Below the pieces are notes generated by a model. It was given only the letters and a program-made list of their open reading frames with translations, was not told the DNA's origin and searched no databases. This document shows, piece after piece, positions 1 through 64,000 of a DNA stretch of 64,000 bases (position 1 is the stretch's first letter; every line of letters begins with the position of its first letter). Origin of the DNA: an uncultured Actinomycetes bacterium (lineage in GTDB: Bacteria > Actinomycetota > Thermoleophilia > RBG-16-64-13); the NCBI GenBank assembly GCA_963747275.1, contig CAVVEI010000012.1, positions 86,388-150,387 on the forward strand, read 5' to 3'. Both the position numbers and the translations under genes were made by a program.

Positions 1-475
1 GACAATCGTCCAAATAGCGGTCGTCGGTGGAGGCTACTGAGATAACGGCCTTGAGCTGGGAGGGCCGGCGGGCGGCAATCTGCAGACCGTTGAAGCCGCC
101 CCAGGAATAGCCGATCATGCCCACCGCCCCGTTGCACCACGGCTGTCTCTCGAGCCAGGCCAGCACCTCAAGGGCGTCGTCCTGCTCTTGAGAGAGGTAC
201 TCCCCATGTAACACCCCATCGGAGTCGCCGGTGCCTCTCAGATCCACCCGCACTGCTGCGTATCCATGCGCGGCGAAGTAGGGATGACGGCTCAAGTCGT
301 CGAGCACGGTGCCGTCGGACTTGCGGTAGGGCAGATACTCGAGCACAGCGGGCACAGGCTCTCTGGCGGCATTGGCGGGCATCCATACACGCGCAGCCAA
401 CCGCGTCCCATCTCGGAGGGGTATCCACACGTTGTGGAGCAGTTCGACGGAGTAGGTGATTCCCGGCAGGCCCAT
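1..475 (-). CDS. CocE/NonD family hydrolase, 5' part (runs off window start)
   Basis: Not in the ORF track. Manual translation from ATG at 475: MGLPGITYSVELLHNVWIPLRDGTRLAARVWMP...LEYLPYRK...GYAAVRVDLRGTGDSDG...WCNGAVGMIGYSWGG (GxSxxG nucleophile motif). Confidence 0.9.
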   Translation of the reverse strand, partial: MGLPGITYSVELLHNVWIPLRDGTRLAARVWMPANAAREPVPAVLEYLPYRKSDGTVLDDLSRHPYFAAHGYAAVRVDLRGTGDSDGVLHGEYLSQEQDDALEVLAWLERQPWCNGAVGMIGYSWGGFNGLQIAARRPSQLKAVISVASTDDRYLDDC

Positions 476-777
476 GTAGCGCCGCGCTACCGCTGTCTCC
501 GGCCGAGGAAGGGTATCGTTCTCAGCGTGTTGTGTTGCATAGCAGTTCCCTCCAAGCATCGGCCGACTGCTGCGACCCAGCACCTTCTGACACCGTGACG
601 ATTCCCCATCGGAAGCTCCCAGACACCTGGCCTATGGAGCACGAGCATACGCACATACCCTCTCAGGTCAGTCTACCTTGTGGCGTATTGCTCGATACCC
701 TTCCGCACGGCCTGGTAGTGGTCTATGCTTGGGCTTCTGGCAAACACGCGCAGGACGTTGCAGAAAGGGGGTCGGGC

Positions 778-2262
778 ATGCCCGAGCCGACACTGGAGAG
801 AGCTCGGGAGCGACGCGACTACGAGAGGAGCGCGTCCATCATCTCGGCGGCGCTCGGCGTAGTCGGCAGCTCTGATCTGGCTATGCGCGGTCTGGCCGCC
901 GCGGTCAAGCGGGTGGTCAAGACTCCACAGCAGACCATGACTGCTGATTGGCTGAAGAACTATGTAGCACCAGGCAGCCCCGGCAATACTTTCTTCAAGA
1001 ATGTTCGTCATCTTCATCCCAACGTACGCAAGCGCTACGTCGCCGGGGTGATTGCCAACCTCTTCTACAGAGATCCTGAGTTCAGCGAGTCGCTCCTGAA
1101 AGAGCGGGGTATCTGGTCACCTATCTGCATGCTGATCAGCCCCTCCATGCGCTGCAACCTCAAGTGTGTGGGTTGCTACGCGTCCGAGTACGACGACGAA
1201 GAAGAGCTTACCGAAGCAGAGGTAGAGAGCATCATCAAACAGGGCGAAGACATCGGGTGCCGGTTCTTCATCATGTTGGGCGGAGAGCCCTTCGTGTGGA
1301 AGCCACTGCTCGATGTGGCCGAAAGGCATCATCAGTCACAGTTCATGGTGTACACCAACGGCACCATGATCAACGACCGGTTGGCCGACCGCATAGTCGA
1401 ACTGGGCAACGTGTCCCCTGTCATGAGCATCGAGGGCTCCCGCGAGTCAACCGATGCCCGCCGGGGCCAGGGCACCTATGACCGCATCATGGCGGCCATG
1501 GACCGCCTACGCGAGCGTGGAGCCTTCTTCGCCTACTCCTGCACCGCCACCAGCAGCAACATCGACGAGATCGTCTCCGACGAGTTTGCCGACCTCATGG
1601 TGGCAAAGGGCGCGGCCTACGGCTGGTACTTCTTGTACATGCCGGTCGGTCGCGATCCTGACCTTAGCCTCATGCCCAGTCCCGAGCAGCGCCTGCAGCT
1701 GCATGAGGGCGTGGTGCACATACGCAACACCCGTCCGTTGCTTACCGTCGACTTCTGGGGCGACGGACCCCTCACCGGAGGGTGTCTGTCTGGAGGTCGC
1801 AAGTATCTGCACATCAACAATAAGGGTGACGTGGAGCCCTGCGTCTTCGCCCACTTCGCCGCCGACAACATCAAAGATAAGTCACTGGTCGACTGCCTCT
1901 GCTCGGACTTCTTCAAAGATCTCCGCAGGTTGCAGCCCTTCAGTAGTAACTTGATGCGGCCGTGCCCCATAATCGACCAGCCGGCGGTGCTCAAGTATGC
2001 GGTGGAGCGCAACGGAGCCTATCCCACCCACGAGGGCGCGATGAGTCTGTTCGACGAACTGAAGCCCGGGTTGCACGAGTACGCGGACAAGGCCAAAGAG
2101 GTGCTCGATCCCATCTGGGAGAACGACATGCCCTGGGTGCATCAGTGGCTCACCACCGACTCGCAGTACCAGAATTGCCTGGACCGCGATGGGGACGCCG
2201 AGGACGTCATCGCCCGCGAGACCGGCACGCCCGAGCGCGAGAAGGTGGGCACTCCGGCGTAG
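778..2262 (+). CDS. Radical SAM/SPASM-type protein
   Basis: CNLKCVGC (CxxxCxxC), GGEP motif, and C-terminal GCLSGG..EPCVF..RPCP. Start moved to ATG 778 behind an AAAGGGGG RBS (track ORF starts at 532). Confidence 0.88.
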   Translation: MPEPTLERARERRDYERSASIISAALGVVGSSDLAMRGLAAAVKRVVKTPQQTMTADWLKNYVAPGSPGNTFFKNVRHLHPNVRKRYVAGVIANLFYRDPEFSESLLKERGIWSPICMLISPSMRCNLKCVGCYASEYDDEEELTEAEVESIIKQGEDIGCRFFIMLGGEPFVWKPLLDVAERHHQSQFMVYTNGTMINDRLADRIVELGNVSPVMSIEGSRESTDARRGQGTYDRIMAAMDRLRERGAFFAYSCTATSSNIDEIVSDEFADLMVAKGAAYGWYFLYMPVGRDPDLSLMPSPEQRLQLHEGVVHIRNTRPLLTVDFWGDGPLTGGCLSGGRKYLHINNKGDVEPCVFAHFAADNIKDKSLVDCLCSDFFKDLRRLQPFSSNLMRPCPIIDQPAVLKYAVERNGAYPTHEGAMSLFDELKPGLHEYADKAKEVLDPIWENDMPWVHQWLTTDSQYQNCLDRDGDAEDVIARETGTPEREKVGTPA

Positions 2263-2290
2263 CTGGGCCAGCACAATGGCAGCATCTTAG

Positions 2291-2320
2291 GGAGGGCCGG
2301 GGCAACCCGGCCCTCTTCTC
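2291..2320 (+). terminator. Hairpin between convergent radical SAM and hicA genes
   Basis: GAGGGCCGGG-GCAA-CCCGGCCCTC stem with GNRA loop, followed by TTCTC. Confidence 0.6.
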
Positions 2321-2356
2321 AATTGCGCCTGAGGACCTTCTACCCTTCGGGAGTCG

Positions 2357-2563
2357 TCAGAGATCCTCTTCCGATACCCCGGATGCTTTGAGTAGGTGAT
2401 TCAGCAGGCCGGCCCTTAGCGGACGATTCTCATGGATGGGGACAGATAGCCGCACGGGACTACTCTCTTTGCCATAGATGTGGTGACTACCGCTGACCCG
2501 CAGCAGCACCCAACCCGCACGCTCAGCCGCCTTCGCGAACTGGCGCCCAGAGACGGTCTTCAT
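2357..2563 (-). CDS. hicA: HicA family mRNA interferase toxin
   Basis: 68 aa; GWVLLRVSGSHHIY (GSH catalytic His), LSVPIH, LRAGLLNHLLKASG. Confidence 0.9.
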   Translation of the reverse strand: MKTVSGRQFAKAAERAGWVLLRVSGSHHIYGKESSPVRLSVPIHENRPLRAGLLNHLLKASGVSEEDL

Positions 2564-2760
2564 ACGGCGATTTCTACTACCCGGTCGCTCGCTTCGTCCG
2601 GCTCGGTCACATCCACCGAGAGACAGCCCACTACAGCCTCGCGAAGGTTATCGAGAAGCTCGGCGTAGGTATCTGCCTGCGTGCAGCATCCAGGTATGGC
2701 GGGAACCTCAGCCCAGAAACCACCTTCTTCGGCCTCATGCACGATCGCCTTCAGCTTCAA
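2560..2760 (-). CDS. hicB: Short HicB family antitoxin
   Basis: EAEEGGFWAEVPAIPGCCTQADTYAELLDNLREAV; AGGAGG RBS before TTG; overlaps the hicA start. Confidence 0.9.
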   Translation of the reverse strand: MKLKAIVHEAEEGGFWAEVPAIPGCCTQADTYAELLDNLREAVVGCLSVDVTEPDEASDRVVEIAV

Positions 2761-2832
2761 GGCCCCTCCTTAACTTGAATCCACGCTGCCTAGAGTATAG
2801 TCCCCCGAGGCGCGACCATGGCCCGAACGGGC

Positions 2833-5800
2833 TTAGGCCTGCACCAGCTCCAAAGCGGCCACGCTGCGCACCAGCCGCGCGATGGCGGCCAGTTGGCGAA
2901 GACGGTTGAGCTTGACCTCTTCTTCTTTGGCCATGACCAACACGTCGTCGAAGTAGCGGTCCAGCGTCGGGCGCAGAGCCGCAAGCTCACCTAGCGCATC
3001 GCCGAGGCGACCTGCCTCTACCGCCGCGTCGACTTTGGCCGCGGCCTCGGTGTAGGAAGCGAAGAGCGTCTTCTCTACCTCTACCTCAAAGAGCGCCGCA
3101 TCCACGCCACCGTCGGTCTTGGCGGCCGCCTCAGCCTCCGCGTCGGGGGGTAGCTTCTTGGCCAGGTTGGCCGGACGGGTGAACACGGTCACCAAGTCGT
3201 CCCACCCGGCGCCTGCGCGGAATGCGTGCAGCGCTTGGGCACGCGCCTTGAGGTCCAAGAAGTCGCACGAGGTGGGCAGCACCGCCTCCACCGTGTCGCG
3301 CGCCAGGCCATCGTCGGTGAGGGCTTTGGCCAGACGCTCGAGCACGAAGGCAGTGGCGTCTGTCACCACCGTGGCACGGTCGACGAGTCCGGGGAAGCGC
3401 TCCAGTTCATCGTAGGCCCTGCCGAGCAGGCCGGCCACGTCGTAGCGCAGACCATGTTCCATGGCTATGGCCACCATGCCCGCCGCCGCCCGCCGCAGAC
3501 CGTGAGGGTCTTTGGAGCCCGAAGGGGGTTCGCCGCAGGCGAACCCCGCGACGATGTTGTCTACCTTCTCGGCGGTAGCCAGCAAAGCACCGGGTACGGT
3601 CTTGGGCACGACGCCACCCGCCGCATCGGGCAAGAACTGCTCGCGGATGGCCTGCGCGACCTCGGGGTGATGCCCCTCCATGAGAGCGTAGGTCTCGCCC
3701 ATGACGCCCTCCAAGTCGGCGAACTCGCGCACCATGATGCTCACCTGGTCGGCCTTGCTGAGTCGGGCGGCTTCGAGCGCGTGCTCCCGGGCTTCGCCGG
3801 GAGCGCCGGTCACCTCGGCCAAGTACCCGGTCAGCGCGATCAACCGCTCGGTCTTGTCGGCCATGGTGCCGGCTTTGATGTGAAAGACGATCTTGCCCAA
3901 CTGGGCGACCATCTGCTCCAGGCCCATGGCCTTGTCTTTGTCGAACGAGAACTCCGCGTCTTCGATCCGTCCCTCGAGCACCCGCAGGTTACCGGCGGTT
4001 ATCTGGCCCAAGTGCTCAGCGTCGCCATTGGTGACGAACAGGAACGTGTTGGAGAGCTTGCCCTTCTTGTCCAATAGCGGGAAGTAGCGCTGATGCGACT
4101 GCATGGCCGTCTCCAGCACTTCGGCCGGTAGGCCGAGATGATGCCCCTCGAACTGACCCGCGGCCACAGTCGGCCACTCGTTCAAGAAGAGGACCTCCTC
4201 CAACTTCCCGCTGGGATCGATCCACCGGAGCCCTTGCTCCTCGGCCAGCTTGTCCAGGTCGGCGCGTATGAGCTTCTCCCGTTGCTCGTGGTCGACCACC
4301 ACGTTCACCAACGCCATGTCCTCGACATACTCCGCCGGACGCTTGATATCGATGGGTCTGCCCAACCACTCGATGCCCCTGGCTCATCCGACCCGACGTC
4401 AAACCGGCGATGCCGAAGGGCACCACAGTCTCGCCCCACAGGGCCACCAGCCAGCGAATGGGCCGCGAGAAGCGCACCCCGCGCTCTTCCCAACGCATGT
4501 TCTTGGGAAAGTACATATCGCGGACTATCTTCAGACAAAGGTCGGGCAGCAACTTCGCAGTCGGCCGGCTCTCGCTCTGGGTGACGTGGTACACGAAGTT
4601 GCGCCCACCTTCCTCGCGCACCACCAGGTCTTTGGCCGTCACTCCCTTGGCTCGGGCAAAGCCCTCGCAGGCCTTGGTGGGATTGCCCTCGGCGTCGAAG
4701 GCCGCCTCCACCGCCGGGCCGCGCTGCGCTATCTCCCGTGGCGCCTGCGCGCCTGGTATGTCCTTGACCAGAACGGCTATGCGGCGTGGCGACACCATCA
4801 CCTTCACGCGGGCGGCGGTGAGGTCGACGCCCTCCGCGGTGAACAGGCCCGCCACCCTCTCCGGCAGCAGATCGATGGCCGCCCGGCACGCGGAGGCCGG
4901 CATCTCTTCTACCCCTATCTCAAGCAAGAAGTCGTGGCCTTCCTGGTCGCGCGATGAGATCCATCCGGTGTCCGCTGCCGCAACCTCGGCTGCGGCCGGA
5001 GGGGTCTCCGTGATCGCGGTCGCCCCGTCCCCCGCCGGAGCCAGCTCAGCGGAGTAGCCCTCGGCCACTTTGCGGGCCAGGTTGCGCACTCGGGCTATAT
5101 AGCCTGTGCGCTCGGTGACGCTGATGGCACCCCGGGCATCGAGCAGGTTGAACATGTGCGAGGTCTTGAGGACGAAATCGTAGGCCGGCCGGGTGAGCCC
5201 GCGCTCCAGGCAACGTTCGCACTCGCGCTCGTAGTCGGCGAACGACTTCTGCAAGAGCGATATGTCGGCCAGCTCGAAGTTGTACTCCGACCACTGCGCC
5301 TCGCTCCTCTTGTACACGTCGCCGTAGGTGACGCCGGGCACCCACTCCAGGTCGTAGACGTTGTCCTTGCCCTGCAGGTACATGGCCAGACGCTCTGTGC
5401 CGTAGGTCAGCTCCACGCTGGTGGGGTCCAGATCTATGCCGCCCACCTGCTGAAAGTAGGTGAACTGGGTGCACTCCATGCCGTCTATCCAGACTTCCCA
5501 GCCCAGACCCCAGGCGCCCAGGGTGGGCGACTCCCAGTCGTCCTCCACAAAGCGGACGTCGTGCTTGCTGAGGTCTATGCCCAAGTGCTCCAGCGAGGCC
5601 AGGTAGAGGTCTTGGATGTTGTCTGGGCAGGGCTTGAGTATCACCTGGTACTGGTAGTAGTGACCAAGCCGGTAGGGATTCTCACCATAGCGTCCGTCGG
5701 TAGGCCGGATAGAGGGCTCCACGTAGGCGACCTTCCAAGCATCCGGACCGAGAACCTTGAGAAAGGTAGCCGGGTTGAAAGTCCCGGCGCCTACTTCGGT

Positions 5801-5896
5801 GTGGTGCGGTTGCCAGACGATGCAGCCCTGCTTGGCCCAGAACTCCTGCAGACCCAACAGGACGTCTTGAAAGGTTGGTGGCTTCTTGGCGCTCAC
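2833..5896 (-). CDS. glyQS: Glycine--tRNA ligase, fused alpha+beta subunits (one frameshift near 4370)
   Basis: Alpha motifs ([33 protein letters not shown]) run in frame into beta motifs ([22 protein letters not shown]). The second ORF continues beta ([19 protein letters not shown], anticodon-binding C-terminus). Confidence 0.93.
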
Positions 5897-5909
5897 ATGG
5901 TCTCCAGGT

Positions 5910-7904
5910 CTAGGGCGTCGGCGGTGGCGGCTCGGTGGTCGGCGGGGGCGGCTCGGTGGTCGGCGGCAGCGTGGTAGTAGGCACCTTGCCCACAGTGAGC
6001 CTGATGGTGGTACCCGCCGCTACGACGGTCCCCGCGGCCGGGTCTTGCTGGATGACCTTGTCCCATAGAGAGGGGTCGGCTATCTCGTAGTAATCGACTG
6101 TCGACTTCAGATGGAACTGGGTCAGCAAGGCCTTTGCCTGCGTCAGCGTCATGCCCACCTGCGCGACAGGCGGCACCACGACCATGTTGGAGACCGGGGC
6201 ATTACTTACCTCCAGTGACACCTGGGCGCCTGCCTGCACCTGAGTGCCCTCCGGCGGGTCTTGAGTGAGTACTGTCCCGCCCGGCAACTCGGAGTCGACC
6301 TCCGTGACCTTGGGCACGAGACCCAGGCTGTAGAGGGCGTTCTCGGCAGCGGCCCGGCTCAGACCGATCAGGCGAGGCACCAGCACCATGTTGTTGGGCA
6401 CGGCCACCCAGATAGTCACTGTGCTGCCCGCCTGCACTATGTTGCCGGATGCGGGCTCCTGCCGCTGCACGTAGTTGACCTTGGTGGTGTCGTCGGTAGG
6501 CTCCTCTTCTACCAGCACCTTCAGACCCAGCGCTTCCAGCTTGTCGATGGCCGTGAAACGATCCATGCCGACGACACTCAGCAGAGTCACAGGTCCACTA
6601 CCAGAAGAGACCCAGATGCTCACGCTGCCGCCCTTTCTCATGGCAGTGCCCTCATCGGGTTCTTGGTGTGCCACCAAGCCTTCGGCAACATCAGCCGAGG
6701 CCTGCGCGCCCTTGTTGTCAAGCTTGAAGCCGGCATCGGAGAGCTTGTTCGCGGCTTCGTCCAGGCTCAAGCCCACCACGCTGGGCACGACCCCCATCTC
6801 ACCCGGGCCACCCCACGTGTAGATGCTCACCGCAGTCACCACGAGCGCGACCAGGAGCGCGGCCACAGCTCCCCACAGCGCCCAGTTCTTCTTCTTGCCG
6901 GAGTCTTTGCCGAAGTACTCCTCGGCCAACGGCTCGTCTTCTATCGGCCCCCTGGAGGTCTGAGCCGCCCTGCGCCCCGACTGCGCCGACCACTCGCCGC
7001 CCTGTCCCGTATCCGCCAAGGCATGCATGGGCGTGGTAGCGCTGGGGGTCATGCCGCCACCTTGACCAGGCGACGGATCTACCGACTTACCCTCCTGCAC
7101 GCGCCAAAGGTCGTCGAGCATGGCCTGAGCAGTCAGATAGCGCTCGGTGGGATGCTTGGCCATGGCGCGAAGGATCACCGTCTCGAGGTTCTCGGGTATG
7201 CCGGGCACCAGCCTGCTCGGCGGCACGGGGGCGTCGTGGACGTGTTGCATGGCTATGCCCACCGAGGTGTCGGCGTCGAATGGCAGCCTGCCGGTGGCCA
7301 TCTCGTACATGACCACGCCCAGCGAGTACAGATCGGAGGCCGCCTCCACGGCCTGGCCTTGGGCCTGCTCGGGCGAGAGGTAGTGCGCGGTACCGATGCT
7401 GTGCCCCACCTCAGTGAGCGAGGTACCACCGCCTGCGCGCGCTATGCCGAAGTCGGTGACCTTCACCCGCCCTTCGTTGTCGATGATTATGTTCTGCGGC
7501 TTGATGTCGCGATGGATTATGTCGCGGCGGTGAACGTAGCGGAGTGCCTCGACTATCTGCCGCGACACCGAGACTATGAGGTCGGTATCCAGCGGTGCGT
7601 ACTTGACTATGATGTCCTTGAGAGAGCGGCCGGGCAGGAACTCCATGGCTATGTAGTAGGTGCCGTCGGCCTGTCCCTTGTCGTATATCTGCACGATGTT
7701 GGGATGGTTGAGGCTGGCCGCGGCACTGGCCTCACGACGGAAGCGCTCCACGAACTCATGGTCGTTGTTGTACTGGGCAGACAGCACCTTGAGCGCCACC
7801 TGCCGACCGAGCAAGCGGTCTTTGGCAAGGTAGACGTCGGCCATGCCGCCGCTGCCCACCCTTTTGAGCACTTCGTATCGGTCGTCGAACACTCGCCCTA
7901 TCAC
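5910..7904 (-). CDS. pknB: Stk1/PknB PASTA-domain Ser/Thr kinase
   Basis: [27 protein letters not shown]; one TM helix; about four PASTA repeats; Pro/Thr tail. Confidence 0.95.
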
Positions 7905-7982
7905 TGCGCTATCACCATCCAGCTTCTTCTACCTTGACCGGTGTCGCTCGCCCGGCGCCAGATAGTATCTCACCCCTGCAGC

Positions 7983-9365
7983 TCATCGCCCCAGAGCCGC
8001 GGCAATGACTCTGCGTACTATGGGGGCGGCGACGCTTCCGCCGGTGCCGGCGTTCTCGACTATCACGACTACGACGACGGTCGGGGCCTCAGCGGGGGCA
8101 AGGCCGATAAACCAAGCGTGCGGCTCGGCGCCGGCGACTTCAGCGGTGCCTGTCTTACCCGCAACCTGGACGCCCGCCAAAGAGGCCGCGGTTCCCGTGC
8201 CACTCTTGACCACCTGCACCATAAGCGCCCGCACGGTGGCCGCCGTTGTGCCTGATATGGGCTGTGCCCACACAGCCGGGTCGGCCTTTCGTAACACCGT
8301 ACCCTTGGCGCTGGTGACCTTGTTGACGATGTAGGGCTTCATCATCTTGCCGTCGTTGGCTATCGCCGCCGCGATGAGGGCCATCTCCAGAGGTGAGGCC
8401 AACACCTCGCCCTGGCCGAATGCAGCCTGAGCCACATGCGCGTCGTCCATTCCGTCAGGGTCCGGGAAGCGGCTGTCGGCGCCGCCCAGAGGCCAGGGCG
8501 GGTCTTGCCCGAAGCCGAACGCTGCCGCGTAGCCGGCCACCGCTTCGGCGCCGAGGTCTACGCCGATCTTGGCGAAGGTGGTGTTGATGCTACTGGCGAA
8601 GGCCTTCGAGAAGTCGTGCTTGCCGTAGACCTTCTCGTCGAAGTTCGAGACCACATAGCCCCCGGCTGTGAATGTGCCGGTGTCTTCAAAAGTGCTGTCT
8701 ACGGTCACCTTGCCCAGTTCGAGCGCAGCGGCTGCGACCACGGTCTTGAACACCGACCCCGGGGGATAGAGCCCCATAGTCGCCCGATTCAGCAACGGCC
8801 TGCCCTCGTCGACGCTGAGTTCGGCCCAGATCTCTTCTAGGCGGTCGGGGTCGTAGCGCGGATACGAGACCATGGCGATTATGGCCCCCGTGCGTGGATC
8901 GAGGGCGATGACGGCCCCCTTGCGCTCCCCCAGCGCCTTGGCAGCCGCCTCTTGAACGCCCATGTCGATGGTGAGCTCGAGGTCTGCGCCCTGCCTCTCG
9001 CCTGTGAGTTGGTTGATGACCCCCAAGGTGCCCGACTGCCCCGAAAGGTCTTCGTTATAGACGCGCTCGATGCCCGCCCGCCCGTACATAAGACTGCTGT
9101 AGCCCAACCACGGTGAGGTGAGAGTCCCCTTGGGATAGGTGCGGTCGTAGTCCTCACCAGACTTGATGCTGTCGGCCAGCACCACGCCGTCGGCGGACAC
9201 TATCTTGCCTCGCTTCACCCGCATCTCTTCTTGTATGGAGCGCGTGTTGGTGGGCTCTATCTTGAGCTCCGGCGCCCTGACCACTTGCCAGTAGGTCAGC
9301 TGCAGCACCAAGGCCATGAACAATACCGAGAAGAACAGGAACAGTCGGCGTACCGGTTTGTCCAC
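7983..9365 (-). CDS. pbpA: Class B penicillin-binding protein PbpA
   Basis: GSVFK (SxxK), SIN (SxN) and KTG motifs; N-terminal TM anchor; adjacent to rodA. Confidence 0.93.
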   Translation of the reverse strand: MDKPVRRLFLFFSVLFMALVLQLTYWQVVRAPELKIEPTNTRSIQEEMRVKRGKIVSADGVVLADSIKSGEDYDRTYPKGTLTSPWLGYSSLMYGRAGIERVYNEDLSGQSGTLGVINQLTGERQGADLELTIDMGVQEAAAKALGERKGAVIALDPRTGAIIAMVSYPRYDPDRLEEIWAELSVDEGRPLLNRATMGLYPPGSVFKTVVAAAALELGKVTVDSTFEDTGTFTAGGYVVSNFDEKVYGKHDFSKAFASSINTTFAKIGVDLGAEAVAGYAAAFGFGQDPPWPLGGADSRFPDPDGMDDAHVAQAAFGQGEVLASPLEMALIAAAIANDGKMMKPYIVNKVTSAKGTVLRKADPAVWAQPISGTTAATVRALMVQVVKSGTGTAASLAGVQVAGKTGTAEVAGAEPHAWFIGLAPAEAPTVVVVVIVENAGTGGSVAAPIVRRVIAAALGR

Positions 9366-10637
9366 CTATGCCTCCGACCGGTCGCTGATGCGAAGCAGCA
9401 GTCCGACCAGCACGAAGTTGGCCACCACCGAGCTGCCTCCATAGCTTATGAACGGCAGGGTGATGCCGGTGAGAGGTATCAGTTTGATGACCCCGCCCAT
9501 GATCAGAAACGCCTGCAGAGCGAAGATGCTGGTGAGACCGGTGGCCAGCAGCCGCCTGAAGTCATCACCGGCCTTGGTGGCGATGCGGAAGCCCCGATAG
9601 ACGAAGATCAAGAACAGAAGGATTATCGCCACCGCGCCCACCAGTCCCAACTCCTCCCCTATGGCGGAGAAGATGAAGTCGGTCTCGACGTACGGGATGC
9701 GCGGCTTGCCCGAGGGAAACATCAGGTACCCCTGGCCCAACCCCCTGCCGAGCAGACCCCCCGAGGCCAGGGCGAAGAGCGACTGCACTATCTGATAGCC
9801 CTTGTTCCCCGCGTCGCTCCAAGGGTCTATCCATACGTCCACCCTTGTCTGCACGTGAGGGAAGGCCAGGTAGAGAACGACACCGCCGAGGGCCACCAAC
9901 ACGCCCCCCACCAGCACGTAGAAGATCCTGCCGGTGGCGGCATAGAGCAAAGCCAGCAGCGCTCCAAAGAACAGCATGCTGGTACCCAGGTCTTTCATGA
10001 AGACCATCAAGGCCATCGAAACGGCCCAGACTATGAGCAAAGGCGCCAGGTAGCGCAGAGGCGGCAACGGCACCCCCAGGATGCGACGCGTGCTCACGGT
10101 GAGTACCTCGCGTATGTCCACCAGATAGCCTGCGAAGAAGATGACCAACAGGATCTTGGCAAACTCGCCAGGCTGAAAGCCGACCGGCCCGATATTCACC
10201 CAAAGCCTGGCCCCGTTTATCTCCTGGCCAAGAAACGCTGTGAGAAGGAGAGTGAGCAGACCCAGGATGCCCACCGGGAAGCGCAACTTGCAGATTAGCT
10301 TCATATCTCGCATCACCGCCAGCACCAGCAGCAGGGCACCGATGCCGGCCACGAACCACAGGGACTGCTTGAAGGCAAGATCCGCCTTGAGCCTGAAGAT
10401 GAAGACAATGCCTACGGTGGAGAGCAGCGCGGAAAGAGGCAGGAGGTAGGGGTCCGCTCGGGGGGCCAGAAAGCGCATGCCTAGGTGGGCTATGACGAAC
10501 AACACGACGAAGATGACCGCATAGAAGAGTGTGCTGGGAGTGGAGCGGTCCATCTGAAAGTACACCAGCGCGAACCCCAATAGGGTCAGAAGGAGTGCCG
10601 GTATCAGAAGGACAAGTTCGCGATTACGCGGCTTCAA
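9366..10637 (-). CDS. rodA: SEDS family peptidoglycan polymerase RodA/FtsW
   Basis: Multi-TM; QPGEFAK, KDLGT, TDFIFSAIGEELG, TGITLPFISYGGSS. Confidence 0.93.
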   Translation of the reverse strand: MKPRNRELVLLIPALLLTLLGFALVYFQMDRSTPSTLFYAVIFVVLFVIAHLGMRFLAPRADPYLLPLSALLSTVGIVFIFRLKADLAFKQSLWFVAGIGALLLVLAVMRDMKLICKLRFPVGILGLLTLLLTAFLGQEINGARLWVNIGPVGFQPGEFAKILLVIFFAGYLVDIREVLTVSTRRILGVPLPPLRYLAPLLIVWAVSMALMVFMKDLGTSMLFFGALLALLYAATGRIFYVLVGGVLVALGGVVLYLAFPHVQTRVDVWIDPWSDAGNKGYQIVQSLFALASGGLLGRGLGQGYLMFPSGKPRIPYVETDFIFSAIGEELGLVGAVAIILLFLIFVYRGFRIATKAGDDFRRLLATGLTSIFALQAFLIMGGVIKLIPLTGITLPFISYGGSSVVANFVLVGLLLRISDRSEA

Positions 10638-12036
10638 AGCTCAGTACTCAACCCATCCAAGAACTGCTCGCCTTGCTCTTTGCTGACCAACTCGTGCGCA
10701 TCCACCTGTGTCCGGTCGAACGGACTGAGAGACTGATAGTCGACAGGCTCCCATCGATACACCGAGGAGAACTCGATCCCTAGAAATTCCCAGGGTAGCC
10801 CTCGGTACAACGCGACCTTGCCGCCGTCTTCGGCCACGTAGTAGACGGTGGAGTTGTACCAGGCGAAGCCGGCCACCGCGAGAACGAGCACCAGCAGCAC
10901 CAAGACCAGAACCACGAGCCCTCGGCGACGCCGGGGGCGACGCGTGCCACCACGCACGCGCTTCTTGGCGGCTCTTCCCGCCGTGGGGACAGACATCGAC
11001 TCAGCGGCAGGTGAAGCGGAGGTAGCGGCACCGGGTCCCTTCTCGTCCTCGCCCTCCGCATGCTCGTCGACCGACCTGCCCGGCTCGACTCGCCTCGGCC
11101 GGATTCGCGTCGTCTCCGGTCGCGACTTGATCATGACCCGCGCCGATGGACGGCCGCGATCCGGGGCGTGCTACCGCATGACCCCTCCTGCGCAGACGCT
11201 CACGCGCAGCCATGCTCAGGCGCTCCACCCCGTGCGCAGAAGTCGGAGCCGTCCTCTCCCTGTCGCTCGGACCTATAAGGATCCGCGAGTCAGACCAAGA
11301 ACCTGTGTCATCCTCGGCGTCTTCGCCGGCCGCGAGCAAGTCGACGATGACGACCGTCACGTTGTCTTCGCCACCGTTCTCCAGAGCCGCGTCCACCAAT
11401 GACTGAGCAGTCACCTGCGCGTCGGCCGCCAGGCCCAAGATGTGGGCGATGGTGCGGTCATCCACCATACCGGTGAGCCCGTCACTGCAGAGAAGCAGCC
11501 GGTCCTGCGCCTGTGCGGGTAGCTCGACTAGATCGGGGTCCAGCTCGAAGTCGGTACCCAGCGCACGCGTGATCACGCTGCGGTGTGGGTGTCGGGCGGC
11601 CTGCGCGGGGGTTATCTCCCCGCGGCGCAGCATCTCACCCACCCACGAGTGGTCGGCGGTCATCTGTGCCAGCTCGCCGTCCCGCATGAGGTAGGCTCGC
11701 GAGTCGCCGACATGCGCGACCAGCAAAGTGTCTTTTACGATCATGGCCGCGGTGAGCGTGGTGCCCATGCCGAAGAGCTCGTTTTCAGAGGAGCTGCGCT
11801 GGATTATGGCCTTGTTGGCGCGGACTATGGCTTGGCGAAGATCCTCGCGCCCCGCCGTGGCCGGATCGACAGCCAACAGGCCCAGGCAGGCCATCTGCGA
11901 AGCGACCTCGCCGGCGCGCGCTCCGCCCATGCCGTCGCACACCGCGTAGAGACCCGGCCGAAGCAAGAAAGGAGTCCTCGTTGGCCGAACGCACGTGACC
12001 ACAATCGCTTACCACCCCTGCCTTGAGTCGCATCAT
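10634..12036 (-). CDS. pstP: PP2C Ser/Thr phosphatase PstP/Stp1 with C-terminal TM and extracellular domain (two frameshifts)
   Basis: Spread over three frames: GHVRSANED; AVCDGMGG, AHVGDSR, LLCSDGL, GGEDN; then the TM plus YYVAEDGGKVALYRGLP segment. Confidence 0.88.
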
Positions 12037-12542
12037 CGCACCCTGACCTCGAAGAGGGTGTCGCCCACGGCGACCCGGTCTCCGACCTCAAGAAGGGTGG
12101 GCTCGTGGATGGGCCTGCCGTTGACCGAGGTCCCGTTTGTGCTGCGCAGGTCTTCGACCCACAACCCTTCTTCTGAGACCTCGAAGAGAGCGTGCTTGGC
12201 CGAGACGAAGGTATCGTCCAAGAAGATGTCCATGTCGGTCGAGCGTCCGGCCAGAGCACGAGCCTCGACCGGTAGCGCGTAGGCCGCGCCGGGCTTGATG
12301 CTGGAGCTCTGGAGCACCGCTAGCGTCCACACGCCGCCGTCAAGGGCAGCCGAGGAGGAGTATGCGCTCTCGGGCATCTCCTCTTCTTCTGGAGCGGCAC
12401 CGGGCATGCGCCAGTGCTTCCCGGCGACCACCGGGGCGGCAGAACGCAGGTCGCGCGTGCTGGAACGCACGACGCTGAAGATGAAGAGATACAGCAACAG
12501 CAGAAACGCTATCTTGCCCACCAGCAACAGGGTCTCGATCAT
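12033..12542 (-). CDS. fhaB: FHA domain protein FhaB/FipA
   Basis: N-terminal TM; GR, VSAKHA and DLRSTNGT FHA motifs; syntenic position. Confidence 0.9.
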   Translation of the reverse strand: MIETLLLVGKIAFLLLLYLFIFSVVRSSTRDLRSAAPVVAGKHWRMPGAAPEEEEMPESAYSSSAALDGGVWTLAVLQSSSIKPGAAYALPVEARALAGRSTDMDIFLDDTFVSAKHALFEVSEEGLWVEDLRSTNGTSVNGRPIHEPTLLEVGDRVAVGDTLFEVRVR

Positions 12543-12567
12543 GAGGGCCTCTTCAGCTCCCCACGCT

Positions 12568-13552
12568 CTACCTGGATACGGCTGTTATGTGGGCGTTCCC
12601 GATGCGGATGACGTCGGACGGCCGGACCACTGTACTGTCGATCGGGTAACCGTTGACCATCGTACCGTTGGTGGAGCCGAGATCTTTGACCACGATGCTC
12701 CCCTCCGACCAATAGATGACAGCGTGTCTGCGCGAGACGTCGGAGTTGTCTATCTGCAGGTCTACGTCGCGCGAACGGCCTATGACGGCCTTGCCCTGCG
12801 GAAAGACCCGTCTCTTGACCGTTGACCTTGAGAACCAGCGGCTCCGTCGCCGGGCCCACTGGCGCCGCAGCCTGAGCCGGAGCGGCAGGTCGTGGGAGCA
12901 GCGGTCATGGGAGGCATCGGGGGAGTGGCCGCCGGCCGGATCGGCGGCGGCACTACAGGTGGACTCGGGTAAGCGGGTTGCGGAGGCTGTTGCCCTGCCA
13001 GAGGAGGCGGAGCGAAGGGGTTGCCGTACGAAGGGGCCAACGAGGGAGCAGCGGCCGGCAAGGACGGTGCAGGCATCGAGGGGACCGACGGAGCGCGGTG
13101 ATGCTGGGGAGCGTAATCGTCTTCGTAGTCGTCCTCGGGGGCCTCCCACGCGCTCCCTCCCCTGGGCATGGGCGCGCCACCTTGGCCCTGAGCACTCGCC
13201 AAGGTCTTCACGCTCGGCCAAGACACCGAAGTAGCCCGGCTTCAGGTCTGGATCCATGGTCAGCTCGATGGTGACCGCCCCTGAGGTGGCATATCGCCTG
13301 CTCTGCACGTGCTTCTCCAGATGGCTCTCGAGCTTGCTGCACGAGCGTATCCAGATTGCTGCGAAAGCGAGCGAAGTCCTCACGGCACAGGAACACCGTG
13401 TACTGATCGCGAACCCAAGTCTGGCCTCCCTGGGAGACCTTCGTGCCCTCCAGCTCCTTGATGAGCTTGCGGGCCAACTCGGCCGGTTCGACGTAGAGCT
13501 TGGAAATCTTCCTGCCGGATGGATCACTTTTGCGCGGCGACACCATCAGCAC
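12568..13552 (-). CDS. fhaA: FhaA (DUF3662-like N-terminus, Pro-rich linker, FHA), several frameshifts
   Basis: VEPAELARKLIKELE N-domain; C-terminal IGRS..VSRRHA..DLGSTNGT; AGGAGG RBS. Confidence 0.82.
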
Positions 13553-13558
13553 TGCCTC

Positions 13559-15298
13559 CTAGAGGGACCCCCCACGCAAAGACGGTGTGAGGAAACTGAC
13601 TAGAAAGGTGATTATAGCGCAAGGCGCATACGCAACCATAAGCGGCCCCACCTGCACGGGCGCCCCGAAGGCCAAGATAGGGCCTAGGACCAGGGCCAGA
13701 AAGAGCAGGACCAGGTAGATGCTCATGCCCCAGACTCTCGTGGCCGGCGACCTTCCTATCCAAGAGTATATGGGCAGTGAGAACACCGTGAACCACAACG
13801 ACCTGAAGCCACAGTTCCGGACGAGACCGGAATAGCCGGCCGAGCTCTACAAGTACGCCCACGGGCGAGTTCATGTGCTCCGTCACGGCAAGGACAGGGC
13901 CGGGACTCGGGTTGAAGGAGTACGGCAGTGTCTCCCAGCCGGCCAACCCCCCGGCGACGGCCAGCACCACTCCGCTCAACAGACCCGTAAGCGCTCCCCA
14001 GCGACGTATCAAGGCGCCGGTGAGCGGCAGGAGCGCCAGGCCCAGATAGCCCGCTACAGCCAGAGGCACCGCTCCCGGTAACAGGGCAGCCCATTCTTTG
14101 TGTCTCCAGCGCAGAGACCCATGCACAAGGTCGCCGACACTACGTACAACACACCCCAGCCCACGCCGAAGGCGAAGATGGGTGCCGTCATGAGGGCCAG
14201 ACTGATGACTCCACCGCCAAAAGGCCACAGCAGGGCGATGAACGAAGCCACGGCTATGAGAGGAGCAACGGCCTGCGTGGGATAGAAAGGCACACGGGAC
14301 AAGACGTAGGCCAGGGAGCAGGCGGCCAGGCTCCCTGCCACGATGTGCTGCCCGAGGTACACAAGCCGGCTGCTGTCCACCGCGGCTCCAGCCCCAGGCT
14401 GTCGGCCCTTCGCCGCCGGGCGCTCGTCCCGTGCGGGGCGGCGCCCGTCGCGCGGCTTCACCTGCGTACGAGCCCTCCCTCTCTCCGGCATGAGCTTCGC
14501 CACCTGGGCCAAGGCTCGGCCGAACGTCGCCGCGTCGGGCCGGGAGCGACGATCGCGAGCCATGGCCTTGCGCAGGGCATCGCTGAGCTCCTTGGGCAGA
14601 TCGGCGCGAACGGTCGATAGCGGAGCTATGCTGGGACGCGAGGCGTCCAGCAGGAGTTCGCGAAGTTTCTTGCCTTCTGTCGGGTCTTTCTTGACGAAAC
14701 CCTCGTACATGGTGAGCGCGAGGGAGTAGACGTCGGTCCGTGAGTCGACGCTCTTACCCTCCGCCTGCTCCGGCGACATGTACGCGATGGTGCCGACCAG
14801 ATCGCCGGCCACGGTCAGAGTGGCTCCGTCCTCGAGTTGAGCGACCCCGAAGTCCATCAGCCGCGCGTCGATAAGGTCCTCATCGACCAACATTATGTTC
14901 TCGGGCTTGATATCCCGGTGGACGACCCCGCGCTTATGCGCATGCTCCAGGGCGCGGCACATCTGCATGCCGACCTCGAGTATGGCCCGGTCGTTCAGAG
15001 ACCTCTCGCGATAGCGCAGCCGCAAGGTCTCACCCTGTATGTACTCGCTGAAGAGCAGAGTGCGCTCGGCTTCTCGCGCCATCTCATAGACCGTCACTAT
15101 GTGTGGATGGCTGAGTTTCGCTGCCGCTTGGGCCTCACGCAGCACCCGGTCCTCGACGTCCACGGCGTGCGGCACTATCTTGACGGCGACCGGACGCCCC
15201 ATATGCAGATCATCGGCCAGGTACACCGCGGCGAATGCCCCGGCGCCCAGCTTGCGCACCACGCGATAGCGCTTGCCCAGGGAGAGGGTGTCAGTCAT
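13559..15298 (-). CDS. Ser/Thr kinase with multi-pass membrane C-terminus (two frameshifts)
   Basis: GAGAFAAVY, HRDIKPEN, DFG, YMSPEQA; hydrophobic C-terminal part spread over ORFs 14054-15343, 13524-14228 and 13559-13798. Confidence 0.85.
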
Positions 15299-15305
15299 GG
15301 GCGCC

Positions 15306-16010
15306 TCAGCTCCAGAACAGGTCGAGCAGGCCGGCACCAACATTCCAGAGCGTGTGCGCGATAACCAACCGCGGGATCTTGCCGTTGGCCTGAAACGAGG
15401 TGCCCATCACCAAGCCGAAAGACAGGATCATCAGAGTGCCGGCCAGAGAGTAGCCGTGCATCGCGGAGAACACCACCGAGGCTATGAGGACCGGCAGTAC
15501 CCTCTTGCTCGAGAGTATTTGGGTGAGGCGCGTCTGGGCGTATACGCGAAACACCAACTCCTCATGCAAGCCGATTATGGGAGTGGAGAGCAGAAAAGTC
15601 GCCAGCACGCGCTTGTCCCAAGCCGAGTCCGTAAGCGAGGTGGTAGGGTCGTCCAGGCCCAGAGCGTTGACCACGAGGCCGATCAGAGTACTGCAACCTA
15701 CGACCGCCAATACCAGCAACACACCCCAGCCGGACTCCTTGCCCCATTCACGCCCTGTACGGGGCAGCTTCCAGTCGAACGCGTCCCGCCGGGTGAGCAA
15801 GAAGGGCACCAGGGCGCACCAGCCGATCCGCGCAAGAAGGTCAGACACCTGCAGCCCCACCGTTAAGTCGCCCGACGGCGTGTACCCGGCGGCGAACAGA
15901 AACAGGTTGGGAGCACAGAACACGAAGAAGACGGCCAGTAGTTCGATCGCCCAATCGCGAACGCCGTGCATCTGATAGGGCCTGGAGCCATCGTTCAGAC
16001 CGTAGTTCAT
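15306..16010 (-). CDS. CPBP/CAAX (Abi) intramembrane metalloprotease
   Basis: EELVFR (EExxxR), FSAMH and AHTLWN motifs; multi-TM. Confidence 0.88.
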   Translation of the reverse strand: MNYGLNDGSRPYQMHGVRDWAIELLAVFFVFCAPNLFLFAAGYTPSGDLTVGLQVSDLLARIGWCALVPFLLTRRDAFDWKLPRTGREWGKESGWGVLLVLAVVGCSTLIGLVVNALGLDDPTTSLTDSAWDKRVLATFLLSTPIIGLHEELVFRVYAQTRLTQILSSKRVLPVLIASVVFSAMHGYSLAGTLMILSFGLVMGTSFQANGKIPRLVIAHTLWNVGAGLLDLFWS

Positions 16011-16067
16011 ATACCCCCTGCCCGGCCGAGGACACCCGTGCCTAGTGCGCCATGATAGCGCAGCCGA

Positions 16068-16076
16068 TGCTATACT
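16068..16076 (+). promoter_or_regulatory. Extended -10 element for tRNA-Leu
   Basis: TGCTATACT, 12 nt upstream of the tRNA. Confidence 0.55.
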
Positions 16077-16088
16077 CCACCACGCTTC

Positions 16089-16175
16089 GGGCGAGTGGCG
16101 GAATTGGCAGACGCGCTAGGTTCAGGGTCTAGTGAGCTTACGCTCATGGGGGTTCAAGTCCCCCCTCGCCCACCA
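16089..16175 (+). tRNA. tRNA-Leu(CAG)
   Basis: GGGCGAG/CTCGCCC acceptor stem, CTAGG-TTCAGGG-TCTAG anticodon arm, long variable arm, GGTTCAAGTCC, encoded CCA. Confidence 0.96.
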
Positions 16176-16196
16176 CAATATCTACTGACACCACTG

Positions 16197-17354
16197 ATGC
16201 CTATGGCTTACGAGGACAGCTACGAGCAGCGCCCTCGGCCGGTCTCCAGAGATCGGGACCGACGCCAGAGGGGCAAGCTACCCAAGCCGGTGGTCCGCAT
16301 CGGTGGGTTTGCGGTCGTCTTCGTCGCCCTGCTGCTGATAATAATCTTCTCTGCGCGCGCCTGTGCCAGGAGCGGCGAAGAGGGCGCCTACACACGCTAC
16401 ATCGGCGAGGTGCAGAACATCGTGGCCGCCTCGGATGATATAGGCAGCCAGTTGACGGCGCTTCTCATCAGCCCTGGCGATATCAGCCGAGGCGAGGTCC
16501 AGTCCAAGCTCGAGGGATTCGTCGCTGAGTGCGACTCGCTTGAGAAACAGGCCGGCGCATTGGGCGCTCCCAAGTCGATGCTGTCGGGTACTGCTCAGCA
16601 GATATTCGTTCTCGTCATGCACTTTCGCGCCACGGGCGTCAATCAGCTCAAGACCTACCTTCTGAGTGCCCTCGAGTTGGAGGACACCAGCGGCGCGGCC
16701 GCCACCCCGGGGGCTGGGGCCACTACCACCACGACCATCCAGGTGAACATCGCGCCGGCCGCGGGCTCCACCGAGCAGATAATCAACTCGCTGCGCTTCT
16801 TGACCACCTCCGACTTCATCTACCGAGAGGTCTTCGAGGTCGAAGTGGCCAAACTGCTTACTGCGCGGGCCATACCCGGGGTCGCGGTGCCGTCCAGTCA
16901 GTTCATCGACGATCCCGATATCGCTACCACCTCCCAGGTGCAGCAGATCGTGGCCGAGATGAAGAACACGGGCACGCTGCAGGCGGTCCACGGCGTCGCG
17001 CTGAGGGCTGTGGTGGCGATGCCCGACAGCAAGGAGATAAGGCAGGGCGGCACCTACGACCTCACGCAAAGCCAGGCCCTGTCGTTCGTGGTCACGGTCG
17101 AGAACCAGGGCAACATGGACGAGATAGGGGTGCCCGTCAAAGTCGAACTGGTCTCCAAGAGCACCAACCAGGCACCGGTGTCGGCCAAGATAGCCACCCT
17201 CAAAGCCAAGGGCACCGAAACGATAACTGTCGAGGGCCTCAGTGCTACCGCCTACGGCGAGCTGGCCACCCTGACCATCACGGTGGGCCCAGTGACCGGC
17301 GAGAGGACCGTGAGCAACAACACCATAACAGCCACAGTCATCTTCAAGCTGTAG
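16197..17354 (+). CDS. Membrane-anchored protein with C-terminal CARDB/Ig-like domain
   Basis: Basic N-terminus, TM helix, helical region, then FVVTVENQGNMDE...NNTIT. Start moved downstream of the tRNA. Confidence 0.65.
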   Translation: MPMAYEDSYEQRPRPVSRDRDRRQRGKLPKPVVRIGGFAVVFVALLLIIIFSARACARSGEEGAYTRYIGEVQNIVAASDDIGSQLTALLISPGDISRGEVQSKLEGFVAECDSLEKQAGALGAPKSMLSGTAQQIFVLVMHFRATGVNQLKTYLLSALELEDTSGAAATPGAGATTTTTIQVNIAPAAGSTEQIINSLRFLTTSDFIYREVFEVEVAKLLTARAIPGVAVPSSQFIDDPDIATTSQVQQIVAEMKNTGTLQAVHGVALRAVVAMPDSKEIRQGGTYDLTQSQALSFVVTVENQGNMDEIGVPVKVELVSKSTNQAPVSAKIATLKAKGTETITVEGLSATAYGELATLTITVGPVTGERTVSNNTITATVIFKL

Positions 17355-17372
17355 CGGCTAGGAGGAATCCCG

Positions 17373-18320
17373 GTGCAATCAAACGAGTTGTTCCCCGTGC
17401 TGGCCATCGCGTTCTCCTCGGTAGCCCTAGCAGGACTCGCGGTGGTATGGGTCACCCTGCGCGGGTACCGCCGCAACCAACGCATAATCATGGGTTCCCG
17501 GGGCACGGTGGACGTCGCCGAGCACATGGCCATAGTCGACGACAAGCTCACCAACCTGCGCCTGGCGGTCGAAGACCTCACGCTCACGGCCCGTGACCAC
17601 GGCGTCCGTATCGACGGCACCCTGTCCCACGTCGGCATAGTGCGTTTCGATGCTTATCGCGACCTGGGAGGCAGACAGAGCACCGCGGTCGCCTTCATGA
17701 ACTCCCACAACAACGGAGTGGTCATCACCACCGTGGTCAGCAGAGATTTCGCCCGCATGTACGTGAAGCTGGTCAAAGATGGTGTCGGCGACATACCCCT
17801 GGCCCCCGAGGAGAACGAGGCGGTGCAGCAGGCCCGCCGCGCCACACCGTTTGTCGTCAAGCCCGTGCTCGAAGGAGGCGAGACGCCAGAAGTCGCGCCG
17901 CCCGGCGGCGGCGATCTCAGCTCCTTGGGCGAGGATCGAGCCGATGGTGGTCAGCATGCCTGGTCCCTACGAGCACGACGAGGCCCGGCGAGGCCGAACG
18001 AGAGAACCGCAGGCGCCGCCGCAAAGGCATGCCTATCGTCGAGCGTCGCCGGCCTGGCGGCGTCCACTCAAGGCTGGACGGATGCCGACACCCCGGTGCC
18101 GCCCGGAGCAAGCATGGCCGAGCAGTTCGTGCAGCAGCGCAGGCGTGGCAAGCAGGCCCCCCCGGTGTCTGATGAGACGGCAGAGACCTACGTCGACCCG
18201 GAGGATGGGGACTGGACCGCCGCGACAGTCGCACGGCCGGACGGCGGGTGGTCGGCTACTCGCGCCGACGACGAGTGGGGCTTCGACATGCCCGTCGACG
18301 ACGACACCCATGAAGTGTGA
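17373..18320 (+). CDS. DUF4446-like membrane protein with acidic C-terminal extension
   Basis: TM then VGIVRFDAYRDLGGRQS..NGVVIT..ARMYVK..LAPEE; AGGAGG RBS. Confidence 0.72.
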   Translation: MQSNELFPVLAIAFSSVALAGLAVVWVTLRGYRRNQRIIMGSRGTVDVAEHMAIVDDKLTNLRLAVEDLTLTARDHGVRIDGTLSHVGIVRFDAYRDLGGRQSTAVAFMNSHNNGVVITTVVSRDFARMYVKLVKDGVGDIPLAPEENEAVQQARRATPFVVKPVLEGGETPEVAPPGGGDLSSLGEDRADGGQHAWSLRARRGPARPNERTAGAAAKACLSSSVAGLAASTQGWTDADTPVPPGASMAEQFVQQRRRGKQAPPVSDETAETYVDPEDGDWTAATVARPDGGWSATRADDEWGFDMPVDDDTHEV

Positions 18321-19260
18321 CCCCGCAGGACCCGGCCTGAAGCGCTGGGCGGTCTCGTCACTCTCTGAGCCTATCCCCGTAGCGGCTTCTACCATAGGCT
18401 TTCTGGGCCCGGCAGGTACGTTCTGCGAAGAGTCGCTACGCGCCACACTCGACGAGCAGGCTCCCGACGGCCGGCAGCGCAAGTTCGTGCCCTACGCCTC
18501 GATGGGAGAGACCATAGAAGCCGCCTCCTCCGGCGAGGTCGACTGCGCCTTGGTGCCCATCGAGAACTCCATCGAGGGCTCGGTCTCTACCACCATCGAC
18601 GTTCTGGCCCACGAGGTCGAGAACCTACAGATAGTCAGAGAGATCAGACACCCTATCTCGCACTGCCTCATCACCCGCCCCGGCGTATCGCTTGACCAGG
18701 TGACCAAGATCATCTCTCATCCACAGGCCAGCGGTCAGTGCCGCATCTGGCTGCGCAGCAACCTGCCCGGCCGGCCGATCGAGACCGCGAGCTCCACCGC
18801 CGCTTCAGCTGAGCGCGTCTCTCAGAGCCAAGAGCCCTGGGCGGGCATCGGCAACCAGCTGGCCGCCAAGACCTACGGCTGTGTCGTGCTGGAGTCGGAC
18901 ATCGAGGACCACCCCGAGAACGAGACCCGGTTCGTGTTCCTGGCCCGGCAACGGGAGCGCCAAGATCTCTTCGAGCCCTACAAGACCTCGGTGGTCTGCG
19001 AGATCATCAAGGACCAGCCCGGCGCACTGCTCCTCATACTGCAGGAGTTCGCCTTCCGCCACATCAACCTGACCAAGATCGAGTCGCGGCCGTCCAAGCG
19101 CCGCTTGGGCGACTACGTCTTCATCGTCGACATGCAGGGCAAGGTGGACGACCCCACCATCGCCGACGCCCTGCGTTGCCTGTGCTGCAAACTGCCTCGA
19201 CTCACGGTGCTGGGCAGCTATCCTGTAGGTAAGCCGCTGGCGCGCTCCGCCGGCGCCTGA
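18310..19260 (+). CDS. pheA: Prephenate dehydratase
   Basis: FLGPAGTF, VPIENSIEGSV, SHPQA, NETRF, ACT domain NLTKIESRP. Confidence 0.93.
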   Translation: MKCDPAGPGLKRWAVSSLSEPIPVAASTIGFLGPAGTFCEESLRATLDEQAPDGRQRKFVPYASMGETIEAASSGEVDCALVPIENSIEGSVSTTIDVLAHEVENLQIVREIRHPISHCLITRPGVSLDQVTKIISHPQASGQCRIWLRSNLPGRPIETASSTAASAERVSQSQEPWAGIGNQLAAKTYGCVVLESDIEDHPENETRFVFLARQRERQDLFEPYKTSVVCEIIKDQPGALLLILQEFAFRHINLTKIESRPSKRRLGDYVFIVDMQGKVDDPTIADALRCLCCKLPRLTVLGSYPVGKPLARSAGA

Positions 19261-19285
19261 CCGCCACCAACTCGAGGAGGGTCGC

Positions 19286-20562
19286 ATGCTCGACATCAAG
19301 TTCATACGCAGCGATCCCGACCTGGTGCGTGAAGCCCTGAGCCGGCAGAGGCCCCGGAGCGGGTGAGGCCCTGGAGAAGCTGCTGGAACTCGACCGCGCG
19401 CGGCGTGACGTGCTGGTCAAGCTCGAAGAGCGCCGCGGCCTGCGCAACACCGTGAGCGAAGAGATAGCCCAGCTCAAGCGCGACAAGGAGGACGCCACCG
19501 CCCAGGTGCAGCACATGCGCGAGGTGGGCGACGAGATCAAGGCCTACGAGGCCGAGCTCAAGGAGATCGAGGCGTCGCTCGAAGAGAAGCTGCTGCAGGT
19601 GCCCAACCTGGCGGACCCCACCGCCCCCGAGGGCGGCGAAGAAGACTCGGTGGTGCTGCACCACTGGGGTGAGCCGCGCAAGTTCGGCTTCACCCCGCTC
19701 GACCACCTGGACCTGGCCGCGCCGCGCGACCTCATCGACATGGAGCGCGGCGCCCGCACCTCGGGCAGCCGCTTCGCCTACCTCAAGGGCGACCTGGTGC
19801 ACCTGCAGTTCGCGTCTGGTGCAGTTCGCCCTGCAGAAGCTGTCTGCCAAGGGCTTCCGACCGGTCATAGTGCCGGTGCTGGTGCGCGATGAAGCCATGT
19901 ACGGCACCGGCTTCTTCCCCACCGACATGCAGCAGGTCTACCGGCTGGAGAACGACGGTCTCAACCTGGTGGGCACCTCCGAGGTGCCGCTGGCCGCTCT
20001 GCACATGGACGAGATCGTCGACGAGGCCGACCTGCCGCTGCGCTACGTGGGCTACTCCAGCTGCTTCCGCCGCGAGGCGGGCGCGGCCGGCAAAGACACC
20101 CGCGGCATCTTCAGGGTGCACCAGTTCGACAAGGTGGAGATGTTCAGCTTCTGCGCGCCCGACAAGTCGCCCGAGGAGCACGACTTCATGCGCTCCATCG
20201 AAGAAGAGGTGCTGCAGGACCTGGGCCTGCCCTACCGCGCGGTCAACATCGCCGCCGGCGACCTGGGCGCCCCGGCCGCCAAGAAGTACGACCTGGAGGC
20301 CTGGCTACCGACGCAGGAGCGCTACCGCGAGGTGACCTCGTGCTCCAACTGCACCGACTACCAGGCCCGCCGGCTCAAGGTCAGGGCCAAGGGCGACAAG
20401 GGCGGGCCGTACCTGCTGCACACGCTCAACGGCACCGTGGTCGCGGTGGGCCGCACCATCATCGCCATCATGGAGAACTACCAGACCGAGGAGGGCCTGG
20501 TCGAGGTCCCGACCGTCCTGCGGCCGTTCATGCCCGCCGGCCTGGAGCTGTTGGGCCAGTGA
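19286..20562 (+). CDS. serS: Serine--tRNA ligase (frameshifts near 19345 and 19815)
   Basis: MLDIKFIR start behind GAGGAGG; GTSEVPL, CFRREAG, GIFRVHQFDKVE, SCSNCTDYQARRL, HTLNGT. Confidence 0.95.
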
Positions 20563-22095
20563 GCCAGACCACCGGAGACGGGCCGCGCCGCGACGTCTCG
20601 CAGCGCTGGAGCGAGCGCGAGAGCCTGGCGCTGCTGACCGACTACTACCAGCTGACCATGATGGCCGGCTACTGGAAGACGGGCCGCAAAGACCTGCACG
20701 CCTGCTTCGACTACACCTTCCGCGAGCTCCCGCCGCACAACGGCTTCGCCGTCTTCGCCGGCCTGGAGCAGCTGCTCGACTTGGTCGACGGACTGCGCTT
20801 CGACGAGCAAGACCTGGCGTACCTCGCCGGACTGGGCACCTTCGAGCCCGCCTTTCTGGACTACCTCAGAGACTTCCGACTCACCTGCACCATAAACGCC
20901 GTGCCCGAGGGCACGGTGGTCTTTCCGCACGAGCCCATCCTGCAGGTGGAGGGGCCCCTGATCGAGGCCCAACTGCTGGAGACCGCGATACTCAACACCC
21001 TCAACTACCAGACCCTCATAGCCACCAAGGCCGCACGCCTGCGGCTGGCCTGCGGCGACGACAACCTGGCGGAGTTCGGCCTGCGCCGGGCGCACGGCCC
21101 GGACGGAGGACTGAGCGGCTCGCGCGCCGCCTACATCGGCGGCGCCGAACAGCACCTCCAACGTGCTGGCCGGCAAGGTGTTCGGCATACCCGTGCAGGG
21201 CACCCTGGCCCACTCTTGGGTGATGAGCTTCGATAGCGAGCTGGAGGCCTTTCGCACCTACGCCGCCAACAGCGACAACCCCGTTCTGCTGGTGGACACC
21301 TACGACACCCTGACTTCAGGTCTCCCCAACGCGGTCACGGTGTTCAAGGAGTTGCGCGCTGCGGGCCGCGACGTGCGCCCAGCCGTCCGTCTCGATTCGG
21401 GCGACCTGTCCCGACTCAGCAAGGCGGCCCACAAGATGTTCGTCGAGGCGGGCTTCGCGGACCCGCTGATCGTGGCCTCCAACGAGTTGGACGAGGACCT
21501 CATCGCCGACCTCAAGCGCCAGGGCGCACCCATAAACGCCTGGGGCGTGGGGACGCATCTGATCACCTCGTCCGACTACCCGGCTCTGGGCGGCGTGTAC
21601 AAGTTGGTGGCCGTCCGCGACAGCGACGGCACGTGGGTGCCTCGCATCAAGCTATCGTCTAACCCGGCCAAGATGACCGACCCGGGCCGCAAGCGGTTGG
21701 TGCGCTACTACGACGGAGCCGGGCGGCCGCTGGCCGACATCATGCGCCTGGCAGAAGAGGCCCCCGACGTCATCGACCCCGGGCAGCCGGCCAAACCCGT
21801 GCCCTTCGCCGAGCGTCACGACCTCACGTTCTTGCGGGCCGTCTGGGACGCCACCCGCTGTGAGTCCCTGATGCAGCCGGTCGTGCACGGCGGCAAGCGT
21901 CTGGCAGAGGGACCCAGTCTGGTCGATACCCGCGCACGAGCGCAGGCTCAGGTGGCGGCGCTGCCCGAGGAGTTGCGGCGCCTGCGCAATCCAGAGATCT
22001 ACGCTGTGGGTCTTTCGCCTGACTTGGCGGCCGAGAAGGTGCGGCTGGTGCGGCAGGCCCCCGGCGTCCTCGCGTCCGGACCGAACGCCACCTAG
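20559..22095 (+). CDS. pncB: Nicotinate phosphoribosyltransferase (frameshift near 21150)
   Basis: LLTDYYQLTM, EFGLRRAHG, GTLAHSW, LVDTYDT, VRLDSGD, GGVYKL. Confidence 0.93.
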
Positions 22096-22147
22096 CCGAC
22101 AAGCGCGCGTCGGCCGATCAACGGCACTCGCGCCTAGGGAGCGGCGG

Positions 22148-22544
22148 TCAACCCTCCAGCGGTAGAGCGGTGGCTTGGCCCTTGGCCAGCACCTTGCCCG
22201 CGGCATCGGCAACCGAGAGCTCCACTACCACCAGCCGCCGGCCCCCGTGAAGCAGGCGGCATTCTGCCGTCACTTTGTCACCGCAGCTTGGCCGAGCGGA
22301 ACTGGCTTATGCTCCACTGCACCGCCACCGCGTCGCGCTCGGCGTTCACGGTGAGCGCGAAGGCCACGTCCATGAGCGCGAATATGAAGGCCCCATGAGC
22401 CAGGTCATGAAGCTGCAGACAGTCCTCTTTCACCACCGCCGAGACTCGGGTGAGCTTATCCGAGGTCTCCTCGACCTCGATGCCGAACAGCCGGATCATG
22501 CTGTCCGACGAGATGGCGTAGGCAGTGCGGTCGCTCATGGTCAT
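22148..22544 (-). CDS. PaaI/hotdog-fold thioesterase (frameshift near 22285)
   Basis: AHGAFIFALMDVAF; continues in the shifted frame as GDKVTAECRLLHGGRRLVVVELSV...LAKGQAT to TGA at 22148. Confidence 0.8.
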
Positions 22545-22702
22545 GGTGGCCACAAGTTCGGCAGACGCCAGGGCTTTCCTGCGGCACCGGCGGCGCAGCG
22601 AGCAGGGAGCGCTCGCAAAGAGCGGGCGCGGCCTCGGCGCTGCCGCCCGGCGCGATAGGGTATGCTGTCGAAGTCGACCGTAAGAGCGACCCCGGAGAGA
22701 CA

Positions 22703-23258
22703 ATGCGCTGCCCCTACTGCAGCAAAGAGAACGACGAAGCTGCGGAGTACTGCCTCTCCTGCGGCAAGGAGTTGCCGCAGGACGAGGCAGTGGCGCGGCC
22801 CCGAGGCTGATTCGAACCACGCGAGACCCTCTGACGTGGCCGCGGCCTCAGCACAGTGGGACCCGGCACGCCGCGCCGACAAGCCACGAGCTATGTCTCA
22901 GTTCGTGCCGCCTGCTAACTACACCCCGCACCTCAGCTGGATACTCACCGTTCTCATCGTGGGCACTCCGGCGACGATCATCCACGCCATACTCTTCTAC
23001 CGGCGAGTGCTCTACACCGAGAACATGGGGCTCATCGTGGCCATACTCACGATCTGCTGCCTGCCCATCGGCATCCTTGCGCTGCTCTTCACCTCGCGGG
23101 TGCGCGCGCAGCACACCCTGGGCAATGACGCCCGGGCCTACCGCTACTCGCGCTTCGCAGGGCTGTGTGCTTGGAGCTCCATGCTCATAGCGTTGGCCCT
23201 CTACGTGGTGCTCTTCATGCGGCTGATGTACAACGTAGGGCAGTTCTGGGGCTACTAG
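22703..23258 (+). CDS. Zinc-ribbon plus CD225/dispanin-like membrane protein (one frameshift)
   Basis: MRCPYCSKENDEAAEYCLSCG from ATG 22703; in another frame AILTICCLPIGILALLFTSRV..A..YSR.A. Confidence 0.72.
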
Positions 23259-23259
23259 C

Positions 23260-23742
23260 GTGTACTGCCCACGATGCGGCGACACCAACGCAGACTTCGA
23301 CAGGTTCTGCAGCTCCTGTGGACAGGACCTGGCCACGTACCGCCAGCTGTGGCAGAGAGCGACCCCGCAGGTGACCACCGCGCCCCCCGCGGAACAGGCG
23401 CCGATGTACCTACCGCCCGTTGCACAGCTGACGGTGGCACCGCTTGCGCAGCAAACCCTCGCGACCGAGCCGCCCACTTCGCCGGAGGTCGCGCAGACCG
23501 AGACGCCGCGGGTGCCCAGCTACCTGGGCTGGGCTGCCGCGCTGACCGCGCTGTGCTGGCCGGCTTTCCCGGCAGGGGTGACGGCATTGGTCTACGCCGG
23601 CCGCGCCGAAGCCCTGGCCGCCGCCGGTGATTCACTAGGCGCGCGGGCGTCCTCTGCCAGAGCCAAGACCTGGTGCTGGGTGACATTCTGGGCGGGCGCG
23701 ACGCTCTGGCTGATCGCGCTGACTCTGATCGTCACGCTCTAG
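23260..23742 (+). CDS. Zinc-ribbon plus CD225/dispanin-like membrane protein
   Basis: CPRCG..CSSCG; VPSYLGWA..LCWP.FPAGVTALVYA..GD..GA..SS.RAKTW. Confidence 0.82.
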   Translation: MYCPRCGDTNADFDRFCSSCGQDLATYRQLWQRATPQVTTAPPAEQAPMYLPPVAQLTVAPLAQQTLATEPPTSPEVAQTETPRVPSYLGWAAALTALCWPAFPAGVTALVYAGRAEALAAAGDSLGARASSARAKTWCWVTFWAGATLWLIALTLIVTL

Positions 23743-23840
23743 GTCGCCCGGGGCGGGGCTCACGTCCGCAGCCGCAGACGTGGCCGCCTCACTCGGCTAA
23801 GGCTATACTCGACGCCGTTCCCGACGCAGTTCGGGCCCGC

Positions 23841-23927
23841 GGAGGGGTGGCGGAGTCTGGTCGATCGCACCGGTCTTGAAAACCGGCAGGCCGCAAGGTC
23901 TCAAGGGTTCGAATCCCTTCCCCTCCG
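23841..23927 (+). tRNA. tRNA-Ser(TGA)
   Basis: GGAGGGG/CCCCTCC acceptor, CCGGT-CTTGAAA-ACCGG anticodon arm, long variable arm, GGTTCGAATCC; TATACT upstream. Confidence 0.95.
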
Positions 23928-24065
23928 CCTTCGAAAGAGTCTTCCCCACCAATGTGCGCATGATATGAATGTTGTCGGCCGCCCCAAGCGGAGGCTTTTG
24001 GGGTCGCCTACCATGAAACCAGGTCAGGATGATCATTCTCGACTGCGCGACCGATAGGAGGGGAC

Positions 24066-24179
24066 ATGCCCAAGGTCTGTTTTGTCGATGAGTGGCGGGC
24101 GGACTTGAAGGTAGCCAAGGTCGATGAGTGGCGGGCGGACAAGAAGGTCGCCATAGTTGACGAATGGCGGGCCGACTGA
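24066..24179 (+). CDS. 37-aa repeat microprotein, (KVxxVDEWRADx)x3
   Basis: TAGGAGGGG RBS, ATG at 24066, TGA at 24177-24179. Translation MPKVCFVDEWRADLKVAKVDEWRADKKVAIVDEWRAD. DEWRAD codons differ synonymously between copies. Confidence 0.75.
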   Translation: MPKVCFVDEWRADLKVAKVDEWRADKKVAIVDEWRAD

Positions 24180-24376
24180 GTCAGAGGCCCTGGGGTCTTG
24201 TCGCAAGGATAGTTGGGGTGGTCGCATCTCTTAGGTGGGCAGACAATCGAAGCTGACGCTTTCGGCGGGACGGGTCGCGCGACGTTGCCGAGACCGTACG
24301 TCGACAATGCATATGCGATACTGCCCGTCGACTGGCGTAGACCACTCGAACTCACGAACTCGACCGGGGGGAAATC

Positions 24377-26338
24377 ATGAGAGCCGCGCAGACCCAAACG
24401 GCGACCAAACACACCACGAAGGCGCGCGCCTGCTTCATAGCGTTGATCGTCTTCGCTCTGGCGCTCTGCGGCGCCGCCGCTCTGCCAGGGAACGTGCTGG
24501 CCGAAAATGCTCTGGCGACTCAGAAATGGTATGTCCGAGCCTTCAACGTCGATGACAACGCGAAGATCTACGTCAACGGCAACCAGGTCGCCTCAGTCGG
24601 CTATCGAGGGGATTCGGGCTGGAAAGACATAACCAGCCAAGTGACAAGCGGAGGCCTCAACACCAAGCTCCAATTCGTCACCTACAACAGCGGCGGCGGC
24701 TATACATGGGGCTATCAGATCGCAGTCGATAACCCGGCGGGGGCACGCACCATTCTGTGGTCGCAGGTGGCCGGAGTAGTGGGTTCAGCCGGAGCCAACA
24801 ACAACGACAAGAGCAAGACCAACACAACCGTCTTCGACCAGACTGTCGCCCTATACCAGGTCTACGGCAATCATCCACGGCTCCCGATCGACGGTTCAGC
24901 TGGCTCGGGCTGGTTTGGCCTGACCTACCCTGGACATGAGCAGTACGGGCAGTACCAGTACCGCGCCTTGGACTTCAACTGCAACACGCCCGCTTGGGAC
25001 ACCGACCGCGGTAAGACTGTGTATGCGATCCAAGACGGATACGTCACCTTAGGCACCAACAACATCACGATCAAACACAGCCAGCCACTGCTCCTGAAGA
25101 ACGGGGCCACCATAGGCAGTTGGTACTCGATGTATGGTCACATTGCACCGAAGAGCGGGCTCGGCAACAACACGTTCGTGACCAAAGGCACGCCGCTTGG
25201 CACTATCTCCAATCGAGGCGCAGACAACTACCATCTTCACTTCGTGATCTTCCAAAGCTGGAGCACTAGCGACAGGTCGGCTGCAATCTCTCCCTACTGG
25301 CTGCCTGGTGTCTACTCGGAAGATATGAACCTCTACGCAGATGACTCGAAACGCCCCACGCCGACCAGGGTGCCTGCGGGGCTGTACGAAGACAGAATAT
25401 TCTTGTCGGCACCCGGAGGGACTGTGGGCCCGAGCCCGACCCCGCCTGCACCCACGCCCACGCCTCCGGTCCCGACCCCGACTCCGACGCCCCCCCCGCC
25501 CTCGGGCAGGCAGACGGTGCTGGTCGATGACAGCGCGGCGACCTACTATGGCCCGGCAACGGGTTGGCGAATCTCCAAAGTAGGGTGGAACGGCTCCATG
25601 CACTGGACTTGGAGCTCCACCAGCACTCTGGAGAACTACGCCATCTGGCGCCCGACCCTGGGGGTCGGGGGTTATGAGGTGTTCGCCCACATTCCCTCTG
25701 CCAACGCGGGATCCACATCCGCCACCTACGAGATCTACACCGGTACAACTACTGCCACGAAGTCGATCAACCAGGAACCGTACTCGAACGTTTGGGTCTC
25801 GTTGGGTAAGTACACCTTTGCAGCCGGCACCAAGGCCTATGTGAAGCTTGCGGATGTTACGGGTGAGAAGTCCGCGAAGATGCTCGGGTTCGACGCCATC
25901 AAGTTCGTTCCTTACGAGACTGCAAGCGCCCCAGCCCCGGCCCCCGCCAAGCCCGCTCCGGCTCCGGCTCCGGCTCCGGTTACAACCGTAGTAGCTGTCC
26001 AGGACACCTTGAACGCTAACGTCAGACTCACCCGAAACCAGAGTCTGTACTCGGCGGACAGGCGCTACCGTTTCGTCCTGCAAGACGACGGCAACTTGGT
26101 GTTGTATGGGCCCTCTGGAAGAGCCCTGTGGGCCAACGGCAAATTCGATACCGCGTACGCAGTCATGCAGTCGGACGGCAACTTGGTCTGCTATAGAAGC
26201 AACAACACCGCCAATTGGGCCTCGAACACCTGCGGCTCAGGAGGCATCAGGTTGGTCGTGCAGACCGACGGCAACGTGGTCGTCTACACGTCAGCCGGCA
26301 GGGCGGTATGGGCTACCAACACATGCGGTAAGCAGTAG
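24377..26338 (+). CDS. Secreted modular protein: beta-sandwich, M23-like peptidase, golvesin-like domain, bulb-type mannose-binding lectin
   Basis: Signal peptide; VDDNAKIYVNG; ALDFN..YGHI..HLHF; PT linker; YEVFAHIP..WVSLGKYTF..FDAIKF; PA linker; three QxDGNxVxY motifs. Confidence 0.78.
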   Translation: MRAAQTQTATKHTTKARACFIALIVFALALCGAAALPGNVLAENALATQKWYVRAFNVDDNAKIYVNGNQVASVGYRGDSGWKDITSQVTSGGLNTKLQFVTYNSGGGYTWGYQIAVDNPAGARTILWSQVAGVVGSAGANNNDKSKTNTTVFDQTVALYQVYGNHPRLPIDGSAGSGWFGLTYPGHEQYGQYQYRALDFNCNTPAWDTDRGKTVYAIQDGYVTLGTNNITIKHSQPLLLKNGATIGSWYSMYGHIAPKSGLGNNTFVTKGTPLGTISNRGADNYHLHFVIFQSWSTSDRSAAISPYWLPGVYSEDMNLYADDSKRPTPTRVPAGLYEDRIFLSAPGGTVGPSPTPPAPTPTPPVPTPTPTPPPPSGRQTVLVDDSAATYYGPATGWRISKVGWNGSMHWTWSSTSTLENYAIWRPTLGVGGYEVFAHIPSANAGSTSATYEIYTGTTTATKSINQEPYSNVWVSLGKYTFAAGTKAYVKLADVTGEKSAKMLGFDAIKFVPYETASAPAPAPAKPAPAPAPAPVTTVVAVQDTLNANVRLTRNQSLYSADRRYRFVLQDDGNLVLYGPSGRALWANGKFDTAYAVMQSDGNLVCYRSNNTANWASNTCGSGGIRLVVQTDGNVVVYTSAGRAVWATNTCGKQ

Positions 26339-26407
26339 GACCCACGCTGGAAGATCCTCAGTAGCGAGGCAAGCCTAAAACGTGGATCGGCCTGACTGAA
26401 ATCTGTC

Positions 26408-26444
26408 GCGGTGGAGGGACTGAGTTCGTCAGTCCCTCCACCGC
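26408..26444. terminator. Perfect 16-bp hairpin between the secreted protein gene and hsdM
   Basis: GCGGTGGAGGGACTGA-GTTCG-TCAGTCCCTCCACCGC; weak U-tail. Confidence 0.55.
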
Positions 26445-26585
26445 CTATTGTTAGGGTACTTGTAAGCCGAGGGCGCCCGATGCAATCCCCCCGTCTATCC
26501 GCCCAAGGTTGTAGTATGGAGCGCGGGCCGGGCTTCGCCAGGCCCGCCTCAATCGACGGTCGCACGAGCGTGTAGGGGGATCCCT

Positions 26586-28142
26586 TTGGCCAAGTCGGCA
26601 GGTGCCGGTCGCAACGGCAACGGCAACGGCTCTGCCTTTCAGCAGGCCTTCAAGAACATCGACGACGTCCTCTGGAAAGAGGCGGGCTGCAGCAACGAAC
26701 TCGACTACACCGAGCAGACGTCCTGGCTGCTGTTTCTCAAGTACCTCGATAGCCAGGAGCAGGACCGCGCCACGGTCGCGCAGCTCCGTGGCCGCACCCA
26801 TGATTTCATCCTGGACGAGCCCTATCGCTGGGAGAGCTGGGCCGCGCCTCGCGTCGTCAGCGCCGCCCCGGCCGCCCCGGGCGCCGCCCCCGGCGCCCCG
26901 CCCCCCGGCGCCCCCGCCCCCATCGACCACAACCGGGCCCTCACCGGTGACGATCTGCGTGACTTCGTCGACCAGAAGCTCTTCCCCTACCTGCAGGGGT
27001 TCAAGCAGCGGGCCACCGGGCCCAACACCGTGGAGTACAAGATCGGCGCGATCTTTGGCGAGATTGCCAACAAGATCCGCAGCGGATACAACCTGCGCGA
27101 GGTCATAGATCAGGTGGACCAGCTCCGCTTCCGCTCCCAGACCGAGAAGCACGAGCTCTCGCATCTGTACGAGGACAAGATCAGGCGCATGGGCAACGCC
27201 GGCCGCAACGGTGGCGAGTACTACACCCCGCGTCCGCTGATACGCGCCATAGTCAAAGTCGTGGACCCCGTGGTGGGCGAGCGCGTCTACGACGGGGCCT
27301 GCGGGTCCGCCGGCTTCCTCTGCGAGTCGTACCTGCACATGATGGCCGACGACGACCTCACCACCGACGAGCTCACCACTCTGCAGGAGCGCACCTTCTA
27401 CGGCAAAGAGAAGAAGTCGCTGGCCTACGTCATCGCGATCATGAACATGATCCTGCACGGCATCGAAGCGCCCAACATCATGCACACCAACACCCTGACC
27501 GAGAACCTGGCCGATGTGCAAGAGAAGGACCGCTTCGACGTCGTGCTCGCCAACCCGCCCTTCGGCGGCAAGGAGCGCAAGGAGGTGCAGCAGAACTTTC
27601 CCATCCGCACCGGCGAGACGGCCTTTCTGTTTCTGCAGCACTTCATCAAGATGCTCAAGGCCGGGGGCCGCGCGGGCGTGGTGATTAAGAACACCTTTCT
27701 CAGCAACACCGACAACGCCTCGGTGAGCTTGCGCCGCATGCTCCTGGAGAGCTGCAACCTGCACACCGTGCTGGACATGCCCAGCGGCACCTTTCACGGC
27801 GCGGGCGTGAAGACCGTGGTGCTCTTCTTCGAGAAGGGCGCGCCCACGCGCAACATCTGGTACTACCAGCTGGACCCCGGACGCAACCTGGGCAAGACCA
27901 ACCCGCTTAACGACGACGACCTGGCCGAGTTCGTCCAGATGCAGAAGTCCAGGGCCGATTCGCCCAAATCCTGGACTGTTGATGCGGCGAGCGTGGACCA
28001 GACCTCCTGTGACCTATCGGTCAAGAACCCCAACGGCGGCGAGGAAGTGGCCCACCGCAGCCCGCAGGAGATCCTGGATGAGATAGCTGCGCTGGATGCG
28101 GAGAGTGCTGAGATCATGGAGAAGATTAGGGCGTTGTTGTGA
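26586..28142 (+). CDS. hsdM: Type I R-M methyltransferase subunit
   Basis: GEYYTPR, YDGACGSAGFL, NPPF motif IV (amino-MTase). Confidence 0.95.
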   Translation: MAKSAGAGRNGNGNGSAFQQAFKNIDDVLWKEAGCSNELDYTEQTSWLLFLKYLDSQEQDRATVAQLRGRTHDFILDEPYRWESWAAPRVVSAAPAAPGAAPGAPPPGAPAPIDHNRALTGDDLRDFVDQKLFPYLQGFKQRATGPNTVEYKIGAIFGEIANKIRSGYNLREVIDQVDQLRFRSQTEKHELSHLYEDKIRRMGNAGRNGGEYYTPRPLIRAIVKVVDPVVGERVYDGACGSAGFLCESYLHMMADDDLTTDELTTLQERTFYGKEKKSLAYVIAIMNMILHGIEAPNIMHTNTLTENLADVQEKDRFDVVLANPPFGGKERKEVQQNFPIRTGETAFLFLQHFIKMLKAGGRAGVVIKNTFLSNTDNASVSLRRMLLESCNLHTVLDMPSGTFHGAGVKTVVLFFEKGAPTRNIWYYQLDPGRNLGKTNPLNDDDLAEFVQMQKSRADSPKSWTVDAASVDQTSCDLSVKNPNGGEEVAHRSPQEILDEIAALDAESAEIMEKIRALL

Positions 28143-29242
28143 CGGTGACGTGGTCAACGATGGCTCTAGGGGAACTGCTTCGGCTTGAGTACGGCAAGCC
28201 GCTTCCCGAAGTGGACCGAAAGCCCGATGGACTGTATCCAGTGTACGGTGCAAACGGCGAGAAGGGTCGCAGTGACAAGTACTACTTCGACAGGCCCAGC
28301 ATCATCGTTGGACGCAAGGGTTCGGCGGGCGAGGTCAACCTGGCGGAGCCGAAGTTCTGGCCCTTGGACGTCACGTACTTCGTGACGTTCGATGAGGACA
28401 AATACGACCTGCGGTTTCTCTATTATCTTCTTGCGAAGCTTGATCTGCCGGGCCTTGCTAAGGGTGTGAAGCCCGGCATCAATCGCGGTGAGGTCTACTC
28501 TCAAGTGGTGAACGTTCCACCCTTCCTTGAGCAGCAGCGAATCGTCGGCATCCTCGACGACGCGTTTGAGGAGGTAGATGCTGCGAAGGCTAAGGTCAAG
28601 TCGAGCCTGCAGAAGGCCCGTGGAGTGTTTGAAAGCTATCTGGGCATCAAGCTTGCGGCGCTCGGGGAGCAGAACCAAGTGGAGACGCTGGCGAGCCTTG
28701 TTGGCTCAGGCGCTGTTCAACTGACCCGGGGGAAGGTGATATCGAAACGAGACATGGCCGCATTCCCCGGAGGTTTCCCCGTCTACTCGTCGGCAAAGGA
28801 AAATGAAGGCAAGTTCGGGGCATATGGGCACTACATGTTCGACGAGGAACTGATTACGTGGTCTGTTGACGGCGGTGGCAGGCTATTCCACAGGCCCAAG
28901 CACAAATTCTCTGTGACAAACGTTGGCGGCATCTTGCGGATTCGTAGGCAGGAGGTGCTGTCCTATGAGTATCTCTATCGCGTCTTGTCGTATCTACACT
29001 CGCAAATCAGGTTTGACTGGGTCAGAAAGGCCCATCCGAGCGTGATCCTGAAGCTCTACAATGACATCCCTTTACCGCCCCTGGATACGCAGAAACAGGT
29101 AGTGGAGTCCCTGCAGCAACTCGATCGCGAAGTGCAGCGCCTAGAATCCATCTACCAGCGTAAGCTGGCCGCTCTGGACGCTCTGAAGCAGTCCCTCCTC
29201 CACCAGGCCTTCACCGGCCAACTGGGGTCCGAGACACCATGA
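28139..29242 (+). CDS. hsdS: Type I R-M specificity subunit
   Basis: Two TRDs with conserved VPPFLEQQRIV and LPPLDTQKQVV regions; C-terminal LKQSLLHQAFTGQL; overlaps hsdM and hsdR. Confidence 0.93.
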   Translation: MTVTWSTMALGELLRLEYGKPLPEVDRKPDGLYPVYGANGEKGRSDKYYFDRPSIIVGRKGSAGEVNLAEPKFWPLDVTYFVTFDEDKYDLRFLYYLLAKLDLPGLAKGVKPGINRGEVYSQVVNVPPFLEQQRIVGILDDAFEEVDAAKAKVKSSLQKARGVFESYLGIKLAALGEQNQVETLASLVGSGAVQLTRGKVISKRDMAAFPGGFPVYSSAKENEGKFGAYGHYMFDEELITWSVDGGGRLFHRPKHKFSVTNVGGILRIRRQEVLSYEYLYRVLSYLHSQIRFDWVRKAHPSVILKLYNDIPLPPLDTQKQVVESLQQLDREVQRLESIYQRKLAALDALKQSLLHQAFTGQLGSETP

Positions 29243-31626
29243 ACGAGGCCGAGACCCGAGCCGAGCACATCGACCCCGCGCTCAAGGCTGCAGGTTGGGG
29301 TGCGGTCGAGGGCAGCCGCGTGCGTCGGGAGTATCAGATCACCCTCGGGCGGCTCGAAGGGCAGGGGCGGCGCAGCCAGCCGCTCAAGGCCGACTACATC
29401 CTCGAGCATCACAACACCAAGCTGGCCGTGGTGGAGGCCAAGCCCTGGGATGCTCCTCTCACCGAGGGCGTAGGCCAGGCCAAGGAGTACGCGGGCAAGC
29501 TGGGCCTCCGTTTCGCTTACTCCACCAACGGCCGGGGCGTCTGGGGCATCGACATGGGCACCGGGGCCGAGGGCGAGGTCGCCAAATACCCCTCGCCCGA
29601 TGAACTCTGGGCACTCACCTTCGCCGAGGCCAACGCTTGGCGCAATCGCTTCGCCGACGTGCCCTTCGAGGACAAGGGCGGCTACTACGATGGCCGGTAC
29701 TACCAGGACCTCGCCGCCGAGAAGACCCTCGCGGCCATCGCCGCCGGCGACAAGCGCATACTGCTCACCCTGGCCACCGGCACGGGCAAGACCTTCATCG
29801 CCTTCCAGATCGCCTGGAAGCTGTTCAAGAGCCGCTGGAACCTCTCCGGCGAGCCCACCCGCCAGCCGCGCATACTGTTCTTGGCCGACCGCAACCTGTT
29901 GGCCGACCAGGCCTTCAACGCCTTCTCGCCCTTCCCCGAGGACGCCCTGACGCGCATCACCCCGGCGGATATCCGCAAGCACGGCAAGGTGCCCAAGAAC
30001 GCCAGCCTGTTCTTCACCATCTTTCAGACCTTCATGAGCGGGCCGGTGGTGGACGGCCGGCCCTCGCCCTACTTCGGCGACTATCCGCCCGACTTCTTTG
30101 ACTTCATAGTCATCGACGAGTGCCATCGCGGCGGCGCCAACGACGAGGGCAACTGGCGCGGCATCATGGAGTACTTCTCGCCCGCCGTGCAGCTGGGCCT
30201 CACCGCTACGCCCCGGCGCCAGGAGAACGCCGACACCTACCTCTACTTCGGCGAGCCCGTCTACACCTACTCGCTCAAAGAGGGCATCAACGACGGCTTT
30301 CTCACCCCCTTCAGGGTGAAGCAGTTCGACACCACCATAGATGAGTACGTCTATACCTCCGACGACACCGTGGTGGAGGGTGAGATCGAGACCGGCAAGG
30401 TCTACCGCGAGCCCGACTTCAACGTGACCATCGAGATCAAGGAGCGCGAAGCCTACCGGGTGAAGCTCTTCATGGAGGCCATCGACCAGAGGGAGAAGAC
30501 CCTGGTCTTCTGCGCCACCCAGGCCCACGCGCTGCTGGTGCGCGACCTGGTCAATCAGATGAAGACCAGCAGAGACCCCAACTACTGCCACCGCGTGACT
30601 GCCGACGACGGCGAGCTGGGCGAGCAGCACCTGCGCGACTTCCAGGACAACGAGAAGACCATCCCGACGATCCTCACCACCTCGCAGAAGCTCTCGACGG
30701 GCGTGGACGCGCGCAACATCCGCAACATAGTGCTGCTGCGCCCCATCAACTCCATGATCGAGTTCAAGCAGATCATGGGCCGCGGCACCCGCCTCTACGA
30801 GGGCAAGGACTACTTCACCGTCTACGACTTCGTAGAAGCGCACCACCACTTCGCCGACCCCGACTGGGACGGCCCGCCGCAGGCGCCCGACGCCTGCACC
30901 AAGTGCGGCCAGTACCCTTGCGTGTGCCCCAAGCCGCCACTGCCCGTATGCCCCGAGTGCGGCCAGACCCCGTGCGTCTGTCCGTGCCCGAAATGCCGCC
31001 AACGCCCGTGCATCTGCGAGAGGCCGAAGCCGATAAAGACCCAGGTCAAGCTGGCAGACGGCAAAGCGCGCACCTTCCAGCACATGATGGTGACCAGCTT
31101 CTGGCATGTGGACGGCACCCCTGTGACCGCGCAGCAATTCCTCGAGACCCTCTTCGGCAAGCTCCCCGAGTTCTTCAAGGACGAGGCCGAACTCCGCCGC
31201 CTCTGGAGCGCCCCCGACACCCGCCGCAAGCTGCTGGACGGTCTGGCCGAGAAGGGCTTCGCCCACGACCAGTTGGCCGAGATGCAGCGCATCATAGACG
31301 CTGAGAAGTGCGACCTCTTCGACGTGCTGGCCTACGTGGCCTACGCGTGTCCGACGCTGACGCGCGAGGAACGGGCCGAGGGAGCCAAGGTGGTAATCAG
31401 CACCCACTTCAACACGAAGCAGCGTGTGTTCCTGGACTTCGTGCTCTCGCACTACGTGAACGAGGGCGTGGAGGAGCTAGACCAAGACAAGCTCGAGCCA
31501 CTCCTGAGGCTGAGGTACCACGACTCGCTGGCGGACGCCGTCGAGGACCTCGGCAAGCCTGAAGATATTGGGCGGGCGTTCAGTGGGTTTCAGAAGTATT
31601 TGTATGTGCGGGCCGCTGTGGCGTAG
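29239..31626 (+). CDS. hsdR: Type I R-M restriction subunit (EcoAI/EcoEI-like)
   Basis: NEAETRAEHIDPAL, ADYIL..VVEAK nuclease motif, ATGTGKT, DECHRG, LTATP, QIMGRGTR. Confidence 0.95.
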   Translation: MNEAETRAEHIDPALKAAGWGAVEGSRVRREYQITLGRLEGQGRRSQPLKADYILEHHNTKLAVVEAKPWDAPLTEGVGQAKEYAGKLGLRFAYSTNGRGVWGIDMGTGAEGEVAKYPSPDELWALTFAEANAWRNRFADVPFEDKGGYYDGRYYQDLAAEKTLAAIAAGDKRILLTLATGTGKTFIAFQIAWKLFKSRWNLSGEPTRQPRILFLADRNLLADQAFNAFSPFPEDALTRITPADIRKHGKVPKNASLFFTIFQTFMSGPVVDGRPSPYFGDYPPDFFDFIVIDECHRGGANDEGNWRGIMEYFSPAVQLGLTATPRRQENADTYLYFGEPVYTYSLKEGINDGFLTPFRVKQFDTTIDEYVYTSDDTVVEGEIETGKVYREPDFNVTIEIKEREAYRVKLFMEAIDQREKTLVFCATQAHALLVRDLVNQMKTSRDPNYCHRVTADDGELGEQHLRDFQDNEKTIPTILTTSQKLSTGVDARNIRNIVLLRPINSMIEFKQIMGRGTRLYEGKDYFTVYDFVEAHHHFADPDWDGPPQAPDACTKCGQYPCVCPKPPLPVCPECGQTPCVCPCPKCRQRPCICERPKPIKTQVKLADGKARTFQHMMVTSFWHVDGTPVTAQQFLETLFGKLPEFFKDEAELRRLWSAPDTRRKLLDGLAEKGFAHDQLAEMQRIIDAEKCDLFDVLAYVAYACPTLTREERAEGAKVVISTHFNTKQRVFLDFVLSHYVNEGVEELDQDKLEPLLRLRYHDSLADAVEDLGKPEDIGRAFSGFQKYLYVRAAVA

Positions 31627-31700
31627 AAAGTGCGATGGAGAAGCGCGAAGCGAGCCCATGCACTAGTATAGGTCCGAAACGAGGAAGAGAGGATGAGACT

Positions 31701-32909
31701 GTGAGACGCCCGAAAACGCGGAATTTGTGGCTATTCTTGACCCTCACCGCGGTTGCGGTCGGCATTGTGGTGATGGGTGTGGGGACTGCTTTCGCCACCG
31801 TCCCCAACTACTATCTGACGGTCAGTCTCACGGTTCAGAACATGCCACCCGGCGTTGAGATCACAGACCTGTCTGCCCATCTCGTGGGATCCAATGGCGC
31901 GGACAGCGACTACTTCTTCAATGCATCCGGCCTGATAGGCCTCGGTGCCCTTGATCCAGGTACATATCAGGTCACTGGCATCAATTGCGACACTGACCCC
32001 TATGACTTCTATCCGCCGGTGTACAGCCCATCGAGTGGCCAGGTAACCCTGGACAGCGCTCAGCCCACGGGGACCATCGGCGTCACAGTCACGTGGGCTA
32101 TACCGACCGCCCGCTACCAACAGACTGACCCCAAGCTCGTCTATCTGGGCTCTTGGTCTAGTAGCGGTGACACCGGCTGGAAGGCCTCGGGCAACAGCTT
32201 TGCCTCCACCAGCAAGACCGGAGCGGCAGTCGTGGCCAAGTTCAGCGGCCCCGAGGTCAAGGTGGTCGCGAAGAAGTGCCCGTGGTACGGGCAGGCCGAG
32301 ATCAGCGTAGACGGCGGCTCTGCCCAGACTGTGGACCTCTACAGCTCTTCTCAACTCTGGAAGCAGACCGTCTACACCAAGACCGGTCTATCCACAGGTG
32401 AGCACACCCTCACCGTCAAGTGCTTGGGCACCAAGAGCACTGCCTCCTCAGGCGTCTCGGTCTGTCTGGACGCCTTGGACATCACGGGCAGCCTGGTACA
32501 GGCTCCCAAGACCAGCCGCATCCAAGAGACCGACGCCAAGTGCGCCTATGTGGGTGCCTGGACCTCGAGCGGTGACACCCGCTGGCTGGCGTCAGGCAAC
32601 AGCTTCAAGTCCACCGACGCGGCTGACGGCAAGGTGACCGTGACCTTCAAGGGCACCTATCTGTCTTGGTTATCTCGCAGCACCCCGTGGTACGGACGCG
32701 CCAAGGTCACCGTGGACGGCAACACCGCCCAGGCCAAGATCGTAGATCTCTACAGTGCCAGCACCACCTGGAAGAAGGCCGTCTTCAACACCGGGCTTCT
32801 GTCTGACGGCACACACACCGTGGTGATAGAGCGCCTGGGAACCAAGTATGGAACCTCCTGGGGTACCGCCGTCGCGGTTGATGCTTTTGACTTGGTGTTG
32901 ACGCCGTAG
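31701..32909 (+). CDS. Secreted/surface protein with two tandem beta-sandwich repeats
   Basis: Signal peptide ending AFA. Two ~130-aa repeats (RxQxTD..YxGxWxSSGDTxWxASGNSF..PWYGxA.xxVDG..VDLYS..WK..V..TGL..GxHT). Start could be 31635. Confidence 0.75.
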   Translation: MRRPKTRNLWLFLTLTAVAVGIVVMGVGTAFATVPNYYLTVSLTVQNMPPGVEITDLSAHLVGSNGADSDYFFNASGLIGLGALDPGTYQVTGINCDTDPYDFYPPVYSPSSGQVTLDSAQPTGTIGVTVTWAIPTARYQQTDPKLVYLGSWSSSGDTGWKASGNSFASTSKTGAAVVAKFSGPEVKVVAKKCPWYGQAEISVDGGSAQTVDLYSSSQLWKQTVYTKTGLSTGEHTLTVKCLGTKSTASSGVSVCLDALDITGSLVQAPKTSRIQETDAKCAYVGAWTSSGDTRWLASGNSFKSTDAADGKVTVTFKGTYLSWLSRSTPWYGRAKVTVDGNTAQAKIVDLYSASTTWKKAVFNTGLLSDGTHTVVIERLGTKYGTSWGTAVAVDAFDLVLTP

Positions 32910-32940
32910 AACGATCACCGATGGTAACTCGAAGGACTCT

Positions 32941-32966
32941 GGGGCGCCGCAAGGCGCCCCTCTCTT
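32941..32966 (+). terminator. Rho-independent terminator
   Basis: GGGGCGCC-GCAA-GGCGCCCC followed by TCTCTT. Confidence 0.65.
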
Positions 32967-33112
32967 ATCGCAGGCTCTAATACTTGCAGTCTCTGGTCTG
33001 AGCGCAACCCGCTTGTGTCGTGCCGGCCTCCTAGGTCCAACGTCTTACGCGATCCAGGGAGGAGCCGCGCCATCATCTGACCAGTTATGAGAATACAGAC
33101 TCAAACGGGCTC

Positions 33113-33228
33113 ATGATGAAAGTGCGCGGACCGGAACTGTTACCATAGCCGGCAAGCCCAGTCAGGACGTGCCTCCCGGTACACTCGGCAGTGTGTTTGA
33201 GCAGGCTGGTCTCAATAGACAGGAGTGA
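33113..33228 (+). pseudogene. hicA: Internally deleted hicA remnant
   Basis: MMKVR start joined out of frame to GTVTIAGKPSQDVPPGTLGSVFEQAGL; the GSH core is absent; sits directly before hicB. Confidence 0.72.
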
Positions 33229-33231
33229 AGT

Positions 33232-33450
33232 GTGATGCGCTACCTAGTCGTGGTTGAGAAGGGGCCTACCTCATACGGAGCCCATGTTCCCGATCTCCCC
33301 GGCTGTATCGCGGTTGGTGACACCGAAGAAGAGGCGCTACAGCTCATCCGCGAGGCAATCGAACTCCACTTGGCTGATATGCGACGGACCGGGCAACCCA
33401 TCCCGAATCCGTCGTCGACCGGCCGATTCGTCCAAGTCGTAGCCGCCTAG
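33232..33450 (+). CDS. hicB: Short HicB family antitoxin
   Basis: YLVVVEKGPTSYGAHVPDLPGCIAVGDTEEEALQLIREAIELHL..GQPIPNP. Confidence 0.9.
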   Translation: MMRYLVVVEKGPTSYGAHVPDLPGCIAVGDTEEEALQLIREAIELHLADMRRTGQPIPNPSSTGRFVQVVAA

Positions 33451-33474
33451 CCTCGGGTCCGCGTACGTAGACCC

Positions 33475-34198
33475 ATGCCCGCTGACCTGAGCATACGCCC
33501 CGCGAGCGAGGCCGACCTCCCCGCTCTGGCCCAGCTCGAACTGGGGGTCTGGCAAGACAGCGCGGCCGGCGAGGACATGCTGCGTGCGCGGCTGGACAAT
33601 GCTCCCGGCTGCACACTGGTCGCCGTCGACTCCAAGGGGACCTTCTGGGGAACGAGTTCTTTCTGCTTCTTGGACTACGACGCCTTCGCCGCCCAGGGCC
33701 GGGTCACCTGGTACGACCTCACCGGCGACGGGACAGCCAGTACCCACGATCCCAAGGGTCTGCGACCTCTTCGGCATCAATCTCGGGGTGCTGGCAGGAG
33801 CACCCAAGGGCACCTCGGTCGCGCTGCTCTCAGAGGTGGCCAGACGAGGTCTCAGACACGGGGTGCGACGCCTACTGCTGGGTTCGCGCATGCCCGGATA
33901 TCACAAGTACGCGGACACGATGACCGCGGAGGAGTACGTCGCCGCCCGCCGGCCCAATGGCGCGGTGCTCGACCCGGAGCTGAGGTACTACCAGTCGCTG
34001 GGCTTGAAGCCGCTAAGCGTGGTCGAGGACTATTTCCGCGACCCTCCCAGCTGCGACTGGGGAGTGGTGGTAGAGTTCGCGAGCCCTTTCCGCCACCCGT
34101 TGCTGCGCCCCTTGGGCAAGGCCCTCGCCATGCTGCCCATCGACGCCTCGCGGATGGTCTCGCTGCTCACCGGCCGCTCCAGCGCGCTCACTGCCTGA
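33475..34198 (+). CDS. GNAT-like acetyltransferase (frameshift near 33760)
   Basis: IRPASEADL..WYDLTGDG..HDPKG, then GSRMPGYHKY..MTAEEYV..DPELRYY..GLK..YF.D. Confidence 0.72.
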
Positions 34199-35039
34199 GC
34201 GGCGCTTCCACGGTCTCGCGGCAGACCTCGGCCACGGTCGAACTCAGCTCGCTCGGCAGCGAATCCGAGACGCACGCGCACAAGATGGTGGTCGGTGACT
34301 TCTCCACCGAGCTCGACCTGGTGTGGCCGATGTAGGCGATCTGGAAGCCTTGGGCCGCGATCAGGTCGCCGAATTCGGGGAGGCTCCACTCCCGGATGTG
34401 GTAGGTGTTCGGTGGAGGGCCCATGTGTTCGGCTCCCCGCACCTTCACTCGGTCGGGTGTAGATATCACTGCCACGCTCGCCTTCTGCAGCAACTGAAGT
34501 ATCAGCGCCAGCAACCCCAAGGGCTTGGTCAGGTGTTCGATCACGTCTGCACACACGATCGTCGCCCCCTGCACCAGGGCCGGATCCAGGCGCACGCTGC
34601 TGGCTTTGTCAAAGTCGGCCTCAAGCCAGGTGCCACTGTCGTAGCTCGACCGGCAATGCGCGATGTTGTCGCCGAAGTCGACTCCCACTGTCTGAAAGCG
34701 GTCGGAGAGCGCATGCAGCTTCACACCGCGGCCACAACCCAGGTCGATGATGGTCTTGCTGCCCAGCACCGCCGCCGCCCTCTCCGCCGCGGCGTACACA
34801 TCCGGTTGCGTCACCACGTCGGCGTCTGAGGTGTGCTGCGGAACGCAGTAGTAGACGCGACGGCGATAGACGTAGCCTGAGGGTAAGAACAGAGGAGTGC
34901 TGCCATCCCGGCGAGGCCGGACCGTCTGAAGGTCTGTGGCCTGCCTCAGACGTCTGCGCACAGATCGAACCAGCCGGACGACCGGCAGTAGGGTCACACG
35001 TAAGACGGGGTTTGCCGCAAGCCTTTCACGCAGACCCAT
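34188..35039 (-). CDS. Class I SAM-dependent methyltransferase
   Basis: IIDLGCGRG motif I, ADVIEHL, ISTP, HIREWS. Confidence 0.85.
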   Translation of the reverse strand: MGLRERLAANPVLRVTLLPVVRLVRSVRRRLRQATDLQTVRPRRDGSTPLFLPSGYVYRRRVYYCVPQHTSDADVVTQPDVYAAAERAAAVLGSKTIIDLGCGRGVKLHALSDRFQTVGVDFGDNIAHCRSSYDSGTWLEADFDKASSVRLDPALVQGATIVCADVIEHLTKPLGLLALILQLLQKASVAVISTPDRVKVRGAEHMGPPPNTYHIREWSLPEFGDLIAAQGFQIAYIGHTRSSSVEKSPTTILCACVSDSLPSELSSTVAEVCRETVEAPLRQ

Positions 35040-35068
35040 GCACGGCACTCCTCTGCTCTATGCGTCGG

Positions 35069-35555
35069 CTAGATGAACAGGTTGACGTTGGCCTCGTCGG
35101 CCACGGCCAGGTAACCGGCCACACCCATGAAGTCCACGCCGTCGAGCAGCTCTTCTTTCCTGAAGCCCAAGATGTCCATCGTCAGTGTACAGGCTACCAG
35201 TTTGACCCCTTGCTCCTTGGGCGCTCGTCGATGAGCTCCTCGAGCGACATCGCGTTAACGCTTCTTCATGCACACCTTCATAAGCCGCACGCCGATGCCA
35301 CAGAAGTTCATCTTGGAGAGACCCAGCTTGCCGGTGCCCTTGTGCATCATCATGCCGAACATCTTCTGCAAGTAGGCTCTTGCCCTTGGTCTCTGACCTT
35401 CTTGGGCCTTGCGCAGCAGGTTGAGACCCCAGAAGGTGAAGAAGATGGTCACCTCGTCACCCATGGCGGCGGCGCCGTTGGCGATGATGAAGAGCGGCCA
35501 TCGCTTGGTCGAAGTCGTCGCTGAACAGGATGATGGTCTTCTTGTTGGTACTCAC
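35069..35555 (-). CDS. DsrE2/DrsH-like sulfurtransferase (frameshifted)
   Basis: KKTIILFSDDFD, IANGAAAMGDEVTIFFTFWGLNLLRK, LSKMNF.G.G, LVACTLTMDILG, NVNLFI; AAAGGAG RBS before GTG at 35555. Confidence 0.82.
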
Positions 35556-35572
35556 TTCTCTACTCCTTTGCT

Positions 35573-36702
35573 TCACTCACGGGCAAGGGCACGATCTTTT
35601 GACGCAAGCACTGAGAAGTACATGGCCAGCGGACGGTAGGCCATGTGCGACCACTTGCTGAAGGGCACCTCAAGGCCCAACATCGGCACCACCGCCATCA
35701 GGTGGACAACGTACGAGACGTTGGCGGCCACGTCGGCGCCCACCCGGTGCAGCACGTGCTGCAGCACGCCGGTGGCGGCGACGATTATGAGCAGCACCAG
35801 GAACATCCAGTCGGTCTCGTGGGAGTGCTTGTAGTGCTCCTCCACCTTCTTGATGCGCCCACGCAGGGCCCAGATAGTCGCGCCCAGCAGGCCCGCGCTG
35901 GCCAAGTAGCCGAACGCGTGCACCCACCAGTCGATGGCCGGACCGGCCCACATCCGCTTCAAGAAGAACATGATCAAGATGAGCATGGTCACGTAGCTCA
36001 GCATCAGCACCAGATGGATGACCCAGGGGCGCTTCTTGTCGCACTGGGCGTAGCGCTTCTGGGTGATGAAGTGCAGCGGGAACAGGTACACGCTCTTGAC
36101 GTAGGCAAGCAGCGGCAGCCGCGCCGTGCGGTCCTCTGCCCAGGGTGTCGCGCCCCACGGTGAACCACCACATGCGGCCGCAGTTGGGCAGCAAGAAGGC
36201 CAGCAGCACTCCGGCCAGTATCCAGTCGAAGATGTGGATGACCTCGGCGGGCAAGAAGGCGTTCTCGCCCGTGTACTGGTGGATATCACCGCCGAACACC
36301 CCGAAGAGAGTGAAGGCCACGCCCGTCAGCAGCGCCACCACGATGCACGGCCACGATCTCGGTCCAGGGGCGCCGGTAGAACATACGCCCTATGCCGGTG
36401 AAGTCATAGCGGGCGGTCAGCCAGCGGCGCAGGCTCATCATCGTCTCGCCCGGTTGGGCCTCCCGCGGGCACTCCACCGAACACTCGCCGCAGTAGTAGC
36501 AGAGCCAAGGCTCCAAGCTGCCCTCGAGCTTCTTCTCCATGCCCATCTGCAGGGCGTGCATGCACTTGCGCGGGAAGTTGTGCTCTTGGTCCACCAGCGA
36601 ACAGGTGGCAGTGCAGTTGCCGCAGTTGTAGCACTTCTGCACGTCCTCGGCCCCGTAGAGGGCGAGGTCGTCTATAAAGCTGGGGTTGACTCTGGTGGTC
36701 AT
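35573..36702 (-). CDS. QmoC-like protein: 2x[4Fe-4S] plus NarI/HdrE-like membrane domain (frameshifted)
   Basis: CYNCGNCTATC and WLCYYCGECSVECP, then TM helices with His residues, ending VPFSKWSHMAYRPLA. Confidence 0.8.
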
Positions 36703-36947
36703 GGCTCGTCTCTCTCTACGGCAGCGTAGCGGTAGTACCCCTCGTCGGTGACCTCTTTGTCTTCAAGCACATAGCCGTACTTACGCATGCCCATTACCCA
36801 GTAGGTCACTTCGTGGGACGGGCGGCCCAGAGCGGCCGCTATCTCAGGGATGGTGAGCGGCCCTTCCGCCAGCAGACCCAGGATGCGACCCCGCATCAGA
36901 TGCTCGTCGCGCACTATCTCGCGTATCTCCCGGTTGGCGCCTAACAT
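36699..36947 (-). CDS. Small winged-helix protein
   Basis: MLGANREIREIVRD..LAEGPLTIPEIAAALG..WVMGMRKYG; appears fused to HdrA in the track only because of the HdrA frameshift. Confidence 0.75.
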   Translation of the reverse strand: MLGANREIREIVRDEHLMRGRILGLLAEGPLTIPEIAAALGRPSHEVTYWVMGMRKYGYVLEDKEVTDEGYYRYAAVERDEP

Positions 36948-38747
36948 GTGGCCGGCTCCTCCACTAGGCCGTCGATCATGGCCCTTATCTGCGCGTCGGT
37001 GTAGCCCTCCAAGTCGATGGCGTCCACCGGGCAGACCGGTACGCAGCCGCCGCAGCCTTTGCAGGCCGCCTTGTCGATGAAGGCCACGGCCCGGCCGTCC
37101 GCCTCCACCTGTCGCGGCGCCTCGTACGGGCAGGCCGCCAGACAGAGGCCGCACCAAGTGCACTTGTCGGTATCCACGATGCCCACCAAGGGGTCGAGCT
37201 CGGCGAAGCCGCGCTTGAGGATAGAGGCGGCCTGAGTCACGGCCGCCAAGCCAGAGGCCACCGCCTCCGACGGAGTTCTTGGGACCCTGGCAGGCGCCGC
37301 AGATGTAGACGCCGTCCACCACCGTCTCCACCGGGCGCAGCTTCGGATGGATCTCGTTGTAGAAACCGGCCTTGGTCACGGGCAGCTTGAGGGTCTTGGT
37401 GAGCTGGTCGTTAGCGCGGGGCACCATGCCGGTGACGAGCACCACCAGGTCGGCGGGTATCTCCACCTCTTCGCCCTCACTCAAGAGATCGCGGGTGGTC
37501 ACCAGCAGCTTGCCGCTCTCTTCATCGCGCCGCACCTTCGGCAGCTCGTCATCTGGGACCTTGAGAAACACCGAGCCTTGGTCGAGCGCCTGGTCGTAGA
37601 GCAGCTCGTACTTGCCGTAGGTGCGTATGTCGCGGTGCAGGTGATACTGATGCACCTTGCCCGGCTTCGCCGACGCCTGCAGTGAGGCGTGTACGGCAGC
37701 AGTGCAACAGTAGCGCGAGCAGTACTCGTTGGGATTCTCGACCTCGCCCCGCTGCCGGCTGCCCACGCAGTAGATGTAGGCGACCGTTTGCACGGGCCGC
37801 CCGCCGTAGGCCAGCGGCCCCTCGCTCTCGTCGAGCAAACGCTTGAACTCAGGCAGGGTGAGCACGCCGTCCAGCCCGCGCCCCAACTCGCCCTCGCCGA
37901 CCTCGTACGCCTCGAAGCCCGTGGCGATGATCAGCGAGCCGGCCTGCACTTTGATGGTCTCGGGCTTGTCGCCCCCCACCCTTATGCTCACCTCATAGTT
38001 GCCGAAGGTGCCCGACTTCTCCACCACGTCGGCACCGGTGAACACGGTGATGCTCTTGTGGGCCCGCACCTTCTTCTCCAGACGGGCGATGAGTTCGCGG
38101 CCGTTCTTGCCGTGCGGGTACATCTCACCGAAGCCGGCCACCCAGCCGCCCAGCTTGACCTCCCGCTCCACCAAGAACACCGCGAGGCCGATCTCGGCCA
38201 GACCCAGCGCCGCCCTCAGACCGGTTATGCCGCCGCCCACCACGACCGCCTTGGGCACGGTCTCGACCACTATGGGCTCCAGCGGCACGGTCAGGCGCGT
38301 GCGTCCCACTCCGGCCTTGACCAACTGGGCGGCCTTCTTGGTGGCACCCTGGTGATCGTCGGTGTGGGTCCACGAGCACTGCTCGCGGATGTTCACCTGG
38401 GTGTACTGGAACGGGGAGAGGCCGGCCCGCTTGGCCACCTCGCGAAAGGTGAAGGTATGCAGCTTGGGTGAGCACGAGGCCACCACTATGCCGTCCAGCT
38501 TGTTCTCTTGGATATCGTCGATGATCTCCTGCTGGCTGGCGTCTGAGCAGGTGAACATGGCGGTCTTGGCCACCACCACCTCGGGGTCACCTTCCAGCGA
38601 GGCCACCACCTTGTCCACGTCGACGTAGTCGGAGATGTTGCCGCCGCAGTGGCAGACGTAGACGCCGATGCGCCGCTTGGTACCGGGTGTGGCGGGGGCG
38701 CCGGCCGCCGGGGCGCCCGCGCCGCTCTTGGCCGCCGCCGCGCTCAT
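36941..38747 (-). CDS. HdrA-like flavoprotein (frameshift near 37270)
   Basis: IGVYVCHCG, VASCSP, NIREQCSW, VVGGGITG, YCVGSR..YCSRYCC, GACQGPK, C-terminal 2x[4Fe-4S]. Confidence 0.88.
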
Positions 38748-41470
38748 GCCTTCACCTTGGCCTTCGCCTGGGCGGCCTTGGGCGCCGCGCCGGCCTTGGC
38801 CCGCTCGAGGTAGGCAGCCGCCTGCGCCACCGCGGCGCCGGCGTGGAGTATCGAGTCGGGTATGTCTCTGACCCCTGAGGCCGAACCGGCAACGTAGACC
38901 CCGGGGATGTTGGTGGCCGCCGGATCGAGGTCTTCCTCAGGCTCGCTCACGTACGCGTATTCGTCCAGAGCCAGCGCGCCCTCGGGGAACAGGGCCCCGG
39001 CCGTATCGTTGGGCCTCACTCCGACAGCCAGCACCACTAGGTCGTGCTCGGCCTCTGTCAAGCGTCCGCTCTCGATGTCCTCGTAGCGCAGCACCAGGTT
39101 GCCGTCCTCTTTCTCGGTGACCTCGGCCACGCGGCCCTTCACGAAGTTCGCACCCATGGCCTTGGCCTGCTCGTAGAACTCGTCGTAGCCCTTGCCGACC
39201 GCGCGCACGTCCATGTAGTAGACGGTCAGGTCGGCCAGTGGCAGCGCTCCCATGATCAGCTGGTTCTGCTTGATGGAGTACATGCAGCAGATGCGCGAGC
39301 AGAGGGGGTTACCGATGGTCTGGTCGCGCGAGCCGGTGCAGAGGATGTAGGCGATGTTGTCGGGCACCCTGCCGTCGCCCGGGCGGACCACCGCGTTGTA
39401 GGGGCGGGTAGGGGCCAGCAGGCGGTCCATCTGCATGCCGGTTATCACGTTCTTGTACTTGCCATAGCCGTACTGCGGTTTGAGGTCTGCGGGGAAGAGG
39501 GTGTAACCGGTGGCCACCACCACGGCGCCCGCCTCGGCCTCGAACTCCTCACCCTGCTCTTCCAAGTGGATGCACGAGGGCGGACAGACCTTGACGCACT
39601 CCTGACACTCCGAACAGACCCCGCAATCTAAGCAGCGGGCGGCGCTCTCAAGGGCTTGAGCTTCGGTCATGGTCTCTTCGTCGGGGTAGAACTCACCCGG
39701 CGCCAGCCTGCCGCCCTCTCGACCGGCGGCGGGTGCAAGCTCGCTGTATTCGCTCTGCCGCGCCAGCACCACGGCCTTGTCCACAGTCTCAGGTCCACCA
39801 TCGAACTCCGCCTGGTCGAGCGGCTCGCCCTGCAGCCAACGGTCGATCATGAACGCGGCCCGCCTGCCTTGGCCGGCGGCCGAGGTGATCATCGAGGGGC
39901 CCATCACCACGTCCCCGGCCGCGAACACGTGGGGCACACCGGTCTGCAGCGTGCCTGTATCCACCTGGATAGTGCCGTTGGGGTTGATGGGCAGACCGAA
40001 CTCGCCCGAGTCGGGCCTCATGCCCGCGGCCACAACCACCACGTCGCAGTCTATGCGGCCAGCGTTGCCGTCGTCGTAGCGTGGGTTGAAGCGGCCCTTG
40101 TCGTCGAAGACCGCCACACAGCGCATGAGTTCGATGGCTTGGACTGTCCCTTCGCCCACGAAGCGGCCCACACCACAAGAGTTGCGAAAGGTCACGCCCT
40201 CCGCTGTGCCATCGGCCACCTCTTGCGGATGTGCCGGCATCTCGTCCTCAGACTCTAGGGTGATAAGTTCCGCGGCCATGGCGCCATGCCGGAGGGCGGT
40301 GCGCCCCACGTCGATGGCCACGTTGCCACCGCCTATGACCACCACCTTCTTGCCCTCGACCTCCAGCGGCTCGCCCAGCTTGGCCGCCTTCAAGAAGTCG
40401 GCGGCGCGAGTCACACCGCGCAGACCTTCACCGGGCACTCGCAACTTGGTGGCTTGGTGGGTGCCTATGGCAAGCAGTATGGCGTCGTAGCCCTCGGCCT
40501 TGAGGCTGTCGAGGCTCTCCACCTTGACGTCAGTCACTATCTTGACGCCCGCGTCTGTGACGTTGGCCACGTCGTCGTCCACCACGTCGTTGGGCAACCG
40601 GAAAGGCGGCAGAGCCAAGCGCAGCATGCCGCCGGACTGCGAAGCGGCCTCGAGGATAGTCACCGCGTACCCCTTGCGGGCCAGGTGCCAGGCCGCCGTC
40701 AGACCGGCCGGTCCCGAGCCCACCACCGCCACCTTCTTGCCATTGGGCATAGCCACCTCTACGGGGGTGTGGCCCTTCGCGTAGTGCGTGTCGGCGATGA
40801 AGCGCTTTAGGCGCCTTATGGAGAGCGAGCCCTCCAACTCACCGCGCGTGCACTCCTCTTCGCAGGGCGCGTAACAGGCCCGCCCCAGGCTGCCCACCAG
40901 GGGAGTGGTGTCGCAGACCAGCTGAAAGGCCTTCTCGTATTCGCCGCGCCTGATCAGCGCCACGTAGCCGTGAGGCTTGATGCCCGCGGGGCAGGCCGAC
41001 ACACAAGGCGAAGTGCCCGCCCGCTCGATGACCGCCTTCTTGGGCACCGCTTGCGGGAAGGCGATGTAGGCCGCCCGGCGCGAGACCATGTCGGCGTTGA
41101 ACTCGTCGGGCACGGCCACGCTACAGGCCATCTCGCACTGTCTACAGCCCGTACAGGCGGCGATGTCTACGTAGCGAGCTTTCTTACGCACCTTGGCCAC
41201 GAAGCCGCCCCGGCCGTCCTCTTTGATGCCGTCCACCTCGCTGTAGGTGAGCACAGTCAGGTTGGGGTGATGGATGGTGGCCCCCATCTTGGGAGTAGAG
41301 ATGCAACTGGCGCAGTCCAGGGTGGGAAAGACTTTGGAGAGCAAGATCATCCTGCCGCCTACACTGCCCTCTTTCTCGACTAGCAGGACCTTGTAGCCCA
41401 TGTCGCCCAGCTTGAGGGCGGACTCCATGCCCCCGATACCGCCGCCGACCACCAAGGCATCGTACTTCAT
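38744..41470 (-). CDS. Large HdrA-like protein with inserted GltD/NfnB-like NAD(P)/FAD module (HdrL-like)
   Basis: VVGGGIGG..KVFPTLDCASCI; ferredoxin; PCVSACP, GRACYAPCEEEC, GSGPAG, GGGNVA, FAAGD; then LCTGSRD..CSRICCM. Confidence 0.88.
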   Translation of the reverse strand: MKYDALVVGGGIGGMESALKLGDMGYKVLLVEKEGSVGGRMILLSKVFPTLDCASCISTPKMGATIHHPNLTVLTYSEVDGIKEDGRGGFVAKVRKKARYVDIAACTGCRQCEMACSVAVPDEFNADMVSRRAAYIAFPQAVPKKAVIERAGTSPCVSACPAGIKPHGYVALIRRGEYEKAFQLVCDTTPLVGSLGRACYAPCEEECTRGELEGSLSIRRLKRFIADTHYAKGHTPVEVAMPNGKKVAVVGSGPAGLTAAWHLARKGYAVTILEAASQSGGMLRLALPPFRLPNDVVDDDVANVTDAGVKIVTDVKVESLDSLKAEGYDAILLAIGTHQATKLRVPGEGLRGVTRAADFLKAAKLGEPLEVEGKKVVVIGGGNVAIDVGRTALRHGAMAAELITLESEDEMPAHPQEVADGTAEGVTFRNSCGVGRFVGEGTVQAIELMRCVAVFDDKGRFNPRYDDGNAGRIDCDVVVVAAGMRPDSGEFGLPINPNGTIQVDTGTLQTGVPHVFAAGDVVMGPSMITSAAGQGRRAAFMIDRWLQGEPLDQAEFDGGPETVDKAVVLARQSEYSELAPAAGREGGRLAPGEFYPDEETMTEAQALESAARCLDCGVCSECQECVKVCPPSCIHLEEQGEEFEAEAGAVVVATGYTLFPADLKPQYGYGKYKNVITGMQMDRLLAPTRPYNAVVRPGDGRVPDNIAYILCTGSRDQTIGNPLCSRICCMYSIKQNQLIMGALPLADLTVYYMDVRAVGKGYDEFYEQAKAMGANFVKGRVAEVTEKEDGNLVLRYEDIESGRLTEAEHDLVVLAVGVRPNDTAGALFPEGALALDEYAYVSEPEEDLDPAATNIPGVYVAGSASGVRDIPDSILHAGAAVAQAAAYLERAKAGAAPKAAQAKAKVKA

Positions 41471-41898
41471 GCCGCCTCGACCTCCGAGGGCCGGGAGGGG
41501 CCCAATTCGACGAGCATCGCGGAGAACTCGCGCATGTAGTTGACGAAGGGGTCGGCGCACACCGAGCAGATGGCCGCCATCTTGACACGCTTGGGATCGT
41601 AGCCCTTGCCTTTGAGCAGCGACTGCGCGTCGCCTGAGATCTTGGAGGTACGCTCACTGCAGTCGGGCAAGAAGGCGCACTCCTCGCCGTCGGTCGCGAT
41701 GAACACCCCGTCGAACCCCCGCTCGATCGCATACACGATCCAGCTGGGCTTGATACCGCTGGTGCAGGGCATGCTGATTACCATCACCGTAGGCGAGTAG
41801 TGAAGATGCGAGCTACCGGCCAGGTCGATGCCCGGATCGGAGATGTTGTTGGTCGAGAAGACCAGGATCTTGGGGGCAAAGCCCTCGTTCTCGGGCAC
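41467..41898 (-). CDS. MvhD-like iron-sulfur subunit with atypical Cys pattern
   Basis: DLAGSSHLHYS..MPCTSGIKP.WI..AIERGFDGVFI..EC; C-terminal CSVC. Confidence 0.82.
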   Translation of the reverse strand: MPENEGFAPKILVFSTNNISDPGIDLAGSSHLHYSPTVMVISMPCTSGIKPSWIVYAIERGFDGVFIATDGEECAFLPDCSERTSKISGDAQSLLKGKGYDPKRVKMAAICSVCADPFVNYMREFSAMLVELGPSRPSEVEAA

Positions 41899-41913
41899 GT
41901 GAGCCTCCGCCGC

Positions 41914-42159
41914 CTACTTGACCCGCTTGACGAACAGCTTCAAATAGCCTGGCTCTTCGACCACGCCCAGGTACTCATGCCCCATCTTGTTGGCCCAAGC
42001 GGGCAGGTCCTTCTGCGTGCCGGAGTCGGTGGCCAGCACTTCCATTATCTCGCCTACTTTGACCTCGGCCATGCCCTTCTTGGCGGCCAGGATGGGTCCG
42101 GGGCACGAAGTGCCTCTGGCATCAACGACCTTCTGACCCTGCAGTGTGCTCAGATCCAC
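41914..42159 (-). CDS. tusA: TusA family sulfur carrier
   Basis: VDARGTSCPGPIL (CPxP), VLATD, DLPAW; AAGGAGG RBS before GTG at 42159. Confidence 0.9.
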   Translation of the reverse strand: MDLSTLQGQKVVDARGTSCPGPILAAKKGMAEVKVGEIMEVLATDSGTQKDLPAWANKMGHEYLGVVEEPGYLKLFVKRVK

Positions 42160-42182
42160 GACGTCTCCTCCTTGGTGTTTCG

Positions 42183-42590
42183 CTACATCTCTTGCCACGT
42201 ATTGGGTTCTTGGTTGGAATCCAAACCTGCCGCCGCTCTAAGGCTCTGCCCGGTAGCCGAGTGCTCTTCGAGCAAGGCCTCGCGGATGAGCGCGCAGGCC
42301 TGCACGAACTTGGGATTGGTCACCGAATAGTAGACTGTCTGCCCCTCTTTGCGCGCTCTCACCAGCAGTCTCTCCCTAAGGATGCGCAGGTGTTGAGAGA
42401 CGTTGTGCACCGAGATGCCGAGCTCGCCGGCCAGGTCGCTCACACACTTCTCACCGTCTTTGAGCGTGTGCATGATAGCCAGGCGGTATTGGTTGGCGAG
42501 CGCTTGGCACATGTCGGCGTGCATCTCGAACAACGGGCGCGGGTCTGACGCTGCTCCGCCCTCTGCCGGCTTGTTATCCTGTATTTGCAT
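42183..42590 (-). CDS. ArsR/SmtB family regulator
   Basis: [35 protein letters not shown]. Confidence 0.9.
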
Positions 42591-42697
42591 ACTTACTTAT
42601 ATACTCCACCACGCATACGGTGTCAAGGTGTGTTTCGCCGCCCGCCGAGAGATACACTGATTGCGGTGTAACGCGGCGACTAGCCGTAGGGGGGACC

Positions 42698-43401
42698 ATG
42701 GCGCTTCGCAAGATAGTCGAGATCGACAGAGAGCTGTGCAACGGCTGCGGCTTATGCACCACCGCCTGCGCCGAAGGGGCGCTCGCGTTGGACGGCGAGA
42801 ACAAGGCCGTGCTGCTTCGTGATCTGTACTGTGACGGCATGGGTGTGTGCTTGGACGTCTGCCCTACCGGAGCCCTCACCATAGTCGAGCGCGATAGTGA
42901 GGCCTACAACTCCGATGCCGCCTTCGAGCACGTCGTTCACACGCGCGGCCCCGAAGCGGCCGCCGCGGTTCACCAAGGGCCCGGGGCGGGCTCAGCACCC
43001 GACGCACCTTCCGGAGCCCGGTCCGCCCCCTCCGAGCTTACGCAGTGGCCCATCCAACTACAGCTGATCTCGCCGCAGGCCCCCTATTTTGAGAATGCCG
43101 ACCTGCTTATCGCCGCCGACTGTACCGCTTTCGCCCGTGGCAGCTTTCACGCAGACCTCATGCGCGGACGCAAGATGGTGATCGCCTGCCCCAAGCTGGA
43201 CGACACGGACCCTACGTCGACAAACTTGCTGAGCTTTTCCGCGTAGGCCATCTCAAGTCGATCACAGTCGCCCTGATGACCGTACCCTGCTGCGGCGGGC
43301 TGCAACGCATCGTCGAGCGTGCTGTCGAACTCTCGGGTAGCGACCTCCCAGTACACACCGCCATCATCGGGCTCGACGGGGAGATAGTCCTAGAGACCTA
43401 G
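42698..43401 (+). CDS. 4Fe-4S ferredoxin-domain protein (frameshift near 43215)
   Basis: [39 protein letters not shown], then VPCCGG in the shifted frame. Confidence 0.82.
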
Positions 43402-44594
43402 GAGCGCGCGGGCACTTTGAAGAAGGCCGCGCCCAGAGCGCCTACGGCACCGAATGCCGCCAGCGTCAGGTAGCCCACCGTGTATCCCAGTCCGCGGTCC
43501 AGCACCAGGCCAAAGAGCCAAGGCGCCAGAGTGGAGATGCCGAACCCCACCAGGTTGATGAACCCGGCCGCGGGACCCACGTGCTCGATGCTGGGCACCA
43601 CCTCGGGTATCACCGCAAAGCGCGGAGAGAAGTAGGCCAGACTGAAGAACCCCACCAAGGCGACTACCACGAACACCAGCACCCTGCCGGGCACCAGGGG
43701 CACCAAGGCGGTGCACACCGTCATCGCGATCATGGCGCCTGCGATGACAGGCATCCGGCCCACTCGCGTAGCCACCGCCGCGCCCACGGGCGCCCCCAGC
43801 AGTTGAGCCGCTGCCAGTCCGGCCGTCAAGTAAGCAGCGACCGCGGCGCTGGACGTGTACTCAACAGCGAGAAAGTCGGGGGTCCATATGAGCACCCCGG
43901 TGCCTACCGCCAGCGAAGCCGCGTTGAACAGACCCAGCAGAAGTACGTTGCGATTCAGCGTGAGCGCACCCAAGGTCCGCCCCACCGCCTGAGGTGGGGC
44001 CGACCGGGGCGGCTCTAGGGGAAGAGCGCGCACAGGCCGCTGGCTGAGGGCAATCAGCCCTACCGCAAGGGCAAGACCGGCGGTGGCAAGGTAGACAGCC
44101 CTAAAGCCACCCAATATGGCTACGCCGGGCATCACTGTCAGCGCGGTGAGTGCACCCAGTCCCTTGCCACCCGCAAAGATACCCCAGCCCCGAGTCCGAG
44201 CCTCGGGCGCCAGATACCTCGCGATCACGAGGCTGCTGGCCGGAAGCACCATGCCCCCTCCCAGGCCCTGGAGTATCCGACCGGTCAAGAAGCCCGCGTA
44301 AGAGGAGGTGAGACCGAACACCAACGAACCCGCTACAAAGAGGGCGCAGCTGAGGGCCAAGACCCTGCCGCCCCAGCGCGCGGCCAGAAAGCCCGCAGGA
44401 ATACCGACGGCCCCGTAGGCGAACATGAAGACAGAAGTCAGTAGACCCAACGCCGAGGCAGAGAAGTGAAACCGTGCCTGCAGCTCAGCGGTCACCACCG
44501 CCATGAGCGCCAACGTGAGCGTCGACATGAGGTAGAAGAGCATCAGCACGACAGCGAGGGTGTCGCTGCCGCGCAGGCGGCGGGCGTTAGCCAA
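43398..44594 (-). CDS. MFS transporter
   Basis: About 12 TM segments; GFLAARWGGR motif A; GRILQGLG. Confidence 0.88.
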   Translation of the reverse strand: MANARRLRGSDTLAVVLMLFYLMSTLTLALMAVVTAELQARFHFSASALGLLTSVFMFAYGAVGIPAGFLAARWGGRVLALSCALFVAGSLVFGLTSSYAGFLTGRILQGLGGGMVLPASSLVIARYLAPEARTRGWGIFAGGKGLGALTALTVMPGVAILGGFRAVYLATAGLALAVGLIALSQRPVRALPLEPPRSAPPQAVGRTLGALTLNRNVLLLGLFNAASLAVGTGVLIWTPDFLAVEYTSSAAVAAYLTAGLAAAQLLGAPVGAAVATRVGRMPVIAGAMIAMTVCTALVPLVPGRVLVFVVVALVGFFSLAYFSPRFAVIPEVVPSIEHVGPAAGFINLVGFGISTLAPWLFGLVLDRGLGYTVGYLTLAAFGAVGALGAAFFKVPARS

Positions 44595-45996
44595 TATCGG
44601 ACAAGATAGCCGGGTCGACCGCGGGTATCTGCCCCTTGTTGGACGGATTGAGGACCCCCAGGATAGTCCGCTTGTACCGCCCACGGATGCGTTCTTGCAG
44701 GTCCACCACCATTCCCGGCTCGCCCCCCACGATCACCCGCACCTGGGGCCGGTCCAAAGGAGTGCCTATCGCCGGCGGCTTGCACACCACACCGGCTTCC
44801 CCACTTCCCAGCACCACCACGGTGCCCGTGGGATAGAGGCCCATGACCTCCACGAACAACTTCACCAAGACAGGATCGTACTGCTTGCCCTTGCCCTGCA
44901 CTATTATCACCACCGCTTCGGGCGGCGTGAGGTTGACCTTGCGGTAGACGCGCGCCGTGGTCAGGGCATCGAAGCAGTCCGCTATGGCCACGATCCCCCC
45001 AAAAAGCGTAAGGGAGTCCTTGAAGCGCACAGCAGGATAACCGCTCAGGTCGTAGTTGAGATGATGCTCGAAAGCGACGACCACCGACCTCATCATCGAG
45101 TGAGTCAGGCGCTGCCCCCCCAGCAGGGCGTTCGCCGCCATCACCGGGTGAAGCCGCATCTCATCCCACTCTTTGGAGTCAAGCGCGCCGGGCTTGTTGA
45201 GGACGTCTGGGTCGACGCCCAGCTTGCCCGCGTCGTGCATGAAACCTGCCAGGCAGAGTTCGCCCAACATGGTCTTCTCCAGACCCAGCCGCTGACCCAA
45301 TATGGTGGCCAGCACCGCCACGTTGGTGGAGTGCAGGATAAGGTAGCGGTCGAAGTCCTTGATCGTCGTAAGCGTCAGCAGAGCCGTCGGATCGCGGAGT
45401 ATCTCATCCACCACGTTCTGGGTCACATGACGTGCCCTCCGGATGGTGGACGGCGCGATAACGCCCGTAGTCTCGTTGAGCTTCAAGCCTAGATGCATCG
45501 CTGCTGAATAGGCTAAGAGGGGAGTTATGGGTCTTTCATTGTGACCACTCGCCTGGTCGACGCTCTCGGCGTGTACCTTGTTCATGCGCCGGGCCAGCAG
45601 TATCTCTGCAAGCTCCTCGTACTCCGCGGGACGCGTCCTCGAGAGAAGAAGCAGAGCATCCTGCAGTTCTTCTCCCGCGATGCCCGCCTCGAAGGTCAGC
45701 GTGTTGATCCGCCACTCGTCGAAAAGCTGTATGAGACTTGCGAAGCGTCCGTAGGTAGAGACCGAAGTCGGTACCCGGGTCTTGTTCACGAAGACACAGT
45801 GGCTGTGCACACTGAAACTTACCGGTCCCGACTCGGCACCGGTCTGGCCGAGCAGACCCAGCAGCTCGTCACCGGCCTGCTGCATAACAGCGTTACCAGG
45901 GTCGTAGTAGCCCGCGGTGCGCACGGCCGCGGACAGGGCGGTGGTCAACTGTTGGCCGCGCTTGCTCGACTCTCTGTTCTCAGACCCGACGGTCAA
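44587..45996 (-). CDS. HD-GYP cyclic-dinucleotide phosphodiesterase
   Basis: HSTNV, MHDAGK, HP, EHH, SGYP, IADCFDALTT.R.YR. Confidence 0.9.
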   Translation of the reverse strand: MTVGSENRESSKRGQQLTTALSAAVRTAGYYDPGNAVMQQAGDELLGLLGQTGAESGPVSFSVHSHCVFVNKTRVPTSVSTYGRFASLIQLFDEWRINTLTFEAGIAGEELQDALLLLSRTRPAEYEELAEILLARRMNKVHAESVDQASGHNERPITPLLAYSAAMHLGLKLNETTGVIAPSTIRRARHVTQNVVDEILRDPTALLTLTTIKDFDRYLILHSTNVAVLATILGQRLGLEKTMLGELCLAGFMHDAGKLGVDPDVLNKPGALDSKEWDEMRLHPVMAANALLGGQRLTHSMMRSVVVAFEHHLNYDLSGYPAVRFKDSLTLFGGIVAIADCFDALTTARVYRKVNLTPPEAVVIIVQGKGKQYDPVLVKLFVEVMGLYPTGTVVVLGSGEAGVVCKPPAIGTPLDRPQVRVIVGGEPGMVVDLQERIRGRYKRTILGVLNPSNKGQIPAVDPAILSDIG

Positions 45997-47712
45997 GAGT
46001 CCGTCCCCTTCGTACGTGCCTGAACCTCACCCATAGCACGCGCTGCTGCCCTCTGTACCTGAGGCTCGTCACCATTTATCGCCTCAGAGAGCGCCTTGCC
46101 GGCGGCGGCTCCTCCTACCGCCCCCAGTGCGGTCACGGCCGCCACGCGCAGAGACAGCGGGCGAGTGCCGAACACCCTGCGCTTCCAGATCTTGTTCAGC
46201 GTCTCCAAGGTCCTCTCGCCACCGAGAGTCGCGTATGCCACCAAGAAGGCCTCGACCTCCTCGGCGGAGCGGGTCTCGAAGTCCCTAGAATCCACTTGTG
46301 TCTGCACGGCGGCGAAGTGGGCTCTGTTGCGCTGACGCGCAAGGCCGCGCGCCGCCAAAGTGCGAACCGCCGAATCCTCGTCGCCCAGAGCCCTCACCAG
46401 CGCGGGCTGTGATCTGGCGTCGGTCAACGTAGCCAGGCTTCTGGCCACCTCGCGCCTCACCCTGACGTCGCCGTGGCGCAGCAGAGGGTCCAGATGCGCG
46501 GCTAGTTCGGGGTCACCTGTCGCGGTGGCCAACTGCACGGCGTTGCGTACCACATACCAGCGATCGTCCTCCAGGAGGGGCCACAGATGGAGTGCCGGCG
46601 TGCCGCCCTCCGAGTAGAGCAGATCGAGCACTGTCTTGCGGACCACCTTGTCACTACTGGTGACAAGGGTCTCCAGGAGCGCCGGGTAGATGGACCTTCG
46701 CACCCTGGTGAGAAACTGCTCGATGCCCTGCCCGACCTCCGGAGACGCTGCCGCAGCGGCAGTGATCATCTTGCTTAGATGCTCCGCCGTGGCCGCCCCT
46801 CCAAACACCCTCTCGACCGTTCCCTCGGAGATGACTCCCTCACTCTCCAGCTTCTCCAGGTTGCCGAGCACCAGGTCGAGTCCATCCTGGCTCAGATCGT
46901 CCAGATAGCGTCCCAGCACCGAGGAGAGCGCGCGGAGCACGGCTTCCTCTCCCCCGGACAACTTCGCTCGGATTGGCGACTATCTCGAGCAGGACCACAA
47001 CGAACTCCTCGAGCGGGTCGGTGGGATGCGACGCCAACCACTCCCCGCGCGCTATCTCTTCCTCTGTCAGAGCGAGACTCTCTTGGTCGAGCCTCCCTTG
47101 CTCCTCTCGTGTCATGCTGAGACCCGCGTCGGCGGGGTCGGCGCCTTCTTGGGGCGTGCCCTTGGCCTCGGCCTCGGCCTTGTCCACAGAACTGAGCTCG
47201 GTCAGCCGGCGGAGCACCGTGTCCCGAAGCTCATCGAAAGACTGGTCGCCGCCTCCATCCCCCTCGAGGAATGGATCGACCACGTCCAGACGGATGTGCA
47301 CCAGATCGTGCTCCCACAAAGCGGTGCTGAGATCGTGGTCGGTGTCCTGCATCTGGTCGGCGTGTGCCAGGCAATCTACCAAGGTCTCCAACTCATTCGA
47401 CTCGATGTCGGGAATCAACGTGAGATGACGGATGCCGTCGCGAAACATCAAGAAGGCCAGATTGTCTCTGCTGTCCGCGTAGGTGTAGACCTCTTCGCCT
47501 CCGAGCAGGAGCGTGCTTTCGGTCACTTGGAGCGCAAGGGGGCCCTGTGCGTCCAGATGTGAGTCGACCGTCTTGGCCAGGACTTCCATGGTGTTTCGAG
47601 CACTCGGATGGCCCGCGGGATAGAGCCGGTAGTCGCGATAGGCCTGGTGGATGCGCGCGCACACTCTCTTCGCCGACTCGACGGCCGCAGAGGAGCTATC
47701 CGCCCCGTTCAT
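45993..47712 (-). CDS. HEAT-repeat protein (frameshift near 46960)
   Basis: N-terminal LYPAGHP..FRDGIR, C-terminal repeats DDRWYVVRNAV, DVRVRREVA, DSAVRTLAA. Confidence 0.8.
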
Positions 47713-47813
47713 GCCGGTCCTTCAATGGTGCTCATCCTCCGAGACCCCCGAGGAAGATAGGCTGCACGCAAGCAAAAATCTTACCACCCGCCGTGGCCGG
47801 TACCTCTCTACGT

Positions 47814-49433
<1,620 letters not shown>

Positions 49434-49544
49434 CGCTGCGTCCCCCTGCCCAGAGCGTCCATACCGGTACTCTCTCCTTCGTCGACGCCCGACATACTCA
49501 CCACACCCTGCATACTTTAGACCCCTGCGAGGTAAAGTGAGGCC

Positions 49545-50563
49545 ATGGGCGAGATGGACCGCAGAACCTTCCTGCTTGCCACGGGTCGCTGGCTGGCTGT
49601 GGCCGCCCTCGCTCCCACCGTCTCGGGCTGCGCCCGACTGCTTCGCTGGTCGGACTCGCAGGGAGGCCTGAACGACAGCGACACGGTCTCGGTCGGTGGG
49701 CTCGAGACATCGACCACCGAGCTCGGCGCCCCGGCCACCACGACCACCTCGCTGGCCGTCCCCGACCTCGCGGTCATCACAGGCGAGTCCCCGGATCTGA
49801 ACGTCCGTGCGCGCCGTAGCTCAATTGGGCGGCATGGAACGCTTCGTCAAACGGAACGCCAAGGTCGTGGTCAAGCCGAACGTCCTCACGGGTAGGGCCC
49901 CCGAATACGCGGTGTGCACCAACCCTCTGGTGATCGGCGCCATCGTACGCATGTGCTATGAAGCTGGTGCGGCCGAGGTCACGGTTCTCGACAATCCCAC
50001 CAGCAGCGCGCGTGCCGCTTTCCAGGAGGCCGGCCTGACCCAGGCCACACAAGAGGCCGGGGGCACCGTCAAGTACCTCAGCAACCGCAACTTCGAGACC
50101 GTGAAGATACCCGGCGCCGAGGCCCTGACCTCATGGCCCCTGGTCACCGACGTCTTCGAGGCCGACACCTTCATCAACGTGCCCATCTGCAAGCACCATG
50201 GCGGAGCCGGGCTCACGCTGGCCACCAAGAACCTGATGGGCATAATGGGAGGCAACCGGGGCAAGATCCACACCAGGATGGCGGCAAAGCTCGCCGACCT
50301 CTGCTACCATCGTCAAGCCGCAACTTGTCATACTGGATGCTTACCGCACCCTTGTGCGCAACGGGCCAGGCGGAGGCAGCCTCAAAGACGTCACCATGCC
50401 CAAAGTCTGCGTGGCGGGCACCAACCAGGTGGCCATAGATGCCTATGGCTGCAAGATCATGGGGTGGGACCCGATGGACCTCGCCACGGTGGTTGAAGGC
50501 GCCCGCCGGGGCCAGGGCGACCCCGACCTGTCTCACTACAACATCTACCAGGGGAGCACGTGA
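49545..50563 (+). CDS. Tat-signal DUF362 family protein (two frameshifts)
   Basis: MDRRTFLL..VSGC; LGGMERFV, VVKPN, INVP.CKHH, KNLMG, VAIDAY. Confidence 0.82.
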
Positions 50564-52116
50564 TGGCGCGCCGCGGCCGCAGGCGACGCGGCCTGCACCG
50601 CTACAGGCGGCTGTTTCAAGTCTTCTTCTTGCTGGTCTTTCTCACGCTCCTCACCCTGACCTTCTGGCCCTTGGGCACGCTGCTCATGAGCGCCTTCCTG
50701 CTTGCCGACCCGCTGTTGGCAGTCAATTCGGTGGTCAACGGCGTGCTCCGCTGGGAGTTCCTGCTGGCCCTACCGGTCTTGCTCAGCCCCCTCTTCATCG
50801 GTCGTGCCTTCTGCGGATATGCCTGCCCGATGGGCTTCATGATCGAGTTGTTCGGGCCGCGCCGCGAGCGCCATCCCGGGCCGCGAGCGCGCAAAGTGCT
50901 CCGTAAGATACCCGCGTTCGGTCTGGTGGTGGTGCTGGCTCTCATAGTGTTCGGCAGCGCCGTGTTCTTGGTCTTCGATCCTATCTCTCTGTTCACACGC
51001 TCCGCCTCGACGTTGGTGTACCCCACGGTAGACCGTGGCCTCCGACTGATCGGGGACCTGCTCTACTTGGCCCCTCCGCTGCAGGGTGGAGTCGATTCGG
51101 CCACCGAGTTCCTCACCGGCCGGCTGGTTTTCGGCAACGGTCTCGCCTACAGACTCCAGCTCGTCATTCTGGTCATGTTCGTCGCTCTCCTTGCCATCTC
51201 ATGGATAGAACGGCGTATATGGTGCCGCCACTTGTGCCCCCTGGGCGCGCTGCTGGGACTGGTCGGCCGCGCCGCCATCTTCGGCCGAGTGATCGAAGAT
51301 AGCCAGTGCACCACCTGCGGAGCCTGCGCGGACGCATGTCCCATGGATGCTGTCCGCGACAGTGGCCACTCCACCGACTGTTCGCGCTGCGAGGCCGGAC
51401 TGGAGTGTGCCGATGCCTGCCCGCAGAATGCCATCCACTGGGGACTCAAGCCCCGCAAAGAACACGCGCACGATCCCAGCCGCCGTGCCCTCCTCAAGGC
51501 GGGCGGCCTAGCGGTAGTCGGAGGGTTCTTTCTCTTCACCGGGCTGGGCCGCATCCAGCGCAACACTTGGCTCATCCGACCCCCGGGCTCCAGGAGCGAG
51601 CTCGACTTCTTGGCCACCTGTGCCCGTTGCGCACAGTGCATGAAGTCCTGCCCCACCAACGTCATCCAGCCGGCGGTCTTCGACGCCGGCATCGAAGGCT
51701 TCTTCACGCCGCAGATGGACTACCGCAGGGGCTACTGCGACTGGAACTGTAACGAGTGCGGCAAGGTCTGCCCCACCCAGGCCATCCGCGAGTTGCCTCT
51801 CGAGCAGAAGCGCCTGAAGGTCATCGGAAGGGCATATATCGATCACAACACCTGCATACCCTGGTCTGAAGGGCACGACTGCCTACTCTGCCAGGAGGTC
51901 TGCCCGGTGCCCGAGAAGGCCATCATCTTCAGCACCGGCAAGACGTCGAGCGCCCTCCCCGTAGCCGAGGGTGGGCAACAGGCACCGGCCAAGCTCCCAA
52001 TAGTCGTTCCTAACCGCTGCATAGGCTGCGGAAACTGTGAGTACAACTGTCCGGTGAACAACGGAGCCGCGATTCGGGTCCGCTCGGTCACGCAGACACA
52101 GATCCTCTCTCGCTAA
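50560..52116 (+). CDS. NapH/MauN-like membrane polyferredoxin fused to NapG/MauM-like domain
   Basis: GRAFCGYACPMG, WCRHLCPLG, several CxxCxxCxxxCP, internal SRRALL, IRPPG. Confidence 0.85.
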   Translation: MMARRGRRRRGLHRYRRLFQVFFLLVFLTLLTLTFWPLGTLLMSAFLLADPLLAVNSVVNGVLRWEFLLALPVLLSPLFIGRAFCGYACPMGFMIELFGPRRERHPGPRARKVLRKIPAFGLVVVLALIVFGSAVFLVFDPISLFTRSASTLVYPTVDRGLRLIGDLLYLAPPLQGGVDSATEFLTGRLVFGNGLAYRLQLVILVMFVALLAISWIERRIWCRHLCPLGALLGLVGRAAIFGRVIEDSQCTTCGACADACPMDAVRDSGHSTDCSRCEAGLECADACPQNAIHWGLKPRKEHAHDPSRRALLKAGGLAVVGGFFLFTGLGRIQRNTWLIRPPGSRSELDFLATCARCAQCMKSCPTNVIQPAVFDAGIEGFFTPQMDYRRGYCDWNCNECGKVCPTQAIRELPLEQKRLKVIGRAYIDHNTCIPWSEGHDCLLCQEVCPVPEKAIIFSTGKTSSALPVAEGGQQAPAKLPIVVPNRCIGCGNCEYNCPVNNGAAIRVRSVTQTQILSR

Positions 52117-52126
52117 CGCTTGCGCC

Positions 52127-52182
52127 CCCCATGCCCCTTTGCACCGGCAGCGCGGTGCGACTCCTCTCAAAGGGGCATGGGG
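52127..52182. terminator. Long hairpin after the polyferredoxin gene
   Basis: CCCCATGCCCCTTTG ... CAAAGGGGCATGGGG (15 bp). Confidence 0.55.
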
Positions 52183-52263
52183 AGCGGCGTTTCATAGCCC
52201 AATACGGGGGTCACGGGCCGCGTGGCGCCGAGTCACAACGGGAGGGTCCAAACTCCGAACCAT

Positions 52264-52357
52264 GCCGTCAGAACGTCGCCGTGGAGTGGTCGAGAGACCT
52301 TGAACGCGGGCGGAGCGGCGACGTTCTGACGGCCCCCTTGAACGCGGACGGAGCGGC
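52264..52357. repeat. Conserved-loop hairpin element, copy A
   Basis: Arms 52264-52282 and 52315-52333; loop GGAGTGGTCGAGAGACCTTGAACGCGGGCGGA; trailing CCTTGAACGCGGACGGAGCGG. Confidence 0.9.
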
Positions 52358-52401
52358 AAAGCCCTTGCCGTGCCGGAGCGCCTCCAGCTAGGACCGTCGC
52401 A

Positions 52402-52468
52402 GTCACCGGGCATCGCTGCGCAGTGTCGAGAGACCTTGAACGCGGACGGAGCAGCGATGCCCGGTGAC
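52402..52468. repeat. Conserved-loop hairpin element, copy B
   Basis: Perfect 18-bp arms GTCACCGGGCATCGCTGC/GCAGCGATGCCCGGTGAC; loop GCAGTGTCGAGAGACCTTGAACGCGGACGGA. Confidence 0.9.
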
Positions 52469-52549
52469 CGCCGCAAGGTTTCGTGTCCGACCTCTCAGCT
52501 AGGCTGTGCTGGTCAGGCCTGCGCGACCAAATCTTGAGAGGAGAGACCA

Positions 52550-54707
52550 GCGCCGGACATCGACTACAGATCGGACGAGACCCCCATCGGCAGGGTACTT
52601 GCCGGGCTCAACGACCAACAGCGGGCAGCCGTACTTCACGGAGGCGAGCCCCTGCTGGTGGTCGCCGGCGCGGGCACCGGCAAGACAGCTACCCTCGCTC
52701 ATCGTGTGGCCTACCGCATAGCTATGGGCAGCGACCCGGGGAGCATCTTGCTGCTCACTTTCACCCGCAGGGCCGCCGCAGAGATGTTGCGACGTGTCGA
52801 TGAGATACTGCGGCGCCTCGATACCGAGACCCGCTCTCAAGGGAGCGCCGCGCCCGCTGCGCGGGCGCCGGCCTCGGGCAAGGTCTGGGGGGGCACATTT
52901 CACGCGATCGCCGCCCGGCTCCTCCGCCTGCACGGCCGCGCCATCGGGCTTGACCCGTCCTTCACCATCCTCGACCGATCCGATGCCGAAGACCTCATGG
53001 GCATGTTGCGCACCGAGTTGGGGCTGGCCAAGAACGATCGCCGCTTCCCACTCAAGAGCACCTGCACCGATATCTACAGCCGCTGCGTCAACGCCCGTGA
53101 GTCTGTGGAGCAGGCGGTCGCAGAACACTTCCCGTGGTGCAAGGAGGAGGTGGAGGACCTCCGCCGCCTCTTCGCGGCCTACGTGGATCACAAACAGGAA
53201 CGAGCCGTGCTCGACTACGACGACCTGCTGCTGTTTTGGCATGGGCTGCTGACCGAGCCCCGCGTCGCTCGTTCCATACGCGGCTGTTTCAAGCACGTCC
53301 TAGTCGACGAATACCAAGACACCAATCGACTGCAGGCGGAGACCCTGCGGCTTCTCTGTCCCGCTGGCGATGACCTCACCGTGGTCGGGGATGACGCTCA
53401 GGCCATCTACTCGTTCCGGGCTGCCACAGTAGACAACATCCTTGACTTCCCGAAGCAGTTCCCCGGGACGCGGATAGTGACCCTCGAGCAGAACTACCGC
53501 AGCACCCAGCCCATCCTCGATAGCACCAACGAGGTGATAGCCTGCGCCGCCGAACGCCATGCCAAGACACTCTGGTCTACGCGCAGAGGTGGGGCCAAAC
53601 CCCAGTTCGTGGCATGTCACGACGAGAACGAGCAGACTGAGTTCGTAGTCCGATCGGTGCTGGAGCATCGGGAGGCCGGCCTCGCCCTGCGCCGGCAGGC
53701 GGTGCTGTTCCGCGCCTCACATCACAGCCTGGCTCTGGAGCTGGAACTCGCGCGGCGCAACATCCCTTTTCGCAAGTACGGCGGCCTACGCTTCGTCGAG
53801 ACTGCCCACGTCAAAGACCTGCTTGCCTTTCTACGGCTGGCCGAGAACCCGAGAGACCTCATGGCCGGGACAAGGGTGCTCATGCTGCTGCCGGGCGTCG
53901 GGCCCAAGAGGGCCAAGACCCTACTCGACACTCTGATGGCAGCACCGCCCCCCGATGGTGAGGCGGCCACCGAAGTCTCTCCATTTCGCGACTTGGGCGA
54001 GCCTGCCTTCGCCTTCCCCAGCCGCGGCCGAAGCCTGGCCCCAGCTGGCAGAGTTGATGGCGACGATCTCGAGTCGCAGTCCGGGCGACCTGCCTTCACA
54101 GCTCAAGCGCATCAGGCTCTTCTACATTCCCCTCATGGAGCGCCTCTACGACAACGCTCGCGCTCGACTCATGGACCTCGAACAACTCGAGTGGCTGGCC
54201 GGCCGCTATCCCGACCGCGAACGCTTTCTCACCGAGGTCACCCTGGACCCACCTGCGTACACTGAAGACCTGGCCGGACCCCCGCTCTTGGACGAAGACT
54301 ATCTCATCCTCTCCACCATGCACTCGGCCAAGGGTCTCGAATGGGATGCGGTCTTCGTCATACACGCCTCCGATGGCAACATGCCCTCCGATATGGCCAC
54401 CGGCACCGCCGAAGAGATCGAAGAGGAGCGCCGCCTGTTCTATGTTGCGCTCACCCGCGCCAAGGACTGGCTACACGTCCTCTATCCGCTCCGCTACTAT
54501 GTGCACCCGCGCAGCTTCAGCGACACGCACGGATACGCACAGCCTACGCGCTTTGTGACCGATAGGGTCCGTGCGACCATGCAGCCACTCACAGCCTTAG
54601 AGTTCCTAGACCCCGAGTTGGCAGTCGGCGCTGACGGGGACGGCTGCGCTTCCGCCGGAGCGGTGACCACGGAAGACATCCGGCAGCGCCTCAAGTCGCT
54701 ACTGTAG
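52550..54707 (+). CDS. UvrD/PcrA-like SF1 helicase (start uncertain; frameshift near 53985)
   Basis: GLNDQQRAAV, AGAGTGKT, TFTRRAA, VDEYQDTN, VGDDAQAIYSFR, NYRS, STMHSAKGLEW, EERRLFYVALTRAK. Confidence 0.9.
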
Positions 54708-54781
54708 CCAGCACGGGGTGAGGAACGTGCGATAATCGGCGCGAGGTCTGCGTCAACACCGGCACACGAAGGGAGCGCGGG

Positions 54782-55018
54782 ATGTTCCATAACATCGGCT
54801 GGGGGGAGATACTAGTCGTCCTTGCCGTCATCCTGGTCATCTTCGGGGCGGCGAAGCTGCCACAGATCGCCCACTCCGTCGGCAAGTCGCTGACCAGCTT
54901 CAAGAAGGGGCTCAGAGAGACCGCCGATGATGTGAAGGACGCGATCAAAGAGGATGAGACTGAATCTACGGTCGCGTCCGACGGCAAAGATAAGCGCTCA
55001 AGCGATACTGGCGAGTAG
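54782..55018 (+). CDS. tatA: Twin-arginine translocase TatA
   Basis: IGWGEILVVLAVILVIFGAAKLP..GKSLTSFKKG. Confidence 0.93.
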   Translation: MFHNIGWGEILVVLAVILVIFGAAKLPQIAHSVGKSLTSFKKGLRETADDVKDAIKEDETESTVASDGKDKRSSDTGE

Positions 55019-55050
55019 CCGACCGACACCCAGGGCAGTTAGAGGGCCTG

Positions 55051-57777
55051 ATGAGTCAGAGTAAGGCACGGCCCCTGCCCGACAAGCAGGAATGGTACCG
55101 GCTCACCAAGGAACAGACCCTCGCCGAACTCGGCACCGACCTTGAGGTAGGCCTTGACGCTGAGGCTGTGCGGTCAAGGCTGGCCGAATACGGTCCCAAC
55201 GCCATCACATCACGCAAGGGCCCTGGGCACTTGAGGCGCGCTCTCTCTCAGTTCACTCAGCCCCTCATCCTGATACTCATCGCGGCCGGCGCGGTGACAG
55301 CATACCTGCAGGAGTGGGTGGACTCCGGAGTGATCTTCGGGGTGGTGTTAGTGAACGCGCTGGTGGGCTTCCTGCAAGAGGCAAAGGCCGTCAAGGCGAT
55401 AGAGGCTCTGTCCCGCTCCATGGTTACCCAAGCCGTGGTCTTGCGGAGCGGCCAGCGCGTCGTGTTGTCCGCCCATGACCTTGTACCTGGCGACGTGGTC
55501 ATCCTCCAAGCTGGTGACAAAGTCCCCGCCGACCTGCGCTTGGTCCAATCGCGAGATCTCAGGGTGGACGAGTCGACCCTCACCGGTGAGTCGCTGCCGG
55601 TGGACAAGACCACCGACCCGCTGGACGCGCAGACACCTCTGGCCGACCGCTCCAACATGAGCTACGCCACCACTCTGGTCACGGCCGGACAAGCAGTGGG
55701 GGTGGTGATCGCCACGGGCGACGGCACAGAGGTGGGCCGCATCTCTGACTTGATCACCAAAGTCCAGGATCACCAGACTCCGCTCACGCGTAAGATCGCC
55801 CAGTTCAGCAAGTATCTGCTTGTCGTGATCCTCGTGATGGCGGGGGTCACGGCGGGAGTCGGCCTGCTTCGCGGCGAGGGCGCGGTGGAGATGTTCCTCG
55901 CCGCTGTGGCTCTGGCCGTAGGCGCGATACCCGAAGGACTTCCGGCGGCGGTCACCATCGTCCTTGCCATCGGTGTTTCGAGAATGGCTCAACGCCGGGC
56001 CGTAATACGCAAGCTGCCCGCAGTAGAGACACTGGGTAGCACAACGGTCATCTGTTCCGACAAGACGGGCACCCTGACCCAGAACCAGATGACAGTGAAG
56101 CGAATAGCAGTCAGCGACGCTGTCTATGAGGTCAGCGGTGCCGGCTACGCTCCTGAGGGAGCCATCAAGACCAATGAAGGGGCATCCGCCGGGAACCCCG
56201 CGGCTGAAGTCCTCCGAGCGGGCGCCCTCTGCAACGATAGTTCTCTGCGCCAAAATGAGGGTCAGTGGCAAATACAGGGCGATCCCACCGAGGCTGCTTT
56301 GCTTGTATCGGCGGCGAAAGCCGGGCTCGATCGCGCCGAGGCCGATCGCATGTTCCCCCGCCTGGACACAGTCCCCTTCGAGTCACAGCACCAATACATG
56401 GCCACGCTGCACCGTACCGGCGACAAGGACCGAGTGGTATACGTAAAGGGCGCCGTGGAGAAGATCTTGGAGCGCTGCAGCACGCAACTGAACGCGGACG
56501 GCTCGGTAGGTGCGGCGGACGGGCGGCAGATCGAGGCACAAGCCTCGAGCATGGCCTCAGAGGGCATGCGCGTCTTGGCCTTCGCTCGCAAGGCACTGGA
56601 CGCTGAGGTAGATCGCATCGTCCACGAAGATCTGCAAGAAGGGCTGGTCTTTCTTGGCCTGCAGGGCATGATAGATCCGCCCCGTCCAGAAGCGATTGCA
56701 GCCGTGGAGGCCTGTCATGCGGCTGGAGTGCAGGTGAAGATGATCACGGGCGACCATGTGCTCACGGCTTCGGCCATCGCGCGCCAACTGCGACTCGGCG
56801 GCCTCGGGCACGCAGGCTCAGAGCTCACCACTATCTCCGGTGTCCAACTAGAGGCGCTCTCTGACGAAGAGCTGAGCGAAGTCGCGGAGAAGACCCACGT
56901 GTTTGCCCGGGTCACGCCCGAACAGAAACTGCGGTTGGTTGAAGCCCTGCAGGGGCGCGGGCACGTGGTGGCCATGACCGGCGACGGCGTCAACGATGCC
57001 CCTGCCCTGCGCCAGGCCGACATAGGCGTGGCCATGGGCATAACCGGCACAGAGGTTTCAAAAGAGGCCGCCGATATGGTGCTGACCGACGACAACTTCG
57101 CTTCCATAGAGGCCGCCGTCGAAGAAGGCCGCGGGGTCTTCGACAACTTGACCAAGTTCATCGCGTGGACCCTCCCCACCAACCTCGGAGAAGGCCTGGT
57201 GATTCTTGCGGCGGTGTTTGCTGGGGTCGCCCTGCCCATCCTGCCTGTCCAGATACTCTGGATCAATATGACCACCGCGGTCCTGCTGGGGCTGATGCTG
57301 GCCTTTGAGCCGAAAGAGACCGGCATCATGCAGCGCCCACCCCGAGCGCCCGGGGATCCGATCCTTACCCGGAGCCTCATCGGTCGCGTCTTCACCGTTG
57401 GGTTCCTGCTACTAGTGGCCTCTTTTGGCCTCTTTGAATATGCGGTGCGCACCGGTCACAGCCTCGCCGCAGCCCGGACCATGGCCGTCAACGTCTTCGT
57501 CTTCGGCGAGATGGCCTACCTGTTCAACTGCCGCTCGCTGACCCAAGCGTCCTGGAAGAGCAGCTTCTTCACCAACAAATACCTTTTCGGAGGAGTGGGC
57601 TTGATGGCCGCCCTGCAGGTCGCCTACACCTACGTGCCCAGCATGAACAGCCTCTTTGGGAGCGCACCGATGGGAGCGTTGGGATGGGCTCTGGTCTCGG
57701 CCGCCGCGGTCGTCATTCACGCGGTCATCGAACTGGAGAAGGCACTCAAGAGAAGAGGGGCCACTAGGGGAAAGTGA
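55051..57777 (+). CDS. Cation-transporting P-type ATPase (type IIA, Ca2+-like)
   Basis: TGES, IPEGLP, DKTGT, KGAVE, MITGD, TGDGVND, QILWIN. Confidence 0.95.
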
Positions 57778-57807
57778 CCGCCTAGTCTGCCCTGCACGGG
57801 CACGCTC

Positions 57808-57816
57808 TGCTAGAAT
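57808..57816 (+). promoter_or_regulatory. Extended -10 element for the tRNA-Ser/Arg pair
   Basis: TGCTAGAAT upstream of the tRNAs. Confidence 0.55.
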
Positions 57817-57852
57817 ATGCGCTCGCTTAGGCGGCGGGCCTCGTCGCCATAT

Positions 57853-57946
57853 GGAGAAGTGGCCGAGAGGCTGAAGGCGCTCGCCTGCTAAGCGAGTGAA
57901 GGAGTGAATGCTCCTTCCGAGGGTTCGAATCCCTCCTTCTCCGCCA
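57853..57946 (+). tRNA. tRNA-Ser(GCT)
   Basis: GGAGAAG/CTTCTCC acceptor, CTCGC-CTGCTAA-GCGAG anticodon arm, long variable arm, encoded CCA. Confidence 0.96.
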
Positions 57947-57950
57947 ATGT

Positions 57951-58024
57951 GCGCCGGTAGCTCAGTTGGATAGAGCGTTGGTCTACGAAACCAGAGGTCG
58001 GAGGTTCGAATCCTCTCCGGCGCA
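57951..58024 (+). tRNA. tRNA-Arg(ACG)
   Basis: GCGCCGG/CCGGCGC acceptor, TTGGT-CTACGAA-ACCAG anticodon arm, GGTTCGAATCC. Confidence 0.96.
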
Positions 58025-58143
58025 CCTCGCCAGCACAGAACCTCCTGTTTTGGCGCTCTGTGGCTCCTAACGCCCGGAACCAGGGCCCGGAGGCCTGAGT
58101 CATACCTAGTGATCCCTGCAGTTGAAAACGACCCTGAGGTCCC

Positions 58144-58743
58144 ATGAACCGACCCCGCATAGTAGGTATAGTCTCTGCCGTGCTCGGCTCCAGCGCCGGC
58201 TTCCTGGCGCTCAGCCGCTGGCACCTTGCCGGCACCATCACCGGCGCCATCCTGATGCCCGTCATCTTCACCCTTGTTTCGTTCGGCTCGCACGAGAGCC
58301 TGGATAAGATAGGCGAGTGGATGCGCCGGCGCGTACTGAGGAAAGCGGGCCCTCCGGCGGAGGGTCCGGTCTCGGCCGAGGCTGGCGCCGCAGACGCACG
58401 CACCGAAGAAACCCCGGCGCCGCAGACCAAGAGGCGCGCAGCGCACAGTCTGCATTGGTCGGTGGTGACCTTGGCCTGCCTTGCTTTCGCGGTGAGTGTC
58501 TATTCCCTGACTCACACTGGAGAAGGCACCACAATACTTCGCGAGAAGGTCGTGCAGACGGTCACCGTCACCTCAGAGCGGTCCGCCCTCTCAGTGGCAA
58601 GTGGCAACATCAGCGACGCGGCTGCCGGTGGGAGCGTGGGCAACCTGCCGACGACCACCATCACGACTCCGGGCGTGGGCGACCCGCCGGAGACCACGGT
58701 CTCGACCACGGCCATCCAGACTACGACCACCACCCTGCCCTAG
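58144..58743 (+). CDS. Hypothetical membrane protein with Thr-rich tail
   Basis: Three hydrophobic segments and a TTTTT tail; GAGG RBS. Confidence 0.65.
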   Translation: MNRPRIVGIVSAVLGSSAGFLALSRWHLAGTITGAILMPVIFTLVSFGSHESLDKIGEWMRRRVLRKAGPPAEGPVSAEAGAADARTEETPAPQTKRRAAHSLHWSVVTLACLAFAVSVYSLTHTGEGTTILREKVVQTVTVTSERSALSVASGNISDAAAGGSVGNLPTTTITTPGVGDPPETTVSTTAIQTTTTTLP

Positions 58744-58768
58744 CACGAGAGCGCAGGGCGCGATGGGG

Positions 58769-59674
58769 TCAATCCCGTCGCGCTCTATTAAGGGCCTCTT
58801 CGTCGCAGAGGGGGTCGCTTGAGCGCTTGCAGCCGTAACTGGCATAGGCTACGCCATTCTTGGCCTTGAGTTTGACGGAGTACATGAGGTCGTCCGCCAT
58901 CTTCACCAGCGCTTCGCCGTCTGCCGGTGGTTCGTGACAAGTGACCGCGCCCGCGCTGAACGTTACCGGCCAACCGCCCGTACGCATCTCTTGGGTAACA
59001 CGCTCGATTACTTCGGCGACCGCGGCCCGCGCAGCCTCTTCATCCGTCTCGGGACACAAGAAGGCGAACTCGTCACCCCCCAGCCGGGCTACGATGTCGG
59101 TCCGCCGCAGGCGAGCCTTCGCACACTCCGCTACTACTCGCAACACCTTGTCGCCAACGAGGTGACCGAAGCTGTCGTTCACCGCCTTGAAGCCATCCAA
59201 GTCCATGTAGACGAGGGTCAGTGGATGACCATAGCGACCGAGGCGCTCCAACTCGCCCTCGAGTGACTCATAGAAGAGTGCCGAGTTTGCGGCACCTGTG
59301 AGATTGTCGACGTGCGAAGACTGCTCGAGCCGTCTGATTGCTCTGTGCAACACCCAGAGCACGTAAATGATCGTGGCGAAGAGGGCAAGCCGGATAGCAG
59401 TGTTCAGTCCCAAAATGAGTGCGCTTGGATGGACCCCATCGACAATATCGGCCGCGAGCCAGATGCCGCCAGAGACTATCGCAGTGCCCGCCCCAAATGC
59501 CGGGCCCGCCAGCCAGGCCACCAGTCCGATGGGGAGCACGTAGAGAGAAGAGAGCACCACTTCGTGTCCGCTGAAGTAGTCCACCACGCCCAGCAGGGCA
59601 CTGAGGACCAACCCCACCACCACCACACCCCACCGCGGCAGACTACCCCGACCGGTCGCCCATCTGAACCTCAC
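58769..59674 (-). CDS. Membrane diguanylate cyclase
   Basis: About four TM helices, DNLTG, DLDGFKAVND, RRTD I-site, RLGGDEF. Confidence 0.93.
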   Translation of the reverse strand: MRFRWATGRGSLPRWGVVVVGLVLSALLGVVDYFSGHEVVLSSLYVLPIGLVAWLAGPAFGAGTAIVSGGIWLAADIVDGVHPSALILGLNTAIRLALFATIIYVLWVLHRAIRRLEQSSHVDNLTGAANSALFYESLEGELERLGRYGHPLTLVYMDLDGFKAVNDSFGHLVGDKVLRVVAECAKARLRRTDIVARLGGDEFAFLCPETDEEAARAAVAEVIERVTQEMRTGGWPVTFSAGAVTCHEPPADGEALVKMADDLMYSVKLKAKNGVAYASYGCKRSSDPLCDEEALNRARRD

Positions 59675-59868
59675 GCGTGCTCCTTTGTTCGTATCCTATT
59701 GTTATCGACGTCTCGCGCTCGCGCATGAGCGATAGACCCACGAACCCTCGCTTCCACAACCGGGGTGACTGGCGCGCCGGCCTCGGCTCGTATTACACTG
59801 GACAGCACAAGACTAGGAGAGCAGGCAGTGTCGTGGGCCGCAGGACGGCCCGGTGTGGGAGGAGATCG

Positions 59869-60099
59869 GTGGAAGACAAGCGCAACAAGCTGCAACAGAA
59901 GTACTACGTTGAGCGCATCGATGGTCGCGACCGAGCCGGCGGTGATCGCGCGGGCTCCAAGTACTTCGTCTTGGACTACATCCACGACCCCTATTCGCTC
60001 CCTGCACTCGAGGCCTACGCGCAGGCCTGCTACAAGGACTTTCCCAACCTCTCCGAAGAGGTGAGGGCACTCATCCAGCAACTCAAGAGCGCCATGTAG
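59869..60099 (+). CDS. Small hypothetical protein, phage-like
   Basis: GGAGG RBS before GTG; KYYVERIDGRD..KYFVLD..HDPYSLPALEAYA.AC. Confidence 0.7.
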   Translation: MEDKRNKLQQKYYVERIDGRDRAGGDRAGSKYFVLDYIHDPYSLPALEAYAQACYKDFPNLSEEVRALIQQLKSAM

Positions 60100-60252
60100 C
60101 AGCTGCTTTCGGCCCTGATCTGAGGGATAGATCATTGCCGAGAAGACCCGCAAACCCGCTCCCAGATTGAGGGCCGCTGGGAGCGAAAAGTCGGCCGCTG
60201 CGACCACTCGCACAGACCGTGGTTTTCCTGCTCCTCGGCACCTCTTGGCACC

Positions 60253-60280
60253 TTGACTCTGGGGCCGATCGGACTACAAT
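60253..60280 (+). promoter_or_regulatory. Sigma70-type promoter
   Basis: TTGACT-N16-TACAAT in an AT-enriched patch. Confidence 0.65.
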
Positions 60281-60287
60281 TCAAATT

Positions 60288-60441
60288 GAGTCCCGAGAGT
60301 TCACACGCAGCGTCTGAGGAACTCACAAGGGGGTCCGGGGAGGAAACGCGGAGGTAAACGGCCGCGCGGTACATTGAGCCGGATCTGCAGTGGGAGCTGT
60401 TGAAAGGCGAAAAGCGAGTTCACTCGGGGCTCGCTTTTTTT
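60288..60441 (+). ncRNA. Candidate ~150-nt structured RNA (6S-like or attenuator; family unassigned)
   Basis: Bounded by a promoter and a terminator, no convincing ORF; 5' GAGTCCCGAG can pair with 3' CTCGGGGCTC; inner GGTCCGG/CCGGATC and GCGG/CCGC stems. Confidence 0.55.
60410..60441 (+). terminator. Rho-independent terminator
   Basis: AAAAGCGAGTTC-ACTCG-GGGCTCGC followed by T7. Confidence 0.8.
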
Positions 60442-60572
60442 GTTGCCTGGACCCTCCCCCGCGCGCCCAACTACCCCTAGTCTTGGCCACGTGGTGCCTG
60501 CGCGACGCGGGCTAGAACGACGGCCACGAGACGCGGGCCCCAACACACAGACGGGCTCGAAGACCTCACTGT

Positions 60573-60669
60573 GCCGCCAGGGACATCGCCGCGGAGTGGT
60601 CGAGAGACCTTGAACGCGGGCGACGCGGTGACGTCCCTGGCGGCCCCCTTGAACGCGGGCGAAGCGGTG
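60573..60669. repeat. Conserved-loop hairpin element, copy C
   Basis: Arms 60573-60592 and 60625-60644; loop GGAGTGGTCGAGAGACCTTGAACGCGGGCGAC; trailing CCTTGAACGCGGGCGAAGCGG. Confidence 0.9.
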
Positions 60670-60753
60670 AAGTCCAACCCAACGTGCGGGTTCCTGTCCG
60701 GTGGGTCGGCTATGCTCCCTCTCACGGTGGACAGACGAGACCGGAGGAGTCCC

Positions 60754-60975
60754 ATGTTGATATCAGTGCTCGCAGGCTCGATCATTCTTGTGGCGTGCGT
60801 CGCCTACGTCATCTATCGTAAGTTCTCGGTCACAAGGCAGCACATAGAGTTCGAGGCGCCGCAGGACGGCGTGGCCGCCATCTATCTGGACATACGCGAA
60901 GACACAGTGTGTGGGCTCCATATCCTCCACAAGGACGGCACTGTCAGCGAGGTACGCGAGCTTCGCGCTGCTTGA
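60754..60975 (+). CDS. Small single-pass membrane protein
   Basis: GGAGGAG RBS, ATG at 60754, N-terminal TM helix. Confidence 0.65.
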   Translation: MLISVLAGSIILVACVAYVIYRKFSVTRQHIEFEAPQDGVAAIYLDIREDTVCGLHILHKDGTVSEVRELRAA

Positions 60976-60998
60976 AGCACGGCCTGTATCATGAAGGT

Positions 60999-61475
60999 AT
61001 GGACCTGCCGAAGAGTGAAGACCACCGCCTCATGGCTCTTGCCTTGGATGAAGCCCGCCTCGCAGCCAAGCAGGACGAGGTCCCCGTGGGCGCTGTGCTC
61101 GTGGTGGCAGGTGAGGTCATCGCCTCCCGTGGGAATGAACGCGAGCGTCGCCACGACCCCACTGCCCACGCCGAGATGCTCGTACTGCGCGACGGCGCCG
61201 GTCTTGTGGGCGGGTGGCGGCTGAGCGAGGCCACCCTCTATGTCACTTTGGAGCCTTGCGCGATGTGCGCGGGCGCGATCGTCCTCGCGCGCATCAAGAG
61301 ACTCGTGTACGGAGCCGATGATCCCAAGGCCGGGGCCGCCGGCACCATCTTCAACATCGTCGACCACCCGGCGCTCAACCATCGACCCGAGGTGAGGGCC
61401 GGCGTCATGGCCGACGAGTCGGCGGAGTTGCTGCGTGAGTTCTTCGCCGAACGGCGGGAACGCGACCTCTTGTGA
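60999..61475 (+). CDS. tadA: tRNA adenosine(34) deaminase
   Basis: EVPVGAV, DPTAHAE, TLEPCAMC, DPKAGA, LNH. Confidence 0.95.
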   Translation: MDLPKSEDHRLMALALDEARLAAKQDEVPVGAVLVVAGEVIASRGNERERRHDPTAHAEMLVLRDGAGLVGGWRLSEATLYVTLEPCAMCAGAIVLARIKRLVYGADDPKAGAAGTIFNIVDHPALNHRPEVRAGVMADESAELLREFFAERRERDLL

Positions 61476-62400
61476 GCGCGGCCCATACGCATGAGGCCCT
61501 GCCCCCGGGGGCGCCAGACCGACGGCTCCTAGTGAGCTTGGTCCTCAATCTGCTGATCACTCTGGCGCAGATAGTCGGAGGTCTTATAGCAAACAGCTTG
61601 GGCCTGTTGTCCGACGCCGCCCACAACCTCAGTGATGTAGTCGCCTTGGGCCTGAGTCTCTGGGCCATCCGGCTGGTCAGACGCGCCGCCACTCACCGCC
61701 ATACCTTCGCCTACAAGCGAGCGGAGATACTCGTGGCCCTGTTCAACGCCGTCGTCCTCATCGCCATCTCAGCCTACATAGTCGTCGAGGCCATCAGGCG
61801 CATCATCACCCCCGCCGCGGTGGACGGTCTTTGGGTCATGGTCTTCGCGGCCGGCGGCCTGCTCATCAACGGCCTGGCCGCCCTGCTCCTGCGCTCGCAC
61901 GAGCATGATCTCAATCTGCGCAGCGCCTTCCTACACCTGGTGGGCGATGCCTTCACCAGCCTGGGCGTGATCGTGAGCGGGCTCGTGATCTACCTGTGGG
62001 GCTGGGACTACGCCGACGCCATCGTCTCCATACTGGTATCCATCTGGATAAGCCGCGAGGCCTTCGCCATCGTCAAGAGCGCAGTCAACGTGCTCATGGA
62101 GGGCACCCCGGAGGGTGTGGACTACCACTCCGTAGAAGAGGCCATCTCGGCGGTGCCGGGGGTGAGAGGCGTTCACGACCTGCACATCTGGTCGCTCTCG
62201 TCGAACGACCTGGCCATGTCGGCTCATGTGGAGGTAGAAGACGCCGCTGTCTCTGAGTCGACCACCTTGCTGGCCACGGTCAAAGAGATCCTTGCGCACG
62301 AATTCCACATAGGACACGCCACTCTGGAGCTGGAGACCGAAGGGGGCGAGTGCGCGGGCAGCACCTGCGCGGTGCCGCCCGAGACTGCGCCTGGGCTAGC
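61472..62400 (+). CDS. CDF family metal efflux transporter (CzcD-like); 3' end uncertain
   Basis: LLSDAAHNLSD, TFAYKRAE, AFLHLVGD, VHDLHIW, HATLELE. The track ORF runs to 62587 into the tRNA; an out-of-frame TAG at 62397 may be the true stop. Confidence 0.88.
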
Positions 62401-62565
62401 CTGCGACCTCAAGAATGCCGAGTATCTGCGCATCGGAGTGCCAGCTGCACCCAAGCCTCTTACGTCTCGGCCCTGTTCTTCTGCTGTCAGGGCGCGGGCT
62501 CATCCGCTACAATCCCTCTGCACTGGGCGAGATTTCGGGAAAGGCTCGCCCGGCGCACAAAACCC

Positions 62566-62653
<88 letters not shown>

Positions 62654-62678
62654 TTAGGAAAGGCGAGTTCGGCAGTTG

Positions 62679-62704
62679 AAGCCCGGTCATTCAGGCCGGG
62701 TTTT
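62679..62704 (+). terminator. Terminator after tRNA-Ser(CGA)
   Basis: AAGCCCGGTC-ATTCA-GGCCGGGTTTT. Confidence 0.6.
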
Positions 62705-62889
62705 CGCGTCTTTGGGGCGAGTTTGGAGGCAATTCGGAGGGCAAGATCGTCACCAGCAGACGGCATCAGACGCTGCCGCGAGAAACGAGCCGATAAGCGT
62801 ACAGATCACCAGGTCTGAAACACGGCAATCTGGAGATCTTATCGACTCGTCTCCCGCGCACTTTCAATCTCGGCAGCAGTGGCCGGATA

Positions 62890-63897
62890 CTACTTCAGAT
62901 GACTATCAAGCCAATCGAGCACCAGGGCCACGTTCGCAGCGGTGGTGAACTCCGGGCCGGCGTGGCCTGCTCCTTCGAGGAGTTTCAGGGTCACATTCCC
63001 AGCGCCGAGCACCTTGGTAAGAGCGGCCGCGAAGTCGACAGACTGCTCGGTGGGGACGTTACCGTCCGCCGTGCCGTGCTGGATGAAGAATGGCGGATCG
63101 TCCGAGGTGATGTAGGTTGTTGGGTCCGCCTGCGCTACCAGTTCCGGCACCGCGGTCAGGGCACTGCCCAGCAACTGCGATTCTGGAGAGTCGGAAGCAT
63201 TGTGGTTCGCCGGACCGATGCCACTGGCCGTGAACTGGGGGTCCATCTGCAGGAAGTTGATGGGGCCGAACCAATCCACCACTGCCTGAACCGCACTGGA
63301 CTGGTCCGGGTTGCCTTGGCTCATGTCCTCAAGGCCGGCCACCCCGCTCGAGGTTCCCAACATAGCGGCCAGGTATCCGCCGGCGGAGCCACCCCAGGCG
63401 GCGATCTTGTCGGGGTCGAGATTGTACGTGCCGGCATTGGCGCGAAGGAAGCGGATGGCGGCCTTGACATCGTTGATCTGGGCCGGGAACTTGGCTTCTT
63501 TGCTGAGACGATAGTTGACCGATACGACCGCATAGCCTCGATCGAGTCCCGCCAGCATGGGGGCCAGCTGTCCGTCGGCCTTGTCACCCATCAGGAAGGC
63601 CCCGCCATGAATGGCCACGATGACGGGGAAAGGACCGCTCCCGCTGCTGGGCAGATAGATATCGAGCTTCTGAGATGCTGAGGCCTCGGCATAGGCAACA
63701 TCAAGGTATTGGGTCTCCCCAGAGCTGGCGTTGGTGCTCCCTGTACCCCCGCCCTGTTCGGATGAGAGAGTGGCTGCGACAGACGTGGTGCTGGGGGTGA
63801 GCGTGGTCGCTTCCCCGCACCCGGCTAGGAAAGCCAGCCCAAAGGACACGATCGAGATGACCAGTATCAGAAGCGAGAACAGGTTACGTCTACTCAA
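62890..63897 (-). CDS. Alpha/beta hydrolase (HSL-like esterase) lipoprotein
   Basis: GGAGG RBS before TTG 63897, LAGC lipobox, HGGAF, GGSAGG, HGTAD, GAGH. Confidence 0.9.
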   Translation of the reverse strand: MSRRNLFSLLILVISIVSFGLAFLAGCGEATTLTPSTTSVAATLSSEQGGGTGSTNASSGETQYLDVAYAEASASQKLDIYLPSSGSGPFPVIVAIHGGAFLMGDKADGQLAPMLAGLDRGYAVVSVNYRLSKEAKFPAQINDVKAAIRFLRANAGTYNLDPDKIAAWGGSAGGYLAAMLGTSSGVAGLEDMSQGNPDQSSAVQAVVDWFGPINFLQMDPQFTASGIGPANHNASDSPESQLLGSALTAVPELVAQADPTTYITSDDPPFFIQHGTADGNVPTEQSVDFAAALTKVLGAGNVTLKLLEGAGHAGPEFTTAANVALVLDWLDSHLK

Positions 63898-64000
63898 TTG
63901 ACTTGACCTCCGATATGACACGCAGTGACGATTGCCATAACAGAATATCGATTTCGTTATAAGGGCGGCGTAAGGCCGGCCCACTATTCAAGACGCTCGA

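Follow-up and report, generated by a model that had tools for sequence, protein, structure and literature searches.

A lineage-restricted family of palindromic intergenic elements with a conserved tip resembles gene-end repeats such as mycobacterial TRIT

The three hairpins to which an earlier note had drawn attention in a 64,000-nucleotide stretch of DNA from an uncultured Actinomycetes bacterium (the window) belong to type A of a superfamily of intergenic palindromes that is confined to one lineage. The repeat is a new family resembling known gene-end repeats such as the mycobacterial TRIT (Tuberculosis Rho-independent terminator), and its closest known kind is the TRIT/REP-type gene-end palindrome. 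Our favoured reading, to which we give about an even chance, is a gene-end hairpin module of the TRIT/REP-like type: a single-stranded structure whose tip would dock a predicted factor acting on transcript ends or on insulation. The active form is most likely RNA and, less likely, extruded DNA.

Direct reading of the sequence confirmed hairpins at 52264-52333, 52402-52468 and 60573-60644 (copies 1, 2 and 3), as the earlier note had described them. The stem arms measure 19, 18 and 20 nt, respectively, and enclose loops of 31-32 nt. Copy 2 is perfectly paired; copy 1 contains one T.G, and copy 3 one A.C and one G.T. Three matches to the 21-nt core, each with 0 mismatches, are present in the window, versus 0 in 100 dinucleotide shuffles. 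All three copies are thus real, but a fourth, inverted copy and two 5′-truncated copies had escaped notice. Two covariance models, R1 and R2, were built in this analysis, and their scores are given with the features of the window:

52259..52336, plus strand: copy 1, type A, hairpin 52264-52333, with a 19-bp stem and a 32-nt apical region (R1 87.6 bits, E 6.6e-16)
52396..52472, plus strand: copy 2, type A, hairpin 52402-52468, with an 18-bp perfect stem extendable to 21 bp (R1 82.8 bits, E 6.4e-15)
60569..60646, plus strand: copy 3, type A, hairpin 60573-60644, with a 20-bp stem (R1 85.9 bits, E 1.5e-15)
52119..52190, minus strand: fourth full copy, inverted, of the sister subtype ‘family 2’/type D-like, hairpin 52123-52186 (R2 55.6 bits, E 5.7e-9)
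52334..52372, plus strand: 5′-truncated copy directly 3′ of copy 1, made of the right half of the apical region and a 3′-arm-like stretch
60646..60683, plus strand: 5′-truncated copy directly 3′ of copy 3, with a partial R1 match (model positions 40-56) at 60647-60663
52484..52505, plus strand: promoter-like motif TGTCCG-N10-TANNNT before the UvrD-like gene, a motif match given as context outside the repeat
60695..60716, plus strand: second TGTCCG-N10-TANNNT promoter-like motif, before a small ORF and a TadA-like deaminase gene, context only

Copies 1 and 2 sit between the 4Fe-4S protein gene (stop 52114-52116) and the UvrD-like gene, and the fourth copy begins 6 nt past the TAA stop of the former. 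The fourth copy is also cross-matched by R1 on the same minus strand (E 0.0039), and its homology is backed by alignment with type D copies. The folding energy of copy 1 is -47.4 kcal/mol (RNAfold). The motif CTTGAACGCGG is found again at 52337, in the truncated copy that follows it, and this architecture, a full copy and then a 5′-truncated one, is common to copies 1 and 3 and to the locus C12:41398. An ortholog of copy 3 is present in the relative G001, with arms that are different yet compensated. The TGTCCG-N10-TANNNT motif has 2 matches in the window versus 0.24 expected, and the -10/-35 region at 52484..52505 is common to the UvrD promoters of the relatives G003 and G005, both without the repeat. 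A general link between element and motif was rejected, since it follows no more than 3 of 137 copies, which represent 2 independent loci. The window also holds a canonical A-tract/hairpin/T-tract terminator at 60418-60447.

The elements are built on a P1 stem of 17-25 bp, site-specific in sequence, topped by a conserved apical module that comprises purine-rich internal loops, a 2-bp helix and a small terminal hairpin. That the element is selected for structure, as had been proposed, is borne out by 90 copies in which 97.5% of cells are paired, against 61% in shuffles (0/500 shuffles reach the observed value), and in which 19 of 22 pairs show change on both sides. In these alignments, which provide the pair counts and had been fitted to the model, the P2 pair is G-C in 62 copies, A-U in 27 and otherwise in 1, and the P3 pair C-G in 56, U-A in 32 and otherwise in 1; at least three complementary sequences, unrelated to one another, prolong P3. 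Covariation is not limited to Watson-Crick pairs: among 81 parsed copies, one pair of loop positions is either G.A (49) or A.G (14), and the neighbouring pair either G.G (48) or A.A (15). The GGTC/GACC tetraloop hairpin proposed for the tip fits 11 of the 34 unique copies readable in that register, but an alternative 5-bp register, TCGAG/CTYGA, is perfectly Watson-Crick paired in 8/34 and carries one G.U in another 8. The stems had been described as freely varying and compensated. Compensation is real and the outer arm is indeed site-specific, but within a subtype the 10-13 bp nearest the loop are semi-conserved. The idea that arms serve as guides matching distant targets was rejected: apart from the partner arm and sister copies, all 20 arms of the 10 R1 copies gave nothing but chance matches of 14-15 nt (blastn-short, own genome).

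The genome from which the window derives contains 10 R1 matches at E ≤ 4.2e-6 and 6 further R2 matches, and holds at least 16 full copies. Among 61 genomes of the same bacterial family, R1 matched 18, R2 30 and either model 32, with ~6-20 copies per genome; no match occurred in 125 genomes of sister families (ten other families of the same class). The three copies first noticed represent only one subtype of a family-wide superfamily. Further copies keep complementary arms, so that none of the outcomes that the earlier note had named as refuting came about. The view of the element as undescribed also held against Rfam. At gathering thresholds, Rfam 15 recovered 5 tRNAs and no element in the whole window, and at E ≤ 10 the best match on the element in the region 52000-61000 was mir-4859, with 23.6 bits versus a threshold of 100. 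There were 0 Rfam matches across 18 loci holding copies, and nothing relevant at E ≤ 10 for one type F copy. Literature on TRIT, on LOTUS/NYN and on palindromic repeats, stop codons and Actinobacteria offered precedents of the kind, the element itself being absent from the texts covered by these text searches. A degenerate-core pattern scan of wider genome contigs, from which the own genome and near relatives were possibly left out, gave at least 118 stretches, and a stem score flagged 7 of the first 80 loci. These were rejected as chance matches, since RNAfold on the 118 listed placed the motif as the loop of a long hairpin in 0 cases. A census of hairpins in the own genome, based on an insensitive 9-mer seed, yielded 24 hairpins with long loops and revealed no other large family. 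Among sequencing runs, 3 DNA runs and no RNA run shared a small part of the sequence words, a result that is silent on expression.

Placement follows a rule. Across ~140 copies, one fixed end of the element usually lies directly against an opposite-strand gene's stop codon, or overlaps it. Nearness to a UvrD-like helicase gene, as first remarked, is not part of this rule. According to gene calls made with a crude custom GC3-based ORF picker, on which all context counts rest, the 3′-side neighbour lies on the opposite strand for 39/55 copies of the first set and 60/84 of the second. In 21 first-set copies, the distance between stem end and stop codon is -6 to +10 nt, and the opposite-strand 3′ neighbour is no more than 10 nt away in 25/60 copies of the second set. 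For same-strand 5′ neighbours, the median distance is 173 nt, and only 1/45 lies within 10 nt. Convergent genes flank 22/53 and 36/77 of the copies with two called neighbours.

Behind several genes, different species and genera retain the element in this position, the stem turning over by compensated substitutions. Positions behind rpoD, hydA, a GltD-like gene and a NYN-LOTUS gene are common to several species. At these shared positions the arms are 20-50% identical and the apical regions 53-88%, so that conservation lies in the tip and not in the stem, opposite to classical REPs, as had been suggested. In the rpoD copy, an A-T pair is replaced by G-C between G000 and G013. Beyond the hairpin nothing is conserved, neighbouring copies excepted, and no conserved flank position, target motif or target duplication was found in 133 copies. 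Within one genus, the same site can carry different subtypes (types B/C versus A at rpoD, B versus E at the NYN-LOTUS gene). Part of the positional conservation could therefore reflect repeated colonisation or conversion instead of descent.

The two strands of the element are not equivalent. In the first set, the ratio of G.U to A.C was 62:6 for the model strand, as against 14:36 for its reverse; in the second set, two counts gave 52:16 and 81:10, again in favour of the model strand. The bias was similar in all four gene contexts (31:3, 57:5, 18:2 and 10:3). Relative to the gene that ends at the element, the strand that folds better is the antisense one, and a simple 3′-UTR hairpin would therefore predict the opposite G.U bias. 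Read-through from an upstream gene on the same strand was rejected as the cause of the polarity, since the G.U bias was the same with and without such a gene. A replication-strand cause of the orientation was rejected as well: copies in opposite orientation lie 2.4 kb apart on contig C19 and ~15 kb apart on G001:C5.

Several known systems share part of this description. REP/BIME and REPINs are dispersed extragenic palindromes mobilised by RAYT (TnpA-REP), with conserved stems and variable loops. Like these, the present elements are multi-copy, extragenic, often located at gene 3′ ends, clustered with partial copies and variable in presence between close relatives, which makes them REP-like dispersed palindromes in the broad sense; one strand's hairpin is the form recognised in REPs and, presumably, here. 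In contrast, no RAYT gene was found in the 6 genomes searched (the own genome and 5 relatives with copies), the outer stem is site-specific and the tip conserved, and the fixed short tag at the 5′ foot of REPs has no counterpart among the flank positions of 133 copies. Integron attC sites are conserved at the stem base and variable in the centre, and form cassette arrays beside the integrase. They too are imperfect palindromes right after an ORF stop, with a folding strand antisense to the ORF and a structure that outweighs arm sequence. However, the conserved part is here the tip, no conserved foot or flank position was found (133 copies), and the copies lie scattered behind housekeeping genes such as rpoD and hydA. 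Correia (CREE)/ERIC-type repeats are MITE-like, 100-160 nt long, with terminal inverted repeats and target duplications, neither of which was seen here in 133 copies. The likeness would lie in co-transcription with neighbours and in long duplexes, candidate RNase III substrates that would shape 3′ ends; for Correia repeats, PMC13714241 mentions RNase III processing.

The nearest description is that of TRIT in Mycobacterium, a conserved stem-loop that is narrowly distributed around stop codons and has a suspected binding factor, as given in PMC3152330 and PMC13714241. According to the same papers, TRIT 3′ ends resemble RNase III cleavage, and processing by RNase III has recently been proposed. 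Its overlap with true termination sites is small, 2-4% in bioRxiv 10.1101/2022.06.01.494293, and judging from these three sources its role in M. tuberculosis is a matter of debate fifteen years after it was described. As far as these texts go, both are lineage-restricted, multi-copy, largely palindromic hairpins with conserved sequence and structure, both are narrowly placed at annotated stop codons and overlap the coding end, and for both a dedicated factor is suspected. The authors of TRIT place conservation in the double-stranded part, however, whereas the present elements vary in the stem and are conserved in the tip; TRIT counts 147 copies per genome versus ~6-20. The fixed orientation and strand polarity seen here go unreported in the TRIT texts consulted, and the likeness drawn here is one of description.

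In the reading as a gene-end hairpin module, the apical module would be the docking site of a putative factor which, once docked, may act in processing or protecting the ends of transcripts, or in insulating adjacent genes. A role in canonical intrinsic termination is unlikely. The elements would have spread through local duplication and copy-to-copy conversion, with no transposase of their own.

Alternatively, they could be selfish, non-autonomous elements spread as single-stranded DNA, with a strand-specific enzyme reading the tip as in REP/RAYT or IS200/IS605-derived palindromes, and with incidental effects on the host. We consider this possible, although on the unlikely side. The polarity belongs to the element itself, whatever genes lie next to it, as the four contexts show. 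The 4Fe-4S/UvrD spacer has gained copies: in G003 and G005 it is free of them and ~170 nt long, whereas here it holds four and measures ~370 nt. Copies occur in tandem, partial copies in the own genome are 5′-truncated only (3 right halves, 0 left halves), several copies within one genome combine near-identical tips with unrelated outer arms, and elements are nested within larger inverted repeats. However, the linked RAYT/TnpA or IS110 genes that the earlier note had suggested looking for were not found in the genomes searched. The Y1 transposase (PF01797) was found neither in the own genome (80.6% complete) nor in 5 relatives with copies, although the same search was positive in 6/14 control genomes. 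Reverse transcriptase (RVT_1, PF00078) and the IS110 DEDD domain (PF01548) gave 0 matches each in the own genome at that completeness, and no transposase-like ORF was seen between paired copies. Further against mobility, the 133 copies lack a conserved flank or target motif, and same-gene positions with paired stems are kept across genera, which neutral decay of dead copies would not yield.

Lineage-specific intrinsic terminators, often bidirectional, would account for GC-rich 20-bp hairpins at gene ends and for the convergent genes around 22/53 and 36/77 copies. This reading is nevertheless improbable. Four or more T within the first 8 nt past the hairpin were found in just 6/133 copies on the model strand and 13/133 on the reverse strand, while the own genome has canonical terminators, such as the one at 60418-60447. 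A conserved tip with non-Watson-Crick covariation is unnecessary for a terminator, and the TRIT precedent itself overlaps just 2-4% of mapped termination sites (bioRxiv 10.1101/2022.06.01.494293).

We find it harder still to see in these elements small RNA genes that stand on their own, or cis-antisense RNAs whose transcription, in the model orientation, would run toward the abutted gene's 3′ end, even though the G.U bias points to the model strand as the one that folds and the apical module resembles a structured RNA motif. No promoter-like signal lies upstream: over 133 x 100 nt, the model strand has 27 TANNNT hexamers, with no positional peak, versus 54 on the other side. The terminator tail is absent, and conservation is confined to the hairpin, apart from neighbouring copies. 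A double-stranded DNA operator, that is, a protein site framed by inverted repeats and regulating a downstream promoter, is already disfavoured and highly improbable: copies 2 and 3 do lie 11-48 nt upstream of a common promoter-like motif in the window, but the motif follows so few copies (3/137, 2 independent loci), most copies face gene ends rather than promoters, and compensatory changes, G.U polarity and covarying tip hairpins are unexpected under duplex recognition.

Returning to the gene-end hairpin module, an improbable but specific version of it would make the conserved apical module the recognition tag of a NYN-LOTUS (LabA/MARF1-like) endoribonuclease. The NYN-LOTUS gene bears the most widely shared copy, with the element right after the stop in 19 of 59 loci examined, in 9 genera, and in several genera its stop codon is itself paired into the structure. 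LOTUS domains are reported to prefer G-rich RNA; the G-rich model strand of the tip fits this preference. A phyletic link was rejected: the NYN domain occurs in 57/61 genomes, so that its presence or absence does not discriminate. To our knowledge, no bacterial substrate of NYN-LOTUS proteins has been described.

Gene-end palindromic repeats are common, and their roles and readers are mostly obscure. What makes this family informative is a compact tip with Watson-Crick and purine-purine covariation, which points to a specific binding partner, together with a fixed orientation relative to the abutted stop codon. Its polarity contradicts a simple 3′-UTR hairpin, and resolving this paradox would tell whether a sense RNA, an antisense RNA or extruded DNA is the active form. 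The recurrent link to the NYN-LOTUS gene offers a concrete candidate partner. If that reading were true, the elements would be the first known natural substrates of bacterial NYN-LOTUS proteins, and the dispersed copies a portable tag that puts the ends of rpoD, hydA and other transcripts under that RNase. Even if the elements were merely selfish, R1 and R2 would still annotate ~6-20 intergenic sites per genome in an uncultured lineage.

Re-reading of the sequence bore out the three hairpins reported in the earlier note at 52264-52333, 52402-52468 and 60573-60644 (copies 1 to 3). Their arms measure 19, 18 and 20 nt, respectively, around a loop of 31-32 nt, and both arms vary from copy to copy; the only departures from perfect pairing are a T.G in copy 1 and, in copy 3, an A.C and a G.T. 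In the window, the 21-nt core is found three times without mismatch and never in 100 dinucleotide-preserving shuffles. Copies 1 and 2 are located between the gene for a 4Fe-4S cluster protein (50560-52116) and a UvrD-like gene, and copy 3 precedes a small ORF and the gene of a TadA-like deaminase. A fourth hairpin (52123-52186) begins 6 nt past the stop codon of the 4Fe-4S gene, with a loop that recurs elsewhere in the same genome.

Full copies of the element in the window, as matched by covariance models
52119-52190, minus strand, full copy of the sister subtype 'family 2' (fourth copy)
52259-52336, plus strand, full copy 1
52396-52472, plus strand, full copy 2
60569-60646, plus strand, full copy 3

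Two 5'-truncated copies lie immediately 3' of copies 1 and 3. Once reverse-complemented, 'family 2' aligns column for column with short-loop copies of subtype 'type D' from a sister genus, and therefore belongs to the same superfamily in opposite orientation. The free variation of the arms claimed earlier holds between copies, whose arms do differ, but not for the loop-proximal 10-13 bp, which are semi-conserved within a subtype. Similarly, the proposed GGTC/GACC tip hairpin fits 11 of the 34 unique copies readable in that register and not the remainder. An alternative TCGAG/CTYGA register gives perfect Watson-Crick pairing in 8 of the 34 and a single G.U in 8 more, and the type A tips of the window are a rearranged variant of the apical module, the conserved top of the element.

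R1, a covariance model derived from 11 hairpins, found 10 copies in the window's own genome (2.08 Mb in 24 contigs, 80.6% complete) at E <= 4.2e-6; among 61 genomes belonging to that genome's taxonomic family, it matched 18. The second model (R2) added 6 copies in the own genome and matched 30 of the 61, in 8 of 19 genera with at most 16 matches per genome; together the two models cover 32 of the 61. Both models gave no match in a sample of 125 genomes drawn from ten further families within this class, and scanning one genome per species for the exact pattern yielded chance matches only, among the matches listed. Rfam gave no matching family, whether searched at gathering thresholds or at E <= 10. 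The observation itself is confirmed and extended, and its interpretation as a structure-selected, previously undescribed element is supported.

Neighbours were counted on gene calls from our own crude GC3-based ORF picker. In model orientation (the strand on which the models read the element), the 3'-side neighbour is on the opposite strand for 39 of 55 copies in a first set and 60 of 84 in a second. For 21 copies in the first set, the distance from the last stem pair to this neighbour's stop codon is -6 to +10 nt; in the second, 25 of the 60 opposite-strand genes are within 10 nt of the element (median distance 24.5 nt), and same-strand 5' genes are farther off (median 173 nt, 1 of 45 within 10 nt). 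Convergent genes are the most frequent setting (22/53 and 36/77, respectively). The inverted fourth copy follows this stop-codon rule relative to the 4Fe-4S gene; copies 1 to 3 belong to the minority class without an abutted gene, that is, an opposite-strand gene whose stop codon adjoins the 3' side of the element. We favour, with about even confidence, a hairpin module of gene ends that is read by a putative tip-specific factor.

The two strands of the long site-specific stem, P1, are not equivalent. G.U:A.C was 62:6 on the model strand versus 14:36 on the reverse strand (56 unique copies); many G.U are shared by descent, and a by-eye estimate for this first set leaves about 40 independent G.U against 6 A.C. 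The second set gave 52:16 by model pairs (41:10 in loci not previously used) and 81:10 by an RNAfold walk. In 79 of 90 copies, stability was higher for the model strand, and wobbles concentrate 4-9 bp below the tip (33/61 and 38/81). This better-folding strand is antisense to the abutted gene. Since the bias was similar in four neighbour configurations (31:3, 57:5, 18:2 and 10:3), read-through from the upstream gene does not explain the polarity, nor does replication direction, because opposite orientations occur within 2-15 kb on single contigs. Strand polarity is a property of the element itself. The usual transcription- or replication-linked C-to-T asymmetries would give the opposite sign.

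A selfish element propagated as single-stranded DNA is a possible, though somewhat unlikely, explanation. Integron attC sites lie behind a stop codon and fold from the antisense strand; the present element resembles them in both respects, and differs in having no conserved foot sites and forming no arrays. It also differs from REP/RAYT systems, in that no RAYT gene was found here and the conserved part is the tip, not the stem. Neither the own genome (80.6% complete) nor five relatives with copies contained a Y1 (RAYT) transposase, and RVT_1 and IS110 DEDD domains were missing from the own genome, in searches that covered these three groups. Metagenome-assembled genomes frequently lack mobile genes. 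None of the ORFs between paired copies is transposase-like, the element arms have no matches in the rest of the own genome, and neither a flank motif nor a target duplication is visible. At 99374-99707 of contig C15, a tandem duplication of about 256 nt comprises an element and roughly the last 20 nt of the GltD-like gene that it abuts, a segmental duplication and not a transposition.

That the hairpin acts as a terminator is improbable. T-runs beyond it were found in only 6 of 133 copies in one direction and 13 of 133 in the other, and a canonical intrinsic terminator was rejected because there is no U-tract.

The nearest described system is TRIT of Mycobacterium, which PMC3152330 presents as a conserved stem-loop with 147 copies in one genus, in a very narrow window at stop codons, and for which its authors suspected an additional factor. 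Two later sources report little overlap of TRIT with mapped termination sites (bioRxiv 10.1101/2022.06.01.494293) and 3' ends of a kind that cleavage by RNase III might leave (PMC13714241). Compared by description, the two are the same kind of element; however, conservation is in the tip here and in the stem in TRIT, and fixed orientation and strand polarity are features of the present family. Separately, the spacer upstream of copy 3 contains a textbook A-tract/GC-hairpin/T-tract bidirectional terminator (60418-60447), which shows, as predicted from its sequence, that canonical terminators are also in use in this organism and suggests that 60214-60440 may give rise to a small transcript absent from the annotation.

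We give still less weight to a stand-alone or antisense RNA. No enrichment of a -10-like signal was observed upstream on the model strand. A promoter-like TGTCCG-N10-TANNNT occurs at 52484-52505 and 60695-60716 (2 versus 0.24 expected), preceding the UvrD-like gene and the small-ORF/TadA-like operon, and also at locus L031 of a relative (G001), and is downstream of only 3 of 137 element copies. It resembles the RecA-independent DNA-damage promoter of actinobacteria, and control of that kind would be in keeping with UvrD. Two overlapping frames (52658-54265 and 53955-54707) make up the UvrD-like gene, and the NYN-LOTUS gene on contig C19 is divided likewise (69086-70045 versus 69483-69851), through either real frameshifts or assembly indel errors.

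The anatomy was read from 90 aligned copies in model orientation. A site-specific P1 arm is followed by a purine run (GGGGAGGAG or GGAAGAG), UCG and the terminal hairpin, then by CGC, AGCCGGAG or AGCUGGA, and the second P1 arm. Standard pairs reach 97.5% on the model structure versus 61% with shuffled partners (0/500 shuffles reach the observed value) and 35-48% when pair partners are slid, as counted on model-fitted alignments in which related genomes are not independent. Two tip pairs show clean covariation: the first is G-C in 62 copies, A-U in 27 and something else in 1; the second is C-G in 56, U-A in 32 and something else in 1. In different lineages the terminal hairpin is lengthened by self-complementary inserts, of which at least three are unrelated to one another. 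Beside P1, opposed loop positions are G.A (49) or A.G (14) and the adjoining pair is G.G (48) or A.A (15) in 81 parsed copies, a covariation without Watson-Crick logic. Such covariation marks a specific three-dimensional motif rather than a site bound as duplex. A duplex operator is hardly credible.

No site is shared more widely than the 3' end of the NYN-LOTUS gene, whose product carries the Pfam domains NYN and OST-HTH. The element directly follows its stop codon, in the usual orientation, in 19 of 59 loci examined, from 9 genera (4 of the 19 are weak matches, E 0.008-0.03), and in several further genomes a plain hairpin occupies this position. The TAG stop and the codons just before it also pair with downstream sequence through another inverted repeat, 14-16 nt long, which changes with a synonymous GAA/GAG difference in the gene between genera (loci L028 on C19 of the own genome G000, L178 in G001, L051 in G031, L323 in G069 and L303 in G083). 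LOTUS domains bind G-rich RNA, including one of two bacterial ones tested, according to PMC7498356, and the tip is G-rich on the model strand. The recurrent site and the G-rich tip make NYN-LOTUS a candidate reader, as a lead and not as evidence; against it, the NYN domain is present in 57 of 61 genomes whether or not element matches are, and, relative to the NYN mRNA, the G-rich strand is the antisense one.

Across genomes, the 3' flanks are orthologous genes as judged by Pfam names and translations: the principal sigma factor, the [FeFe]-hydrogenase large subunit, a GltD-like oxidoreductase and the NYN-LOTUS protein. At positions common across genomes, arms are 20-50% and apical regions 53-88% identical. 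A copy lies downstream of rpoD in 5 of 30 genomes examined, with a compensated stem change from A-T to G-C between the own genome and its nearest relative (G013). Also behind rpoD, four genomes (G000, at C12:~66640, G004, G012 and G005, the last with a plain hairpin only) share a short conserved motif, GGTCAAAC(C), a few tens of nt to the 5' side of the hairpin as read in model orientation. Contig C9:1-1412 repeats the rpoD region of C12:66650-67979 at about 91% protein identity, including the element and a degenerate family-2 loop, with the C-terminal reading frame broken; C9 represents a second strain, a contig assigned to the wrong bin or a paralogue in decay. Several elements in relatives are nested within a further 8-11-bp inverted repeat made by the flanks, as though an older hairpin held them in its loop or palindromes extended outward.

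The 4Fe-4S/UvrD spacer is about 170 nt without a copy in two relatives that conserve the gene order, versus about 370 nt with four copies here. Partial copies in the own genome consistently lack the 5' part (3 right halves, 0 left halves), and different subtypes occupy the same site within one genus. Taken together, compensated arms, duplication, truncations and subtype swaps suggest that the elements have long resided at their sites under a pairing constraint, and that copies duplicate locally and convert one another in the tip and inner stem.
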